Assembly: GCF_902652985.1 (NCBI RefSeq)
Contig: NC_047016.1
Location: 42,842,001 to 42,906,000, forward strand
Length of the DNA stretch: 64,000 nt
Source: Pecten maximus
Taxonomy: Eukaryota
Direction of reading: 5' to 3'
Positions within the stretch are counted from its first letter, which is position 1. Every line of letters starts with the position of its first letter. The translations under genes and the position numbers were made by a program. Positions 1 to 64,000 of the stretch are shown in pieces. The notes beneath the pieces were generated by a model. The model was given only the letters and a program-made list of their open reading frames with translations, made no database searches and had not been told where the DNA came from.

Positions 1-600
1 GAACAACGTGAACACACTTGTAAAGGGAATAGCACTGGCTGTTGCTCCAAAGCCAGACTGTTGTCATGCATAGCACAGACTGTAGTCAAAAGCGGCGACA
101 AATGTGAAAGCAAGTCATATTATACTTGAGGTGGTTTCCGAATTCGGGATGTTTTCTGACATCGCAAATAGTCACACGGAATGTCGGATGAATTTATTAT
201 TCACACATCACCATTGATTTACATGCAGGTACCCACAATTAAGTTCAAACCCGAAATATGTTGCTGGGAACAACGGACGAAATGGCAAATGGCACCAATC
301 TACTACATTGACTTACTCTCGAAACAGCCCCAAGAGTGTCGCTTGTTCTATGAACACTTTCACACGTGGTAAACACATTGGTGATTCTAATTACACTCGC
401 ATTAATTAGTAGTCAGTAATTTAACTGCCATCACGCCGGACTGTTATTCATTTCCAAAGCACCGACTTATCGAAAACATGATTTCATATAAAAACACGGA
501 TTCATTTATAAGTTTGCGTTTCGTTAGCACGGAATAGAAATTTATAGACAGCTATACCAAAATAACACATACGTTTTGCTTTCAAAGATCTAGTAGCTTA

Positions 601-914
601 AGGGGCATTCCTTCGTTTGAGTAAAGTTTAGGTCGTCAAAATTAAACTTACTGGAAGATATACATTTTATCCAAGTAGTAAAAGTTATCATCTTTACATT
701 AATACGGTAGTTTTATTCTCAAGGTAAACCGAAGTTCTTCGAGTATTAAGTCCTGAAAGTTCTTAATTCGACCCGAAGTATCATGCCTTTTCCTGTATAT
801 TTCGGCGTTAATTTCATTACATGTAGGTACAAACACTTATATAATCATCGTTCGGACATATATTCCATTAATAGAAATTGTGTATTTCTGATGTCCGAAC
901 GAAGGAATGCCCCT
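601..914. mobile_element. Non-autonomous MITE, Kolobok-like
   Basis: Terminal inverted repeats aggggcattccttcgtt (601-617) and aacgaaggaatgcccct (898-914), flanked by tta/ttaa. AG...CT termini at a TTAA-like target fit Kolobok-type elements. Confidence 0.6.
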
Positions 915-1518
915 TTAAGTTCAACGTCCAGGACATGGCAAAAATGTATTTTTAAGTCAACCACTGAGCTTTATCTTATCAAGTTTTTCCAAAACCATCA
1001 TCTTAAACGGAGTATACTGTATTTAGCCCACTGTATTCAATAATCTTGTTGATTGGTCCAGACTGGCAGTCCCGTTATCTACCCTTATCCTAAGTACAGT
1101 GACCCCTTGGTATCTCAGTCCTTAAATTACTTCAGTTATTGATAGGATGTTCAACATTACTAAACCAAACCAAATCCTCGGTATCTGTGCAATATATCAC
1201 AAACTGATCACGTTATGTCTAAAAAAAAATCCAACTTTATGAGTTTATGTTCCAATTAATACGACACAGCGTAATTAAGGCCGTTGACTGTCGTTTGTAA
1301 CGCACATCAATAATCATATTAAACTTTTCCTCAAATTCGTATGACTTTTTATCTCGTTCATACGAGTTTTACCTCGCACGACTTTTTTTTTTATCTCATT
1401 TGTACGAGTTTTTATCTCGTTTAAATGCGTTTTTAACTCGCTCGTACAAGCACAACTTCATTGTTATTCATTAAATGTGAAACAAAAGTAAAACATGTTT
1501 ATTGAATTCTTTTCAGAA

Positions 1519-1962
1519 ATGACCCACGTGGCTGCATTCCTTCTGTGCTTATTTGTGACGTCAGTGGATTCACGAGCTGTATCACCTCATTTATGGAACT
1601 TAAACGGCCACGCCCATGTGCACCTATCCAGCCAACCGGGCGACCAAGTTCATAAACCTAGCACTTCCGTCGACAACGCCCCTAGACCACTTCAGACGTA
1701 TCTCCCAATTCACAAAGGGGATACAATCTGGATGGACGTTGTACTGGATGGTATACACATGGATGCCATCCCGGAAGTTTTTATCCCTATGGCCGTGTTA
1801 CGGGAAAGAAAGTCATTGTCGTCAAGTGTGTCCTCCAGGAGAGCACGCGACACGTCGGTGACCACGTACTGCGCGACACCGGAGTGTATGCATCTGATGC
1901 TGGAATATGAACATTGGAGGAATGAACATGGTTATCCAGACACTTATGGAAGATGGGGGTGA
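1519..1962 (+). CDS. Secreted prohormone-like precursor A (147 aa), predicted C-terminal 36-aa disulfide-ring RW-amide peptide
   Basis: Splice acceptor ttttcag ends at 1516, just before AAATG (ATG 1519), so the track start at 1495 is probably intronic. Signal peptide MTHVAAFLLCLFVTSVDS, furin-type site RRAR, then DTSVTTYCATPECMHLMLEYEHWRNEHGYPDTYGRW-G-stop, with the terminal Gly as amide donor. Confidence 0.8.
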   Translation: MTHVAAFLLCLFVTSVDSRAVSPHLWNLNGHAHVHLSSQPGDQVHKPSTSVDNAPRPLQTYLPIHKGDTIWMDVVLDGIHMDAIPEVFIPMAVLRERKSLSSSVSSRRARDTSVTTYCATPECMHLMLEYEHWRNEHGYPDTYGRWG

Positions 1963-2190
1963 TGTGATCGGGACGAAGTCGCGCTTTTCTGCCATTTGTG
2001 ACCTGAATTTATATCCAAATATTTTGATATCTTGATTGATCTGTAGCGATTGTGTACGGAAATGGAACGCTGTGCTAGTTATCGCCCCTGTTGTATAAAA
2101 TATAAAGCCATATAAAAATATATTCCAAATATATTGTGCCAGAAAATTATTTTGATAAATTTCATGTATAAATATGTAAGATAATTGTTT

Positions 2191-2614
2191 TATTGTGTCG
2201 CCTGCGAAAAGCAACACTATGTCGGCGTCGGCGGTGTCGGCGGCGTCGTCCGCACAAAGGTTTCCGTGTGATGACTCAAATTCCCTTGGCTGGATCAAAC
2301 TCAAACTTCAGGCAGATCTGCCTTGTCACAAGTGATTGCTTATGATTGCTTTTCAGGTCCGAAGGTCAAAGGTCAAGGTAATTGTTACTAAAAATAGAAA
2401 ATGTGTTTCCGTGCGTTAACTCAAGTTCCCTTGGGCCGATCAGACTCAAACTTGCAAACGTGCAGTTTTTCCTTACAAGTGTTTTCATGAGATTCCTTTA
2501 CTGGTCGAAAGGTCAAAGGTCAAGGGTACTCTTACTATAAATAGAAAATCTGTTTCCATCTCTAGTAATCACCTAACTTCTTGCGCGGGTGACACATCCA
2601 ATGGAAATCTAGTT
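2191..2614 (+). mobile_element. Helentron-associated non-autonomous element (HINE/pearl-like)
   Basis: Subterminal inverted repeat tgtgtcgcctgcg (2194-2206) / cgcgggtgacaca (2584-2596); (gtcggc)n microsatellite; two ~145-bp internal repeats carrying aaggtcaaaggtcaagg; short 3' hairpin and ctagtt end. Confidence 0.6.
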
Positions 2615-4084
2615 TAGTATAGTGCACGCCCCCCGTGCGTGCGTCCGTCCTTGATAGCGTTGTGTACACATGGACAGATTTCAGATTCACACCAGAACAT
2701 CACATCATCAAGGTCTACACCAGATTCTGTTTCGTTGGTCATCGGTCAGGATGAAAGGATGAAGATCACTCTTAACCACTTTGAAAATAAAAATTATGTT
2801 TATCCTATAAAACGACGTGATGTTGACTACACGATAGTGACGTGTTATGGCACAGACCGGGACATAAAATGATGTTAGAATTTACTCAACTGACACTTTA
2901 ACCGGACTGATTCCATAGTTACTGAAGCGGCGGACATGGAAGATGAAAAACAGCACAACCGAGCGCTCGGTAGGGTCCAACTCGAGAGAGCATTAATCCT
3001 AAAGATCTAAGGGTTCTATAGCCATCCTCTATCAAGGACATTTCTGAAACTCCCAGCCGTGTGTTGAAATCTCACAAGATTCAATGTTGTTTCAAACCAT
3101 CCAACAAATTAGGACAGAATCTTAAGAGGCCTAAAGACAAAACACACAAGAAAGACCTTAATACCTAGCTGCGATAACGTAGCTCTGGACGACGGACGGA
3201 CAATTTTTGACAGATGGTCGTCGTCAGAGCTACGATTCCCTCCCATTGCTCGTAATGTAGCAAAACCGTGAACCTCGAAAATGCTACAAATAGCGGATAT
3301 CGTTTAACTTTGGAGTAATAGTTCGTATAATTAAACATTTCTAATTCAATTTTGCAGTGTATTAGCCTACCGTCTTATCTAGAAATCTTTAATTCGCATA
3401 TTCTGATATCATACTGCTCGGAGTTGTCTCCGTGTCCGCCATGATACTTCTCGAAGAACTCTCGCGAGGATTCTAACCCAAATATGGAACCCGTGATCCA
3501 TATATGGATGAAGCTACTACGATAAATAAATACATAATCAGAGATATTTAACCACTCTTTTGTAACTCTTGTGAAGAAAGCGAATCTTACTTTGCGTAAT
3601 TAAATAATTTCAGAATGAATTGACCTTCCTTACCGAGATATATTACTCAGAATCTGTTTTTCTGTTGAAATCTCGCGGGAAACCTCATTAGCATCAATTT
3701 ATTTTGATTTCCTTATAAGGAAATTGACCTTTACACTTGTATCAAAGATGGCGGTATGTTTGAACTGATATCTCCGTGTGTCTTGCTCGTTTTGGATTTT
3801 ACTATTTATTGTCAAACATTTGAAGTAATGTGCAGGTTTGTTGCTTGAATATTCATAATAGATACCAGAATCATCAATTTACATGGGTTTTTTTATCCGA
3901 GAAAAAATTTACCACTGCTAATACTGCCCGATGTCAGAGACATATATATGTCTCTGCCGATGTGAATCACATCGGGGCTTGCTACACTATCGGCAATGGG
4001 AGGGACTTCATACCCTGCCGGAGAGCAGTGTAGGCAGGGTATGAATATTCGTTCTACCTTGAGCATAGACGACCTTGCTCAGTT

Positions 4085-4380
4085 TTATCCTCTGAGGTGG
4101 CCAAACATATCCATCTTGAATCCCCGGGTCATTCCATCGTCTTGGATGAGTTCCGTGTACTGGATGGTGGCCTGGGCTATATTGAACGTGGGATTCGGGA
4201 GGCCATTAACATCTGCCTGTACCAGCCGATCCTCAGCCAGGACAGGGGGAGATACCGACTACCAGGGGTCTATGACTCGCACCTGAGGTCACGTGTCCGA
4301 AAGGTCACGGGATCGCAGGTAAATCCACCTGGGTATAAGTCCTACTGAGGAAGATCACAGTAGTGGTCCAAATATCTAAG
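4085..4380 (+). mobile_element. Penelope-like element 3' fragment (GIY-YIG endonuclease C-terminus)
   Basis: Translation VAKHIHLESPGHSIVLDEFRVLDGGLGYIERGIREAINICLYQPILSQDRGRYRLPGVYD matches the typical PLE C-terminal pattern (ER..REAI.I....P.LN.D.G.Y.LP..Y). A hammerhead-like motif follows. Confidence 0.75.
4341..4380 (+). ncRNA. Degenerate minimal hammerhead ribozyme (PLE-associated)
   Basis: CTGAGGA (4345-4351), A, stem GATCAC-agta-GTGGTC, then CAAA in place of GAAA, then TATC. It sits right at the end of the PLE ORF. Confidence 0.5.
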
Positions 4381-4387
4381 TATGTAT

Positions 4388-4655
4388 TTCTCGAGATACA
4401 TTACGCTCTATACATTACACTCGAGATACATTACACTCTAGATACATTTCACTCGAGATACATTACACTCTAGATACATTTCACTCGAGATACACTACAC
4501 TCGAGATACATTACACTCGAGATACATTTCACGCGATTCATTACACTCGAAATTCATTGCTCGAGATACATTACACTCGAGCAACATTACACTCGATACA
4601 TTACTCGAAATACATTACACTCGATACATTACTCGGGATACATTACACTCGAGAT
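4388..4655. repeat. 16-bp minisatellite (cactcgagatacatta)n
   Basis: About 16 degenerate tandem copies visible directly. Confidence 0.9.
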
Positions 4656-5106
4656 ATGTGCGTGTTCATATTTTCTACATTGTCAATTAAGTTCAATAGC
4701 CTAACGTCACAACAGTGTTCCCATGGTGACACCGGGTTCATTTATATATATTTTGTCCATGTGTATAGATATTAACGGCGCATAACATCTGATTTAAAAT
4801 GAAAGATTTTCACAAATCATTATTGCTGTGAACACGTTGTTTATTATGGAATAATGTCCAATGTTAATTCTCATTATAAAGCGCGTACATGATAAAGCAA
4901 TGAGATTCAATTCAATATTTTCTTATTGACAAAAATATAGATAAAGTTATACATGTTATAATCCATTCAAAAGTGAACCCGAATTTACCTTTAAAGGGAT
5001 ACATTCAGAGAATACCACGATGCATTAAACCGCACAATTTTCATTTCTTCTTTGGTAGTGTTGGCGTCCTCGTGAAATTTCAAACAAAATAGATCTAAAC
5101 AATGGC

Positions 5107-5505
5107 TCATCGACGTCCAAAACTGCCTACTGCATCCGGATAGCTTGGATCTAACGAAAGCATATGGTCAATGCATTCCTGTGTTTGGCACCACGCTTCC
5201 GCCCCGTACTTCCGGTTTGTCCGTTTCCTATTGCGATATAGTCCAGAAAGATAACGATACAGGATTTTTTGTTTAGGTGAAAGGTTGGTGTTTTGTGGTC
5301 TTACTAAACCTATCCCAACAAATCTCCTCTTCCAAAATGGGATCTTGATGTGGGATCCCGGATAGGGCACGTGATGTCTCGCAGTAGCAGTTAAATTTAT
5401 CAGTTTAGATTTTTGGATTGTATCATCTTTACCACGAACTAAGGTGGAGTTCAATGGACAAATCCACACCGATAGCATGATCACTGAAAGAAAAGAAATC
5501 AGCAT
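5107..5505 (-). CDS. Secreted prohormone-like precursor B (132 aa), predicted C-terminal disulfide-ring F-amide peptide; paralog of precursor A
   Basis: Hydrophobic N-terminus MLISFLSVIMLSVWIC; basic sites KRR, RNRKR and RK; C-terminus YGAEAWCQTQECIDHMLSLDPSYPDAVGSF-GRR-stop (amidation signal). Candidate acceptor cag 10 nt upstream of the ATG; AATAAA on the minus strand at 4845-4840. Confidence 0.8.
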   Translation of the reverse strand: MLISFLSVIMLSVWICPLNSTLVRGKDDTIQKSKLINLTATARHHVPYPGSHIKIPFWKRRFVGIGLVRPQNTNLSPKQKILYRYLSGLYRNRKRTNRKYGAEAWCQTQECIDHMLSLDPSYPDAVGSFGRR

Positions 5506-6152
5506 ATAGCGTTACCTGTTCCAGCAACATTATTTTAATTTAGGAGAAAACATCTAAGTGACTGAATGCAAACAACAACAACAACAACAACAACAACAAA
5601 AAACAAAAAACAAACAAACAAACAAAAACAAACAAAAATTTAAAAAAGCTAGCAATGAATAAAAGTAGCTTAAAAATTACTATATCTTATCTTCAAATGA
5701 TCGAAAGTGAAAATTCATTCAGTGAACATTTGTCACGAAAAAACGGGACAAGTTTTATGTTATAATTCATGATCAATTAATTATACATTTACATATAAAT
5801 GTATAAATTATACATTTCATATAAAGGTTTAATTATGTTGAATGGTATAATTCATTATCAATTAATTATACAGTTATTGAGCAATATAACTTTTAATTAA
5901 CAAATAAATATGTAGTGAAATACTTACAGCAAACTGGCAGCATGATGGCTTGTAGCTCCATCGTGCATGTAAGGTCGAATTCAAATACATGTCGGTTCTG
6001 TAATGGGACATTACTGTACACACAGTGGTATAGGATCTCTAAGTGGACGTTTATGTTTGCTGATTGGTTTTCTTTGATAGTTCTTGATAAACAGGGTGCC
6101 GGTAGAGACAAACCCCAGGTAGTTTACAAATTGTACTTACTTTGGCGGTCTG

Positions 6153-6185
6153 TTTATGGAACGGGTTACGTATTTCGTGACGTCA
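6153..6185 (-). promoter_or_regulatory. Candidate promoter of precursor B: full CRE plus TATA-like box
   Basis: Palindromic TGACGTCA at 6178-6185 and CATAAA on the minus strand at 6158-6153. A minus-strand gtaagt donor near 5927 could end a non-coding first exon. Confidence 0.35.
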
Positions 6186-7030
6186 CACGATCGTGCTAGA
6201 GGAGGTATTTTCGGGCTAGTTTCAATGAATTTATCGGTTACTATAACAGGACGGTGGGTGAATACACCGGAAGTGGTCTGTTATCATCAAACTTAAACCT
6301 CCCACGATTCAGTGTGTTGGTTCGATCATGAATTCTTTGTTGTTTAAATTTAATGTGGATATAAGTGTTGATTTGTATAAATACAAATAACATCAGAATG
6401 GGTAATACTACGGGAAAAGTTAATAAAATACCACACAGGGTCAAAATGTCAAAACTTAACACAAATGGAATGAGAAGAGACTTAAGCTGTGTAGTCAACG
6501 TATCGGAAGGGCGCGGAATGCTGACATCATTACAAACGGAACTAACTTCCCCACTAACAATGGAAAGGTGGGGTTCAAGCCGATGTTAAATTTCCCGTCG
6601 ACATCACCAACACCCGAATTTCGTTCAAAGTTTGCATGTTTGTATAGCACTATGCATGGCAATACAAAATATACACTTGCTTATTCATCTTTTACATTGA
6701 AAAGGTCCAAATGGCCCAAATGTGCAGTGAATTGACGATATGTCACAACATGCCTAAATGATTAAGCGGAACATAGTTGATTTTTAACATTTTTAAAACC
6801 AGACTATCGCCCAAAAATTAAAATTAGAAAAAAAAAAAAAAAAAAAAACTTGCTACATGTATGATATAAGTTTTGTACACCATTCTGATTTATTTCAAAA
6901 TTAGCTTCAATATGTGTTCTATCACCAGGAAAATTTTGAAAAGAATTGAAATATGGGAATGTGGTTGTCGTACAGCTGAAACGCTAATGGTGCAAACTTT
7001 TGGATTTGAGAAAAGTGTCAACTAAGAGGG

Positions 7031-7081
7031 TAGCCCGAGTTTCCTCTGGTCTGGTGTCAGGGCCAGAGGAAACTCGGACTA
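7031..7081. mobile_element. 51-bp hairpin mini-MITE with 9-bp target-site duplication
   Basis: tagcccgagtttcctctgg ... ccagaggaaactcggacta (18/19 inverted match), flanked by the exact direct repeat ctaagaggg (7022-7030, 7082-7090). Confidence 0.75.
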
Positions 7082-7174
7082 CTAAGAGGGTAATGTAACT
7101 GGTACATTTGTATTTCTATTTACCACTTGCTACATCAATTTGATACTTGGTAAGTGGCTTTATCGTATTTGCTT

Positions 7175-7606
7175 ACAGCTCGCCTACCCAAAGGACAAAT
7201 CAGTTTATGAGGTGTTGCGGCGTCCTTCGTCCGTCGTCAACATTTTCCTTCATACAACATATTTTATGGAACCGTGAGGCAAAGAAACCTGATATTGGTC
7301 CTATTGAATGTTGTGGTGAAGTATTACCAAGTTAGTTCAAATAAATGACACTGATCTACATTCAAGGCCACAGGGATCAAATCCGCTAACATCTTTAAAT
7401 AACTATTTGTGTCGATAGCCACGAGACTCCGAGACGAGATATTGAACAATAGTGACCAACAGTGACCAATAGTGACCAATGGAAATGACTGGAATGGAAA
7501 GGACTACGCGATTTATTTAAATGAATAAACATAGCTAGATAGCCTACTCAACTTCAAAGTTGCTCTAGACGCAGGTGAGCGATACAGGATAATTGGGCCT
7601 CTTGTT
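7175..7606 (+). mobile_element. HINE/Helentron-associated element, decayed
   Basis: 5' agctcgcct plus a (cgtc)n microsatellite; 3' caggtgagcgatacagg...gggcctcttgtt subterminal repeat and hairpin. Confidence 0.6.
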
Positions 7607-8149
7607 TGCTGGAGTTACGACCCTTTGCACATTGAAAATTCACACACATATGACCTCAGATGTTGCGTTAACGTTGAGCTCCATCAACCAAAACAAAGCA
7701 TAAGGCTTTTCTCATGATGACCATGACATTTTCAAAATGACAATAAATTGGAACAGGCGACACATCCACTTCTGTGGAATTCTAATATTTATAAGATATC
7801 TTGTACAAATGAAATATCTTTTATGCATTTCTTTATAAGATATCTCATGAAGTATATAAGAAATCCTATTTGTTATATTAGATAATTATGAAGTATATAA
7901 TATATATCATAAAGTATATCAATAATTTCATAATTTATATAAGATATCTTATGTAGTTATATAAGGTTTCATATAAATTGGTTATTACTGGATCAACATT
8001 GCTCCATGAATAAATGATAACTTGGATTGCCATATGTATATTACATTATATCATATTATGTCATATTCACACACAACATCATTGTTTTCAACTTAGTGTT
8101 GATTCTTAAGGTCTCTTTTTTCTTAAAATGGCAAAGCTACATCATCTAA

Positions 8150-8330
8150 TGCTAGGTGTTTGCTGCCTTGTGTGTGGCCTTGGGCAAGAAACTTTACCCT
8201 TATTACTCTGGATGGCATGCGACGGACATTCCGTATGTTATTCAGTGAGGTAGTCACCAACTACTACATTGGAAAACCCCGCCTCGAAATGACTTGCTGT
8301 TCATGGGGCATTAAACCAAGCGAAACAAGA
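8150..8330 (+). mobile_element. CORE-SINE-like fragment
   Basis: tgtgtggccttgggcaagaaactttaccc resembles the CORE domain. The tail aaatgacttgctgttcatggggcattaaaccaa resembles the other SINE tails in the window. Confidence 0.45.
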
Positions 8331-8574
8331 ATCACGTGCATCGCTAAATGCATCATTGTGGCTGTTACGAGATATTGACAGATATTGAACTCATTAAAAA
8401 GGAATAAAGTAAAAAATATGAATAGAAAAACATGGAATTCCAACGGTATTTATTGTTTGATTGTACAATGGCGTTTGGGTAAAATATACAACAATTTGAA
8501 TTGATCGAATGGCATAGAGTGTGTATCACCTCATGCTGAAATTGACGAATGGGTCTGGTAGTAAAATAAAACGT

Positions 8575-8795
8575 TAATGAGTTCATGTTCGTCTCCTTTT
8601 GATGACGCCGAAATGATGCCGACCTCACTGAACATACTGTCACAGTCACCAAGCAGGGCACCCCACCCAGTCACGTGGTACTGACAACAGGTGAGCACTC
8701 CACAAATACTATAAGCGTTTAGCAGGAGTAGCAATCGACTTGGGTATCCTAGACAAAGGGTCATAACCCAAAGTTTTCATCATAGGGTCGAAAGG
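8575..8795 (-). mobile_element. SINE fragment (Meta-domain-like family)
   Basis: cctcactgaa...agcagggcaccccacccagtcac...tactgacaac is shared with the copies at 18420-18690 and 34180-34480. Confidence 0.45.
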
Positions 8796-9284
8796 GTTAT
8801 AATGAAGCAGTGTCAAGGAGAACCTAAAAAAAAAAAAAAAAAAGTTAATTATAAGTCCCAAATTAAGTTGCCTCTTTCGAATCATGCGTATGGACAGCAG
8901 GTGCAATCCTAACGCCCAAACTGCAGGGCTCATACTATAACTTAACTGAAAGATGAATTATATATTATTTTTAAACATTTAAGTAATGTAAACGCATAGA
9001 CTAATCAATATTGTATATTAAATATACAATGTTATATTGTATTAAGATGTAAGATATTTTATATCTATTCGATACGCTAAGTGGATCGTCATAAAATACC
9101 TATTTTTATTGTAAGATAGATAGTAAGGAGAAATATGCAGTTGTGACAAGTACCAAGGCTGAACCAGCTAAGTCGACCTACTATCGTTTCTAGATAAGGA
9201 GTAAATCGTGTTCCTCTAACACGCTCTTACTGTAATCACCTTCATTTGGTATCGACAATCGAGTTGTGCAGTACCGTTCTCGCC

Positions 9285-9324
9285 ATGTTTCTCAAAGTTC
9301 TCATCGCCGTTTGTCTGGTTTTGG
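9285..9324 (+). CDS. Kazal-type protease-inhibitor-like protein, coding exon 1 (signal peptide)
   Basis: cgccATG Kozak context, MFLKVLIAVCLVL, phase-1 donor G|gtaggt matching the phase of exon 2. Confidence 0.8.
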
Positions 9325-9332
9325 GTAGGTAC

Positions 9333-9370
<38 letters not shown>

Positions 9371-9377
9371 GCCATCT

Positions 9378-10386
9378 TCATCGGGTTCAATCGTACTGAC
9401 CGGGCGCCGGTGCTTACACCTGGCCGTCGATGAATTTTACACCCGGGCAACGATAATTTCTATAGAAAGAACGGTTGAGGTATTTTTTTCCTTTTTGATG
9501 TGATAATACTGTCCTTCAATGAAAATAACCCGACCACGGAACAAAACGATAAATTGACTAAAACTTGCAAGGATAACGGACAGGAAAGACACTTCTCATT
9601 GTTTGCTAATTCGCCCACAGTGTAGGCGGGTATGACCAAATTATGTCCCAATCCACGAATTATGCAACATTACTGTAAACCTCACAGTTTATCGGAACTA
9701 TATATTTTGACATTATCAAGTCTTGTTGGATTGATTGGTAATAGTTACATAAGAAAGTTAGACATTTCCGTATTTTACACCTGTGGCAACGAAGACGCTC
9801 TTGAGCTTTACACCCGGGCGCCGCAATTGCTGACGTGGTAGTGATGTAAAATTTACCAGAGTTGGCCTTTTGATGATTTTTGTTTATGCATTTTTTGCAT
9901 TTATGCTGCCCGATCTATACGTTACAGATCAGTCACGGACAGGTGTAAAATACGGAAATGTCTAATTTTCCTTTTTAACTATTACCAATCAATCAAACAA
10001 GACAATAATATCGATAAACTGTGAGATTTACAGTCCTTTCGATCGCAGATTTTGCTGTATATGTGGCATAATTCGTGGATTGGGGCATAATTTGGTCATA
10101 CCCGCCTACACTGTGGGCGAATTAGCAAAAAAAAAAAAAAGTGTTTTTCCTGTCCGTTATCCTTGCAAGTTATAGCCAATTTATCGTATTGTTCCGTGGT
10201 CGGATTATTTTCCTTGAAGGATAGAATTATTACACCAAAAAGAAAAGAAAAAAAAATACCTTAACCGTTCTTCCGATCCCGTCTTCGGCGCTCATTTTCT
10301 ATAGAAATTATCGTTGCCCGGGTGTAAAATTCATCGACGCCCAGGTGTAAGCTCCGGCGCCCGGTCAGTACGATTGAACCCGGTGA
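9378..10386. mobile_element. ~1-kb foldback/MITE with ~400-bp terminal inverted repeats (in Kazal intron 1)
   Basis: 9378-~9785 is the near reverse complement of ~9940-10386, e.g. cgggttcaatcgtactgaccgggcgccgg / ccggcgcccggtcagtacgattgaacccg and gctaattcgcccacagtgtaggcgggtatgaccaaattatg on both arms. No clear TSD. Confidence 0.85.
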
Positions 10387-10712
10387 CCTTGTTCATATTC
10401 AAAATATAATGGCTTGAATGCGGTCCTGATAAATCACCTACTCATTTAATTTGTAATTCAACTACATGTATACGAATATTTGTTTCTGTATAGCATATTA
10501 TTGTTGACGATTCGAGATCACGAGTTACCTCCCTTCCAACATATTCTCACAACCTATAGTGTATCACATTCTTTACACGTATTTCCCAGATTTTCTTTGT
10601 AGATACAGACAATAAAGATTAAAATAACAGAATGTTACAATTTATTTAAATAAGTAAACCGCATTACCATTGTCATTGAATTTTACTTCACTAGGCATCG
10701 CTATTTACTGTA

Positions 10713-11968
10713 CGAGGGCTGATTGATATGTTGTGAGCCTCATATATATTGTATTAATTTTCAACATAAACACTTTTGCCAGTGGTGTTTAAGGGACTCA
10801 ATGCCCCCCCGCCCCCCCCCCCCCCCTTTTTTATATATATATATATATATATAGAACTCCTTTTCTTTGGCTGTTCAGAAAGTCATCCACGGCATGTATG
10901 TTGTCGTCATCTGACTGAAAGTGGATGCCTGAAATAGCTGTTTTCAGTTTTGGAAATAGACGAAAGAGGCGGATGTTCAATCAATTTAAAGCCACAATCG
11001 TGAAAGGCAGCCGTGGAAATAACAGACTTATAAACAGGAGCATTGTCCTAATGGAATAACACACCTTTAATGAGCTTTTCGCGGTGCTTAAGTTTGATAT
11101 TTTCCCGTAACTGCCTCAGAAGTGAAGCATAGTATGTGCCATTGATTGTTTGTCCCTTCTGGAGATAATCTATCAGCAGAATACCATCTGCATCCCAGGA
11201 AACCGAGGCCATAACCTTCCCAGCTGATGGAACAGTCTTTGTCTTCTTTGGCGGGGGAGAGCCAGGGTGCTTCCATTGTTTAGATTGTTGGTTGGCCTCT
11301 TGGGTAAAATGTTGGACCAATGTTTCATCCATAGTGACAAATCTCTGAAGAAAGTTGGCAGGATTTTCCTCAAAATGGCTCAGATTAGCACGTGATTATG
11401 TGCGCCTGGTTTGCTTCTGATCAACTGTCAGAAGTCTTGGTACCCAATCGGGCCGAAAGCTTTCTCATTGCAAGATCCTTGGTCAGAATAGAATGTACAC
11501 TTTCCTGTGAAATGCCAACTCTACTGGTTATATAAATATATCTTTCTGTGACTCGTCTGTCAGTCATAGCAATATCATCAACTTTATTGACCATTTTTGG
11601 GGTTGCAACATTAACAGGCCTTCCAGGACGGGGGGTCATCCTCAAGGCTCTGTCGTCCGCGCCTAAATTCCGTCACCCACCTTTTCACTGTAGCATATAA
11701 AGGGGCATCTTTCCCTAGTGTTGCTACCATATCATTATGGATATCCTAAGGTGTTAAACCTTTTTTATGCAAATATTAGATCACTGCTCTTTCACCGATT
11801 TTGTTCATTTTGCAAAAGCTGCTTGTCTTGTTTACTTCAGAGTGCTAACCAAATGAGACCAGTTTTTCAGTACACGGCCCTATATAGTCAGAGAATAGTA
11901 GGACTTAAAAAGGGCATCCTTGAGTACCTCCTTCAATACGAGTCTCACAACATATCAATCATCCCTCG
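10713..11968 (-). mobile_element. Mariner transposon (irritans-like), both TIRs present, transposase pseudogenised
   Basis: TA|cgagggctgattgatatgttgtgag ... ctcacaacatatcaatcatccctcg|TA. Frameshifted transposase fragments PRPGRP, MRKLSAR, MDETLVQHF, SAGKVMASVSWDADGILLIDYLQKGQTINGTYY, FH*DNAP. The YSPDL region appears deleted. Confidence 0.92.
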
Positions 11969-12310
11969 TATTTTCAACTTTTCTATCATATTCTATCTAA
12001 CATTATGGTTTGATTTAGGGTCGTTTAAAACTCTTGATAACGAAAACAATCAATAAAGACAAAGAATAATCAACCATTGTATTGTATTACAGATTGTATA
12101 AAAATAACGACCCATCATTATAAAGGTTGTACCAGAAAACTCATCATCACTTGAAGGAGAACTAAAAACTTGAACAAATGTTATATAGCAGAGGGATGTG
12201 GGTTGCATTAGCCATAGAATTTGTGCATATCTTATGTGTCTTTTGACAACCTTTTATATAACCGATAATATTTAAAATGAAGTTTTTATTACGTTCTCCT
12301 CTACCTACAG

Positions 12311-12431
12311 CCGTTGTTGCGGAGCCACCAGTAATTGGGAGTGATCTGTGTCATTCTGTGGAGTCGAAGGATTGCTCTCAGTTTGAGGACGAAGTGGTGT
12401 GTGGGTCCGACTATAAGACTTATATGAACAG
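12311..12431 (+). CDS. Kazal-type protein, coding exon 2
   Basis: ctacag| acceptor and AG|gtaat donor; encodes (A)VVAEPPVIGSDLCHSVESKDCSQFEDEVVCGSDYKTYMN(S) with the Kazal hallmark VCGSD-x-x-TY-x-N. Confidence 0.9.
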
Positions 12432-13685
12432 GTAATAATGTCATCCATATCTTCGTGTTGATATTTAATACGTAGGTGACTGATTTTGTGTTGAATATTT
12501 ACCCGTCTGGATTCACTGATGTTAGAGTGTATTTATATCCTAGTTATCTTGTACTAATCACATATATAATCCAACTTAATTATTTTCATACATATTAATT
12601 GTGATATTTGCAATTATCATTTGATTGTGGTTTGATTGTGCCAGTTGTGATATTCAAAACGATTTCTATATGAAGTAAGATAACATTGCTTCATATGTTA
12701 TTTGTAAATTAATTCTAATCTTATTTTAAAAATCAATCCTTTGTTAGAAGTTTACAAAGAAATGTTTAAATCAAACATTAAAATCAGCATAATATGTCTC
12801 GTCATTTACATGTTAACGTAATATATGACCACTTAATGAGCTCTTTTAACTAATTAACAATCTTCTATATTTACTATCAATACTAATTATTAATGATGCT
12901 AATTCTAGTTTCTTTTTCGAAAGCGGAAGCATGATTCTAATTAAAATAACGCAGTGATATCACATTTTAGAATGGCCACCAGATTCTAAGTTTTTTGTTT
13001 GTTTAAGAATTGCCAAGCTAAATTCTAGTACTAGATTATCTCACCCTAGTTTAAAACTCTAGAATCAGACATATCCTGGGGACCAAAATCATAAATTTAA
13101 TATTCTAGAAACAGAGGGCCAGTCTAATCAAATTTGTACAGATGATGTTTGTAACATACTTGGGTATTGGTTATATTGCATATTTCCAGCAATTTATATT
13201 TTCAACTTCATGCAATCATTTTTTATGAATGTTCAAAGTGAAAATAAGATATTTTATGATTTCAGTTTAGGCCATGAACTTGATAGTTTATATTCCGTTC
13301 TGTGTTTTATGCCTTGTGTCAGCCCTTTGTAAGGTTTTTATCACATATGAGAAACAACCAATGAAACGACATCGTCTGTAATATATTCCATAAACCATTT
13401 CTCAATCACAATCCATGGAAGTTGTATTTATATAAGTATCAACATGGCACTTGGGCGGATATTAATGATGATACATACACTAAAATGTGATTCAATCAGG
13501 ATTTGACCACAACTTGTAAATTTAGGGGTGCTTATTCTAACACCTAAAATACGTTTGCAAAATTAAATAGCAAAAGTGATTTGGCGTTCTCACATTGCAG
13601 ATGTGATGTTTAAGGCAACATGATATACCTATAATATATTAAGACGCTCTTTCTACCTATTAAAACACCTTTTCATTCTTTACAG

Positions 13686-13761
13686 CTGTGAATTTGCCAA
13701 GGGCATCTGTCACCACAGCGGACATAGCTTACACGCCGTACACTACGGACCATGTCAGTAA
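13686..13761 (+). CDS. Kazal-type protein, coding exon 3 (total 78 aa)
   Basis: ttctttacag| acceptor in phase 2; encodes CEFAKGICHHSGHSLHAVHYGPCQ-stop, completing the six Cys. AATAAA at 13769 and 13835. Confidence 0.9.
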
Positions 13762-14619
13762 CTGCGTAAATAAACCACGTTGCATATTCTTCATGCCTTC
13801 TTTATGGTTTCATTGAAATAGAAAGCAGTGCAGTAATAAACGGTGTGTATATAACAAATCATGTCTTTTGCGAAGTTATTTCACCAACTATTTTTCCCGT
13901 ACGTTTCATACCACCATTATAACACCTGTTAGAAGTTTTATAAAACAAATAATTATAGTTACATTAGAACCGACATTACGACGCTTACACAAAAGTAAAG
14001 ATTAAAAAGGATGAAAAATATTTTCATTTATTAGCAAACAAGTAGTCATTCCTCGTTAATGTGGAGGTACGAACTAGAACAGGAAGCCAATAGCTAGCTA
14101 GGACTCATTCATCATTTGTAACATACATGCCACTTGTGTAAGACCGTATTGTGAAATATCAACTTCGTGGAAACATGTATGTCTATCAATTATGGACATT
14201 TGGTGAGGTCCATATAGTGTTATGCCAACCCCATAGACTCAAATATTCGCCCGAGGTTAATATGTTATATTCTGCAAGGTCGTTATAACACCATCCGAAA
14301 GTCTTTGATTTTAATCTCGGATATGAAAGGATGACATTATGCTATATTATTTTATAACAGGAAACTTGCAGTCAGACATTGTGACTTCCACAACGACTAA
14401 GCGCAATATTAACTCGGCGTTTCTAAAAATTAAAAATTCTTCTGAAAACTGTCTCCCGCACTGAAGTTAAAACGGATTTTATCTTCAATGCGGAGATATG
14501 ACTATTTACATCTTCAGTGCGGGAACATGAATATTTATAAAAAAAAAAGGAGAAGAAAAGAATATTGTTAAATGCCCAAATTCACAATATCTAGTCAAAT
14601 ATTTACACAGTATAAGATA

Positions 14620-15765
14620 GCGTTATCTAGTATCATTAATATCCATACCTCATGAAAGAGTATTTTACCATATAAACCATATGCAATAGCCATTAAGTGT
14701 AATACTTATCCATACCTCATTAAAAAGAGTCTCACAGTATACAATAGTATCATACACTGTCATTATCATCCATACCTCATTAAAAAGAGTCTCACAGTAT
14801 ATTATAGTATCATACACTGTCATTATCATCCATACCTCATTAAAAGCTTTCTCATAGTATACAAAAGTATCATACACTGTCATTATCATCCATACCTCAT
14901 TAAAAGGTTTTTCATAGTATACAATAGTATCATACACTGTCATTATCATCCATACCTCATTAAAAGGTTTCTCATAGTATACAATAGTATCATACACTGT
15001 CATTATCATCCATACCTCATTAAAAGGTTTCTCATAGTATACAAAAGTATCATACACTGTCATTATCATCCATACCTCATTAAAAGGTTTCTCATAGTAT
15101 ACAATAGTATCATACACTGTCATTATCATCCATACCTCATTAAAAGGTTTCTCATAGTATACAAAAGTATCATACACTGTCATTATCATCCATACCTCAT
15201 TAAAAGGTTTCTCATAGTATACAAAAGTATCATAAAATGTCATAATTATCCATACCTCATTAAAAGTGTCATAGTACACAGTATTATCATAAAGTGCCAT
15301 AATTATCCATACCCCATTAAAACGTGTCACAGTATACAAAAGTATCATAAAATGACATAATTATCAATACCTCATTAAAAAGTTTCACACCGTCTACAAT
15401 AGTATCATTAAGTTTCATACATATCCATACCTCATTAAAACGTGTCGCACAGTATACAAAAGTATCATAAAATGTCATAATTATCCATACCTCATTAAAA
15501 AGTTTCATACCTTCTAAATAGTATCATTAAGTGTCATACTTATGCATACCTCATTTAAAAGGTGCACATGGTATGAAATAGTACGATTAAGTGTCATAAT
15601 TATCCATACCTCATTAAAAGTGTCACACAGTATAAAATCATATCATTCTGTGTCATACTTATCCATACCTCTTTAAGAACTGTCATAGTACACAGTATTA
15701 TCATAAAGTGTCATAATTATCCATACCTCATTAAAACGTCTAACACAATATACAATATTATCATT
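14620..15765. repeat. 60-bp minisatellite
   Basis: catacctcattaaaaggtttctcatagtatacaatagtatcatacactgtcattatcatc; near-perfect from 14701 to 15240, degenerate on the flanks. Confidence 0.95.
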
Positions 15766-16264
15766 AAGTCTGATTCAATGCTATACCTTATCAATGTTAG
15801 CAGCATCAAATCTGTCTATTGATGACATATTGTTACATACATGTAAACACGTTGTTTCAATATATACCGCAGTACATAAACTTCCATTTGCATGTGTTAG
15901 CTTTAAGTATTTTACCGGAACATATAAATGTCATATCGTATAATACAAGAACATACAATATCATAAAATATCAATTCCCGGATCTTTTGTAAATGTTTAC
16001 CTGGTCGCTGATTATAATAATTTTTTTTTTACAAAAGCTGTGTTTTCTATTAAAGAATCACAGGTGCGGCAACTAAAACGATTGCATATTATATTGATGT
16101 GTTTAATACATATGCTAGGCAGAATTTTACAAATTTACCTTATACCCCGCTACACAGCCATATTTGGCAATGTTTAATAGCTTTAACTGAATGCATGCAT
16201 TGATTTCTGCCGCAAATTGTACTGTCCGCCCTATACACCAGGTGTGTCGTCTGCTACCTGAAGC

Positions 16265-16301
16265 TGACGTCACGAAAATCTGGTCGTGTGAGTTTTATAA
16301 A
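16265..16301 (+). promoter_or_regulatory. Candidate distal promoter of the EF-hand gene (CRE + TATA)
   Basis: TGACGTCA at 16265-16272 and TATAAA at 16296-16301, upstream of an ATG-containing exon with a gtaagt donor. Confidence 0.5.
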
Positions 16302-16474
16302 CAGTGGTTGACGATGCTCAGCGTGATTCCCAAGTTGACGTGTACCGAGTGCGGAATCTATTTCGCTTGTCATCCACAGAAATACCTGAACAAAATATTT
16401 CAGTAAACGGGACAGTGTGAGTTGGCGAATCCAGGATTATCGTAATTTTTCTTAGTGACAGGTGTAAAGATCTA

Positions 16475-16494
16475 ATGGCGGGACGAAAACTACC
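16475..16494 (+). CDS. EF-hand protein, candidate alternative first coding exon 1a (MAGRKLP)
   Basis: ctaATGG CGG GAC GAA AAC TAC C|gtaagt reads ATG GCG GGA CGA AAA CTA CC. The phase-2 donor is compatible with the phase-2 acceptor at 36696. Confidence 0.55.
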
Positions 16495-18419
16495 GTAAGT
16501 GTTTCAACTATACTATATACACACATTATGTATGTTTGGACATGACTAAGTTTTAATCTCATTTATGTAAGGGTCATCACATTCACATAGCTTCAGGTCT
16601 TAACAGTTACACACCGTGTCGAATACTGACAATTACTACGTCCACAGACCTATTTCATTTTCTGAAGGTATTGTTGTACGTTCGTGTGAACTGATGAAAT
16701 TCACCTTAATATAAGGTAAATTTGAAATGTTAATCGCAAGTGAATTATTCAAAATATTGAAAATCGTATATTATTAACTATAAAACATAGCAAAGTTAAA
16801 ATCTTTACCGAACCCGATTATAGATTAAAGACCAGTGTCAACATATCCATCAAATATAAATGAAAAATATTTGTTTACAATAAAAAAGATTAAAAAATTA
16901 CAAATATGGATATTTAGTGAACCATGGTGTAATTCCCTTCTCAATAATTCTTTAAACTAACTTTAAATATTCTGTCATCACAGAGACTTGAACAACTTCA
17001 TGTTTGCGCCAGAGTATATACACAGTATATAAAACACATGACCATACACACGTTTTCCACTCTTGTGGTCATCGACCGTTTACAGGTAGGGTGGAAACTA
17101 TTGTTCCCTGTCCCTAAATATGTGAATAGCTGATACCGAACACAAGTTACTTTTGTACTGGCGAAAGAAACACATACCACAGGATCATGATGATATTAAT
17201 AATGGTCACTGAATTTTGTTTTTAATTTCTACATGATAAATCCCCCGAAGAAAGGACAGGTGTTTGCTTGTGGTTAGTATTAACAGAAAAAAATGTTAGC
17301 CCTACGCCTACTCTATCATATATTCATATAGTATGAGTAAGGTCTATTTTTTTTATTAATACTAACCAGAAGCAGACACTTGTGGGGAACGCATAGTGAT
17401 ATAACACTGTATCTATTTGTCACCATGAGTTATAATGGGTGTTGGGTATGAACTATGAGTGATTTGTAATTATTTTGTCTCAGACAGGAATTAGTTTATC
17501 TACACCAAATATTTATCTAGATCCGCGGCTGATTTCTGTTTTTAAACACATAATTATATGGTTTCCAGGAAGGTAAGAACAAAATCTACACACTGTGATT
17601 CACATATCAAAATCAACATATTTCTGTACAGGGCAAGTTATATCTAAAGATAAAATAGCAACACCATATATAATCTGGCATACTATTGTATTGGCACTAT
17701 TGACTATAGAAGGAATAGGGGACCGGTAGGACACGGTTCACTATGACTGGTCATATGCAAAACATGTACTCGTAGAGGGTCATAGCTCTGATTTACTCAC
17801 GCGTATCATCCGTTCGTATGTCTCGAGTTGTAATAATCACTGGTATGTCATAGGAATTCGGAACACGCAGAAAAATGAGATACAATTTCTCGAGTTACTC
17901 GACATGAGGCTCCAACAAATTTGTCTTACCTCTTCTTCAGAAGACAAGCCAGATCCAAGTAGAGCTAGATAGGAATTAAACTGCTTTATGTGTCGTCGTT
18001 CCACGACTCGAAAGTTGTGGGGAATAAAGATTTGGTTCCTAGGAAGCGACTGAAATAGGTAAAATGAAATGTCAAAATCTACATAAAGAGATTCAATACC
18101 CCAGAATTCCGTGAATTTTTGAAATGTTCAATGTTGGATTTCAAAGAAACGTCGAGTACATTGTGCCGGTTATATTCAGAACCGTGCCACTATTCAAATG
18201 AATCAAAACACGAGAAACAGCCGATTACCAGCAGTGTCTACAATATACGGGACACACACGATATATTTCAAAGCAGGTCAAGGTCATGTCCTTTAGGCTT
18301 AATCAGTTTTGCTATCGTAACAAGCTGCAGGAAAGCTTAGCTAATTTTTGTTTCTTTTGTATAAATGTTCATAATATGCCTGACAAACCAACTTACAATT
18401 TTCCTCAGGATCAACAACT

Positions 18420-18690
18420 AATGTTATTTAAGGCTGGTCTCTTCTGTGTGCTAGCTGCAAGGTCGTGGTGAATGTGTGTGTTTTGGAGGTTACGGTATGT
18501 TCAACTTTAAAGTGCTTAAGCATACTGCCAGAAATACAAAGCAGGACGCCTCATCCACTTATATCAAACAGACAACGGGCAAGCCAGTCGTCCCGCCGAC
18601 AAAATGTTGAGCGTTTGACAGGAGTATCAGGAATCATTTTTATGCTGTAAGGGAACAGATCCCAAAGCCTTCGTAACGGAGGCGATCACT
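18420..18690 (-). mobile_element. SINE fragment (Meta-domain-like family), decayed
   Basis: gcaggacgcctcatccac...gacaacgggcaagccagtcgtccc...aaaatgttgagcg is homologous to 34180-34480. Confidence 0.5.
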
Positions 18691-19784
18691 CACCTAAAAA
18701 CCAAAAGTGAGGCAGTGTAAAGAGAGGAATTAAGGCATTTGTTGCTAAGAAAGAGCAGAAATGATGAGATCTCAAATTTAGTCGCCATTTACAGTCATAA
18801 AATGGGGACAGAAAGTATAATTCTTATGCCTTACTAAAGAATTTTGTCATGGCGATAAAAGAGTATGTAAAACAATGCTAACAAAAATAAAAAATCTTAC
18901 AGAGCATTACCAGTTTAAAGACAACATAAATGTCAAAATGGCGATCTTGATTACTTCATCCTTTATGTTCAACATTAAAGGCCTGTTTTTTCTTTGTGTG
19001 GAATGTTACTTGTTTTGAGAACAAACTAAATAGTATCGTTTGGTTTAGAAAGGTTCTTGAAATAGCCGCCACTTGATGTAAAAAAAAAAGTTTCATTAGA
19101 TAGAAGAGTTTCATTTGGGGTTTCCTTCAACAGGTACCGAAATAGCTTTCGTTGTTTTGATTGATTACTTAATGTGGAATTAAGTAAATCAATTCTATAC
19201 ACACAAGTACAATAAAACGCCGAAACCTTTCTCACACTTGTAAACATTGTTTCCGTTGACCGTATTTAGTTATTCGTAGAAGCTGGTAAGTTTCATTAGT
19301 GGAAAAACCAGTGTCCTCTTTGTTGCCTGCTACGATCACGAATGCATTGACAAAGTGAAAGTTGATGTAGTTAGGTTAACTTATCGTTTTCGTAACAGTC
19401 ATTCACAGCTGATATTGCTTGATGATGTATCACCTCAATTAAAGCATAACAAAACGAATAAAAATGCTGAAAGCCGCAATATGCATTCTTCGTGTCAGGC
19501 AGTGCAGACACAACGGGGAAACATATAAACTTCGAGACGTCATCGGAAAGTAAAATTGAAACAATGTACAACAACAATGCTTATTATATATAAGTACATT
19601 AAGCAAAGCTATCGGGTACAACATTGTACTCCTGCTCTTTACTCACATGATTTAAATGTACGTGTTCAATCTTATGTCTGTGCATGGAATGTTGTATTCA
19701 AGCGTGCCAAACTGTGCGTGACGTACTGATTGTATTAAAAAATATACTTCAGTAGACTTTGTTTGAAATCAGCATGGATTCTGT

Positions 19785-20533
19785 ATCATCAGTACCATTG
19801 AGTTTGGTATATCTTTTGTACCATTGAGTTTGGTATATCACCAGTACGATTGAGTATGGTATATCACCAGTACCATTGAGTTTGGTATATCACCAGTACC
19901 ATTGAGTTTAGTATATCCTCAGTACCACTGATTTTAGTGTATTCTCAGTACCATTAAGTTTGGTATATCATCAGGACCAATGAGTTTAGTATATCATCAG
20001 GACCATTGAGTTTGGTATATCCTCAGTACCATTGAGTTTGGTATATCCTCAGTACCATTGAGTATGGTATATCCTCAGTACAATTGAGTTTGGTATATCA
20101 CCAGTACCATTGAGTTTGGTATACCCTCAGTACCATTGAGTATGGTATATCCTCAGTACAATTGAGTATGGTATATCACCAGTACCATTGAGTTTGGTAT
20201 ATCACCAGTACCATTGAGCTTGGTATATCACCAGTACGATTGAGTATGGTATATCACCAGTACCATTGAGTTTGGTATATCACCAGTACCATTGAGTATG
20301 GTATATCACCAGTACCATTGAGTTTGGTATATCACCAGTACCATTGAGTTTGGTATATCACCAGTACCATTGAGTTTGATATATCCTCAGTACCATTGAG
20401 TTTGGAATATCATCAGTACCATTGAGTTTAGTATATTCTCAGGGCCATTAAGTTTCGTATAGCCTCAGTCCCATGGAGTTTGGCATAGCCTCAGTCCCAT
20501 TGAGCTTGGTATATCATCAGAACCATTGAGTTT
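19785..20533. repeat. 26-bp minisatellite (cagtaccattgagtttggtatatcac)n
   Basis: About 28 tandem copies visible. Confidence 0.95.
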
Positions 20534-23313
20534 GTTTGGTTTTGAGTCTAGTTAATGACGTTGTACGTCACCAATTCTCCTTTTTGATATGTAACTGTCT
20601 CCTCAGGAAGTACCTTTTATCTTCTTTATTATGGGTTGCAGTTCCTACGAAGATTATTAACTCATATTTAGCAAAGTACAAGACAGCTGGGCGCTTATAG
20701 TTTAGGTAAAGCATTCAAAGGCATACATACTTTTTTCGATATAAAATCTAAATTTACATAAACATAAATTTTGTGTTTTGATATCTTCGCCCCGGGTGGT
20801 GAATAAATCAAATATAATGACCCTGGGAATGTCATCATCTGAAATATATAATGTTTGTAGGCAAACAATATACAGCAGATCATACATACTATACCTATCT
20901 GAACTATCTTCCACCAGTCAAACTTTTAGTAATATTACATTAAATTGAAGAGAATATCAAAATTTCGTCAGGAAATCTGATTCTATAAATAAAACTTGAT
21001 CGTCAGTGCTTGAAATTGACTTGCTCGACATGAAAATTAATGTAGATAAAATATAATCATAATTTGTATAATGAAACGACCGTCAAATATGAATGAAATC
21101 AAACAGAATTGTGATGGTATTTCAGACGATAAGCCGTAGTGTCAATAAAGTCAAAAGTATATGAAGAAGCATCTATCTTCATATCGCGCACGAAACCTTA
21201 CTTTATCAATGAGGTCGTGCCGGAATCATATTTAACATGGCATGGGTATTGACAATATATAGAGAGCGAGAGTAGATTGAATATGTTTTTTCCCCATGAA
21301 TGAACACGTTTTACTTCTTAAAATACTTAATTTGCTCACATGTTTGCACCCATTCGACGTGATGCCTTACGTGAGAGGTATAACCAGTGTGTCAATATGA
21401 CAATATGTATAACCAAAGATTTCTCTCTGTAACACATTCGTGTTTTCCTGACACGATTAAAGGGATAACTAACAGAACAAATCATGTTCAATTAACACAC
21501 ATTGTTTCTTAATGTATCCTTTGATAAAATACACGTTTCTTTCTATTTCTATGTTGGTTTAAAGCTAATTTAACAGTATTTATCATCTTCAGATTCTAAT
21601 CAGTACTTTCGTATTAATCTTGTGAAAATTCATGATCTCCGTGTTGTTAAAATAGATGGGGTGTAGGTATGTCACTACATGTAATAACTTTTTGTGTATG
21701 AGATTGTTATGTTTGGACGAAATTTCCGCACTTTCGGAGATAGCTGTCCTTCCAGTTAAACTCCAATTCAGGATAAGACTACATACAATTAACTGTCCGC
21801 AATACAATGGAATAAACGGCAGTTAGAGAGGGTAATGGTTCATTTCGTAGCAGGTGTGCTTGGAAGAGATTCATTCTAGACATTGTATCATAAAGGGGCC
21901 CTGCAGCGTTGTTCGAGAAATTTAAAACCCTCATTATAGTAAATGGTAGTCTTGGTCTGTATTCGTGTCAGTGGGTTGTGTTTGTAAACGGTTGGATGGA
22001 AAACGAGAGGGATAAAATCACTTATCTATCTACCAAAGCTGATAATTAACATGGTTCTACATCTACGGGTATAACGACAGTAAATTGATAATGTTTTTAA
22101 CTGATCAACAGGCAAAATATTCTGGCGGCTATGATAGTAATTATTAAATCAAAATGTCAAAAAGGTGTGTTTTTTCGCGGAAAATAGCCAATAATTATCT
22201 GTATAACTTTTATTTTCAATTCATTAACATTAACAAAAATGATAAAATAACCCTTTAGTGGACATGTGACTGCTATTTTCTATCAAAACTTTGTCTGATT
22301 AATCTTCGTTTGATGACTACTGGTGAATTTTATTTTATTGGCATGTTGTAAAATGTGTCTTTGCTAGATGTTTTACAAGGGATATTTAGATATAAACAAA
22401 CAAACAAAAACATCTTGATGATATATACATTTAACACCGAAATCACATTAAAAGATGCCTGTATAAGTTTAAGTTGTCCCATTGTAATTGATCATTGCTA
22501 TCGTTAATGAAAGGAAGCTTACATTCAGTCGTTCTGCACAGTGGTCTTTTAAAAATTACATTTCAAAATTACGTCATTATGTAGAGGAAATCTATTTATA
22601 GTTCAGAACTAAAATACCTTTACTGATGTGTATTGAATTTTAAACAATAAAGTAATTTTCCCTTCTGGAGCCTCAGCAAACTGTGGTATTTGATAAATCA
22701 TAATTACACACTTCCTGTTTTTGCCCATATTAGCCACATAGCATCTATGTGGTTATTTGTCCGTATGAATGGGTCGTCTCTGTTTTCTGCATGGCAAGCT
22801 TGTTTAAAGGTTTTTGATAGACATCCATTACATAATGATACTGTATCTATTTATCAAATTAATTTAATATATTGATAAACAATGATCGGAGTGATATCAG
22901 TTGCTTTTTGTGATGGATATTATTTTTGAAACAACAGTCAATATTATATTGTTGGATGAATCAATCCTGTATACTAATGGCTTCATAACCATATTAGGGT
23001 ATTGGGTTACTTTTTCACCAAAGCTATGCAAACCATTTGAAACCGCAATGTAGTAGAAGCGTGGAGTTAGGGAATAAAGTAATAATTTAAAGGAAAATTA
23101 TGAAGAAATTAGGTAATGTAAAGTAAGAAAAATATAAAATAATTTCAAATGCAAAATGAAACATAAACAAACTTTGTCACATCACTGACATTTTACTGCA
23201 TGATACATTTATATCATGTGGACCCATTACCTGTCATAGGCCTCTGTAATTAGCAAATATTCGTCTACGTAAAGTCACGTAAATAAGTAGGTGGTGACAT
23301 CATTCAATAAATG

Positions 23314-23350
23314 TATATAAACATTGTAACAAACAGAGACTAATTCAGTT
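23314..23350 (+). promoter_or_regulatory. Candidate second promoter of the EF-hand gene (TATA + Inr)
   Basis: TATATAAA at 23314-23321 and TCAGTT initiator at 23345-23350, at canonical ~30-bp spacing. CRE-like TGACATCA just upstream. Confidence 0.55.
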
Positions 23351-23408
23351 TTTGTTTTATAATCCATAAATTACATCAGTGAGAAAGACAAACATCAAAT
23401 CAGTCAAA

Positions 23409-23428
23409 ATGCCTTTTCCACCGTTAGG
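23409..23428 (+). CDS. EF-hand protein, candidate alternative first coding exon 1b (MPFPPLG)
   Basis: caaaATG CCT TTT CCA CCG TTA GG|gtaagt; the phase-2 donor is compatible with the acceptor at 36696. Confidence 0.6.
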
Positions 23429-23589
23429 GTAAGTATCTAAGATTCAAATTATGTTCTGCTAATGTTTTAAAGGTAGAATTAATTGTCTTGCATTTAAATC
23501 CATCAAACTTTATTTTAGGTAACGTTGTCACATAACATGACCATTTAACCTGAAATGTTTCTCTTTTAAAAAGTTGTACAACTAATCAT

Positions 23590-23765
23590 ACACGTTGCTA
23601 TTTTATATCCAGCGTCATCGTCTTGAAGGCTCGTCCTGAAGGTTACTGTGTATTTTATATTTAGTATCATCGTCCTGAAGGTTGCTGTGTATTTTATATT
23701 TAGTATCATCGTCCTGAAGGTTTCTGTAATCTTTTTATCTTGCATCCTCGTCTTGAAGGTCGTCG
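23590..23765. repeat. Short 39-bp tandem repeat
   Basis: atcatcgtcctgaaggtt(a/g)ctgtgtattttatatttagt, about 4 copies. Confidence 0.8.
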
Positions 23766-26700
23766 GCAATGGACTATTTTCACTAGGGAATATGTTATAA
23801 TTTTTAGTTCTATTAAATTGATTTTAATGTCATTTTCTGATGTAATGTTTCTGAATAACTGGCTATATCTTTCTTACATTAAATGAATGTCGATATCGTA
23901 AACCTGTATAAAATTGACTGAAAAAAATTGTCCCTGGTGTAACAGTCAATGTGAAAAAACACGGTTTGGTATAAAAAGCGATGTGAAACTTGTTTATTAT
24001 GTGGCCTAGATACTATCTCTGATCCCAGTCAACCAGATGTTTGTAGGACATGTGACCCTCCATTGTAAATGACAACACTTATCAAAACCATCTTCATTTC
24101 AAGTAATATCAAATTCACTAGACGGTGGAAATCTACACATATTCTCTAGCATAATTGATTTTTAGGTTTCATACTGTAACAATTGACATTTCTGTACCAA
24201 ATGGGGCTGTATTATTAGATTATTGTTTAAAGGTCATGCTGGCACAAGTAAAAGGTTCCGTTGTAAATGGCATGACATGGTATGAGATGCGATTGCGATA
24301 TGTAGTATTTTTTTTTAATTTGGGAGGGAGGGGGGGGGGGGGGGGGGATTCAGGGTTGGTGGTATACCAGTAAAAATCCTCATTGGTACATCAGTCTGAA
24401 AACAGACAGATGCAACCTGGATTTAGCAGAACCTACCTAACGACGATTGAAGTGTATACGTCATCTTTCGTGGTTTTCTTTATAATAGCAATCTGTATAC
24501 GGCTACCTGTCATTTAACACAACTTGGAGACATCACTTGTCCCTAAAATCCATCTGTCGGTTTTTTTTACACCAAAGGTTGACCCAGATTCATTCGTTAG
24601 TTGATCTTTGTACGCAAGATTGATTGTGTTAATTTAGGTACAACTCATGTATTAAAACAGACAAACAACAGACAAAAATACTGTCATTAGAATCAAATGT
24701 TGTTTTCAAATGCATTGGAGGAACTACATGTCATTACCTGATATACGTTATATGCCAGTCGAAATATAACAACAGTTTGATTAGTTTAATTTATCTAATT
24801 TTGCGTTAGTTTTAAGTGTTATTTTCTATCAATTTCAAACCAGAAACATTTACTTAGGGTCCGATATCTAGTCTATCTCATACAACTTTAAATTTTCACA
24901 TACTACTTCTCAACCTGGCGGGCCTCTTTTCAGCTCCTCAACCTACCGGCAACACTAAAATCTTAACCCGAAAACAATGTTCAATTTACCAAACATTTTT
25001 AATCTGAAGCAAAATTGATAAACATCCTTGTTTTGTGTACAAAATTAAGTTTTCATCACAGGCAGTGAGAACATCCCTTGGTGATGAACAAATAAAACAA
25101 ATTGATTTTGATGACTTAATTAAGATGAAATATGAATATCGCTGATTCTCGGCCAAATTATTGATCATAGGATCAATACGTTAGGGCTTGGTTCGTTCAA
25201 GTGTTGAAACAAACTGAGGAGTATTTCTATCTTTAAACGTGAAGCTGCACATTGTACAACTGTCAGGCACTAAACTGATATAAAATAACAATATAATACC
25301 TAGGCATTGTATGGATTATTTTATTTGGGTTACCTACCACGTGATGCAACAAATTGTCGTAAGGATTTTCTGTAAATATTACACCAGAATAAATATGCAT
25401 ACGTAATGTATTTCGGAGAATGGGGCGCTTCTGATTGCAGTGTCATCAGTCTGATAAAGCTTTTGATATTTACAACGTGTGTCCTTGATTTCACCTTGAT
25501 GCAGTGTTTAGTGTATAGAGTCGAGATTGCTGGCTTTATATTTGTTTTATAATGTAATGTTTGCTTTCGTTCTTAATCCACGTACACATCATACCACTAT
25601 GTCTACAAAAAACACATGGTAATAATCGTTCAAAATTACACCATGTAAACCATCCTATCTCATGGCGTCCTCAGACCACATCCTGCTTGATGTCATCTTA
25701 ACAACTCAGCAACGATTTTTATTTCTTCATCTGATATATACATCTTCCCAACAACGTCAACAAAATAGCAAGACTCATATATGACGTCACAGCATACCAC
25801 AAAGTACATTATGATTTAGACGAAAATATCTTATCTTCTTCAAAAGACTATTACTTAAAAATACACCATTTTGAAGTTTACAAAATTAATAATCACTTGT
25901 CAGTTGATTGTCTAATACGAAAGATAGCATCTTTACAAAAAAATTTAAAACTAGTTGAATGTTACGATTCCGTTAGATTTTATCATTGGTTACGTTAAAG
26001 TTACATTGCTGCTAGCTGTCGGGGAAATTTTGATTAAAAGTTGAAGTAAAGTATATACAGTGATTTCCTTACTAAAATGTATTAAAAGATTTAATCGTCA
26101 AAGGAAATGTCAAGTAGAAGAGTGTATAAAGCGTTTACATAATAGGCATGAAACCTTCCTTTACTATGCACTTGCGAGTTCATGAGAGGTTTTATGGGGA
26201 GTTGGAAGCAAATAAAGCAGGCTAGGATGTAAATTGATTAATTAAAAGAAGAAAAAGCATGAGCGAAACGATGGGACCCCCTGGGTGTCGAATCCATTTA
26301 AAATCTTCTCGATAATGACAGACATGCAACATATTGAGAATACCTACCCATCCTCCCTATTTGGACATTGGCTCAATTTGACTCATCTGTATTGATATGG
26401 TTATCAGTTGCCTACACAAGTATTTTTTCTGGTTGGACAGTACAGTACGAGGAGACGGAGAAAAAGACGTGTACAGACCTCAACAGGTGATACTACAAAC
26501 ATAACACACACACACCGTAATATAACATGCATAGATCTCTTAAGGTGCACAAGTTTTACAGTGGTAGAGATAACCCTTATTTCTTTAAATCAAAGCAATT
26601 CATCAACAAAGTGATATAGTTATTAACTTGCTAAAGAGCTGCTTCCAGGATTTGGCCGATTTTGTCTGTCTGCTTGTATTTGGTGGTGTTCAGAACGCCT

Positions 26701-27894
26701 TACACGCCGTCCACAATGTCTACACACATGTGTCGTATTGTGTAATAAAAAATAAATAAATTTTTTATCCTACTGATGAGAAAAAAGGCCAATAGTTAGC
26801 GGTAAAGTAATTTAAAGTGATTATAACCAGAATTCTCGGTTTTTAAGTAATATAATAATGTCATTAATACACCGATGCAGACTGCAGTCTTTAAATTATA
26901 TAATAGTAACTGTCAATAATACACCGATGCAGAGTGCAGACCTGATAAAAGATCTTTATCGATTTGTGGCCGTCTGCTGACTGGGTGTGTGAGGTAACCG
27001 CACGCCCTGTAACGTTACACAAAGCAGTGTTGTTGTGTCTGGTTGGTCGATGTTACACTACTGTTGTGTGTACGTTATCCTCAGTAATATATTTACAACA
27101 AAGCCCTTTTATACCCATTGTCTTCCTACTAGTAGGTAAAGGTATTCCTTAGATTTGCTTTAAGGTTTCTATACGGAGACCTTGAATTCGTTTTCACAAA
27201 TGTGTTTTCTCCGCGTTTAACGGTTGAAAAATGACAATGATCTGCCACTCTCACTAAACCACTTCAATATGGGGTATAGTTTAATGCATATCACTTTATG
27301 TTGTCATAGTGATTAATAAGAAATGGTTTCATCAGAAATTATCACTTATTAACCGAACAATGATTAAGACTAATGACAAAATCGATCATGTTCATTCTTT
27401 GTAAAACTTCCACGTTATTTTTTTTACAATTGAAATATTTTCAGAGTATTGTTCTGTAATGCTATTCACAAATCTAGTTATATAAACTAATAACTCCATT
27501 GACAAAATAATCACGTGACATAGGATCAACCAAAGACAAAATAGAGAACCAGCATTACCAAGTTCATCAAAAAAGTGGTCTGTATTATTAGATTATTGTC
27601 GAAATAGTTGGTTGACTTTGGCCGTGTTGATAAAGCTTTAAATTAGTTCAATGGGCAGGCTACATCATTCCTGAGGTGTTCTCCGTCTACCTACCATATA
27701 AATCATACAAACGTCCACACACGTCAGCCAAGTATTTCATTCACTGTGATAAAGCTTATCAGATATGACAATGTAACAGACACCTGTATGGCTTGAGTTG
27801 ATTACTTCACCTTAATTGATTCTGGACAGGAAAACGTTGGCCCTGGAAAATTAGCTTTTTGATTGAAAAGACGTGTTTGTCCAGTGTGAGATTA

Positions 27895-29047
27895 GCAATC
27901 TAATGTTGTGGTCAGGATTATTCCTGTATGAGATTAGCCCTGAGTACCAGTAATGTTATGGTCGGGTTTATTCCTGTATGATATTAGCCCTGGGTACCAG
28001 TAATGTTATGGTCGGGTTTATTCCTGTATGATATTAGCCCTGGGTACCAGTAATGTTATGGTCGGGTTTATTCCTGTATGATATTAGCCCTGGGTACCAG
28101 TAATGTTATGGTCCGGATTATTCCTGTATGATATTAGCCCTAGGTACCAGTAATATTATGGTCCGGATTATTCCTGTATGATATTAGCCCTAGGTACCAG
28201 TAATATTATGGTCCGGATTATTCCTGTATGATATTAGCCCTGGGTACCAGTAATGTTATGGTTAGGTTTATTCCTGTATGATATTAGCCCTGGGTACCAG
28301 TAATGTTATGGTCGGGTTTATTCCTGTATGATATTAGCCCTGGGTACCAGTAATGTTATGGTCGGGTTTATTCCTGTATGATATTAGCCCTGGGTACCAG
28401 TAATGTTATGGTCGGGTTTATTCCTGTATGATATTAGCCCTGGGTACCAGTAATGTTATGGTCCGGATTATTCCTGTATGATATTAGCCCTGGGTACCAG
28501 TAATGTTATGGTCGGGTTTATTCCTGTATGATATTAGCCCTGGGTACCAGTAATGTTATGGTTAGGTTTATTCCTGTATGATATTAGCCCTGGGTACCAG
28601 TAATGTTATGGTCGGGTTTATTCCTGTATGATATTAGCCCTGGGTACGAGTAATGTTATGGTCCGGATTATTTCTGTATGATATTAGCCCTGGGTACCAG
28701 TAATGTTATGGTCGGGTTCATTGCTGTATGATATTAGCCCTGGGTACCAGTAATGTTATGGTCGGGTTTATTCCTGTATGATATTAGCCCTGGGTACCAG
28801 TAATGTTATGGTCGGGTTTATTCGTGTATGATATTAGCCCTGGGTACCAGTAATGTTATGGTCGGGTTTATTCCTGTATGATATTAGCCCTGGGTACCAG
28901 TAATGTTATGGTCGGGTTTATTCCTGTATGATATTAGCCCTGGGTACCAGTAATGTTATGGTCGGGTTTATTCCTGTATGATATTAGCCCTGGGTACCAG
29001 TAATGTTATGGTCGGGTTTATTCCTGTATGATATTAGCCCTGGGTAC
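27895..29047. repeat. 50-bp minisatellite, ~22 copies
   Basis: ttcctgtatgatattagccctgggtaccagtaatgttatggtcgggttta repeated head-to-tail with no unique spacers. Confidence 0.97.
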
Positions 29048-32000
29048 ACTAGGTATATCGTGTATACAGTTTCCGACTCTAATGACCGTTGATGTTCAAG
29101 GGGCAACCAGACAAACAAATCAACTCACAAACAACTTTTTCTTCTTTCTTTTTAATTTTAACAGAAGTTAAATAGGACAATTGTTTTTAAAAACATCAGC
29201 TTGTATCGCATTCGATCATTGAGGTCTGCGTTAAATACGGACCTTCCTTGTTTGGTGTTGGAGCAGTTTAATGAAATATCAATAATTGTTATGGGAAAGA
29301 CATTGGTATCACCGGAAACAAATGACGATTAAATGATTGATGACATCTTCTAGGGTTTAGAAAAATTCTTCCGGACAACGGACTTGTTATCTGGAAACCT
29401 CTTTGTGGTGGTAATAAAACAAGTTTTGGGACGAATTACATGTAATGTACATGTTCGTATGGTGAAGAACAATCTAATAGGCCTGATTTTTCGTTGTTCA
29501 TTGTTTTGTGCGCTATTAATTGGGTTGTTTGTTATTGCGCTATTGATTTAGGTCACAGAAAGGTATTGTATGATAAATAAATATCTTATCCTAAATTGTC
29601 GGTAAAATGTAGGAAAAAACGTTTTCTAAGATGAAAGTGACTCGAGTAGGACAATAACAATTTTACGTTATGTCCTTAATATAATTTGCTTATTTTCTTA
29701 TGGGCTATATATCATTTCTTTGACACTATATCTTCAGTAGATATTGTTGATAAAAGCAATCAACACTCTCCGTATCAAAGTAAAGGAATGTTGATATATA
29801 CCATCTAGCCCTGAGCCATGCGGTCCATGTACGGATGACAAGACCGCAAATAGTGTTCATATACCGTAATTATCCCTCTATGTTCAACATTGCTCTCTGT
29901 CCGGGGCCTTTTCTACACGTTACCAGTTGATAAGACATTTACTGCATTGAGTCATTCGCATCAAATTCCTTCCCTACTACGAACATGCTACCTGTTTACA
30001 CGGCTGTTTTACGTAACTCCTTACGTTTAAACATCCTAAAGGTTGGCGGGAGTGTTTGCTTTAGAAATCCTAAAGGTTGGCGGGAGTGTTTGTTTTTGAA
30101 ATCCTAAAGGGTGGCGGGAATGTTTATTGTTATATAAAGCACTTATTCCTCAATTTCATCTCGAAATAGTTGACAAGAAATAGGAAACTGATGACTTTCA
30201 ACATCCTCCTGATATAGATATTATTTCAGGAACATGACGATAAACAACAAACATACAATTCGTAAGTATAAATTTAGAACAATACAAGAGATATCTTTTA
30301 AAAAGATAAACGGCATAGTTGGTGGTGGTTATAATGTAAAACTGCAGGTGAAATAAATCAACGAACTTATTAATAAATGCGTTTCAGCACAGATAACAAA
30401 ATCATATAAGTTTGAATCATTTTTGGTGATTATAAGACTGCATTTGAATCAGGAATATAATTTTATTGATGTGTCATTTTAATAGATACATCCACTTATT
30501 CAGCTTGCATTCAATCTTAATTTGTTTCGTCTTTAACTGCATATCTGTTTTTTTTGCATTTACCACTACATTGACCAATCATATACTTCATCTTGACCAG
30601 TAACGCCACCTTTCGCGCCATATCCGGGGCAAAAACAAAATTATACGGCTATGCCGAAAAACGTTAACATATCCGCACCCACTTAAATCTGCTTTAGCGG
30701 TTTAAATGCACGCGCTGTATAGTAATCATATTGTATGTTAGTATTTAAAATAGTAACATTTTACAGCCCATCGATAACCAGAGTCATTAGGGCCAAAAGG
30801 GATGCACATTTAACATTTTAAAAAAGCCATAGGGTCAACAAAAATTGTGTCATAAACTCAGTACCTGCATTGTATTTTCAACTGAACTAATTCAACATGT
30901 ACGTGTAAAATACCAATTTAAAATATTGCAGGAATTAACCTAATAGTACATCTCATTGATTGCTGTAGGCAGTCATATCGTGTTAGTCCTATATACACAC
31001 TGTATCTGTGGAGAGTGTAACAGGTTGACACGATTAAAAACGTCGATAGCTTGGGGCGACATCTGGTGACAAATATACACCACATTCTTCAACTCTCATT
31101 TACCAGTGTATATCACTATAAACAGGGTGAAGGTATGTCCGTCAAATCAGCAGTGTTATCTCTGCATCTTTAGACGACATGACGATCTAGTGTTATGATT
31201 TGAAGAATGTACATGTGTCACTATGTAAGCTGCTGTTAGGCGTCTATTAGAAGATCAGTGTCCAAGTATAGACAGCCTAAAATGCGTTAGGATAATTATA
31301 TAGATATAATGCTACTAATGTCTTGCTACTAAGGTTATAAAATGTGCCCCACATCTTGGCATCATATAATTAAATGTTTATGTTTCAGACTGTCAACGCA
31401 CCGCTCATAAATCAGTTTAAATACCACCCATTAACAGCAGTATGATGTATAGCTGTTGTTAGCTAATTTATTTACTATAAACATTTGTTTTTTGCGTTTA
31501 TCATTTCTGATGATGTTAGATATATGATGATTTCGTAGAATTACATATTTTTAGTTCAATAACACAGTGATTTATGTACTTCGGCCATTTACATTATTTC
31601 AGGCACATTTGCTTTGATGTTGTCGTTAACGTTAATTGATTAAGATAAGAAATAATTTCATTTTCGTGTATGGATGGTACTAAATATTTTTTTTTAATAT
31701 GTGATTATGCAACAATGACTTCAAAACAATTAAAGATTAATAATTTCTTGCATTTTAAGCACAATATAATGTTAGAATATTTAAAGTAAAATAACAATGG
31801 AATCGAGTGAGTAGGTCTTTTGCATTCAGATAGTAATTTAGATAAGTGATGTAATGATTGAATATATAAAAATATATATACAGTGTACATGTATATATTA
31901 TATAATTCGTATTTCATTATAACAATTAGTCATGTAACGTAAATGCGAAAACCAACCAAAATCATAAGGAACACGTTTTGTTTGTTGTTCTGTCTATTTG

Positions 32001-34179
32001 TCAGCCAATGTCTTCAACCACGGGGACTTGTGAAGTAGCCATCTTGGATTTTTTTATGAAAAAGTGTTTCTCTCACTTTTTTTCATATCTGTGTACATAA
32101 TCTCAACATACCGAGCAAATACTCTCGTGTTTTTGTTAATTATCTAAAGAAAGTCGAAAATCGGCAATTCAACCATAGGCTAATTCAACCCAAGATTTGA
32201 AAATGTTCCACCACTTACATGTTGATGATTTTTCCTCTCATCAATATCATATTACGTACTGTTTAATAGGATAAAAATTGGTTTGCATCCAACGCCCATA
32301 AAGGGTGTATTCTCTAAAAAACACAGTTTTTGTGTCTAAAATGTTATCATCGAAAATGGCATTTTTGAGATTGTTTCTTCCATAACACAGCCAAATGGCG
32401 CGATGGAAACATGATTTTTTTTGTCACAATCATGCCATGAATGTATTCTTTACGGTGACCATCATTTGATTAGATTTTCATTAATATTTTACATAACATG
32501 CACATTTTATCAACACTTGGACAGCTTCTGAAAGGTACAACTTTGAGGAGCCATACAAAACAAACCAAGTGACCTAAATCTTTATACTTTATAGATTTGT
32601 GACCACAACGGCATGGGCAATGCACCACCAACAGGCAATTTTAATCAGAGAAGGGGCCATTTTGGAAACAGGCCCTTTAAGAACTATTCAGCATTTGAAG
32701 AGAAACATAAATTTTAATTCCCGTGTGTTAATAAATTTTCCCCTGAATCTCTACATATATGTCTGTCTGCAATACATAAAGGGTTGGGGTTCAATGCTTT
32801 ACCTTGCCCTGTCTGATACGTTTTTATTATATCAAAGTGCACGTTTTGTCATATTTGGATAAAAACTATCAAAACTGTACAAAACAGGAAGTGTTAACCA
32901 TTTATAACACGCAAACCTGCCTCAAACTCAAAGCACGTAACTTTATCTCCACATAAATATAACGAACAATGAAAATATTAAATGCTCCACGTAGTTTAAT
33001 AGTCTTATACAATTATAAACATCACTTAGTCGCATCAGGTATCCTGTTACACCTGTGCATGTAATTATATCATTTTTAATCTTCTTTAAGGGAAACTGGT
33101 TCTAAGTGATATCCATCCAAGCATAAATTGTATCATAGCGTCAATAACACAAAAATAAACTTAACTATACCATCAGCATCACTTGCATGATATATACAAC
33201 ATCAAACGTAAGATAAAATGTATTACAAAACTGTCAGGATCCAATCGAAAATCCTCGCATGCTTCACACATAACCTTGGGTATGATAGGTGTATGAATAT
33301 TGTATCAAGAAATCATGCATTTGTTCGCCGGAAAACGATTTACTCCCGAATGGCGCGGAGGAAAAAACATAGTTTGTGAAGTTTATGAATCGTTACAATG
33401 AATTTAAAACAAAACCATTTCAAATTTTAAGATTTATATATGAGAGGAATGATTCAATATTATAATTGACTGCTGAAAATAATGTTATTATGAAAAATAG
33501 TTCCCTAATTACAAAATGGAAGCTGTCTCGTAACGTCCGAGGTCATGTGGTGAATTATTTGATACACAAACGAAATTGTGATTGAAACCAGGCAAGCGGC
33601 AATTTAATTTTCAGGGAACGAAATTAATATAAAGACAGAGAAAAATACATGCAATGTATAACGGATTATATTTCATGTTGTATTCACTACATATTGCGAA
33701 ATCCTGTATTACACAACAATTTTTTAATTTGAGACATTCATCAAACCTCTATGGATGTCTAGCAAAGGATACACAGAACAAAACAACATATCAGGTTAGT
33801 GTGTATCTTTTATAAACACCGATGATTTTTGATCAATTTTCCTTTCAAACAAGGGGGCACAAAATCTTTTTTTAAAAATCATAGAAATACTTGCATTTGA
33901 TTAGAAAGAAAAGAAACAGGCCAAGTTGAAATCTATAAACAAATACAAAATATAATATTCTAAAAATAAAAAATAAGACACCTCACACTGTCCACGCCAA
34001 CTAACTACAGAAAGTTTATCATAGATTTTAATTTTGAAAATGTTATACAAGCCTTAATAGATGGGTTGTTTATTGTATAGAGATGATAGCCAGGACCTGC
34101 AGGTGTCCCAACTCGGATAGGGAAATGGAATTGATATATTGGTATCGAGGGGAAGGTAATAATGTTGTATAACATTCAC

Positions 34180-34480
34180 GTTTGGTTTAGTTTAGTATTG
34201 TTTAACGTCCTATCAACAGCTATGGTCATTTCTGGTCGACAATCGGTGTGAGATATGCATGCATGTGGTAAATGTATGTATCTCGGAAGGTTGCAGTATA
34301 TTCGTATTTGTCGCCTTGCGATAGTGCGGAATTGATGTTGACTTTATAGTGCTACCTCACTGAAACGCATTGCCTAAGACATCCAACAGGACACCCCACC
34401 AGGTCATATTATACCGACAACGGGCGAACCAGTCGTCCCACTCTCTAAAATGTTGAGCACTAAGTAGGAGCGGAAACTAG
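34180..34480 (-). mobile_element. SINE (Meta-domain-like family), 3' part
   Basis: Begins with the reverse complement of the SINE tail (tttggtttagttt...tgtttaacgtcctatcaacagctatggtcattt). Body: caccccaccaggtcatattataccgacaacgggcgaaccagtcg. Confidence 0.6.
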
Positions 34481-35664
34481 AAGAAGAAAATCATAACAAA
34501 AAAGACAATAAAAGTCCCAATTTAGCCCCCTCTTACGAGCTGACGTGATGAGTATTCTCGTGGTAATGACCCTCCCCCCCCCCCCCCCCTAAAACCTACG
34601 ATAATTATATAATATCTCTGTTGTTGGTCTTCCTTTAATCTCGGACAACAGCAAGTAAACTTCTCCATGAAGTATAAAAACAAGATATTTATAACATGTA
34701 TTCAATTTGATACAATAGTAATGTGACATTATTATCTTTTTGATGGCAGCTTACCTGAAATGTTTTGTAAATCTGCATAAATAAACGTTTATAAAGCAGC
34801 ATGGATATCTATATCTAAATATCAACACAGAATTTTATAAAGTGAAAATGAGTAATAATGGTGTAATCGTACACCTCCTTCTGTAGTCACACAGAAGAGG
34901 GCGTTAACATACCTATTTGTATAGGTATGTCAGCGTAGGTGAACAGATACTATAGAGTATTAGGTATTCTCTAGATAATTACCTGTGTAATCGGATGCTG
35001 GTAGTATCTTGTAACAGTCAGGTAAGAAAGGTATGTACCCAGTCTCCGCGACTACATACATTGACATTCCAAGGTATAATCTGGAAACTGATATTAAGAC
35101 AAGATAATTCTTTATACAGGTGATAGCATTTAAAGGCTTCTACATTAGACCTCTTAGCAAATACTTAACATATGTTATATTATTGATGTACAAATTCTGA
35201 TTTTGTTTAATTACAGCGACGATTGTTTGTAATTATTTCTTTAAATTTTACCCGAATACTTTTTTTTATATATAACATAATTCCGGAGCCTCGGGAACAC
35301 TCCCATTACAGGACTCTTTTTACAGCTCATTTTCTTAGTCGTGTTTACAAATGAAGCGAGCGTGGTTGTGACTTGTTTAGGATGCTGCCGAATATGGCTA
35401 TCATATGCTGATAAATATACTATCTGCCTTGGCAAACGATGTATAACAGGTGTACCTGATATTTCCTCGCTTCAGTATATATTTCATGCAATAAATTTTG
35501 GTAGAAACATTCGTCCTACAAAATACGTATATCACCGCACAGTTACATAAGTTGTTGTGATAATATATTCAGGTTGATGAGATTAAGCAAGTCAGTATAT
35601 CCTAAGAGGATTTGTCCATTACGAACAAAATATAGAGTCTAATAGTGACAACATGTTTATATGT

Positions 35665-36588
35665 CCACATGTGGCTACCCTGTCATGTTTATGTTTCCTC
35701 GTGTGGCTACCCTGTCATGTTTGTGTTTCCTCGTGTGGTTACCCTGTCATGTTTGTGTTTCCTCGTGTGGTTACCCTGTCATGTTTGTGTTTCCTCATGT
35801 GGTTACCCTGTCATGTTTGTGTTTCCTCGTGTGGTTACCCTGTCATGTTTGTGTTTCCTCGTGTGGTTACCCTGTCATGTTTGTGTTTCCTCATGTGGTT
35901 ACCCTGTCATGTTTGTGTTTCCTCGTGTGGTTACCCTGTCATGTTTGTGTTTCCTCGTGTGGTTACCCTGTCATGTTTGTGTTTCCTCGTGTGGTTACCC
36001 TGTCATGTTTGTGTTTCCTCGTGTGGTTACCCTGTCATGTTTGTGTTTCCTCATGTGGTTACCCTGTCATGTTTGTGTTTCCTCGTGTGGTTACTCTGTC
36101 ATGTTTGTGTTTCCTCATGTGGTTACCCTGTCATGTTTGTGTTTCCTCGTGTGGTTACTCTGTCATGTTTGTGTTTCCTCATGTGGTTACCCTGTCATGT
36201 TTGTGTTTCCTCATGTGGTTACTCTGTCATGTTTGTGTTTCCTCGTGTGGTTACCCTGTCGTGTTTGTGTTTCCTCGTGTGGTTTCCCTGTCATGTTTGT
36301 GTTTCCTCGTGTGGTTACCCTGTCATGTTTATGTTTCCTCGTGTTGTTACCCTGTCATGTTTGTGTTTCCTCGTGTGGTTACCCTGTCATGTTTGTGTGT
36401 CCTCATGTGGTAACCCTGTCATGTTTGTGTTTCCTCGTGTGGTTACCCTGTCATGTTTGTGTTTCCTCGTGTGGTTACTCTGTCATGTTTGTGTTTCCTC
36501 ATGTAATTACCATGTCATGTTTGTGTTTCCTCGTGTGGTTTCCCTTCATGTTTGGGTTTCCTCAAGTGGTTTCCCTGTCATGTTTTTG
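35665..36588. repeat. 32-bp minisatellite (gtgtggttaccctgtcatgtttgtgtttcctc)n, intronic
   Basis: About 28 copies. It explains the three overlapping Cys-rich ORFs in the track. Confidence 0.97.
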
Positions 36589-36695
36589 TGTATAAGGCAT
36601 CCAGGTATGATATTTTATCTGCTTTTTTCAGCGATTGTTCACGTTTTTCTTTGAGGCCTCTCAATTATGTTGGACATCTTAATCTTTCATTGCAG

Positions 36696-36899
36696 GAAAG
36701 AAGCCCAGGCAGCGTTCGATAAATACACACATAACTTTGTGAGGAGGTTAAAGAGGCCAGAAGCTTTGAAAATGTTCGTCAACGAATACAAGCTTTCAGA
36801 TGAGCAAGCAAGTGAAATGTTTGATATTTTCGATATCGACAAGAACGGAGAACTCAGTATTTGGGAATACCAACAGTTCTATACCACATTTGGTGATAG
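36696..36899 (+). CDS. Calmodulin-like EF-hand protein, coding exon 2
   Basis: ctttcattgcag| acceptor and AG|gtaagt donor; encodes KEAQAAFDKY...EMFDIFDIDKNGELSIWEYQQFY with a canonical EF loop DIDKNGELSIWE. Confidence 0.9.
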
Positions 36900-37330
36900 G
36901 TAAGTAATGTGCACCGGCTTGCGTGGATTCTACTGCGAATTCAGCCATAAAGCAGAATTTCTCAGTTCCACAATATTATACAAGGCAACCGTTTGTCAAT
37001 TTGTGATAGAATTTAATCCTGCAGTTCAATTTTTGTGAATCTTAACTGTAGACATTATATGCATAAATTAGGTTAATTTTACTACACATACAAAACACTT
37101 ATTTAACCCCTGCGATCGACATGACGGACTTGCCATTCCTTCATCCCAGTTTGCTACTGGGCCTGAGGAATTTTGCTCATTGATTTATTTTTATTTTGTT
37201 TTTATTTTGTAACAATTATTTTAGATCATGTTTGTTGTTGTTGCTTCTGCTTTTGCTGCTGATGCTGATGCTGCATTTTAAAGACTTGAATCATTGCTAC
37301 AAAATATATTGTTTTCCATTTTTGTTTAAG

Positions 37331-37562
37331 TGTACACGAGGTCTTCGAATTGTTTAACAAGGCCCAGAAAGCTGATGGATCCGGTTTCGTGGACATGGAA
37401 CGCACTTGGGAAGCACTTAAAGAAATAAAGACCAAGTCTGATCGCGTATTGACTGAGGTCGAACTAGAACAATTTCTCCAGAAGGGAACAGACGAAAACA
37501 AAGAAATAGACATTAAAAGATTTATCAACATAATGGTCCGGATAAAAACATTCCGGGGATAA
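37331..37562 (+). CDS. Calmodulin-like EF-hand protein, last coding exon (151 aa total with either first exon)
   Basis: tttgtttaag| phase-2 acceptor; encodes (S)VHEVFELFNKAQKADGSGFVDMERTWEALK...TDENKEIDIKRFINIM...-stop with degenerate EF3/EF4. AATAAA at 37809. Confidence 0.9.
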
Positions 37563-39004
37563 ACAGGTGGATGTACACATTATAGAAGCAGAAATAGCCA
37601 ATTACATTACACAATGGGTTTATTTCCAGTTGGAAGCCAGAGGCGCTTGTTGTTGGATTTTACGGAATTCCTGTCGGTGATTTATTCCTTTTTCTCCGTT
37701 TTATCACTCGTTATTTCCCTATTTTTACATAACATTTTGGATGAGCACGATATTTAACGATGAAGACTTATATAGGAACTGCCCGTTGTCTAATCCTTTT
37801 GTTAACTGAATAAAATTTGTTGAAACCAAATGTTGTTAAGTCCGTGTCAAAATAGCATCCGCAGCATATGATGTCTTACATTTACAATTTACCTTTCGTA
37901 AACAAAATGTTGCGAATGTTCGTCTCGAAAAAGAAACATGGCACGGATCTTACATGCGTGTCTATGATACATCATACCTCATTCCATGCATTTTCATAAA
38001 AGTAAAACAGACTCGTCATGGTACCCAATTCGGCTGTATCCTGGTGGCATTGTTTACAAGGATCAACTTCACTTCACTTCATCTATTCACAGAAATTCCC
38101 ATTTCCTGAGTTTGAAATTTACAGTTATAGTTGCTTTAAGATCTTAAAATGTATTTCTATAACACCTATATTATTGTGACAGTATAGATCATTATTGACT
38201 TTCTGACATATATAATTTTTAATTTTTAAATTAATATGGAACATTATCAATTATTTGCAGAAGTTAGTAGTTATGCTGTGACCGATGCATGGATCAATGA
38301 ATTGCCCTAAAATCCATCAGAAATATATCGCGATTTCTTTACGTCACAAATTACTAGATCTATATTTATTTACTATTGTTTGAAGTATTGTAATACTTAC
38401 CCTGTCCGTCGGCAAAGAATTACGATTCAGTTGTTTATCAATACTCATCCATACTATTCACATTAAACTGCAATTATTTATGAGGAGGCCACCTGTACTA
38501 TACGATACGTTATCTACCTATTAAATAAAATGTTTGTTTCATTTTTCTTTGTTTTTGGTTTGTTTGTTTCATTTTTCTTTGTTTTTGGTTTGTTTGTTTC
38601 ATTTTTCTTTGTTTTTGGTTTGTTTGTTTCATTTTTTTTTTTTTTTTTGGTTTGTTTGTTTTCTCTTTAAACACTTAGTATATGCTACTTTTGTTTACAT
38701 CTCTTTTGTTTTCTTAATGTTTTGAGCGATACATGTTATTTTTTAGAGTATTGTTCTTAAATATTATCATTGCTATATGTTAAGATGATGAAACAATTAA
38801 TATGTTTGTGTTGAGCTTGATATGAGTGCATCACGAAATCACACTTTAACAGTAGATAAAATGGGAGTAAGATAAGGCGTGTCGCCTTTGCGACAAATAT
38901 ATCTAGACAACGGGAAAATAAAAAGAGTGTATTTAATGGAGTGTTTAATGAGATAATATCGTTATCCCACTAAACACATTTATAAATACAATTACTCCAA
39001 TGTT

Positions 39005-39226
39005 GAGGGACCACGGTGGCCGAGTGGTTAAGGTGTCCCGACACTTTATCACTAGCCCTCCACCTCTGGGTTGTGAGCTCGAAACCTACGTGGGGCAGTT
39101 GCCAGGTACTGACCGTAGGCCGGTAGTTTTTCCCCTGGGTACTCCTGCTTTCCTCCACCTCCAAAACCTGGCACGTCCTTAAATGATCCTGGCTGTTAAT
39201 AGAACGTTAAACAAAAACAAACCAAA
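39005..39226 (+). mobile_element. Full-length tRNA-derived SINE (V-domain-like core)
   Basis: A box tggccgagtgg, B-box-like gagctcgaaacc, core gggtactcctgctttcctccac, A/C-rich tail. 12-bp TSD tactccaatgtt (38993-39004, 39227-39238). Confidence 0.9.
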
Positions 39227-42200
39227 TACTCCAATGTTACCAAATCATAGGTATCTCAACCATGTGTCGTGACGATTATCAAGGTTTATTAATCTTTACG
39301 TGAAGGGCTTCCAAGTTTGGTCAAATGAATGAACTTGACCTTCTTGAAGGGGGTCAACTGTTTTAAATCTTACAATGACTTTTTTTTTAATAACCAAAAT
39401 ACCCATGGTAAAGATATTGGGTCAGTACTATGCTGGGACCAATGGCTACTAATAGACGGATCCATTGGATGACCGTGACCTACTTCCAAGGTCATGGAGA
39501 TCAATTGTGTTCAATTAATTTTTTTTGCTGACATGGTCCGAAAGACCGTTGAGCTTATGGCATGGTGTGTCGTCCTTCGTCCGAAGTCGTCCTTTTCATC
39601 AACATCGCTACTTTTACAAATTTTGATATGAAATAAATCATATTATAGGTACATCTTTCATAGTGTTGTTTCTTATGAACAGCCGGATTGATTCTGATTT
39701 AATTTCGTTTGGAGGATTATTTGGTGAATTAGACCTTATACTGTATAAAGGATGAGAGGGTCTGCTCTCCGTGTAGCTTGAGGGACAGGGCCCAAGAAGA
39801 GGAAAGATGATTTTCTTTGAAATGGTTCTTCTGAAGTGTGGATAAGATATCTGAATAAAATTTCGTCAGCAGAATATTTGTGCACCATGAGCTGAATATG
39901 AATTTACCGACAAGTCTATTCTATCAGAGGTATTGGGTTGGAGCCCAATAAAACACCTTATTTTTTTTATTTTTTTTTAAGTATTTTTCTACGAACAAAA
40001 CACTAAATACATATATTAGAGGGAACTTTTGACATCAACGCATGGTGCTGAAAGACTGACCGAAGCAGGGATGAAGTTTACAGGAATGAATCAGCGTGTT
40101 GTATGTCTGTCTGCCCGTCTGGCTGTTCACGCAATTTTGTACCGCCAACGCCGACGAGGATTATATATTGATTTCAACGACACGTTAAACACACGTTATT
40201 CATGTCATGTTCTATGTTTCCATGAATGGCATTAAGTTCCATCGATTTTACCATAGTTATTACCCTTGACGTGGTATGGCTCTTTCTGACACTACAACCC
40301 TGATAATGGATGATTATCTTGGAAACAGTTACTTGTAGGCTTGGACGTAAGCCACACATCTTGTGAAAAGTTTTTAGTGGTTCAAATGCTCGCAGGTTTT
40401 TGATAATGAAATCATATGGGTGAATTTTCGGCAAAAATTATGAAAGTTATATAGTTTTATGATACTTTTATTTTCATGGTATTTGTTTTTCGTGAGTTTG
40501 CGTTATCTTAGAAAATAACGTGAAAATGAAACAACTATAAAAATATCAATCTTTAAAGCAACCAGTTAATTAATTAATGCAAAAGACACGTGTTGATGAC
40601 TCTTTAGTCGGGAATCAAATGCGTTCAAATACAGAAAGTGGTGAGAAATGTTTAATCGTAATTTAGATATGATATACAGGTCTCGAACAAAGACAGCTTA
40701 TATTTAGATATTTCCTTGCATATTGATTTAGATGTAGTATAGAAACAATGTCAAACTTTATTCGGTTTTAGTTCTCTACTCTGCATTGGAAAAGGATAAT
40801 TTTAGAATGAAAAGATGTCTGAATCCTAAATTTGAAAATTATGTAATTTTTGATTTTCTCGGAAATAAAGGGGTAAGAAATGAGGGCTTGCTATGCTTTA
40901 TCGTAAGCAATTTTCGGCCACAATGGGAGTTAGGTACAGTAGAGCTAAAAAGGTTTTAAACTGCACCACACAGTCTAGGACTCGACAGTGAAGTGCTTAA
41001 ATTCTCAATAGGTTTTACTAGCTAGAAAGTAATCCTCCCGGATTGACTATTCTAGATATATGATAAGTTATAATACTATGAAGATATTCCATATGATTAG
41101 CAATAACTTTGAAATTGCGGCCGTAAACAACCAAATCATGACGTCATGAATACCATCATAAAAAGGAGTCTTACACAAGCAATACCCCCTCAATGTTTTG
41201 CTCTCCATTTAGTATCACAAACTATAAATGGTAAGTTTTAATAACCATAATGCATTTATAAATAGCTGGCTGAAGTTAGCAGCTAATTCGTTATTCGAAT
41301 CTCCAATCATATATTATAAGAAAAATATGAATTTAAGAAACCGAATTCCCATCCCGCTGCTGCAGCGGATTCGTTATTTGAATCCCAGCGTCAAAATGTC
41401 AATAAAAAGAAATATCAATTTAACATAAAGAACTGGATAACGCATCCACTGCTAACTTCAGCCTGCTTTTATAAATACTGATATCCCGATTGTATTACAT
41501 ACGTAACTTTTCTTGTCTGCAGTGATGATTGTTGATTACTGATGAACTGCACACCCCAGTATTTTGCAGTCAGGGCGATTTAGTACTTAAATCAATACTA
41601 TGGAACTGCATGTACAGAAAGTGTGTCAATCTTCATGTGTTTGATTGTGTGAAAACTGAAATACATTAAGTGTTATTCTAATCTAAGCATTATTTCCGTC
41701 AGACAGGATTCAGGGTTTGCTGGTGTCCCACTCTCCTTGTAGCAAGTCTGTACGCCAATCTATATTTCGTCCTAACAACTGTTTTATCCTAGTTTTATCG
41801 ATTTCGATTTTTCGTTTACCTGTATGTTAGTGTTCAGTCTGTTTTGTGTAATGTCCATTTGTCTAAGCATCACCGATAAAGAATTACAGGTAAACACGAG
41901 TAGCGTCCCTTGCCTAAAGAGGTACTGTCGAGATGTATTGGCAGTATCACAATGTCGAGACACTCTGTCGATTATAGCCAATTAGAATGCCATCCATTTT
42001 AAGATTTAATCTAATTTACGTGTTTATGTGTATATCAGGTTTGCAAGCTTAACCAAGTTTTGTTGTCCATGATCAATATATAAATTAAATGGCGTGACAT
42101 CTGTAAGTTATATATAAATTGAGAAGACAAATAACAATGGGAAGTCTTTTATATCTAAGCATTATTTCCGTCAGACAGGATTCATTTATGGCATTATTTC

Positions 42201-44095
42201 TTTACGTAGACCTTTAAGTAAATTATGTCTCTTTTAACTCTGTAATGTCCACATCAACGTATCGAACATTTTACAATTGTAATGCAATGAAATGTATATT
42301 ACATTTTGCGCTCCTGAAAAGAAATGGTTGAATAATTTACCTCAGATCTTTTGATTGTTGCTCAAAATTCACGATAATATACTGTCCTGTTTGACTATTA
42401 AAATCGGATAATATACCAACATTCAAACCATAGCTTTTATATATTTCGGTATATAGAATTTTACGGTAGTATGCAATTTGATTTTTATATTTCTGTCACT
42501 TCAACATAATCAGGTTAATGAAGATTAGCAAAAGAATGAAGATAATTGCGAATTTCGACTGAAAGGTGAATTGGATCGTGAGAGCTACTGGTCAAACGAC
42601 ACAGAAACATCGAAGGGTACAGTGATGCATGTATTTTCATATTTTTTTCATATTACGTCTTTTTGTTTCCGGAGTCAACCATGCAATTTATGATTGCGTT
42701 TCTGTTCCCTTTCAGTATATGATATCTATTATACCCTGTTATGTGTTATTTAATTTTGTGTACATGCTGTCTTTCCTAGACAATCTTTCCAGCTTCAATC
42801 TGTTTCGCTCTAGCTCGTATTGTTAACCCCTTGATGTATTCCTTTCTCATTATTCAATTTTTCCTTCCTTTAATCATGTCTGCAAAAGTTTCAGAAAAAT
42901 CACTCAATGGTTGAAGAAAATTAATGTGAGCTTTAATGTTAGAATATTTTAAATCGCTATAATTCTGCTCTATTTTAATTGTCAATGAATATCCTAATTC
43001 AAATCCTTTCTCTGATCTTTATCATAGGGAGAAGCCACATAACTTTCAGTGATTTCTGGTATTTTTTTTTCTCATTTTCTTTATATTATGTTCTGTCTTT
43101 AAAGAGGATTTCCTTTTTAAAAACCGGTAATGTTATACGCATTTCCACTAGATCACTTCTGTAACCCAGAAAACTGTCAGAATGTTAAAATACAGACTGC
43201 AATTGTCCAGATATAAGGAAGAGTAAATTCGAAAGAAAAACAATATCTTCAGTTATAAGCTTACCTTCACTATCAAATGATGATTTCTTGTCCTGAATGT
43301 GCATTGGCAATAAAACAGACAACAACTCGCACAGCAAAGTGTTAGACCAAAGGTTCCTGATTACGCTATAGTTCATACTCCTCTGAAGACGCCTCACGGA
43401 CTATCACAGTTGACCTCGAAGTATTGATATCGAATTATGACCTATACTACAGCAGAAAGTATTTTCGGAAGGAGATGACAAGTTGTACGCCAGCCATCTG
43501 TTTAAAGGTAAAAATATTTACTGAGAACAACTTCTCTTCTGTAGTGCTTCCAGTTACTGCAAAAATGCTGTTTGTCTGCTTTTTTTAAAGCTGAAATGTA
43601 TTTGCATTGAATTTTTTTATACGTAGACTTCAAACCCCATGCTTACTCCTTCCCGACATTTCATCTTGGTTTCATATTGTTTATTGGTATTGATATTTAT
43701 TGTTTTCCTCAATCAAATATAAGGATGTGGACTGTAGATGCTGTACTGTTAGGATGTTTTTTATGCATCAGTGAACTTTGACAGATTAATGTAACTGTAA
43801 TTTGGGGTACTTCGAGTACTGGCCATAGAAAACGGTCAAAAATCTTAAGTCAGCTTAGTCATAATTTAATCTAAAGTTTCTATCGCGAAAGACGCTGAAA
43901 TAAGTCAACCACTTACACGTACGCCTATAATATGCAGAGTGATACTGTCTTGTCATGTAAATAAATATGATTGATAGTATACACGAGACCAACACAACAA
44001 GAATCAATATTTTAAACATTTTTATTTATCTTTCGTTTCGAAATCCCTTAATGTTTTTGTTTTTGCTTTCGAAACTAATTCTTCTAAAATCTGCC

Positions 44096-44512
44096 TTAAA
44101 AATATGGATATAAACGCCATGATCGTTTGTCACCGTAACCTCGCTTATCCCAGAAGCCTCTTTTAAAGTCGTTTTGATGTGTTTGTTTGTCTTTTTTCAT
44201 GGCAGTATTCTCTGTGTCCAATACAGTGGGAACTATGCTTCTAAAAACAGATAAAAGTCCGGTGATTCCACTTTCCGGATCACTGGTTTCTCGTTTATCG
44301 CCGTATCCTCTTTTATCGCCGTATCCACGTTTGTCCCAGAATCCTCGTTTGAAATCTGATTCCTGCATAAATCTACCTTCTCTATCTTCAAAGTGTGTTG
44401 ACCGAAATTTTATTTGTGAGTCGTCTGATTGGTCGAGAATGCTTGCTTGGCACCTCCCCCAGAACATCGCTATGGTGATGACCAAAACGCACAGCCAATG
44501 GGATACATCAGC
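44096..44512 (-). CDS. Achatin-type neuropeptide precursor, main coding exon (GFWD x2, GYGD x3)
   Basis: Phase-0 acceptor tcttttttgcag|; signal core WLCVLVITIAMFWGRCQA; KR-flanked tetrapeptides G-[FY]-x-D, the achatin/GFFD/Ocp pattern. AATAAA on the minus strand at 44026-44021. Confidence 0.92.
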   Translation of the reverse strand, partial: ADVSHWLCVLVITIAMFWGRCQASILDQSDDSQIKFRSTHFEDREGRFMQESDFKRGFWDKRGYGDKRGYGDKRETSDPESGITGLLSVFRSIVPTVLDTENTAMKKDKQTHQNDFKRGFWDKRGYGDKRSWRLYPYF

Positions 44513-47086
44513 CTGCAAAAAGATAGTGCAGGAACATATACAGTACATGTAATTGTTTTCCGTTTATTGTCAAACATTTAAAGCATTTTAAAGGGACATT
44601 CTGCTCAAATTGAAAATGTTCTGTCTGCTCTGTCCCTTTAATAACACTTTTAATGGATTTTCTTTTCAAATGTCTGTCCTTTTTATGTTCAGTTCGTACA
44701 AGCGAAGTTGGTGGAAATATCCCATACAATTATAATATAAGACCGCATTCATCACGTGATGGCAAACAGAGTTGGTCATCGGCTAATGAAATATCGTGTA
44801 AATATGAAATTTCACACATAGATAAATTTTGTCTCCAAGTGTCCATTCTTACTTTCTCTGGCTTTATGGGACGGTTCAGTGTTCAGCTTGACCAGAAAAA
44901 ACTACCCCGATCTACAAGTTTTTTGGTAGAGTGATGATGTAAATCGAAAGCGAGGCGACATCAAAAACAGAGTATAGCAGGATTTTTTTTTCGGAACTTA
45001 ACGTAACGTGGCATTTAATAAGGAATAGACATAATCTTCAATTTGTTTTGTTAATTTTCTTGAAATCTGTCATTTACTTCAGCGAAGACTACCTTTTAAG
45101 CAAGACTACAAATGATATATATGCGCATATGACACGTTATTGGTATGCATGAAAAATCATTTGTAGTTAAATAATAACCACCGATAATGACTTGTTGCTG
45201 TTCGGGAGGCGCCATATTTGTTTGTGGTCATAGCACAAGCGCAAACCTATTGTAACGTTATCGGAAAGGCGAACATTTGTAAGTCAATCTAGCTTATACT
45301 CTAGAAAATACTATATTAATATTATAAAAATCATCGTATGAAATCCATGAGTGTCCAAACTATCCCTTTAAAATCTTGATCACTATTGCAATCGCTACAT
45401 TTTTTAACATTTCGCATTGTTGGACTAACATTCTCCAATCGGTGACCAAGTTTATTGCAATACCAACATTACGAAATGAAGGGAAGCAACTCTGTTTTAT
45501 CACAATGTTAGACTACATGTGGTCCCTGTGGAAACTCTTAATGGAGGCCAGGAAAATCAAAATAGCTTGAGTAGGTTTTTTTAATGTAAATGGGAAGGAC
45601 ATAAAGCGTTTAATTTGATCAATTTCGTGGTTTTGTATATTGATAAATTTTAAAACAACATTGATTTCAGGTGGCTATACTGTAACTATACTGTAACTAT
45701 ACTGTAACTATACTGTAACTATGCTGTAGTTAAGCCGCACTTTCTTAGCTTTTATATTTTCGTTATGTTTGATACATGTTGTATATGGAATTGAACTTTT
45801 AACTGAAACTTGTTTTTTTATGTTAGATTGAATTGAACTTGCATATGAATAATGTTTTATATACCAAATTGGATTGAAGTTGCATATAAATCTTGTTTTA
45901 TACATTAGATTGATGCAACTTGTTTTGTATATTAAATTTAATTGATCTTGTTTATAGATAATGTTTTGTTTATTGAATCGAATTGAACTTGCATATGAAT
46001 CATGTTTTATACATTAAATTGGATTGAACTTGGATGTGAATCATGTTTTATCTATAAAACTGAATTTAACGTACATATGAGCCATGTTTTATTTGTCATT
46101 CTTGTCATTTTTACTACGCATTCAATTTGTTGCCATATCATATCGTATCATATCCAATAGTTCGCCTGCTAATATTCGGTCGAGATTTCTAATCATGATA
46201 GTATTAATTTCATTAGGAAATATATTCATCTTTAAAACAAACAGATTGAAAAATGCTTGCAAGCTATCGAAACCATTTGTTCCATTTGTGAAGCAAAAAG
46301 TGAAACTTCAATCATCCATTTCTAAAGGGGCATATTCTGAGGGACAGGGGATGTTTTTTATCTAGTCTTTCCTAATATCATCTGCTTATCGTTAATATTG
46401 GAACATATTAATAAAAAAAACGTATATATCTCCAATATAGTCAAAATATATAAAATGTAATTCACATTACCGGGGTCAATACACAAGAACATAGAGGAAG
46501 CAATGAGAAGACAAAAAATGTGTGAATCCAGGTTTTTTCTTGTCCGACATGTAACCCGGCAACACATGTGGCAACCGACATTATATGTAGCAATATGATT
46601 ACCTGACCACCATTTTTTTCAGCAAATAACTCTGTGATTATACGAAGAACTTGTCTTTTCATGAAACAGTCATTAGAATTGAAGATATGGGGCTGGTATC
46701 CAGTATATAATATAATACTCCACTTATATTTTTGGACCGTTATGTATGTTTGTATTTGTATTATCATCAAAGCACTTATGTAATAATAATTGTACAATAA
46801 AAATGAATCCATTTGAGTTGAATTATCAATGTGAACTGGAATAAGAACACACGTGAATTTGTTAATTAAGTGTTTCTTAATGCATACACTTACATCCACT
46901 CGAAATATCATGCATACAGTGTATATGGTATTAGGGTAGCATGGAAAACAGATCCACACTTTCAAAGTACCAACACTTCCGTGTAATACATAAACATATA
47001 TATATGTTCACACAAAAACCAAATACACATATGTAATTATAGGTTCTAATATTTGGATTTATGATACATATTTGGTGCCGTATATC

Positions 47087-47406
47087 ACGAGTGTTCGAGG
47101 TCCGGACAGAACAGGTGTGTTCAAGGTCCAGACAGGACACGAGAGTTCGAGGTCCGGACAGAACACGAGTGTTCGAGATCCGGACATAACACGAGAGTTC
47201 GAGGTCCGGACAGAACACGAGAGCTCGAGGTCCGGACAGAACACGAGAGTTCGAGGTCCGGACAGAACACGAGAGTTTGAGGTCCGGGCAGAACACACGA
47301 GTGTTCGAGGTCAAGATAGAACACGAAAGTTCAAGGTCCGGACATAACACGAGAGTTCGAGGACCGGACAGAACACGAGAATTCGTGATCCGGACAGTGC
47401 ACGAGT
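47087..47406. repeat. 26-bp minisatellite (gagttcgaggtccggacagaacacga)n in the achatin intron
   Basis: About 12 copies. Confidence 0.92.
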
Positions 47407-48036
47407 GAAATAAATAAACTTAATGTAGAAATACAAATGATTGAATGAAAAAAATAAAATTATCTAGACTCTTGCTCTGAACGAAATATATTATTTATAG
47501 TGACAACTCGTCTGTTAGATGAACACTTGGACCGCAATGTACATGATACGAACTGTATAACTATTAGAAAAACGAAAGTGTAAATTTACGACAGGCTGTC
47601 CATATCTCCTACCTTCGGATCAACAACACTTACTGTATCAGATCTATTTTTGTTTAATCAAAAAGATATACAATTTACAAACACAAATAATGAGAGAAGA
47701 CAGGGCAACGAATTCACAGTTAATATACCTAGCCTTACACTGAGATATGTACTATTTGTATAACTTTTTTAAGTCTGTATGATATTGACCTGTCACTTCG
47801 ATATCAAAACATCTCTTTAGGGGCCAAAAAAACTTACAATACTAGTAAATATCAGTTACTTGACTTAAATAGTTAAAATGATTGAAAATCGTTTTACATA
47901 AGTATGTCATATTTTACTGAAAAAAAATACTAAATTAAATTCATATGACCAAAGCCATTTAGTCTGAAAGTAAGCAATTCAACCAAAATTAGAATTAATA
48001 CAGATGAAATATGAGAAATGACACTGAAATACTTAC

Positions 48037-48051
48037 ATTGATATATGCCAT
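48037..48051 (-). CDS. Achatin-type precursor, candidate first coding exon (MAYIN)
   Basis: Minus strand ttttttcacag|aaatcATG GCA TAT ATC AAT|gtaagt. The phase-0 donor joins 44512 to give MAYINADVSHWLCVLVITIAMFWGRCQA..., 143 aa. Confidence 0.65.
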
Positions 48052-49758
48052 GATTTCTGTGAAAAAATACCAGTTTCTCCGTTGTCACTTTCCTGTGAAA
48101 TGGTCGTTCTAATTCACTCTCATGCTTTACAAAGCTTGTAACGGAATTCCGGATTATATACGGATCCGATTCTTTGAACCTCCCACAAATGCCACTTGTC
48201 ATCGGAGATTTTCGGATTTTCGGATTATCTACAGAGAACTGTTATCTCGTTTCCTCATTATTAGAGCTTTATCCATCCCAGCCCATCACACGCCGAGCTA
48301 GTAATGAATATGTTACGTAGGGAATTCTGATAGAATTTTCCTATATCTTTCAGTTCACATAACCTTTCTGGAGAAAAAGAACATGTATCTTGTAACCCGA
48401 ACAATTTAAGATACGAAAGGACTAATTAATCCAATCAGAAATTTAAAATTATATATGAAATAGTTTCACTAAATGTTTTTTGTTACATTATGATGTCAAG
48501 AAAAAATATTTTAATTTTCGTTTGAGATAAGTGAAATAAAAACCTTTTAAAATTCGTATTTTGTTTGTGTGAAGCTGACAAATCATTACGTACGATGTAT
48601 TTGTTATAGGACGAATCGAGCGAACACGTATCTTTACAGTGTCCAATAGTATTGTTAACCCTCTTTATCGCTGATTGATCTTAATAAAATTAGATACAGA
48701 CAATCTACTCGAGCTTTATTAAGACAAAACGAATTCAAAAATTAAAAGGACGGTATCATTATCTGTTATGTAAGTATTGTTTTCTAGAATGTCTTATATA
48801 TGTCCAGAGACTGGATATCTGAAATATTACACACGTTTGGTTTATAAAACACATATGACCTTTTATACAGATCTCATATTCATTCATACAGTTTTTATCC
48901 AAATTTTCAGAAAAATTTTCCAATATGTCGCGGATATAAAAACCAAACTGAATATTATGCCGTTATGTAAATGTCACTAGAACGTTTCCATGGATACTAA
49001 AGACAGGGTTGTTTACAGTAAATCCAACAACATGATGTATAGATAAAGAGATATACAGCATTCTATCTAAGACAAAATCTCGAAAAAGTAAAGATTTTGA
49101 CATATTTGCACGTTTGCCTAGCTTTTCTCTAGTGTTATTTGGTTTGTTATATAGAATTCCGTTTCATTTTTTTCTAACGTGCAACATCAATATAACGTAT
49201 TATTCTATATACAATGCTATAAATAAATAAAAAAATAAATAAATGAATAAATAAACCATTCAATTCTCTTGATTAACACATCGAGTCTAACACAAAAATA
49301 GTTCACACGAATGAGATCTGAGTTAGATAAAGTTTAGTCTAGTTAAGGCTAATAAAGCTTACTTTAGTTTTCCGATATATTTGATCGGACACACAAATTC
49401 CGGTATACTATATTATATACACTAAAAGAAGTCACGCTATCCGTAAAACCTGACAGTCAGATCTGTACAAGGTTTCTAGACTGGTTTAGATATAAGAAAT
49501 AAGGTGTTTTATGCCACCATAAGTTTGATTTCTCCGAGTTCACTACCTTTGGGTTTCATCCGAGACATCTTTAGATGGCGCGTGTTATCTTAAACACCTC
49601 CAGCATTTCTCCTCCAATTGCCCTTCATAATCTTTCCGGATATGAGAGATTCCCGAAACCTGTTAACTATTTGTCTGCCCTCCTATGGAACCGTTCCGGC
49701 ATTTTAATGTTTTACCCTGTGTGAGTGTTATATTATGCATACATGTACTAAAGACTTA

Positions 49759-50640
49759 CGAGGGCTGATTGATATGTTGCGAGCCTCATATTGAAGGATT
49801 TGAATTTTATCGGACATATTGTATTATTTTTTAACATAATCCCCTTCAGTATCTATACACTTTTGCCCGCGGTGTTTGAGGGACTCAATGTCACTTTTAT
49901 GGAACTCCTTTTCTTGGCTGCTTGAAAGTCATCCACCTCATGTATGACTTCATCATTGGACTGAAAGTGGGTGCCTGGAATAGCTGTTTTCAGTTTTAAG
50001 TTTAATGTTTTCCCGTAACAGCCTCAGAAGTGAAGCATAGTATGTGCCATTGATTGCTGGAGATAATCTAACAGAATACCATCTGCATCCCAGGAATCCG
50101 AGGCCATAACCTTCCCAGCTGATGGAACAGTCTTTGGTTTCTTTGGCAGGGTAAAACCATGGTGCTTCCTTTGTTTCGCTTGTTGTTTGGCCTCTGGGGT
50201 AAAATGATGGACCCATTTTTCATCCAAAGTGACAAATCACTGAAGAAAGTTGGCAGGATCTTCCTCAAAAAGGTTCAGATTAGCACGCGATAATGTGCGC
50301 CTGGTTTGCTTCTAATCAACTTTCAGATGTCTTGGTACCCATCGGGCCGAAAGCTTTCTCTGTGCAAGATCTTCGATCAGAATGGAATGTACTCTTTCCT
50401 GTGAAATGCCAGCTCTACTTTATATCTTTTTGTGACTCTTCTGTCAGTCATAACAATATCATGAACTTTATTGACCATTTCTGGGGTTGCAATATTAACA
50501 GGCCTTCCAGGACGGAAGTCATCCTCAAGGCTCTGTCGGCCGTGCCTAAATCCCGCCACCTACCTTTTCACTGTAGCATATGAAGGGACTTCTTTCCCTA
50601 GTGTTGCTACCATATCATGATGGTATCCTTAGGTGTTAAA
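49759..50640 (-). mobile_element. Mariner transposon, second copy, truncated
   Basis: Same TIR (TA|cgagggctgattgatatgttgcgagcctcatat) and transposase fragments DDFRPGRP, DEKWVHHFTPE, SAGKVMAS. The other TIR is missing. Confidence 0.9.
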
Positions 50641-51475
50641 CTGTTGTCTTTGAACAAAGCGCAAATTATTACTAATATTCCCAAATATTCATATTAAATT
50701 AAAAAAAAAAGTTGATCCAATATATTTATAAGCTGACAATAAACGTTATTTTAAAGCGTATTTAAATATCAGGGAGTTTAGATTAGATGTTTCATTCCAA
50801 TCAAAGTAAGATTAATGATCAGATGCAGATGAAGTATAGCTGTGATGAAATCACCTGTCAGGATCTACGGACAGGGATTTTAGATAGAGATTACGTTTAG
50901 TGTAAAGAGAATATTTCCTGTTCATCTCGGTAGTCTTAAAACCAAAGCCCATTATCGATAGTTTAAGATGATTAATTGGTGTCGATGGTATAGTCTATTT
51001 GATCAAACTGTGCTAGAGAAAGTACATCGCTTTATCAGACAGGCGTACTCGTACACCATACCAGCAACCTTATCAGAGACAATCTTATCAATACAAACTT
51101 ACTAACATCACGACACCCTGAAACGGTATTTGTCAGGCAACAGATCCATCAGGTATTCATGATCAACTGAATCGTAAATGTATTAAACAAAGACGTAGAA
51201 AAGAGAGATCAATCGTTGACAATATTTCGACCTTTAAGACAAGTTGGCCTGTTTTGGCTCTGTCCCTCAAGCCCTGGGGCTTGCCAGTTATTTTTAATGC
51301 AAATTAGACAAATAATGCTCACAAATGTGATTTCCTCATATGCTACTAGTAAACTGGAGTGGAGCTTACCCCCTCTCCGAGGGGTGGATGGTGGGGGTGG
51401 TTTGGTGAGGGGAACGCGAGACCCGCAGGTCATCAATTTTATAATTTTGATAAAGCACCTTAGGGCCCTCTATCT

Positions 51476-51892
51476 ATGTTTTTGTTTTTGCTTTCGAAAC
51501 TAATTCTTCTAAAATCTGCCTTAAAAATATGGATATAAACGCCATGATCGTTTGTCACCGTAACCTCGCTTATCCCAGAAGCCTCTTTTAAAGTCGTTTT
51601 GATGTGTTTGTTTGTCTTTTTTCATGGCAGTATTCTCTGTGTCCAATACAGTGGGAACTATGCTTCTAAAAACAGATAAAAGTCCGGTGATTCCACTTTC
51701 CGGATCACTGGTTTCTCGTTTATCGCCGTATCCTCTTTTATCGCCGTATCCACGTTTGTCCCAGAATCCTCGTTTGAAATCTGATTCCTGCATAAATCTA
51801 CCTTCTCTATCTTCAAAGTGTGTTGACCGAAATTTTATTTGTGAGTCGTCTGATTGGTCGAGAATGCTTGCTTGGCACCTCCCCCAGAACAT
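51476..51892 (-). pseudogene. Partial duplicate of the achatin exon (no signal peptide, no acceptor, no polyA signal)
   Basis: Appears identical to 44051-44467 (offset 7425). It breaks at MFWGR and abuts a 22-bp satellite. Confidence 0.75.
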
Positions 51893-52790
51893 ACGGTTGA
51901 AGCTTACCATACTTGTTAGATAGCTGAACCATGCTTGTTTGATAGCTGAACCATACTTGTTAGATAGCTGAACCATACTTGTTAGATAGCTGAACTGGGC
52001 TTGTTATATGGCTGAACCATACTTGTTTATATGAAGATCTGTTAGACTGATACTTGTTTATGCGATAGCTTGAACCATACTTGTTAGATAGCTGAACCAT
52101 ACTTGTTATATAGCTGAACTATACTTGTTATATAGCTGAACTATACTTGTTATATAGCTTAACCATACTTGTTAGATAGCTGAACCATACTTGTTAGTAG
52201 CTGAACTTGTTATATAGCGACAACTTGTGATATACTGAACCAACTTGTTATAGCTGATACTAGACTATGTTAGATAGCTGAACCATACTTGTTAGATAGC
52301 TGAACCATACTTGTTATATAGCTGAACCATACTTGTTATATAGCTGAACCATACTTGTTAGATAGCTGAACCATAGTTGTTATATAGCTGAACTGGGCTT
52401 GTTATATAGCTGAACCATACTTGTTATATAGCTGAACCATACTTGTTATATAGCTGAACCATACTTGTTATATAGCTGAACCATACGTGTTATATAGCTG
52501 AACCATACTTGTTATATAGCTGAACCATGCTTTTTATATAGCTGAACCATGCTTGATATATAGCTGAACCATACTTGTTAGATAGCTGAACCATACTTGT
52601 TATATAGCTGAACCATACTTGTTATATAGCTGAACCATACTTGTTATATAGCTGAACCATACTTGTTAGATAGCTGAACCATACTTGTTATGTAGCTGAA
52701 CCATACTTGTTATATAGCTGAACCATACTTGTTATATAGCTGAACCATACTTGTTATATAGCTGAACCATACGTGTTATATAGCTGAACC
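51893..52790. repeat. 22-bp minisatellite (tagctgaaccatacttgttata)n
   Basis: About 40 copies, indel-rich around 52020-52270. Confidence 0.95.
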
Positions 52791-53345
52791 GCGTTCATTA
52801 GATAACTCTCTCTCGATGGTTGAATCACACGTGTTAGATAGTTGAATCGCGCTAGCTGAATCACGCTTGTATACTCTGTAAATCGTCATTTCTTATTTTA
52901 TTAACTACTTCGCCAAGGTGGACATGGATATTTATTCAACCTAATTACCTCCCTTTAGGATAATATGTCAAATGCGGCTGCATCAACAATGAGCAAATTT
53001 TCCATTGTCAACAACGGTTTGACACGTGACACGTTGATGGGATCAATCTGAATTAGTATAATATTGTCATAGTAGCCATTATAAACAACAGGTCCTCTTA
53101 CTAAGATTATTTAATACGATAAGGACAAAATCTTTAAAGATATCTCATAGAATTTTTGTTCTTGATACATATTTACATTGAAAACCTTCAAATAGCGAAA
53201 GGAGATTACGACCAGGTGGTCCGGCAGAGTAAGCGTATTCTTGTTCAGCGAAACCTGTCAAGCGAATCTCGGTCAAATCCGGTTTAAGCCACATTCTTAG
53301 AATTAAAACTAGGATGGTGACAACGGAACTTCTATGCAAAACACT

Positions 53346-54500
53346 AGGACGAGGGTTGGGGAGAGGGCGAGGGTAGGGGAGGTGGCGAGGTAGGGGAGAG
53401 GGTAAGGGTAAGGGAGAGGGCGAGGGTTGGGAAGTGGACGAGGTTTGGGGAGAGGACGAGGGTTGGGGAGAGGGCGAGGGTAGGGAAGTGGACGAGGTTT
53501 GGGGAGAGGACGAGGGTTGGGGAGAGGGCGAGGGTAGGGAGAGGGTGAGGGTAGGGGAGGGCGAGGGTAGGGGACAGGGCGAGGTTTGGGAGATGGCGGG
53601 GGTAGGGAAGAGGGCGAGGGTTGGGGAGAAGACGAGAGTAGGGGAGAGGACGAGGGTAGGGGAGAGGACGATGGTTAGGGAGAGGGCGAGGGTTGGGGAT
53701 AGGGCCAGGATTGGGGAGAGGACGATTGTTAGGGAGAGGACGAGGGTTTGGGAGAGGACGAGGGTTAGGGAGAGGGCGAGGGTAGGGAGAGGGCAAGGGT
53801 AGGGGAGAGGGCGAGGGTTGGGGAGAGGGGAGGGGAGATTGCGAGAGTAGGGAAGAGGGTGAGGGCTGGGGAGAGGGAGAGGGCGAGGGTTGGGGAGAGG
53901 GCGAGAGTAGGGGGAGAGGACGAGGGATGGGGAGAAGACGAGGGTTAGGGAGAGGGCGAGGTTAGGGGAGAGGGCGAGGATTGGGAAGAGGACGAGGGTT
54001 GGGGAGAGGGCGAGGGTTGGGGAGAGGGCGAGGGTTGGGGAGAGGCGAGGTGAGGACGAGGTTGGGGAGAGGGCGAGGGTAGGAGAGAGGGCGAGGGTTG
54101 GGGAGAGGGCGAGGGTTGGGGAGAGGACGAGGTTGGGGAGAGGACGAGGGTTAGGGAGAGGGCGAGGGTTGGGGAGAGGGCGAGGGTAGGGAGAGGGCGA
54201 GGGTAGGGGAGAGGGTTAGGGTTGGGGAGAGAGCGAGGGGAGGGGAGAGGGCGAGAGTATGGGAGAGGGCGAGGGTAGGGGAGATGACGCGAGTAGGGGA
54301 GAGAGCGATGATAGGGGAGAAGGCGAAAGTAGGGTCGAGGGCGACAGTAGGGTCGAGGGCGATGATAGGCGAGAAGGCGATAATAGGGGCGAGGGACGAT
54401 GGCGAGGTAGGGGAGAGGGCGAGGACGAGGGAAGGGGAGAAGACTAAGACGAGGGTAGGGGAGAGGGCGAGAGTAGGGGAGATGGCAGGGACAGGGGAGT
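53346..54500. repeat. G-rich polypurine 18-bp satellite (gggagagggcgagggtag/ttg)n
   Basis: More than 1 kb of strongly purine-skewed tandem units containing GGG runs. Confidence 0.95.
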
Positions 54501-54954
54501 GGGGATGCTAGTTATCCGAGTGTCTTTTGATCATCACATTTCCGCCAGATTTCGGACAGAATGTCGGTAGGTGGAAAGGGTCTCGGTGATATCGAAAAAA
54601 ACATGAATTACCGACACCAGACGGTATCAGGCCACGGTTCACTTCAGATATGAGGGTTTAAAAAATACATACATTTCGTCACTTACCTTAACACGATCGT
54701 TCATGAGTAATATGATTACCTGTTAAGGTTGTTTAGACAAATGTATTTCGTCGTCCGTGACGTCTAGGGGACACAAGTCACGCGACGTAAAGACGAGAAT
54801 ATGGTTAAAGCAAAGCTGTCACAGCGCAATTGAGTTTATTTTTTTCACGTTCACGTTTATTCAATAGTAAACCCTCTCATTCTGGATTGATCAATATTGT
54901 AAATTATGTACGTCTCTTTTGTATTTTGAACTTGGTATGAATCTTCCTGATAAT

Positions 54955-56908
54955 ATTAATAATAATAATAGGCTTTATTTAGTCTTGATTACATATTGAG
55001 TCAACGAGTCGTCTTACATATGGTCAAGTAAAATGTACATTATTTACAACATAAATATATTATAATATATAAAAGAATAAAGTTGAAATGTCCATGTGAC
55101 GGTAAATAATAATAAAATAAAAAGTCAAACACAGATCTGCTGTCTCCCTAGTACTTTCGCGGCTACATTGTGCCGCTCTTCAGGGGATTAATAATATATA
55201 TATATACATAAATATGTAATACATGTAGCTGTAAAAAGTTAAGTAGTAATATAATGATGGCCAATTATCACAGTTATAGTATTTGAGATTGCCATATTGC
55301 ACTAATATTCCAGTTTCCTTGTAGCCTGATCAATCATGCAGAGGGCTCTGTTTCTGTGTTGGTCATATCAACTCTTAAGGTCTACAGTCATCAGCATGAT
55401 TGACCAGGCTCCACACGGATTTACCAATTCTAATTTGTACAGATACTTCTATCACAGTTTTGAGTTATTTCATCGAAAAAGTAGTATATTTCAATAGTAA
55501 AACAGACAAAACATATTGCATTACGACACCATAAAATACTGTTTGGTGCATTTGTTAAAAGATAAAAGACTTTTGCAGTTTTGTACATACGATGGTAAAC
55601 TATTCCATATGTAAGGACCTTGGTAGGTAAAAGATCTTTTGAATATATTTGTTTTAAAAGATGGCATATACAATACATTCTGTGCTGATGATCTGGTAGT
55701 TCTTGTTTGAATTGCGGATGACAACTTAAAGTTATTCAAGTAACCTGGGGCCATATTGTTAAGGACTTTGTACATCAGAATAGAGTTGTTGTACAAAATC
55801 CGTTTTTTAAAAGTGGTGTATAAAAATCACATTTTAAAATAATCCTAGCAGCACGTTTTTGAAGTGTTTCAATTTTAGCAATGTGATTTTGTGATGCATT
55901 TCCCTATATGGTAGAACAGTAGTCGAAATGGGGATTAATGAAACAGTTGTAGTAAGTCAGACAAGATGATTCGGTGGGAAAAGGTCGAATACGTCTCATT
56001 TGGAAAATCTGGTAAGATAACTTTTTTGATGTTTCTGCAATTTGTTTGTCCCACGTTAGACAATCATCTATAGTAATTCCGAGAAGTTTTTCTTGTTTCA
56101 CATTATCTACAGTTACATCGTTCATTGAGACAGGGAGCTGTTCGGTTTGTTTAGATTTGCGTTGAGATGTTCCAATTAGCATAACTTTAGGTGTTTTTTT
56201 TTGTATTTACAACCATTTTGTTTACATCACACCAATTTTGAACAGATCTGGCGTCATCATTTAAATTTTGATTTATGTTCTCAAGTGATTTGCCTTGTGC
56301 ATGGGCGGCTGTGCCATCCGCATACATGTTCATTGTTGAATATTTTGATACTAAAGGCAAATCATTCACATATAAACATTAGCGGCCCGAGTATTGAGCC
56401 CTGGGGGACACCGACTGTGAGGGGTTAGGGATCACTTCGAGAGTTTTGGCAATTAGCCGTTTGAAAACGGTCATTGATGTAACTTCTGAAATATGCCATG
56501 GTGTTTTTTTAACAGCAATACAACCTGAATTTGGAAAGCAACATGTTGTGATCAACAAGGTCAAAGGCCTTTCTAAAATCTAAAAATAGAACCCCTGCTA
56601 AGTATCCCTTATCTATCGAATCATACCACATATTTGTTATTTTTGTCAAAGCAGTCTAACGGGAATGATGAGCTCTAAAACCAGATTGGCATTCTAAGAT
56701 AGATCATGACTGCAGAAAAAGTTTTTAAAATGTTGATGAATATGTTTTTCTAGACAATCAGATATAATTGGTAGTACTGATATTAGTCTTGAGTTACAAA
56801 TTACTTCTTTCTTCCCCTTTTTAAAAAGAGGACTTGCTTTAACATTTTTCCAAAGACTGGGAAAGGTATTTGTTTTGATACTAAATTTTATCAGTTTACA
56901 AATAACAG
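54955..56908 (-). mobile_element. 5'-truncated, decayed CR1/L2-group LINE (reverse transcriptase)
   Basis: Minus-strand motifs LDFRKAFDLVDH (56583-56548), GVPQGSILGPL (56412-56381), NDLP...MYADG, KLLGITIDDCLTW, PHFDYCSTI, RSFTYQGPYIWNSLP. The 3' end has AATAAA plus an (ATT)n tail. Many frameshifts. Confidence 0.92.
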
Positions 56909-57699
56909 GTGCAGTGGGCTGATCGGGTATGCCGTATCTTTTTCACTCTACATTCCAACTGTGTGACAATGATTGGAAGATTTGGTCTAGGTTTCATCCT
57001 CTGTCCAACTCATCCCATTATATGTCCTATCGATCTATCCAACAGTCCTATCAGAACTGTGACGAATTCGTCCCAAATGTCCTATCGTAAAACTTATCAT
57101 TCTGTCCATTATATAGCCAGAGTAAATTCGTCCCAAAAATATTCTACCCTAGGTCTCATCTTCTACTTAAGCATAACTATTTTAGCAGTAATATAATTTT
57201 GGCGGTTTTCACGTCGAAATTATGATACATTAATTGATTTTTTCGAAGTGCATTGCATTGTGAACGTACCAGTTAATCCCTGCGTTACCTTAGAAAAACA
57301 ACAAATTGTACATTTTTGGATTATTTTGTTGAGAAATATTTTAATATTTTGTGACTGCTTTACAACTATACATTGCAACTTTCACAAAAAAAAAGCCAGA
57401 CCCCCCCCCCCCCCCCCAAAAAAAAGATATATATTTTCTAATTTGTTTAGATAGTATTATTATGTTACTGTTAACAGTTTTACTATCGCCTAATGGTTTC
57501 TTTTCTAATATATTTGTAATATTCTTAGATGTACTCCAATCATTAAACCATTTCTGAAGTTAACTATGGATCTTTGTACAGGTACAGCCACTTCAAAAAT
57601 ATAGGATAGGCCTAGGGCACCCTGAAACCCGGAACACCTGTCGCAAGTTCCCCTATCACCAAAATCAGAAATATTAGGTGTATCCGTCAGTTCACAACC

Positions 57700-58436
57700 A
57701 CAGTTGTATACAGATATGGACGATACTGGCGCATTCGTTTGTGATTTCTCGCTTAGCCTACAGTGCTCTTTGGTGTATCTGATACACTAATACGCCACCT
57801 ACAAAGGGCCCAGAACACTGTAGCACGCGCCGTTGCCCGTACTCAAAAGAGGTAATATGTCACACTAGTACTTTATTCATTGTATCAGCTACAAGTGCAA
57901 TACAGGTCAGACACAGAAATACATTGGATAATGCTTACAGTTTATTCGGGGGACGTGGTGGCCGAGTGGTTAAGGTGTCCCGACACTTTATCACTAGCCC
58001 TCCACCTCTGGGTTGCGAGTTCGAAACCTACGTGGGACAGTTGCCAGGTACTGACCGTAGGCCGGTGGTTTTTCTCCGGGTACTAGGGCTTTCGTCTACC
58101 TCCAAAACCTGGCACGTCCTTATATGACCCTGGCTGTTAATGTGACGTTCAACAAAAGACAAAAACAAACAGTTTCTTTGGCAATGTATCAGTCGCTTTG
58201 TGGGAAAAGCTTTACCATCTGACTACCAGGGAGTCAGTCGAAGTTGGCGAACACCCTAACCAAATTCTGAAGAACCTGCTTACGCCCGCTTTTGGACTCT
58301 CATTCAGACTTCCAGTTTATCATCCTCTGTTTACTCGCATATTCTGTACATTGTGTAACATGAATTATTAAAATACCGTGGGCTGTATGTAAAGTGCATT
58401 AGAGTGTGCATTTTATATACTGCGTTATATAAATAT
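57700..58436 (+). mobile_element. L2-like LINE 3' remnant, interrupted by a SINE
   Basis: LQRAQNTVARAVARTQK..YVTLVLYSLYQLQVQYR resembles the L2 ORF2 end (LQ..QN.AAR......HITP.L..LHWLPV..R). The tail taaagtgcattagag...tgcgttatataaat is L2-like. Confidence 0.6.
57948..58168 (+). mobile_element. tRNA-derived SINE, second copy of the 39005 family
   Basis: Highly similar to 39005-39226; A box, B box gttcgaaacc, core ggtttttctccgggtact; partial TSD acagttt. Confidence 0.9.
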
Positions 58437-58899
58437 CGTCTGATCTTTGTGATATATTTTAATTACGGCTAATTACATTTAAATGTACCCTTGGCAAAAA
58501 AATAGCATGAATTATGAGACAAAAACCTACAGAAAACATGTAGCTATTTCAAAAAGCCAAGTAAGCTTTGATATGCTTTATAATTATAGAAATCAGTATA
58601 GATTTTCTGAAAAAAAAAAAAAATTACGAATCACTTACAATTGTATTTTCATTTTTTGTTTGTTTAAGTAGTATGCGTCCTTAAGTTCCTTTGACAATTT
58701 TTGACAAATACATCTCTAACGCTTTGTAACGTCAACCCGACTCAGTGTTTGAAGGACAGCGGGATTATGTAACGTTTCTATGGATGCAATCTATTTCTGG
58801 AACGGAACAGATTAATATGATGTTGTTTACGCATAACTGATAAAAATAAGTAAAACCGAAGTACGGTAATTTTCGTATTTGGACAAAAGCAATTCAACC

Positions 58900-59900
58900 G
58901 GAATAAATTGGAGTAAATTGTACATTATTTGGTGTGCTAGAGTATTGAATTCCAGGATGTTAGCAGGTTTTGTTATGTCAGGAAATCCTAGGTATTCATA
59001 TCAGCGTTATAAATACATTAACATGGTTAACATGTATCGTTACCACTTGGGACCACGTTTAGTGATCGTTTCAGTAACACGACAGACACAGGTCCTTCGC
59101 ATTATCGACGAGTCCTAGAAGGACGAAATAGCCGTAAGATGCAGTTTAATTCACATGTTGCTCTACAATATCCAACTCTCAATTTCTATTGAAAGGTATT
59201 GATATCTTGTGTGTCCTTTGTACAAATTTTTGAGATATCAGATGTAAGACACTGCTGGCAGACTTTTGTCCCCGAGATTTGCCGTAACCTTTATGTCATA
59301 CTATATATTTTATATAAATAGTGACACTTCAGAATTCTACTGGACATTCTTTTTGAAATTCATTGTCAAAAATAATGAAATGTATTGAGTTATGTTATTA
59401 TACATCGAGATTTTCACATTTTACTCCCCCTATTTCGGTCGCCACTTAGGTATCAAGGCTTAAGCCCCGTGATATCTCTGACGAATCCGAGAAGAACGGA
59501 ACAGCTGTTTCTACTGTATCTTACTCTCCATCTGTATATCCTTCTAGTTACAATAATTTAATGGAGGAATGCATAATTTGCATCCATATCAAAATTCAAT
59601 GTATTAATACGTTGAGTTTGTTGCATTTGTATCCTTAAGTTCATAGTAATGACGTCGTTGTAAGTTTCCTCTTGCTTCAAATGTGCGTTTTGTTGTTCAC
59701 GTGGACACATCAGGTTGTTCAGAGTAATGTTTATGAAGGTATATTGACTAGTTGCAACTTGCGGTCGACTCCTTGAGAATGTTTATCGATTCTCGAGTTA
59801 GAGTTAAGATGTAGGGTATTTTACCAGTTCATTATCGAATGCCGTCACGACCATAAAGCCGAATACCTGGACTCTTATGCTGGTGTTGAATCTTTTGAAT
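58900..59900 (-). mobile_element. Highly decayed LINE reverse-transcriptase remnant (may extend to ~61800)
   Basis: Frameshifted minus-strand traces in the expected order: GRDGI/DNELVKY (~59850), DISK (~59240), YNAD (~59005). Weak. Confidence 0.35.
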
Positions 59901-61895
59901 TTTTTGTCATCTGAGTTTTTGGTGTTTCCCCTAGTTTCTCTGATTGTGCATGTCCGCAATATATTGAATTTTGCCGTCATTCTCCGTTTTTTTTAAAACA
60001 TGTACCACACCCGACCTACCATCTAGATAGGCATGGTACTATAGCGATTGCCCTTATCTGGATGTTTTCTATCGATTTGCGGTTGGGGACTTTACCGTAG
60101 CTGGGAATATTTCTTGATTAATGCGTGTAATGGTTTAAATATGAGACCCAAGTTGCGATTTACTGTGGCCGCATATAATTGAATGTGATCAATACATTTT
60201 AAGTCTACCATTATTCCTAGATCTCTTTCTTTATCTACCTTGTCGAATAGAGTTGTGGTTATTTTGTTTTATTTCAAAGGTGGTGTCATTTAGCCCTGTC
60301 CTACATGATTTTGTCGACATTTACTTTCATTTATCTATTCTTAAGCGGTTACCGAGCTTCTTGCAAAGTAGTTGACTTGTTTTGATGGTGGATGATAATG
60401 AGTTTTGTTATTGGAGTACTGTTCCATTAATTACTTCTTCCTGTTTTTGTTCCTTGACAACGTCAATAATCCATCCTTAGCAGATCTCCATGTATACCGT
60501 TCATTTCAACTTTTTGTAGTTTTCTTTTGTGTGGTATTTTATTTTTTTTAAAAAGTCCAGAAATATGACGTCAATCAGTTGCCATCCAATCCTCTATAGC
60601 TCCGAGAAGCTGTGTAGTGTAGTAATATACCCTCCTTTAACCATATCAAATGGGTATACATGTAACCAGATTTTGTTATTGAAATGATAGACCTTTTTCG
60701 TCGCTAACTATTCTTGGTAATTTCCCAATGACCGAGGTCAAACTGATTTGTCGATAGCTCTCCACTTCGTTTCTGATGCCATTTTAATGATTGGCGTTAC
60801 ATTAGCCATTTTTTTCATTTTGTTGAAAGCTTTTGTTCCTTGATAGATTTGTTAAATATAGCATTCTCAGTCTTGCAGTCTCAGATTTGAAACCGGTAGT
60901 TCCCCTGGACCATTACGAAGACGACGGCTTGTTGATGACTTCCGCCTATATCTGTTGATGCCACTTGACCATTGTCCATTTCTTATTGTACTCCATTATT
61001 TCGGCCATAATGCCCTAATAGTTTGAGGTCAGTCTTGATTGTCTCTGCCATGCACTTTTGATGAATGCTGACACTGTTCCGTAGGGCTTGTTTGGTAAAG
61101 TTGTCGTTCGTTTTGAATGGAATGTATTTTGTCCAGCACTTCTCTTAATTGCATGGGGTACTGGTTCCCCAAGTATGCGTTTCCTCTTTAAGGCTTTTGA
61201 TTTCCCTTTGCTCTCTGATATAGTTTGTTCTTTTTTCTGTCTGATGAAGTTTCGTCTGTACCCCAGTTGGTAACCTCAGTATAACAGTTTTGATTAGAGG
61301 GAAGATAAATGTCGTCACTTGGTCCGCGACTGGGCCCATAGACAAGATCTTCAATCATATTCTCCTTATTCGTCAAACTCAGGTCTAGGACCGAAGGTGT
61401 ATTGCCTTTTCTTACTTGGTTCCTTTACGTCTTGTTGTAGAAACAGAATATTCATAAGCTTTCCCCGATGCGATAATGTGCATCAAGTTCGTACTTTTCA
61501 ATATCTAGCTTGTTGGCTAGACACGTGATCCGATCAAGGTCGGCCACTTTGTTTGGCGTGTGATCGTTAAGGTCCGCTCCGACATGTTGAACATAATGAT
61601 GTTAGCTTCTTTGTTTTGGGTTGGTCGAATTCTTTTTCAAGTAGGACGTTGAAATCACCATTGATGTCAGTTATGACGCTTTTCTTCATTCTGAGGTCGA
61701 CCCCCAGCGGAGGATTGAAAAAACATGTAGTCGATACAATGAGTTATTGCACATTATTGAACTCAGTACTTTATATACATACTGTAGTTCAATCATTTAT
61801 GAAATAGTCATCCGTATTTCCAATTAAAAGATATATCAAAGAATATGCTACTCAACATGTGATTAAATATTTGTTTTCCTTTTTGTAGACATACC

Positions 61896-62415
61896 ATGCA
61901 GTACATCAAACGACCTTCGAACCAGGAACTGCTAGCCCATGACGGGGTTCCAATGCAGCGGCAAACCTCAGAGGCCAGAGAGGAGGACACCTACGTAAAG
62001 AAACCTTTTCGTGTGAAATCACCAGCAACTTCACCTCCAATACTCGATCCACCTGATTTAAATTCTGAATCTTCTTTTCCAACAATGGAATATAATGACG
62101 TCAAAGTGGACATAAACACTTCTCCATACCATTCGAGTCAAAATATTCACCCTGGGTATGAAGAGCCAAAGTATGTCCATTTTCAAAGAAAACCTGACGA
62201 TCCTGGAAATCTAGGAAACTTGGACTTAGGGGGTGTAATAAAACAATTGGTACCAGAAAATAAGGAAAAGAATTCGGATTCTGGAACTGTTATCAACATT
62301 GGACACATAACAATTCACAACAACCCAGCTGATCCCACGTATTACGACAGCTTGCAACGGCGTCCTCCTGAACCATGTCTTCCTAACCATTACGACTACC
62401 CTGGGCCGCAAAGAG
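61896..62415 (+). CDS. Exon of an uncharacterised Pro/Tyr-rich, probably disordered signalling protein
   Basis: Acceptor ttttcctttttgtag| ends at 61888 and the frame is open from there, so the ATG at 61896 may or may not be the start. Long ORF; phase-1 donor AGAG|gtgaat matches the next exon. Confidence 0.75.
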
Positions 62416-62679
62416 GTGAATACCCTTTCTAAACACAGAACCTAGAGAATTTGTTACAATTTTGAAAATGAGTAATTGTCTTTGCGGACTAATGTAAAGA
62501 CTTGGGGTATAACGAGACTTGTAATTATTCTACGGGTTGCAAGTTTATGGCAAAAAAAAAAAAAAAAAAAGAAGATTACATCTTAAATCTGAATTTCACC
62601 AGTATGGTAGTTTTTTATTGTAGCAAAACATACACTAATAATAATTTTCTATTAAACATTATATGTGTATCTTTTAAAG

Positions 62680-62861
62680 GTTATCATGGCAATCAAGGAA
62701 CTGCAACAACACCGGAGGAAGAGATCTACATTAGACTACCGGACAAAACAGCAGTGGAACATTCTCAGTCATCTGTGAATCACGACCATCATAAGATTGA
62801 CCCCTACAGAGAGACAAAAAACTTCTTGCCGAATTCAAGATCACCGTCTTGTAGAACACAG
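62680..62861 (+). CDS. Next exon of the same gene (continues beyond the window)
   Basis: cttttaaag| phase-1 acceptor; encodes (G)YHGNQGTATTPEEEIYIRLPDK...SCRTQ; donor CAG|gtatgt. Confidence 0.75.
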
Positions 62862-63462
62862 GTATGTAATTAGTATTCAGCAAATGTTTCATAAAACTCA
62901 ATACCAAAAATGATATAAAAGATTCTTGTATTAAGTCTAAATTATTTCATTTCATCATAATCTGAATAAAGGAATGTCTTTATCGAAATCGTCCCTTCTT
63001 TTATGGTCTAGACCCACACGTTTACTGTCATTCCTTATGTTAGTCTCTCTCTGTCCTTTCTATAATTCTAATTCAAATAGTATTTTTCTGGAAATTTAAA
63101 TGGTAAGCATAAAGAACAGTAGCTGGAATGCATCATCTTTTCTTAGAATATGAAACAAATATTGCCTGACTTCCGGGGTGATTGGACTCAAGATCGAAAC
63201 AGCAATAGGTGTTGTGACAATCATTGACTCAATTGACGACAAAATTGAATTCGGATTATTTGAATTTTTGAAATGACAGCTCACACTTTACGAAGTGTAT
63301 ATCAAAAAAGAAAACAATCATACATGGTCAGTTTGTATGAAGTGTTTGTTCCACCCGCATCCAGGTACAAATAACGAAAAATATCCAAGAAGAGACAAAT
63401 TATCAAATGAACTTAAGAAACATAAATATTGTCGATCTCTATCAATTTATTATTCCCGTTAT

Positions 63463-64000
63463 ATTTAGCCGGCCCTCAGCGGATGGAAGACTATCGAAAT
63501 CTCCCTACGTCCGTGGTCCCTCGTCCAGCCGTTCATAAATAATCCGTGTTATCACCATTTCTTGAGAAGTACGGGGGATATTTTTCAAACTTTACAGATA
63601 GGTTTCCTTGTTCCCTTGTGCAAAATGACTAACAGTTGGCTATGTTGGATTTAGACATTTGAAGTTTATTATCGTCTATATCTTAAAATGATATTTCTTC
63701 ACTTTACATGTAGATTTGGGACCAAGTTGTTCCCATTTAACATTGAGACTAATTGGGCAAACAAAACGGCCGATAGGCAGCCGTTTTTGTGCCTTTGATT
63801 TTGACAGTTAAAATCTATTGAATTCCAGAAAGTTCTTGTTAGATCTTTATAAGACTTATTATCGAGGCTCGTCATGTTATAAAATAATTAATAGGAAGAG
63901 GGAAAAGAAAGGCAAAAGTCTAAAAAAAAAAATGTCATTCTTTCAAAAGATCAATAAGGATCATTCGATGGTGGGCGCCGGGATCCCTCTGGGATCTCTT
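63463..64000 (+). mobile_element. HINE/Helentron-associated element
   Basis: 5' tttagccggcc plus a cgtccg microsatellite-like tract; 3' ggtgggcgcc with hairpin gggatccctctgggatctctt at the window end. Confidence 0.5.

What the first reader, a model, noticed from the sequence alone, without database searches (positions are those of the whole stretch)
1519..5505. Convergent pair of paralogous prohormones defining an apparently unnamed disulfide-ring amidated peptide family
Seen: two tail-to-tail ORFs, each in a single coding exon, with a signal peptide, unrelated pro-regions, a furin-type site (RRAR; RNRKR/RK) and an amidation Gly. Only the predicted mature peptides align: YCATPECMHLML...YPDTYGRW-G versus WCQTQECIDHML...YPDAVGSF-GRR, giving [YW]C-x-T-x-EC-x3-ML-x(5-8)-YPD-x2-G-x-[WF]-amide. 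Established: conservation limited to the processed C-terminal peptide is typical of peptide hormones. Inference: an old inverted duplication of a hormone gene that I cannot match to a named molluscan family (not conopressin, CCAP, elevenin, luqin, NPF, ELH or Pro-amide calcitonin). This is the best candidate for an undescribed signalling system in the window.
Basis: partly seen in the sequence, partly recalled or inferred. Interest (0 to 1): 0.9.

Follow-up and report, generated by a model that had tools for sequence, protein, structure and literature searches.

The report
Paired GGRWamide-type prohormone genes, scallop
Two neighbouring, transcribed king-scallop genes encode precursors of small disulfide-ringed, C-terminally amidated peptides; they belong to a conserved but uncharacterised mollusc family that is probably the counterpart of the 'GGRWamide' peptides so far reported only from ribbon worms.

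Summary
The window is Pecten maximus. The two tail-to-tail ORFs are the annotated but uncharacterised genes LOC117322159 (A) and LOC117322160 (B). Both are transcribed and spliced. B is also polyadenylated.

A whole-library HMMER search found relatives in other bivalves and in gastropods, all unnamed. They share a gap-free 31-residue C-terminal core: x-C-x-T-x-x-C-[VIM]..[ML]..Y..WR..[NH]GY[GP]...G[RK]W-Gly. The core is 58% identical across members, against about 20% for the pro-regions.

Peptide A is a clear member. Peptide B is a divergent pectinid paralogue with a 5-residue deletion and an F-amide end.

The family's NGYxxxGGRW-amide tail and EC[VI] start match the nemertean 'GGRWamide' precursors of Thiel et al. 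2021, who reported them as nemertean-only. One multi-copy relative (P0007) carries motifs of both types.

The tail also resembles lophotrochozoan CCK/sulfakinin (YGxGGGR[FW]amide). The ring-helix-amide layout resembles CGRP/amylin. No sequence test supports membership of either family.

Receptor, tissue and function are unknown. My verdict is a real, orphan peptide family that is new for molluscs but not a new kind of system.

The parts
1517..1962 (+). Gene A (LOC117322159), coding part of exon 2. The acceptor AG is at 1515-1516, the signal-peptide Met at 1519 and the stop at 1960-1962. Exon 1 (MSSFTEEK, donor GT) lies outside the window, 648-672 bp upstream of position 1 (L022:9328-9352).
   Evidence: RNA contigs start at the acceptor (1515) and carry 57-91 further letters from an upstream exon.
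1519..1572 (+). Predicted signal peptide of A (MTHVAAFLLCLFVTSVDS), with V-D-S at positions -3 to -1.
   Evidence: Read from the sequence. No SignalP tool was available, so this is an inference.
1834..1848 (+). Furin/PC-type site S-R-R-A-R before peptide A.
   Evidence: The orthologue P0003 has R-S-T-R at the same place.
1849..1959 (+). Peptide A: a 36-mer (D...GRW) plus the amidation Gly (1957-1959). It contains the ring CATPEC and the family's 31-residue core.
   Evidence: The HMM built from 5 non-pectinid members scores it 55.9 bits, against a maximum of 13.9 in 5000 shuffles. AF2 gives a confident helix over residues 130-145 of P0001.
1963..3193 (+). 3' UTR of A, at least this long. The true 3' end was not determined, because the contig breaks at a repeat.
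   Evidence: X1 contig spans 1515-3193.
4826..5483 (-). Gene B (LOC117322160), exon 2: CDS 5107-5483 and 3' UTR 4826-5106.
   Evidence: X5 and X6 contigs cover 4825/4826-5483. The X5 contig carries a T-run before 4826, which is the poly(A) tail of the minus-strand RNA. A poly(A) signal lies at 4840-4845.
5119..5208 (-). Peptide B, a 30-mer (YGAEAWCQTQEC...VGSF). It is followed by Gly (5116-5118), Arg-Arg (5110-5115) and the stop (5107-5109).
   Evidence: The family HMM scores it 15.3 bits; 0 of 5000 shuffles reach that, with a shuffle maximum of 14.1. The orthologue P0004 keeps WCQTQECIDHM and ends ...GNFGR.
5209..5235 (-). Basic cluster R-N-R-K-R-T-N-R-K, offering alternative cleavages that would give a 34-mer or a 30-mer.
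5484..5927 (-). Intron of B, 444 nt, GT..AG on the minus strand.
   Evidence: The joint 5483/5928 is seen in two runs of two studies, one of them recorded as an RNA-seq library.
5928..6146 (-). Exon 1 of B: 5' UTR plus the first 11 codons (MELQAIMLPVC, 5929-5961) and the first base of codon 12.
6178..6185 (.). Perfect palindromic cAMP-response element TGACGTCA, about 32 bp upstream of the 5'-most RNA contig base of B.
   Evidence: Any function is an inference.

Best explanation
The locus holds two paralogous, convergently transcribed prohormone genes.

**Inferred processing route**
1. Each product enters the secretory pathway through an N-terminal signal peptide.
2. A largely disordered pro-region is removed at furin/prohormone-convertase sites: RRAR in A, RNRKR/RK in B.
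3. The C-terminal Gly is converted by peptidylglycine alpha-amidating monooxygenase (PAM) to an aromatic amide: W-NH2 in A, F-NH2 in B.
4. The two Cys residues close a 6-residue ring (C-x-T-x-x-C).

The ring caps a roughly 16-residue helix, which is followed by a flexible amidated tail.

**Family placement**
- Peptide A is the scallop member of a family conserved in bivalves and gastropods, with a gap-free 31-residue core ending ...NGY[GP]xxGGRW-amide.
- Peptide B is a fast-evolving pectinid duplicate.
- The family is most likely the molluscan orthologue of the nemertean GGRWamide precursors.

**Shown versus inferred**
- Shown: the genes, their transcripts and splicing, the poly(A) tail of B, family conservation, and the predicted helix.
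- Inferred: cleavage, amidation, the disulfide bond, hormone or neuropeptide function, and the receptor class.
- The likely receptor is an as-yet unidentified G-protein-coupled receptor (GPCR). The aromatic-amide-binding RFa/Wa group of rhodopsin-beta receptors and the CCK/SK-type receptor are the first candidates.
For: - Identity to P. maximus proteins LOC117322159 and LOC117322160.
- Spliced RNA contigs for both genes and a poly(A)-tailed contig for B, from several studies.
- Variants in RNA contigs are 5 synonymous to 2 non-synonymous.
- The whole-library HMMER search returned 9 further proteins at E<=1e-3, from Nucella, Littorina, Batillaria, Mercenaria and unnamed assemblies. All match through their C-terminal peptide.
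- The 31-residue core has no indels and is 58% identical, against 20% for the pro-regions. Eleven positions are invariant.
- An HMM trained without scallop sequences scores A at 55.9 bits and B at 15.3 bits, both above all 5000 shuffles.
- Nearly all members end W/F-Gly followed by a stop or a basic residue.
- AF2 is confident only for a helix at residues 130-145 of P0001. The rest is disordered.
- The nemertean GGRWamide units read KR-[DE]-E-C-V-L-K...NG[YF]T[ST]DGGRW-G-R. Mass spectrometry there detected the spacer peptide that begins right after GGRWGR.
- P0007 combines a nemertean-type first unit (C-Q-LP..P...Y..CL) with two mollusc-type units scoring 28 and 35 bits.
Against: - No peptide from this family has been detected in a mollusc.
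- Tissue of expression is unknown, because run identities are coded.
- The Yesso-scallop ganglion neuropeptidome (63 precursors, including de novo prediction) did not list the family.
- Several relatives (P0006, P0008) have no basic site just upstream of the core, so the mature N-terminus is uncertain there.
- In P0003/P0012 the Gly is followed by 38 more residues instead of a stop.
- The link to nemertean GGRWamide rests on motif comparison by eye and on one bridging protein of unknown taxon. It was not scored formally. The Cys spacing also differs: C-x4-C in molluscs against C-x16-C in nemerteans.
- Peptide B's family score is only marginally above the shuffles.
Confidence: 0.7

Rival explanations
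1. The peptides are true calcitonin/CGRP-superfamily members: a CGRP/amylin-like, aromatic-amide branch in molluscs acting on class-B calcitonin-receptor-like GPCRs.
For: - The layout is the same. There is a 6-residue N-terminal ring with Thr at ring position 3 (C-x-T-x-x-C; CGRP/amylin C-[DN]-T-A-T-C, recalled from general knowledge).
- A helix follows directly after the ring, then a flexible tail ending in an aromatic amide. Length is 30-36 aa and there is a single copy per precursor.
- Peptide B additionally shows I-D-H-M-L and V-G-S-F-amide, reminiscent of CGRP V-T-H-R-L and V-G-S-K-A-F-amide (also noted in s1-794540).
- Most mussel CALCR-like receptors lack a known endogenous ligand (PMC7200681).
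Against: - No Pfam hit for any of 12 members at E<=10.
- No PDB-sequence hit to calcitonin, CGRP, amylin or adrenomedullin chains with either peptide or with the family profile at E<=10.
- The CGRP-like residues of B are absent from the wider family and only partly kept in B's own orthologue, which reads IGNF. They are therefore derived.
- Molluscs already have bona fide CT-type precursors with Pro-amide ends.
- The residue before the second Cys is Glu, not Thr.
Confidence: 0.08
2. The family is a paralogous offshoot of the lophotrochozoan cholecystokinin/sulfakinin (CCK/SK) peptides and signals through CCK/SK-type receptors. This could hold together with the GGRWamide assignment.
For: - The last eight residues are in register with lophotrochozoan CCK/SK. 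The family reads Y-G-T-S-G-G-R-W-amide. Mollusc and brachiopod SK reads Y-G-L-G-G-G-R-F-amide, and also F-G-G-G-R-W-amide and Y-G-F-A-G-G-R-W-amide (sequences in the PMC8557429 supplement).
- Tyr at position -8 is invariant.
Against: - SK peptides are short, Cys-free, occur about twice per precursor and are flanked by dibasic sites. They have an acidic D-Y context for sulfation, whereas here the context is N-G-Y.
- Scallops have a separate canonical CCK/SK gene.
- There is no Pfam gastrin/CCK hit.
- Eight Gly-rich residues can converge.
- The two scallop peptides have lost the GG (YGRW, VGSF).
Confidence: 0.12
3. The products are secreted but not hormonal, for example antimicrobial or defence peptides, pheromones or matrix peptides. 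Alternatively, the whole pro-protein is the functional unit.
For: - Tissue of expression is unknown.
- Some of the holding runs are recorded as metatranscriptomic libraries.
- The family is absent from the scallop ganglion catalogue.
- Some relatives lack a cleavage site in front of the core.
Against: - The strict conservation of a C-terminal Gly amidation signal and the invariant aromatic/Arg pattern are hallmarks of receptor-binding peptides.
- The peptide A 36-mer has slightly more acidic than basic residues, unlike typical cationic antimicrobial peptides.
- A CRE sits upstream of B.
Confidence: 0.1

Closest known systems
Nemertean GGRWamide precursors ('MS peptide 4'; Thiel et al. 2021, PMC8557429)
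   Same: - C-terminal ...NG[YF]-x-x-x-GGRW-Gly followed by a basic residue or stop.
- Glu-Cys-Val at the start of the unit.
- An aromatic pair in the middle (DY..Y against EY..W).
- Two Cys per unit.
- Tyr at -8 from the amide.
- Orphan status, with no receptor known.
- P0007 carries both motif types.
   Different: - Nemertean precursors hold 3-7 units, whereas the mollusc ones hold a single unit at the extreme C-terminus.
- Cys spacing is C-x16-C against C-x4-C.
- The nemertean unit is about 7 residues longer after the EC.
- The W-R dipeptide and the ring Thr are mollusc-specific.
- Homology was not scored formally here.
Lophotrochozoan cholecystokinin/sulfakinin peptides (e.g. oyster ...DYGLGGGRFamide and FDYNFGGGRWamide)
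   Same: The C-terminal octapeptide register Y-G-x-x-G-G-R-[FW]-amide.
   Different: SK peptides have no Cys ring and no helix segment. They are short, come from multi-copy precursors and place the Tyr in an acidic sulfation context. A separate SK gene exists in scallops.
Vertebrate CGRP / amylin / adrenomedullin (calcitonin superfamily)
   Same: What it looks like: a C-x4-C ring with Thr at ring position 3, a helix straight after the ring, a flexible tail, an aromatic amide, about 30-37 residues, one copy per precursor (family features as summarised in PMC12638048).
   Different: No detectable sequence relationship. The Thr before the second Cys is replaced by Glu. The receptor is unknown.
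Molluscan calcitonin/DH31-type peptides (scallop Calcitonin 1 and 2; mussel CALCI/II)
   Same: An N-terminal disulfide, C-terminal amidation and about 31-40 residues.
   Different: Those have C-x6-8-C rings and an invariant Pro-amide. They come two per precursor and share no sequence similarity with this family.

Membership tests
Spiralian GGRWamide (as defined by the nemertean precursors in PMC8557429) | C-terminal G-G-R-W followed by Gly and a basic residue or stop (amidation signal) | tested here: met
   GGRWG is at the C-terminus in P0005, P0006, P0008, P0009 and P0013, and SGRWG in P0010. Pecten A has Y-G-R-W-G-stop. Pecten B has diverged to V-G-S-F-G-R-R.
Spiralian GGRWamide | N-G-[YF] four residues before GGRW, and [DE]-C-V at the start of the unit | tested here: met
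   [NH]21-G22-Y23 and E6-C7-[VIM]8 are conserved in all 7 A-type cores. The nemertean units were read. The comparison was by eye only.
Spiralian GGRWamide | Two Cys per unit about 17 residues apart, and several units per precursor | tested here: not met
   Mollusc members have a C-x4-C ring and one unit. Only P0007 is multi-copy, and its units lack Cys.
Spiralian GGRWamide | Statistically supported sequence homology to the nemertean precursors | not tested
   The nemertean sequences exist here only as text from a paper supplement and have no session reference.
Calcitonin/CGRP superfamily | N-terminal pair of Cys forming a ring (PMC12638048) | tested here: met
   C2 and C7 are invariant. Disulfide formation itself is inferred.
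Calcitonin/CGRP superfamily | C-terminal amide, Pro-amide in all members except CGRP-like ones | tested here: inconclusive
   The amidation signal is present, but the amidated residue is W or F, not P.
Calcitonin/CGRP superfamily | Detectable similarity to Pfam family models or to solved CT/CGRP/amylin/AM chains | tested here: not met
   No hit at E<=10.
Calcitonin/CGRP superfamily | Activates CTR/CLR-type class-B GPCRs | not testable with these tools
   Needs a receptor assay.
CCK/sulfakinin (lophotrochozoan type) | C-terminal Y-G-x-G-G-G-R-[FW]-amide core | tested here: inconclusive
   Y-G-x-x-G-G-R-W is in register in the gastropod members. The scallop peptides read Y-P-D-T-Y-G-R-W and Y-P-D-A-V-G-S-F.
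CCK/sulfakinin (lophotrochozoan type) | Short Cys-free peptides, about two per precursor, each flanked by dibasic sites, with Tyr in an acidic context | tested here: not met
   There is a single unit of 30 aa or more with a Cys ring, and the Tyr context is N-G-Y.
Amidated neuropeptide/peptide-hormone precursors (generic) | Signal peptide, basic cleavage site, C-terminal Gly, conservation confined to the peptide, and a transcript | tested here: met
   The signal peptide was judged by eye.

The most novel reading that the evidence does not exclude
GGRWamide is a spiralian-wide orphan peptide system found in molluscs, nemerteans and at least one further lineage represented by P0007. In molluscs it took on a CGRP/amylin-like form: a disulfide-capped helix plus an aromatic-amide tail. 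It may be the missing endogenous ligand of one of the orphan lophotrochozoan receptor groups. Candidates are the CALCR-like receptors that mollusc calcitonins do not activate, or a member of the RFa/Wa-amide GPCR expansion. The scallop A/B pair would then be a ligand duplication in the course of diverging.
Probability: 0.15. Interest if true: 0.8.

Novelty: new member of a known kind. Interest (0 to 1): 0.5.

Why it matters
Lophotrochozoan peptide-receptor maps still contain orphan ligands and orphan GPCRs.

This locus supplies a conserved ligand family that the mollusc catalogues I could search do not list. The family has an exact 31-residue signature that can be used to mine other genomes.

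It also ties that family to a peptide so far regarded as nemertean-specific. That would turn a lineage oddity into an ancestral spiralian system.

The scallop pair offers a natural experiment in ligand divergence: W-amide against F-amide, with a 5-residue deletion.

The predicted peptides and their masses make peptidomics and receptor deorphanisation directly testable. It is not a new kind of mechanism.

Tried and rejected
- **Word-indexed protein searches.** Searches with A, B and the 12-sequence alignment found only self or sequences already known. They were uninformative about distribution.
- **Own-genome searches.** Protein and degenerate-pattern searches for further paralogues gave 17 pattern hits against 33 for the reversed control. 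Apart from A and B, no hit continues into the family motif. I conclude there are only two copies in P. maximus at this stringency.
- **Pfam and PDB sequence searches.** Nothing relevant was found. The best PDB hits (Mediator subunit 31, cullin-3) are chance-level, E>=0.15.
- **ESM Atlas.** No usable hit.
- **Literature string searches.** Peptide substrings and locus names gave no paper. 'CGRP-like mollusc' returned nothing relevant.
- **Supplements of the mollusc catalogues.** PMC5996578 and PMC6425005 do not contain the motifs in the parts held. Some of those files were cut when stored, so absence is not proven.
- **The look-up of encoding contigs.** The taxa and genomic context of P0003, P0004 and P0007-P0009, and the conservation of the tail-to-tail arrangement, could therefore not be examined.
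- **Formal scoring of outside sequences.** Nemertean GGRWamide, SK/CCK and vertebrate CGRP/amylin sequences were not scored against the family HMM.
- **Exon joining.** The spliced proteins used are the database entries P0001 and P0002.
- **Chance ORFs.** This reading is rejected, given the transcripts and orthologues.
- **CGRP homology of peptide B.** Considered and downgraded, because the CGRP-like residues are derived.


Full report
**1. What is in the sequence**

The window is Pecten maximus chromosome contig C2:42,842,001-42,906,000.

- ORF A (1495-1962, +; Met at 1519) is 100% identical to part of NCBI protein LOC117322159 (P0001, 156 aa).
- ORF B (5107-5505, -) is 98% identical to part of LOC117322160 (P0002, 136 aa).
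- Both proteins are annotated 'uncharacterized'.
- The ORFs are convergent, with stop codons 3.1 kb apart.
- A BLASTP comparison aligns only the last ~42 residues: 13 identical, E = 2e-4.
- The cleavage and amidation motifs read exactly as reported. A has S-R-R-A-R|DTSVTT-Y-C-A-T-P-E-C...G-R-W-G-stop. B has R-N-R-K-R-T-N-R-K|YGAEA-W-C-Q-T-Q-E-C...G-S-F-G-R-R-stop.

**2. Gene structure and expression**

Public runs of the same species hold the locus. I laid contigs of four runs from four studies on 800-6500.

Gene B:
- Two runs, one recorded as an RNA-seq library, give a contig covering 4825/4826-5483 joined directly to 5928-6146.
- The skipped 444 nt have CT..AC ends on the plus strand, which is GT..AG on the gene's strand.
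- One contig carries a 21-nt T-run before 4826. That is the poly(A) tail of a minus-strand mRNA.
- A poly(A) signal lies about 15-20 nt upstream, at 4840-4845.
- The join reproduces P0002: exon 1 encodes MELQAIMLPVC (5929-5961), and codon 12 is split across the junction.

Gene A:
- Contigs of two runs begin at the acceptor (AG at 1515-1516) and carry 57-91 additional letters that do not lie in 800-6500.
- The missing exon (ATG TCG TCA TTT ACG GAG GAA AAA G|gt) lies 648-672 bp upstream of window position 1 (L022:9328-9352). It reproduces the MSSFTEEKE start of P0001.
- The hydrophobic signal sequence follows the Met at 1519.
- One contig runs on to 3193, so the 3' UTR is at least 1.2 kb.

The spliced proteins used downstream are the database entries P0001 and P0002.

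Seven variants fall in the coding parts of the RNA contigs. Five are synonymous. Of the two non-synonymous ones, one is in B's variable linker and one in its pro-region. The count is small but fits purifying selection.

A perfect CRE palindrome (TGACGTCA, 6178-6185) sits about 32 bp upstream of the 5'-most transcript base of B.

**3. The family**

- Word-indexed searches returned only the two proteins themselves.
- A full HMMER pass over 1.84 billion representatives, with a profile of P0001+P0002, found nine more proteins at E<=1e-3.
- Named sources are Nucella lapillus, Littorina saxatilis and Batillaria attramentaria (gastropods) and Mercenaria mercenaria (a heterodont bivalve).
- The others come from unnamed ENA and Logan assemblies. 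All are 'hypothetical' or 'uncharacterized'.
- P0003 is an A-type orthologue (47% identity over 142 aa, E = 4e-40). P0004 is a B-type orthologue (46% over 79 aa, E = 9e-23).
- The A/B duplication therefore predates that divergence.

In every A-type protein the matched part is the extreme C-terminus. From the residue before the first Cys to the terminal Gly it is exactly 31 residues long, with no indels.

- The core signature is x-C-x-T-x-x-C-[VIM]-x-x-[ML]-x-x-Y-x-x-W-R-x-x-[NH]-G-Y-[GP]-x-x-x-G-[RK]-W-G.
- Eleven positions are invariant.
- Mean pairwise identity is 58% in the core, against 20% for globally aligned pro-regions.
- An HMM trained only on five non-scallop members scores peptide A at 55.9 bits, against a maximum of 13.9 in 5000 composition-preserving shuffles.
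- The same HMM scores peptide B at 15.3 bits, against a shuffle maximum of 14.1, with 0 of 5000 shuffles reaching it.
- A is thus a clear member. B is a divergent copy with a 5-residue deletion and an F-amide end. Its membership is backed mainly by the identical ring context, its position next to A and its own orthologue.
- A degenerate-pattern scan of the whole genome found no third copy.
- AlphaFold2 on the 12-sequence alignment is confident only for a helix at residues 130-145 of P0001, from inside the ring to W-R-N-E. The pro-region and the last 10 residues are disordered.

**4. Mechanism (inferred)**

- The route is signal-peptide cleavage, convertase cleavage, amidation of the residue before Gly, and ring closure. 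The product is a disulfide-capped amphipathic helix with a flexible aromatic-amide tail.
- This is the standard design of receptor-binding peptide hormones.
- Nothing here shows the peptide itself, the tissue or the receptor.
- Caveat: P0006 and P0008 lack a basic site just before the core.
- Caveat: P0003/P0012 read through the position of the stop...GKWG-WNHT....
- Caveat: the Yesso-scallop ganglion study, with 63 precursors, does not list this family.

**5. Comparison with known families**

(a) Nemertean GGRWamide.
- Thiel et al. 2021 found this precursor by mass spectrometry in Lineus. They stated that it was identified only in nemerteans.
- Its repeated units read K-R-[DE]-E-C-V-L-K-S-N-P-Q-P-Q-D-Y-V-D-Y-V-M-C-L-Q-x-N-G-[YF]-T-[ST]-D-G-G-R-W-G-R.
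- The spacer peptide beginning right after GGRWGR was detected by MS.
- The mollusc core shares E-C-V at the start, an acidic-Tyr...aromatic pair in the middle, and N-G-Y-x-x-x-G-G-R-W-Gly at the end.
- P0007 (264 aa, taxon unknown) bridges the two. After its signal peptide comes C-Q-L-P-P-N-P-S-A-K-D-V-R-N-Y-Q-L-C-L, the pattern of the first nemertean unit.
- P0007 then has two dibasic-flanked units...YHEWREKNGYGNAVGRWGR and ...EEYKQWRQDHGYGKFTGRWGR. These score 28 and 34.8 bits against the mollusc-only HMM.
- I rate orthology at about 0.65.
- It was not scored formally.
- Differences are the copy number and the Cys spacing.

(b) CCK/sulfakinin.
- Lophotrochozoan SK peptides end Y-G-[LFW]-[GAS]-G-G-R-[FWY]-amide, as shown by oyster, pearl-oyster, Aplysia, brachiopod and nemertean precursors in the same supplement.
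- This is in register with the family's Y-G-T-S-G-G-R-W-amide.
- The likeness is a lead to a possible common origin or a shared receptor type. It does not establish membership, because the architecture differs and scallops have a separate SK gene.

(c) Calcitonin/CGRP.
- No Pfam model and no solved CT/CGRP/amylin/AM chain matches either peptide or the family profile at E<=10.
- B's CGRP-like residues are not shared by the wider family, and its own orthologue keeps them only partly.
- Known mollusc CT peptides are Pro-amides with larger rings.
- The family 'works like' CGRP in shape, but membership is not supported.

**6. Novelty and verdict**

- The genes are annotated but uncharacterised.
- I found the family in no paper text. 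It is also absent from the parts of the mollusc catalogue supplements that are held.
- It is a new molluscan branch of an orphan spiralian peptide family. It is an ordinary kind of system (an amidated peptide precursor) and not a new signalling principle.
- Interest is moderate. It extends a 'nemertean-only' peptide to molluscs, gives an exact signature, and sets up deorphanisation.

**7. Limits**

Taxa and synteny of the unnamed relatives are therefore unknown.
- Run identities are coded, so tissue is unknown.

Noticed in passing
window 3165-4057: A repeat element lies between the two genes, with 27-nt inverted repeats at 3237-3263 and 3979-4005 (85% complementary). It is very abundant in RNA-type contigs (word depth of several hundred to about 2000, far above the 25-50 over the two genes). 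Many contigs join about 3208 to about 4021, so other copies lack the internal ~800 bp. It looks like a MITE-like or deletion-derivative transposon family.
   Followed up: partly
window 6178-6185 and 1556-1563: There are two perfect CRE palindromes (TGACGTCA). One is about 32 bp upstream of gene B's transcript 5' end. The other lies inside gene A's signal-peptide coding sequence and is probably coincidental.
   Followed up: no
P0003 / P0012 (Logan assemblies, A-type orthologue): The amidation Gly is followed by W-N-H-T... and 38 more residues where P. maximus has TGA. This could be a stop-codon change, loss of amidation in that species, or an alternative 3' end.
   Followed up: no
P0001 residues ~83-104 (window ~1740-1805); P0003, P0005, P0006: There is a second conserved block in the A-type pro-region: [LI]-D-G-[IV]-[PH]-x-x-x-[IL]-P-x-x-F...A-V-L. 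It is repeated three times in the Nucella precursor. It may be a sorting motif or a second product. The B-type proteins instead conserve I-K-I-P-F-W-K-[RG]-R-F-V-G.
   Followed up: no
window 14708-15764, 19784-20534, 27901-29047, 35652-36589, 51906-52790, 53346-54503: The rest of the window is repeat-rich and gene-poor. It holds large minisatellite arrays with periods of 60, 26, 50 (23 copies, 96% matches), 32 and 22/44 bp. A G-rich 18-bp array explains the GC-skew peak of +0.38 at 52-56 kb.
   Followed up: no
window 4390-4656 and ~5565-5640: A 16-bp tandem array (17.6 copies) lies in the intergenic space. A (GTT)n/(GTTT)n microsatellite lies inside gene B's intron.
   Followed up: no
window 1822-2304 (-): A 160-aa antisense ORF (TTG start) overlaps the 3' end of gene A. 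It has no support and is taken as a chance ORF.
   Followed up: no

What the first reader, a model, noticed from the sequence alone, without database searches (positions are those of the whole stretch)
5107..5230. Precursor B peptide resembles vertebrate CGRP at both ends
Human alpha-CGRP is ACDTATCVTHRLA...VPTNVGSKAF-NH2, followed by GRR in its precursor. Peptide B is WCQTQECIDHMLS...YPDAVGSF-GRR. Shared features: a C-x4-C ring with Thr at the same position, C-[VI]-x-H-x-L after the ring, and P-x-x-V-G-S then Phe-amide at the end. Known protostome calcitonin-type peptides usually end in Pro-amide, and CGRP is regarded as vertebrate-specific. Inference: either a divergent calcitonin/CGRP-superfamily ligand for a class B GPCR, or convergence. 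The peptide is shorter than CGRP, has Glu at the conserved Thr6 position, and short-motif similarity can arise by chance.
Basis: partly seen in the sequence, partly recalled or inferred. Interest (0 to 1): 0.8.

Follow-up and report, generated by a model that had tools for sequence, protein, structure and literature searches.

The report
Scallop ring-amide peptide, CGRP look-alike
This is a real, expressed king-scallop gene for a small secreted precursor whose tail should yield a disulfide-ringed, amidated peptide of an unnamed scallop-restricted family; its likeness to vertebrate CGRP is most likely coincidence or convergence, not kinship.

Summary
The sequence is there as described. On the minus strand, 5107-5230 encodes ...NRKRTNRKYGAEAWCQTQECIDHMLSLDPSYPDAVGSFGRR*, the C-terminus of Pecten maximus LOC117322160 (136 aa).

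The gene is real. Spliced transcript contigs occur in four runs from four studies, and one carries a poly(A) tail. The intron is 5484-5927 and an AATAAA signal lies at 4845-4840.

A convergent neighbour gene (LOC117322159, ORF 1495-1962 on the plus strand) ends in a paralogous peptide. One further relative exists, of unknown species. The three share [WY]-C-x-T-x-E-C-[IM]-x-x-M-[LV]...P-[DE]-x-x-G-x-[FW]-Gly.

CT/CGRP membership is not supported:
- Pfam, including Calc_CGRP_IAPP, gave no hit at E<=10.
- Sequence and profile searches of all PDB chains gave no hit at E<=10.
- There is no similarity to the scallop's own canonical calcitonin-type peptide, which lies on another chromosome and ends in Pro-amide.
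- The peptide has Glu where the finding places CGRP's conserved Thr6.
- It spans only 24 residues from the first Cys.
- His, Val and Ser, three of the CGRP-like residues, are not conserved in the paralogue.

Best reading: a new lineage-restricted prohormone family with a convergent or chance CGRP likeness. Receptor use is untested. An earlier scan note (s1-794524) had already flagged the paralogous pair.

The parts
5928..6146 (-). Gene B (Pecten maximus LOC117322160) exon 1: 5' UTR plus the first 34 coding bases (ATG at 5961; MELQAIMLPVC plus 1 base, phase-1 junction)
   Evidence: Transcript contigs in 4 runs join 5928 to 5483. The resulting model equals the database protein P0001.
5484..5927 (-). 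Intron of gene B (444 bases, GT..AG on the minus strand), containing an (AAC)n microsatellite at about 5569-5638
   Evidence: Joint 5483/5928, 'skips 444, ends CT..AC' on the plus strand, in all four runs. Tandem repeats.
4826..5483 (-). Gene B exon 2: the rest of the coding sequence (5483-5110), stop codon 5109-5107, and 3' UTR to the poly(A) site at 4826
   Evidence: Contigs cover 4826-5483. A loose end of 21 T before 4826 in run X4 corresponds to a poly(A) tail on the minus strand.
4840..4845 (-). AATAAA polyadenylation signal, 14 bases upstream of the poly(A) site
   Evidence: TTTATT on the plus strand at 4840-4845; poly(A) site.
5302..5349 (-). Second conserved block of the precursor, IKIPFWKRRFVGIGLV (codons 57-72). 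Possibly a second product or a structural or sorting segment.
   Evidence: 13 of 16 residues are identical in relative P0003 (IKIPFWKGRFVGTGFV). Coordinates derived from the coding sequence built.
5209..5229 (-). Basic processing sites RKR (codons 97-99) and RK (codons 102-103) upstream of the peptide
   Evidence: Read from the sequence. Cleavage itself is inferred, not shown.
5119..5208 (-). Predicted mature peptide B, YGAEAWCQTQECIDHMLSLDPSYPDAVGSF (30 aa if cut after RK), expected to carry Phe-amide
   Evidence: Sequence. The AWCQTQECIDHM stretch is identical in P0003. Only one non-synonymous variant (S125N, at a variable linker position) was seen across four runs.
5173..5190 (-). The C-x4-C ring (Cys110-Cys115; CQTQEC). 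C, T, E and C are invariant in all three family members.
   Evidence: Alignments A2 and A3. The disulfide bond is inferred.
5110..5118 (-). Gly-Arg-Arg: amidation donor plus dibasic site, directly before the stop codon at 5107-5109
   Evidence: Sequence. P0003 ends Gly-Arg and paralogue A ends in Gly.
1516..1962 (+). Paralogue gene A (LOC117322159), last exon: the ORF ends ...RRAR-DTSVTTYCATPECMHLMLEYEHWRNEHGYPDTYGRWG-stop. Its first exon lies outside 1-3000. A and B are transcribed convergently.
   Evidence: tblastn of B against the window; ORF; database protein P0002. A transcript contig covers 1515-1959, starts at the splice acceptor, and has 91 further bases that map elsewhere.
1849..1959 (+). 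Predicted peptide A (36 aa plus the Gly amide donor), expected to end in Trp-amide
   Evidence: Pairwise BLASTP of A against B gives E=0.002 over the C-terminal 32 residues. In the whole genome the family profile finds only A and B.

Best explanation
Window 4826-6146 (minus strand) is Pecten maximus gene LOC117322160, a two-exon gene for a 136-aa secreted precursor.

Shown: the gene is transcribed, spliced and polyadenylated. It has a hydrophobic N-terminal leader. Its best-conserved parts are a mid-precursor block and the C-terminal 30 residues.

Inferred: after signal-peptide removal, prohormone convertases cut at RKR/RK and at the terminal Gly-Arg-Arg. A carboxypeptidase trims the basic residues and peptidylglycine alpha-amidating monooxygenase converts Gly into a Phe-amide. 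Cys110 and Cys115 close a six-residue ring. The product is a peptide of about 30 residues (YGAEAW-[CQTQEC]-IDHMLSLDPSYPDAVGSF-NH2) that most likely signals through a still unknown receptor.

Together with the convergently oriented neighbour LOC117322159 (predicted Trp-amide peptide) and one relative from an unidentified transcriptome, it forms a small, apparently scallop-restricted family. The family signature is [WY]-C-x-T-x-E-C-[IM]-x-x-M-[LV]-x(5-10)-[YH]-P-[DE]-x-x-G-x-[FW]-amide. It is not a member of the calcitonin/CGRP family, and the two-ended likeness to CGRP is coincidence or convergence.
For: Gene reality:
- Spliced contigs occur in 4 runs from 4 studies, and run X4 carries a poly(A) tail.
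- The model equals NCBI XP_033732820.1.
- The leader is hydrophobic.

Family:
- Paralogue A was found by tblastn; pairwise E=0.002.
- Both genes have a phase-1 intron inside the leader.
- phmmer against 1.84 billion representative proteins returned only the gene itself and P0003 (E=5e-12).
- A profile word search returned only these three proteins.
- A motif scan and a profile scan of the whole 918-Mb genome returned only A and B as open, plausible copies.
- The language-model atlas puts both precursors among a mix of neuropeptide precursors with no consistent family.

Not CT/CGRP:
- Pfam gave 0 hits at E<=10 for precursors and peptides.
- PDB chains gave 0 hits at E<=10 by sequence and by profile.
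- The scallop's own canonical calcitonin-type peptide lies on contig C10, not C2: TCKVEVGGTCRTEWASSIADQYYYLLGPHSP followed by GRRRRR. It shows no alignment to B at E<=100 by BLASTP and 0.3% probability by hhalign.
- Published scallop, mussel and oyster CT-type peptides are 31-33 aa. They have [TS]-C right after the cleavage site and end in Pro-amide.
Against: - The feature-by-feature match to the CGRP fragments is rare under shuffling, so pure chance is not a comfortable explanation either.
- The ring, the Thr in the ring, the Pro and Gly near the end and the aromatic amide are conserved across the family.
- DH31 (the arthropod CT-type) precursors appear among the atlas neighbours of both proteins (0.89 and 0.79), though mixed with many unrelated neuropeptide families.
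- Processing, amidation, the disulfide bond and neural or endocrine expression are all inferred. No peptidomic or tissue data were available.
- The Pfam model is weak evidence: it also failed to find the genuine scallop CT genes in a whole-genome scan.
- Only three family sequences exist, and one (P0003) lacks a leader and has no known species.
Confidence: 0.7

Rival explanations
1. Functional convergence. Peptide B is not homologous to CGRP but has converged on it (ring, short helix, aromatic amide). It acts on a scallop calcitonin-receptor-like class B GPCR and/or is the molecule behind old reports of CGRP-like material and CGRP binding sites in molluscs.
For: The two-ended match to the CGRP fragments is rare under shuffling. 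The low-confidence model puts a short helix at residues 113-122, starting inside the ring. I116, M119 and L120 would form one hydrophobic face (my reading). Binding sites for CT/CGRP-like peptides in bivalve gill and mantle are cited in PMC7200681. From memory and unverified here: 1990s radioimmunoassay papers from the Fouchereau-Peron group reported a CGRP-like molecule in Pecten maximus. A VGSF-amide end could plausibly cross-react with antisera raised against the C-terminus of CGRP.
Against: The peptide has only 24 residues from the first Cys, against 31-33 for the published bivalve CT-type peptides. It has an N-terminal extension before the ring. It has an invariant Glu where the finding places CGRP's conserved Thr6. 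The structure model is poor (pLDDT 38). The scallop already has canonical CT-type ligands. I could not find the Pecten CGRP-like papers in the library.
Confidence: 0.1
2. True homology. A and B are highly divergent paralogues of the calcitonin/CGRP/DH31 superfamily that kept the ring and the amidated end.
For: An N-terminal-region disulfide ring plus C-terminal amide, carried on a precursor with the peptide near the C-terminus, is the CT-family layout. DH31 precursors appear among the atlas neighbours of both proteins.
Against: All sequence and profile tests are at background. There is no Pro-amide, and a Glu sits where the finding places CGRP's conserved Thr6. CGRP is the exception to the otherwise conserved C-terminal amidated Pro of CT-type peptides (PMC12638048), and all published bivalve CT-type peptides end in Pro-amide. 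From general knowledge, CGRP's own C-terminus therefore looks derived within vertebrates, so sharing it cannot be ancestral. No relatives were found outside scallops among 1.84 billion representative proteins. The locus is on a different chromosome-scale contig from the CT gene.
Confidence: 0.05
3. Not a processed peptide hormone. The 136-aa product acts as a small secreted protein (for example in defence, shell or mantle secretion, or gamete function), and the basic sites and terminal Gly-Arg-Arg are incidental.
For: No tissue or peptidomic data were obtained. The gene's peptide motifs were not found in the supplementary sequences of the 63-precursor ganglion neuropeptide catalogue of the related Yesso scallop. 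The conserved mid-precursor block suggests more than a spacer. The KRR site inside that block is KGR in P0003.
Against: Conservation is concentrated in exactly the segment bounded by basic sites and the Gly amide donor, in all three members. The rest of the precursor is poorly conserved and predicted to be disordered. The atlas neighbours are neuropeptide precursors.
Confidence: 0.15

Closest known systems
Vertebrate CGRP (calcitonin/CGRP/amylin/adrenomedullin family; Pfam PF00214 Calc_CGRP_IAPP)
   Same: C-x4-C ring with Thr at ring position 3. A hydrophobic residue, His and Leu at +1, +3 and +5 after the ring. P-x-x-V-G-S near the end. Phe-amide made from Gly plus Arg-Arg. The peptide lies near the C-terminus of a short precursor.
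   Different: Five to seven residues precede the ring. An invariant Glu sits where the finding places CGRP's conserved Thr6. The C-terminal match needs a 2-residue gap. His, Val and Ser are not conserved in the paralogue. There is no HMM, profile or BLAST signal.
Bivalve calcitonin/DH31-type peptides (scallop Py-CT1/CT2, oyster Cragi-CT, mussel CALC I/II)
   Same: Disulfide ring in the N-terminal part, a C-terminal amide, dibasic processing, and presence in the same animal.
   Different: The canonical peptides start [TS]-C immediately after KR, have C-x6 to C-x8 rings, are 31-33 aa long and end in Ser-Pro-amide. The P. maximus copy on contig C10 has no detectable similarity to B.
Other C-x4-C ring peptides of molluscs (conopressin; urotensin II-like peptide)
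   Same: A six-residue disulfide ring. Conopressin is amidated. The urotensin II-like peptide sits at the C-terminal end of its precursor, and UTS2B precursors are among the atlas neighbours.
   Different: Scallop conopressin is CFIRNCPPG-amide; from general knowledge, conopressins come directly after the signal peptide and are followed by neurophysin. In urotensin II the ring is at the very C-terminus and the peptide is not amidated (general knowledge). No sequence similarity was detected.
CCWamide / agatoxin-like peptides
   Same: A short precursor with a single C-terminal Cys-containing peptide ending in an amidated aromatic residue. Paralogue A would end in Trp-amide.
   Different: CCWamide/ALP peptides have eight conserved Cys and three-exon genes (PMC8557429). 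A and B have two Cys. Rejected.

Membership tests
Calcitonin/CGRP superfamily (Pfam PF00214; CT-type peptides in general) | Significant match to the family's sequence model or to any member | tested here: not met
   Pfam hmmscan gave 0 families at E<=10 for P0001, P0002, P0003 and both C-terminal peptides. phmmer and profile hmmsearch against all PDB chains gave 0 hits at E<=10. Caveat: PF00214 also missed the genuine scallop CT genes in the genome scan, so this test has low power for protostome members.
Calcitonin/CGRP superfamily | [quoted passage not shown] | tested here: inconclusive
   A C-x4-C ring is present and invariant. However, it is preceded by 5-7 residues after the nearest basic site. 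The real N-terminus is unknown without mass spectrometry.
Calcitonin/CGRP superfamily | Thr immediately before the second ring Cys (the 'conserved Thr6 position' named in the finding) | tested here: not met
   Glu in all three family members: CQTQEC, CQTQEC, CATPEC.
Calcitonin/CGRP superfamily | Length of about 31-37 residues, with an amphipathic helix between the ring and the C-terminal receptor-binding end | tested here: not met
   24 residues from the first Cys in B and P0003, and 29 in A. Only a ~10-residue helix is predicted, at low confidence (pLDDT about 50).
Protostome and invertebrate CT-type peptides | C-terminal amidated Pro | tested here: not met
   B and P0003 end Phe-Gly and A ends Trp-Gly. 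Scallop, mussel, oyster and echinoderm CT-type peptides end in Pro-amide.
Protostome and invertebrate CT-type peptides | Similarity to the same species' canonical CT-type peptide | tested here: not met
   BLASTP found no alignment at E<=100. hhalign of the family profile gave probability 0.3% against the P. maximus CT exon found on contig C10.
Calcitonin/CGRP superfamily | Activates a CTR/CLR-type class B GPCR | not testable with these tools
   Needs synthetic peptide and receptor assays.
Secreted amidated peptide prohormone (general kind) | Expressed mRNA, N-terminal signal sequence, basic cleavage sites flanking a conserved segment, and Gly amide donor before basic residues or the stop codon | tested here: met
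   expression, leader hydrophobicity; conservation confined to the flanked segment. No dedicated signal-peptide predictor was available. Processing is not shown experimentally.
CCWamide / agatoxin-like peptide | Eight conserved Cys in the mature peptide | tested here: not met
   There are two Cys only. The family definition is from PMC8557429.

The most novel reading that the evidence does not exclude
Peptide B is a convergently evolved, miniaturised CGRP mimic. On this reading it is the endogenous scallop ligand of a calcitonin-receptor-like class B GPCR, or at least the unidentified 'CGRP-like' immunoreactive material and binding partner reported in molluscs decades ago. That would mean a CGRP-style ring plus Phe-amide pharmacophore arose independently in a protostome alongside the canonical Pro-amide calcitonin-type peptides.
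Probability: 0.1. Interest if true: 0.7.

Novelty: new member of a known kind. Interest (0 to 1): 0.35.

Why it matters
Molluscan neuropeptide catalogues still turn up lineage-restricted orphan families. This one is absent from the published Yesso-scallop and oyster lists that I could search, and it is annotated only as 'uncharacterized protein'. Naming it adds two ligand candidates for orphan scallop receptors.

The CGRP likeness has a practical consequence. A VGSF-amide end might cross-react with anti-CGRP sera, so it offers a concrete and cheaply testable explanation for old reports of CGRP-like material in molluscs.

It does not change the view that CGRP proper is a vertebrate invention.

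Tried and rejected
- CCWamide identity for paralogue A (it would end in Trp-amide). Rejected: that family has eight Cys.
- Yesso-scallop 'GWamide' and the other 12 'novel' scallop precursors. I searched the supplementary sequences for the family's motifs and found no counterpart.
- Oyster urotensin II-like and other new oyster precursors. Nothing similar is described.
- More paralogues. A degenerate DNA pattern for C-x-T-x-E-C-[IM]-x-x-M gave six genome hits. Two are A and B. The others have stops or no amide signal. The profile scan gave only A and B.
- PF00214 scan of the whole genome. Nothing was found, but the genuine CT genes were missed too, so the result is uninformative.
- PF27927 (the DH31 family named by the atlas). 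Not in the local Pfam library.
- Structure prediction. Mean pLDDT was 38, too poor for a fold search.
The first atlas call failed on the exon-2 ORF.
- The 1990s papers on CGRP-like molecules in Pecten maximus. Not found in the library.
- CGRP sequence. The comparison with CGRP rests on the fragments quoted in the finding and on database searches.
- Spliced model. I sent no self-joined spliced model to a search. Searches used the exon-2 ORF by reference or the database's own record P0001. In one search a script joined the exons, and only to number codons for the variants.

Full report
**What is at the coordinates**

The window comes from Pecten maximus. The two ORFs match NCBI proteins XP_033732820.1 (LOC117322160) and XP_033732818.1 (LOC117322159), both 'uncharacterized protein'.

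The minus strand of 5107-5230 encodes NRKRTNRKYGAEAWCQTQECIDHMLSLDPSYPDAVGSFGRR followed by a stop codon. This is the C-terminus of a 132-codon ORF (5107-5505).

**The gene is real**

I laid the contigs of four public runs from four studies on 900-6500. Each run held a contig covering about 4826-5483 joined directly to 5928-6146. The 444 skipped bases end CT..AC on the plus strand, which is GT..AG on the minus strand. In run X4 a run of T precedes 4826, which corresponds to a poly(A) tail on the minus strand. An AATAAA signal lies 14 bases upstream of that site, at 4845-4840.

The spliced model starts at ATG 5961. It reads MELQAIMLPVC|LIMLSVWICPLNS..., which is identical to database protein P0001, and it has a hydrophobic leader.

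Eight coding variants were seen among the runs. Five are synonymous. The only non-synonymous one inside the peptide, S125N, falls at a linker position that also varies between relatives.

**A family of three**

- **Paralogue A.** A tblastn of the ORF against the window found a second peptide at 1867-1959 on the plus strand. It is the end of ORF 1495-1962...RRAR-DTSVTTYCATPECMHLMLEYEHWRNEHGYPDTYGRWG-stop. This is gene A, transcribed towards gene B. Pairwise BLASTP of A against B gives E=0.002 over the last 32 residues. A transcript contig begins exactly at A's splice acceptor (1515) and carries 91 further bases from an exon outside the stretch. Both genes therefore have a short first exon and a phase-1 intron within the leader.
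- **Relative P0003.** phmmer against 1.84 billion representative proteins found only one other relative, P0003 (E=5e-12, 112 aa). It comes from a Logan assembly, has no species label and lacks a leader. It ends ...QRFYQAWCQTQECIDHMVNWEHTHPEPIGNFGR.
- **No others.** The word-index search with a three-sequence profile found nothing more. A motif scan and a profile scan of the whole 918-Mb genome found only A and B.

The family signature is [WY]-C-x-T-x-E-C-[IM]-x-x-M-[LV], a linker of 5-10 residues, then [YH]-P-[DE]-x-x-G-x-[FW]-Gly. A second conserved block, IKIPFWK[RG]RFVG[IT]G[LF]V, lies mid-precursor.

Absence from other molluscs means absence of annotated protein relatives at E<=0.001. Small unannotated genes could have been missed.

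**How it most likely works**

Conservation is confined to a segment bounded by basic sites and a Gly amide donor. The rest of the precursor is poorly conserved and predicted to be disordered (atlas pLDDT 0.49 and 0.40; my model 38).

The standard route for such a precursor is signal peptidase, prohormone convertase, carboxypeptidase and then the amidating enzyme. That would release a peptide of about 30 residues with a Cys110-Cys115 ring and a Phe-amide end. Gene A would give a 36-residue Trp-amide peptide. All of these processing steps are inferred.

The low-confidence model places a short helix at residues 113-122, starting inside the ring.

The language-model atlas puts both precursors among a mixture of neuropeptide precursors: Frey, DH31, kisspeptin, NPFF, UTS2B, CCK, NPS, PDH, galanin, CAPA and NPY. 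That fits 'a neuropeptide-like precursor' but points to no single family.

**Testing the CGRP idea**

1. *HMM scores.* Pfam, which includes Calc_CGRP_IAPP, gave no hit at E<=10 for any precursor or peptide. phmmer of the peptide and hmmsearch of the family profile against all PDB chains also gave nothing at E<=10. I assume that set includes CGRP, amylin, adrenomedullin and calcitonin chains. The Pfam model is a weak test for protostomes because it also missed the genuine scallop CT genes.

2. *Comparison with the scallop's own CT gene.* Because of that weakness I located a canonical CT-type exon in this genome. I searched with a short C-terminal motif taken from the Yesso-scallop paper. It lies on contig C10 and reads KR-TCKVEVGGTCRTEWASSIADQYYYLLGPHSP-GRRRRR. 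BLASTP of peptide B against it finds nothing at E<=100, and hhalign of the family profile gives 0.3% probability.

3. *Conservation in relatives.* P0003 keeps AWCQTQECIDHM exactly. It has Val for the Leu, and P-E-P-I-G-N-F for P-D-A-V-G-S-F. Paralogue A has C-M-H-L-M-L and P-D-T-Y-G-R-W. Of the residues shared with the CGRP fragments, only the two Cys, the ring Thr, Pro, Gly and the aromatic amide are family-invariant. Conversely, the family's own invariant residues have no CGRP counterpart: the aromatic residue before the ring, the Glu before the second Cys and the Met at +4. The same holds for the acidic residue (Asp or Glu) after Pro.

4. *Defining features.* Published CT-type peptides of scallop, mussel, oyster and echinoderms are 31-33 residues or longer, and they end in Pro-amide. 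The bivalve peptides begin [TS]-C right after the cleavage site. CGRP is the noted exception to Pro-amide. All published bivalve CT-type peptides end in Pro-amide. From general knowledge, CGRP's C-terminus therefore looks like a vertebrate derivation, so a scallop peptide cannot share it by descent.

Peptide B has 24 residues from the first Cys and a 5-7 residue extension before the ring. It has Glu where the finding places CGRP's conserved Thr6.

**Chance or convergence?**

With both Cys and the last Phe fixed, shuffles reproduce the four N-terminal features in 2e-5 of trials and P..VGS in 1.5e-4. Those features were picked after seeing the match, so this overstates significance.

My hand BLOSUM62 score for the 12-residue N-terminal match is 35, half of it from the two Cys. 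That gives a pairwise E of about 0.004 before correcting for all the peptides a reader can recall and all the windows scanned.

The likeness is real but not demonstrably beyond coincidence, and homology is the least likely source. Functional convergence cannot be excluded. Binding sites for CT/CGRP-like peptides in bivalve gill and mantle are cited in PMC7200681. I also recall 1990s radioimmunoassay reports of a CGRP-like molecule in Pecten maximus itself, but I could not find them in the library, so this is unverified.

**Limits**

- There are no tissue labels for the runs.
- I searched with no self-joined spliced model. Only the exon-2 ORF by reference and the database record P0001 were used. 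A script joined the exons solely to number codons.
- An earlier scan note on this window (s1-794524) describes the same convergent paralogous pair. I had already found the pair.

**Verdict**

The prohormone reading is supported. CT/CGRP membership is not supported.

This is a new, apparently scallop-restricted member of the ordinary class of ring-containing amidated peptide precursors. It carries a curious CGRP look-alike motif that is worth one receptor assay and one immunoassay.

Noticed in passing
window 44096-44548 (-) and 51521-51976 (-): Two ORFs are near-identical from ...MFWGRCQASILDQ onwards. Each contains KR-flanked GFWD and GYGD units (FKRGFWDKRGYGDKRGYGDKR...). These are the achatin peptides listed for the Yesso scallop in PMC5996578. 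They look like a tandem duplication of the achatin precursor gene, about 7.4 kb apart and about 40 kb from the A/B pair.
   Followed up: partly
window 3164-4057: This stretch has very high contig depth in all four runs, with many loose ends at 3164-3168 and 4052-4057. Several joints skip about 794-817 bases between about 3206-3226 and about 4016-4033. That is the behaviour of a multi-copy, transcribed repeat with internally deleted copies (a transposon or MITE-like element) sitting between genes A and B.
   Followed up: no
window 4390-4656: A 16-bp minisatellite (CTCGAGATACATTACA, about 17.6 copies, 78% matches) lies just downstream of gene B's poly(A) site.
   Followed up: no
window 14665-15348 (-) and 35645-36654 (+): Long ORFs made of tandem repeats (units such as YEKPFNEVWMIMTVYDT..., and VWLPCHVCVSSCGYPVMFVFPRVVTLSCLCFL open in three frames). 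They are most likely minisatellite arrays rather than genes.
   Followed up: no
L013 (G000:C10:10854872-10857897), about 1411-1600 (+): The last exon of the canonical P. maximus calcitonin-type precursor (CT1b-like peptide ending HSP-GRRRRR) was found with a short motif from the Yesso-scallop paper. The Pfam Calc_CGRP_IAPP model did not detect it in the genome scan.
   Followed up: partly
L007 (G000:C11:530830) and L008 (G000:C3962:104319): Two similar repeat copies contain ...CRNKCNNECKTSECIHSM.... They match the ring motif pattern by chance. One has an in-frame TGA, and neither has an amidation signal.
   Followed up: yes
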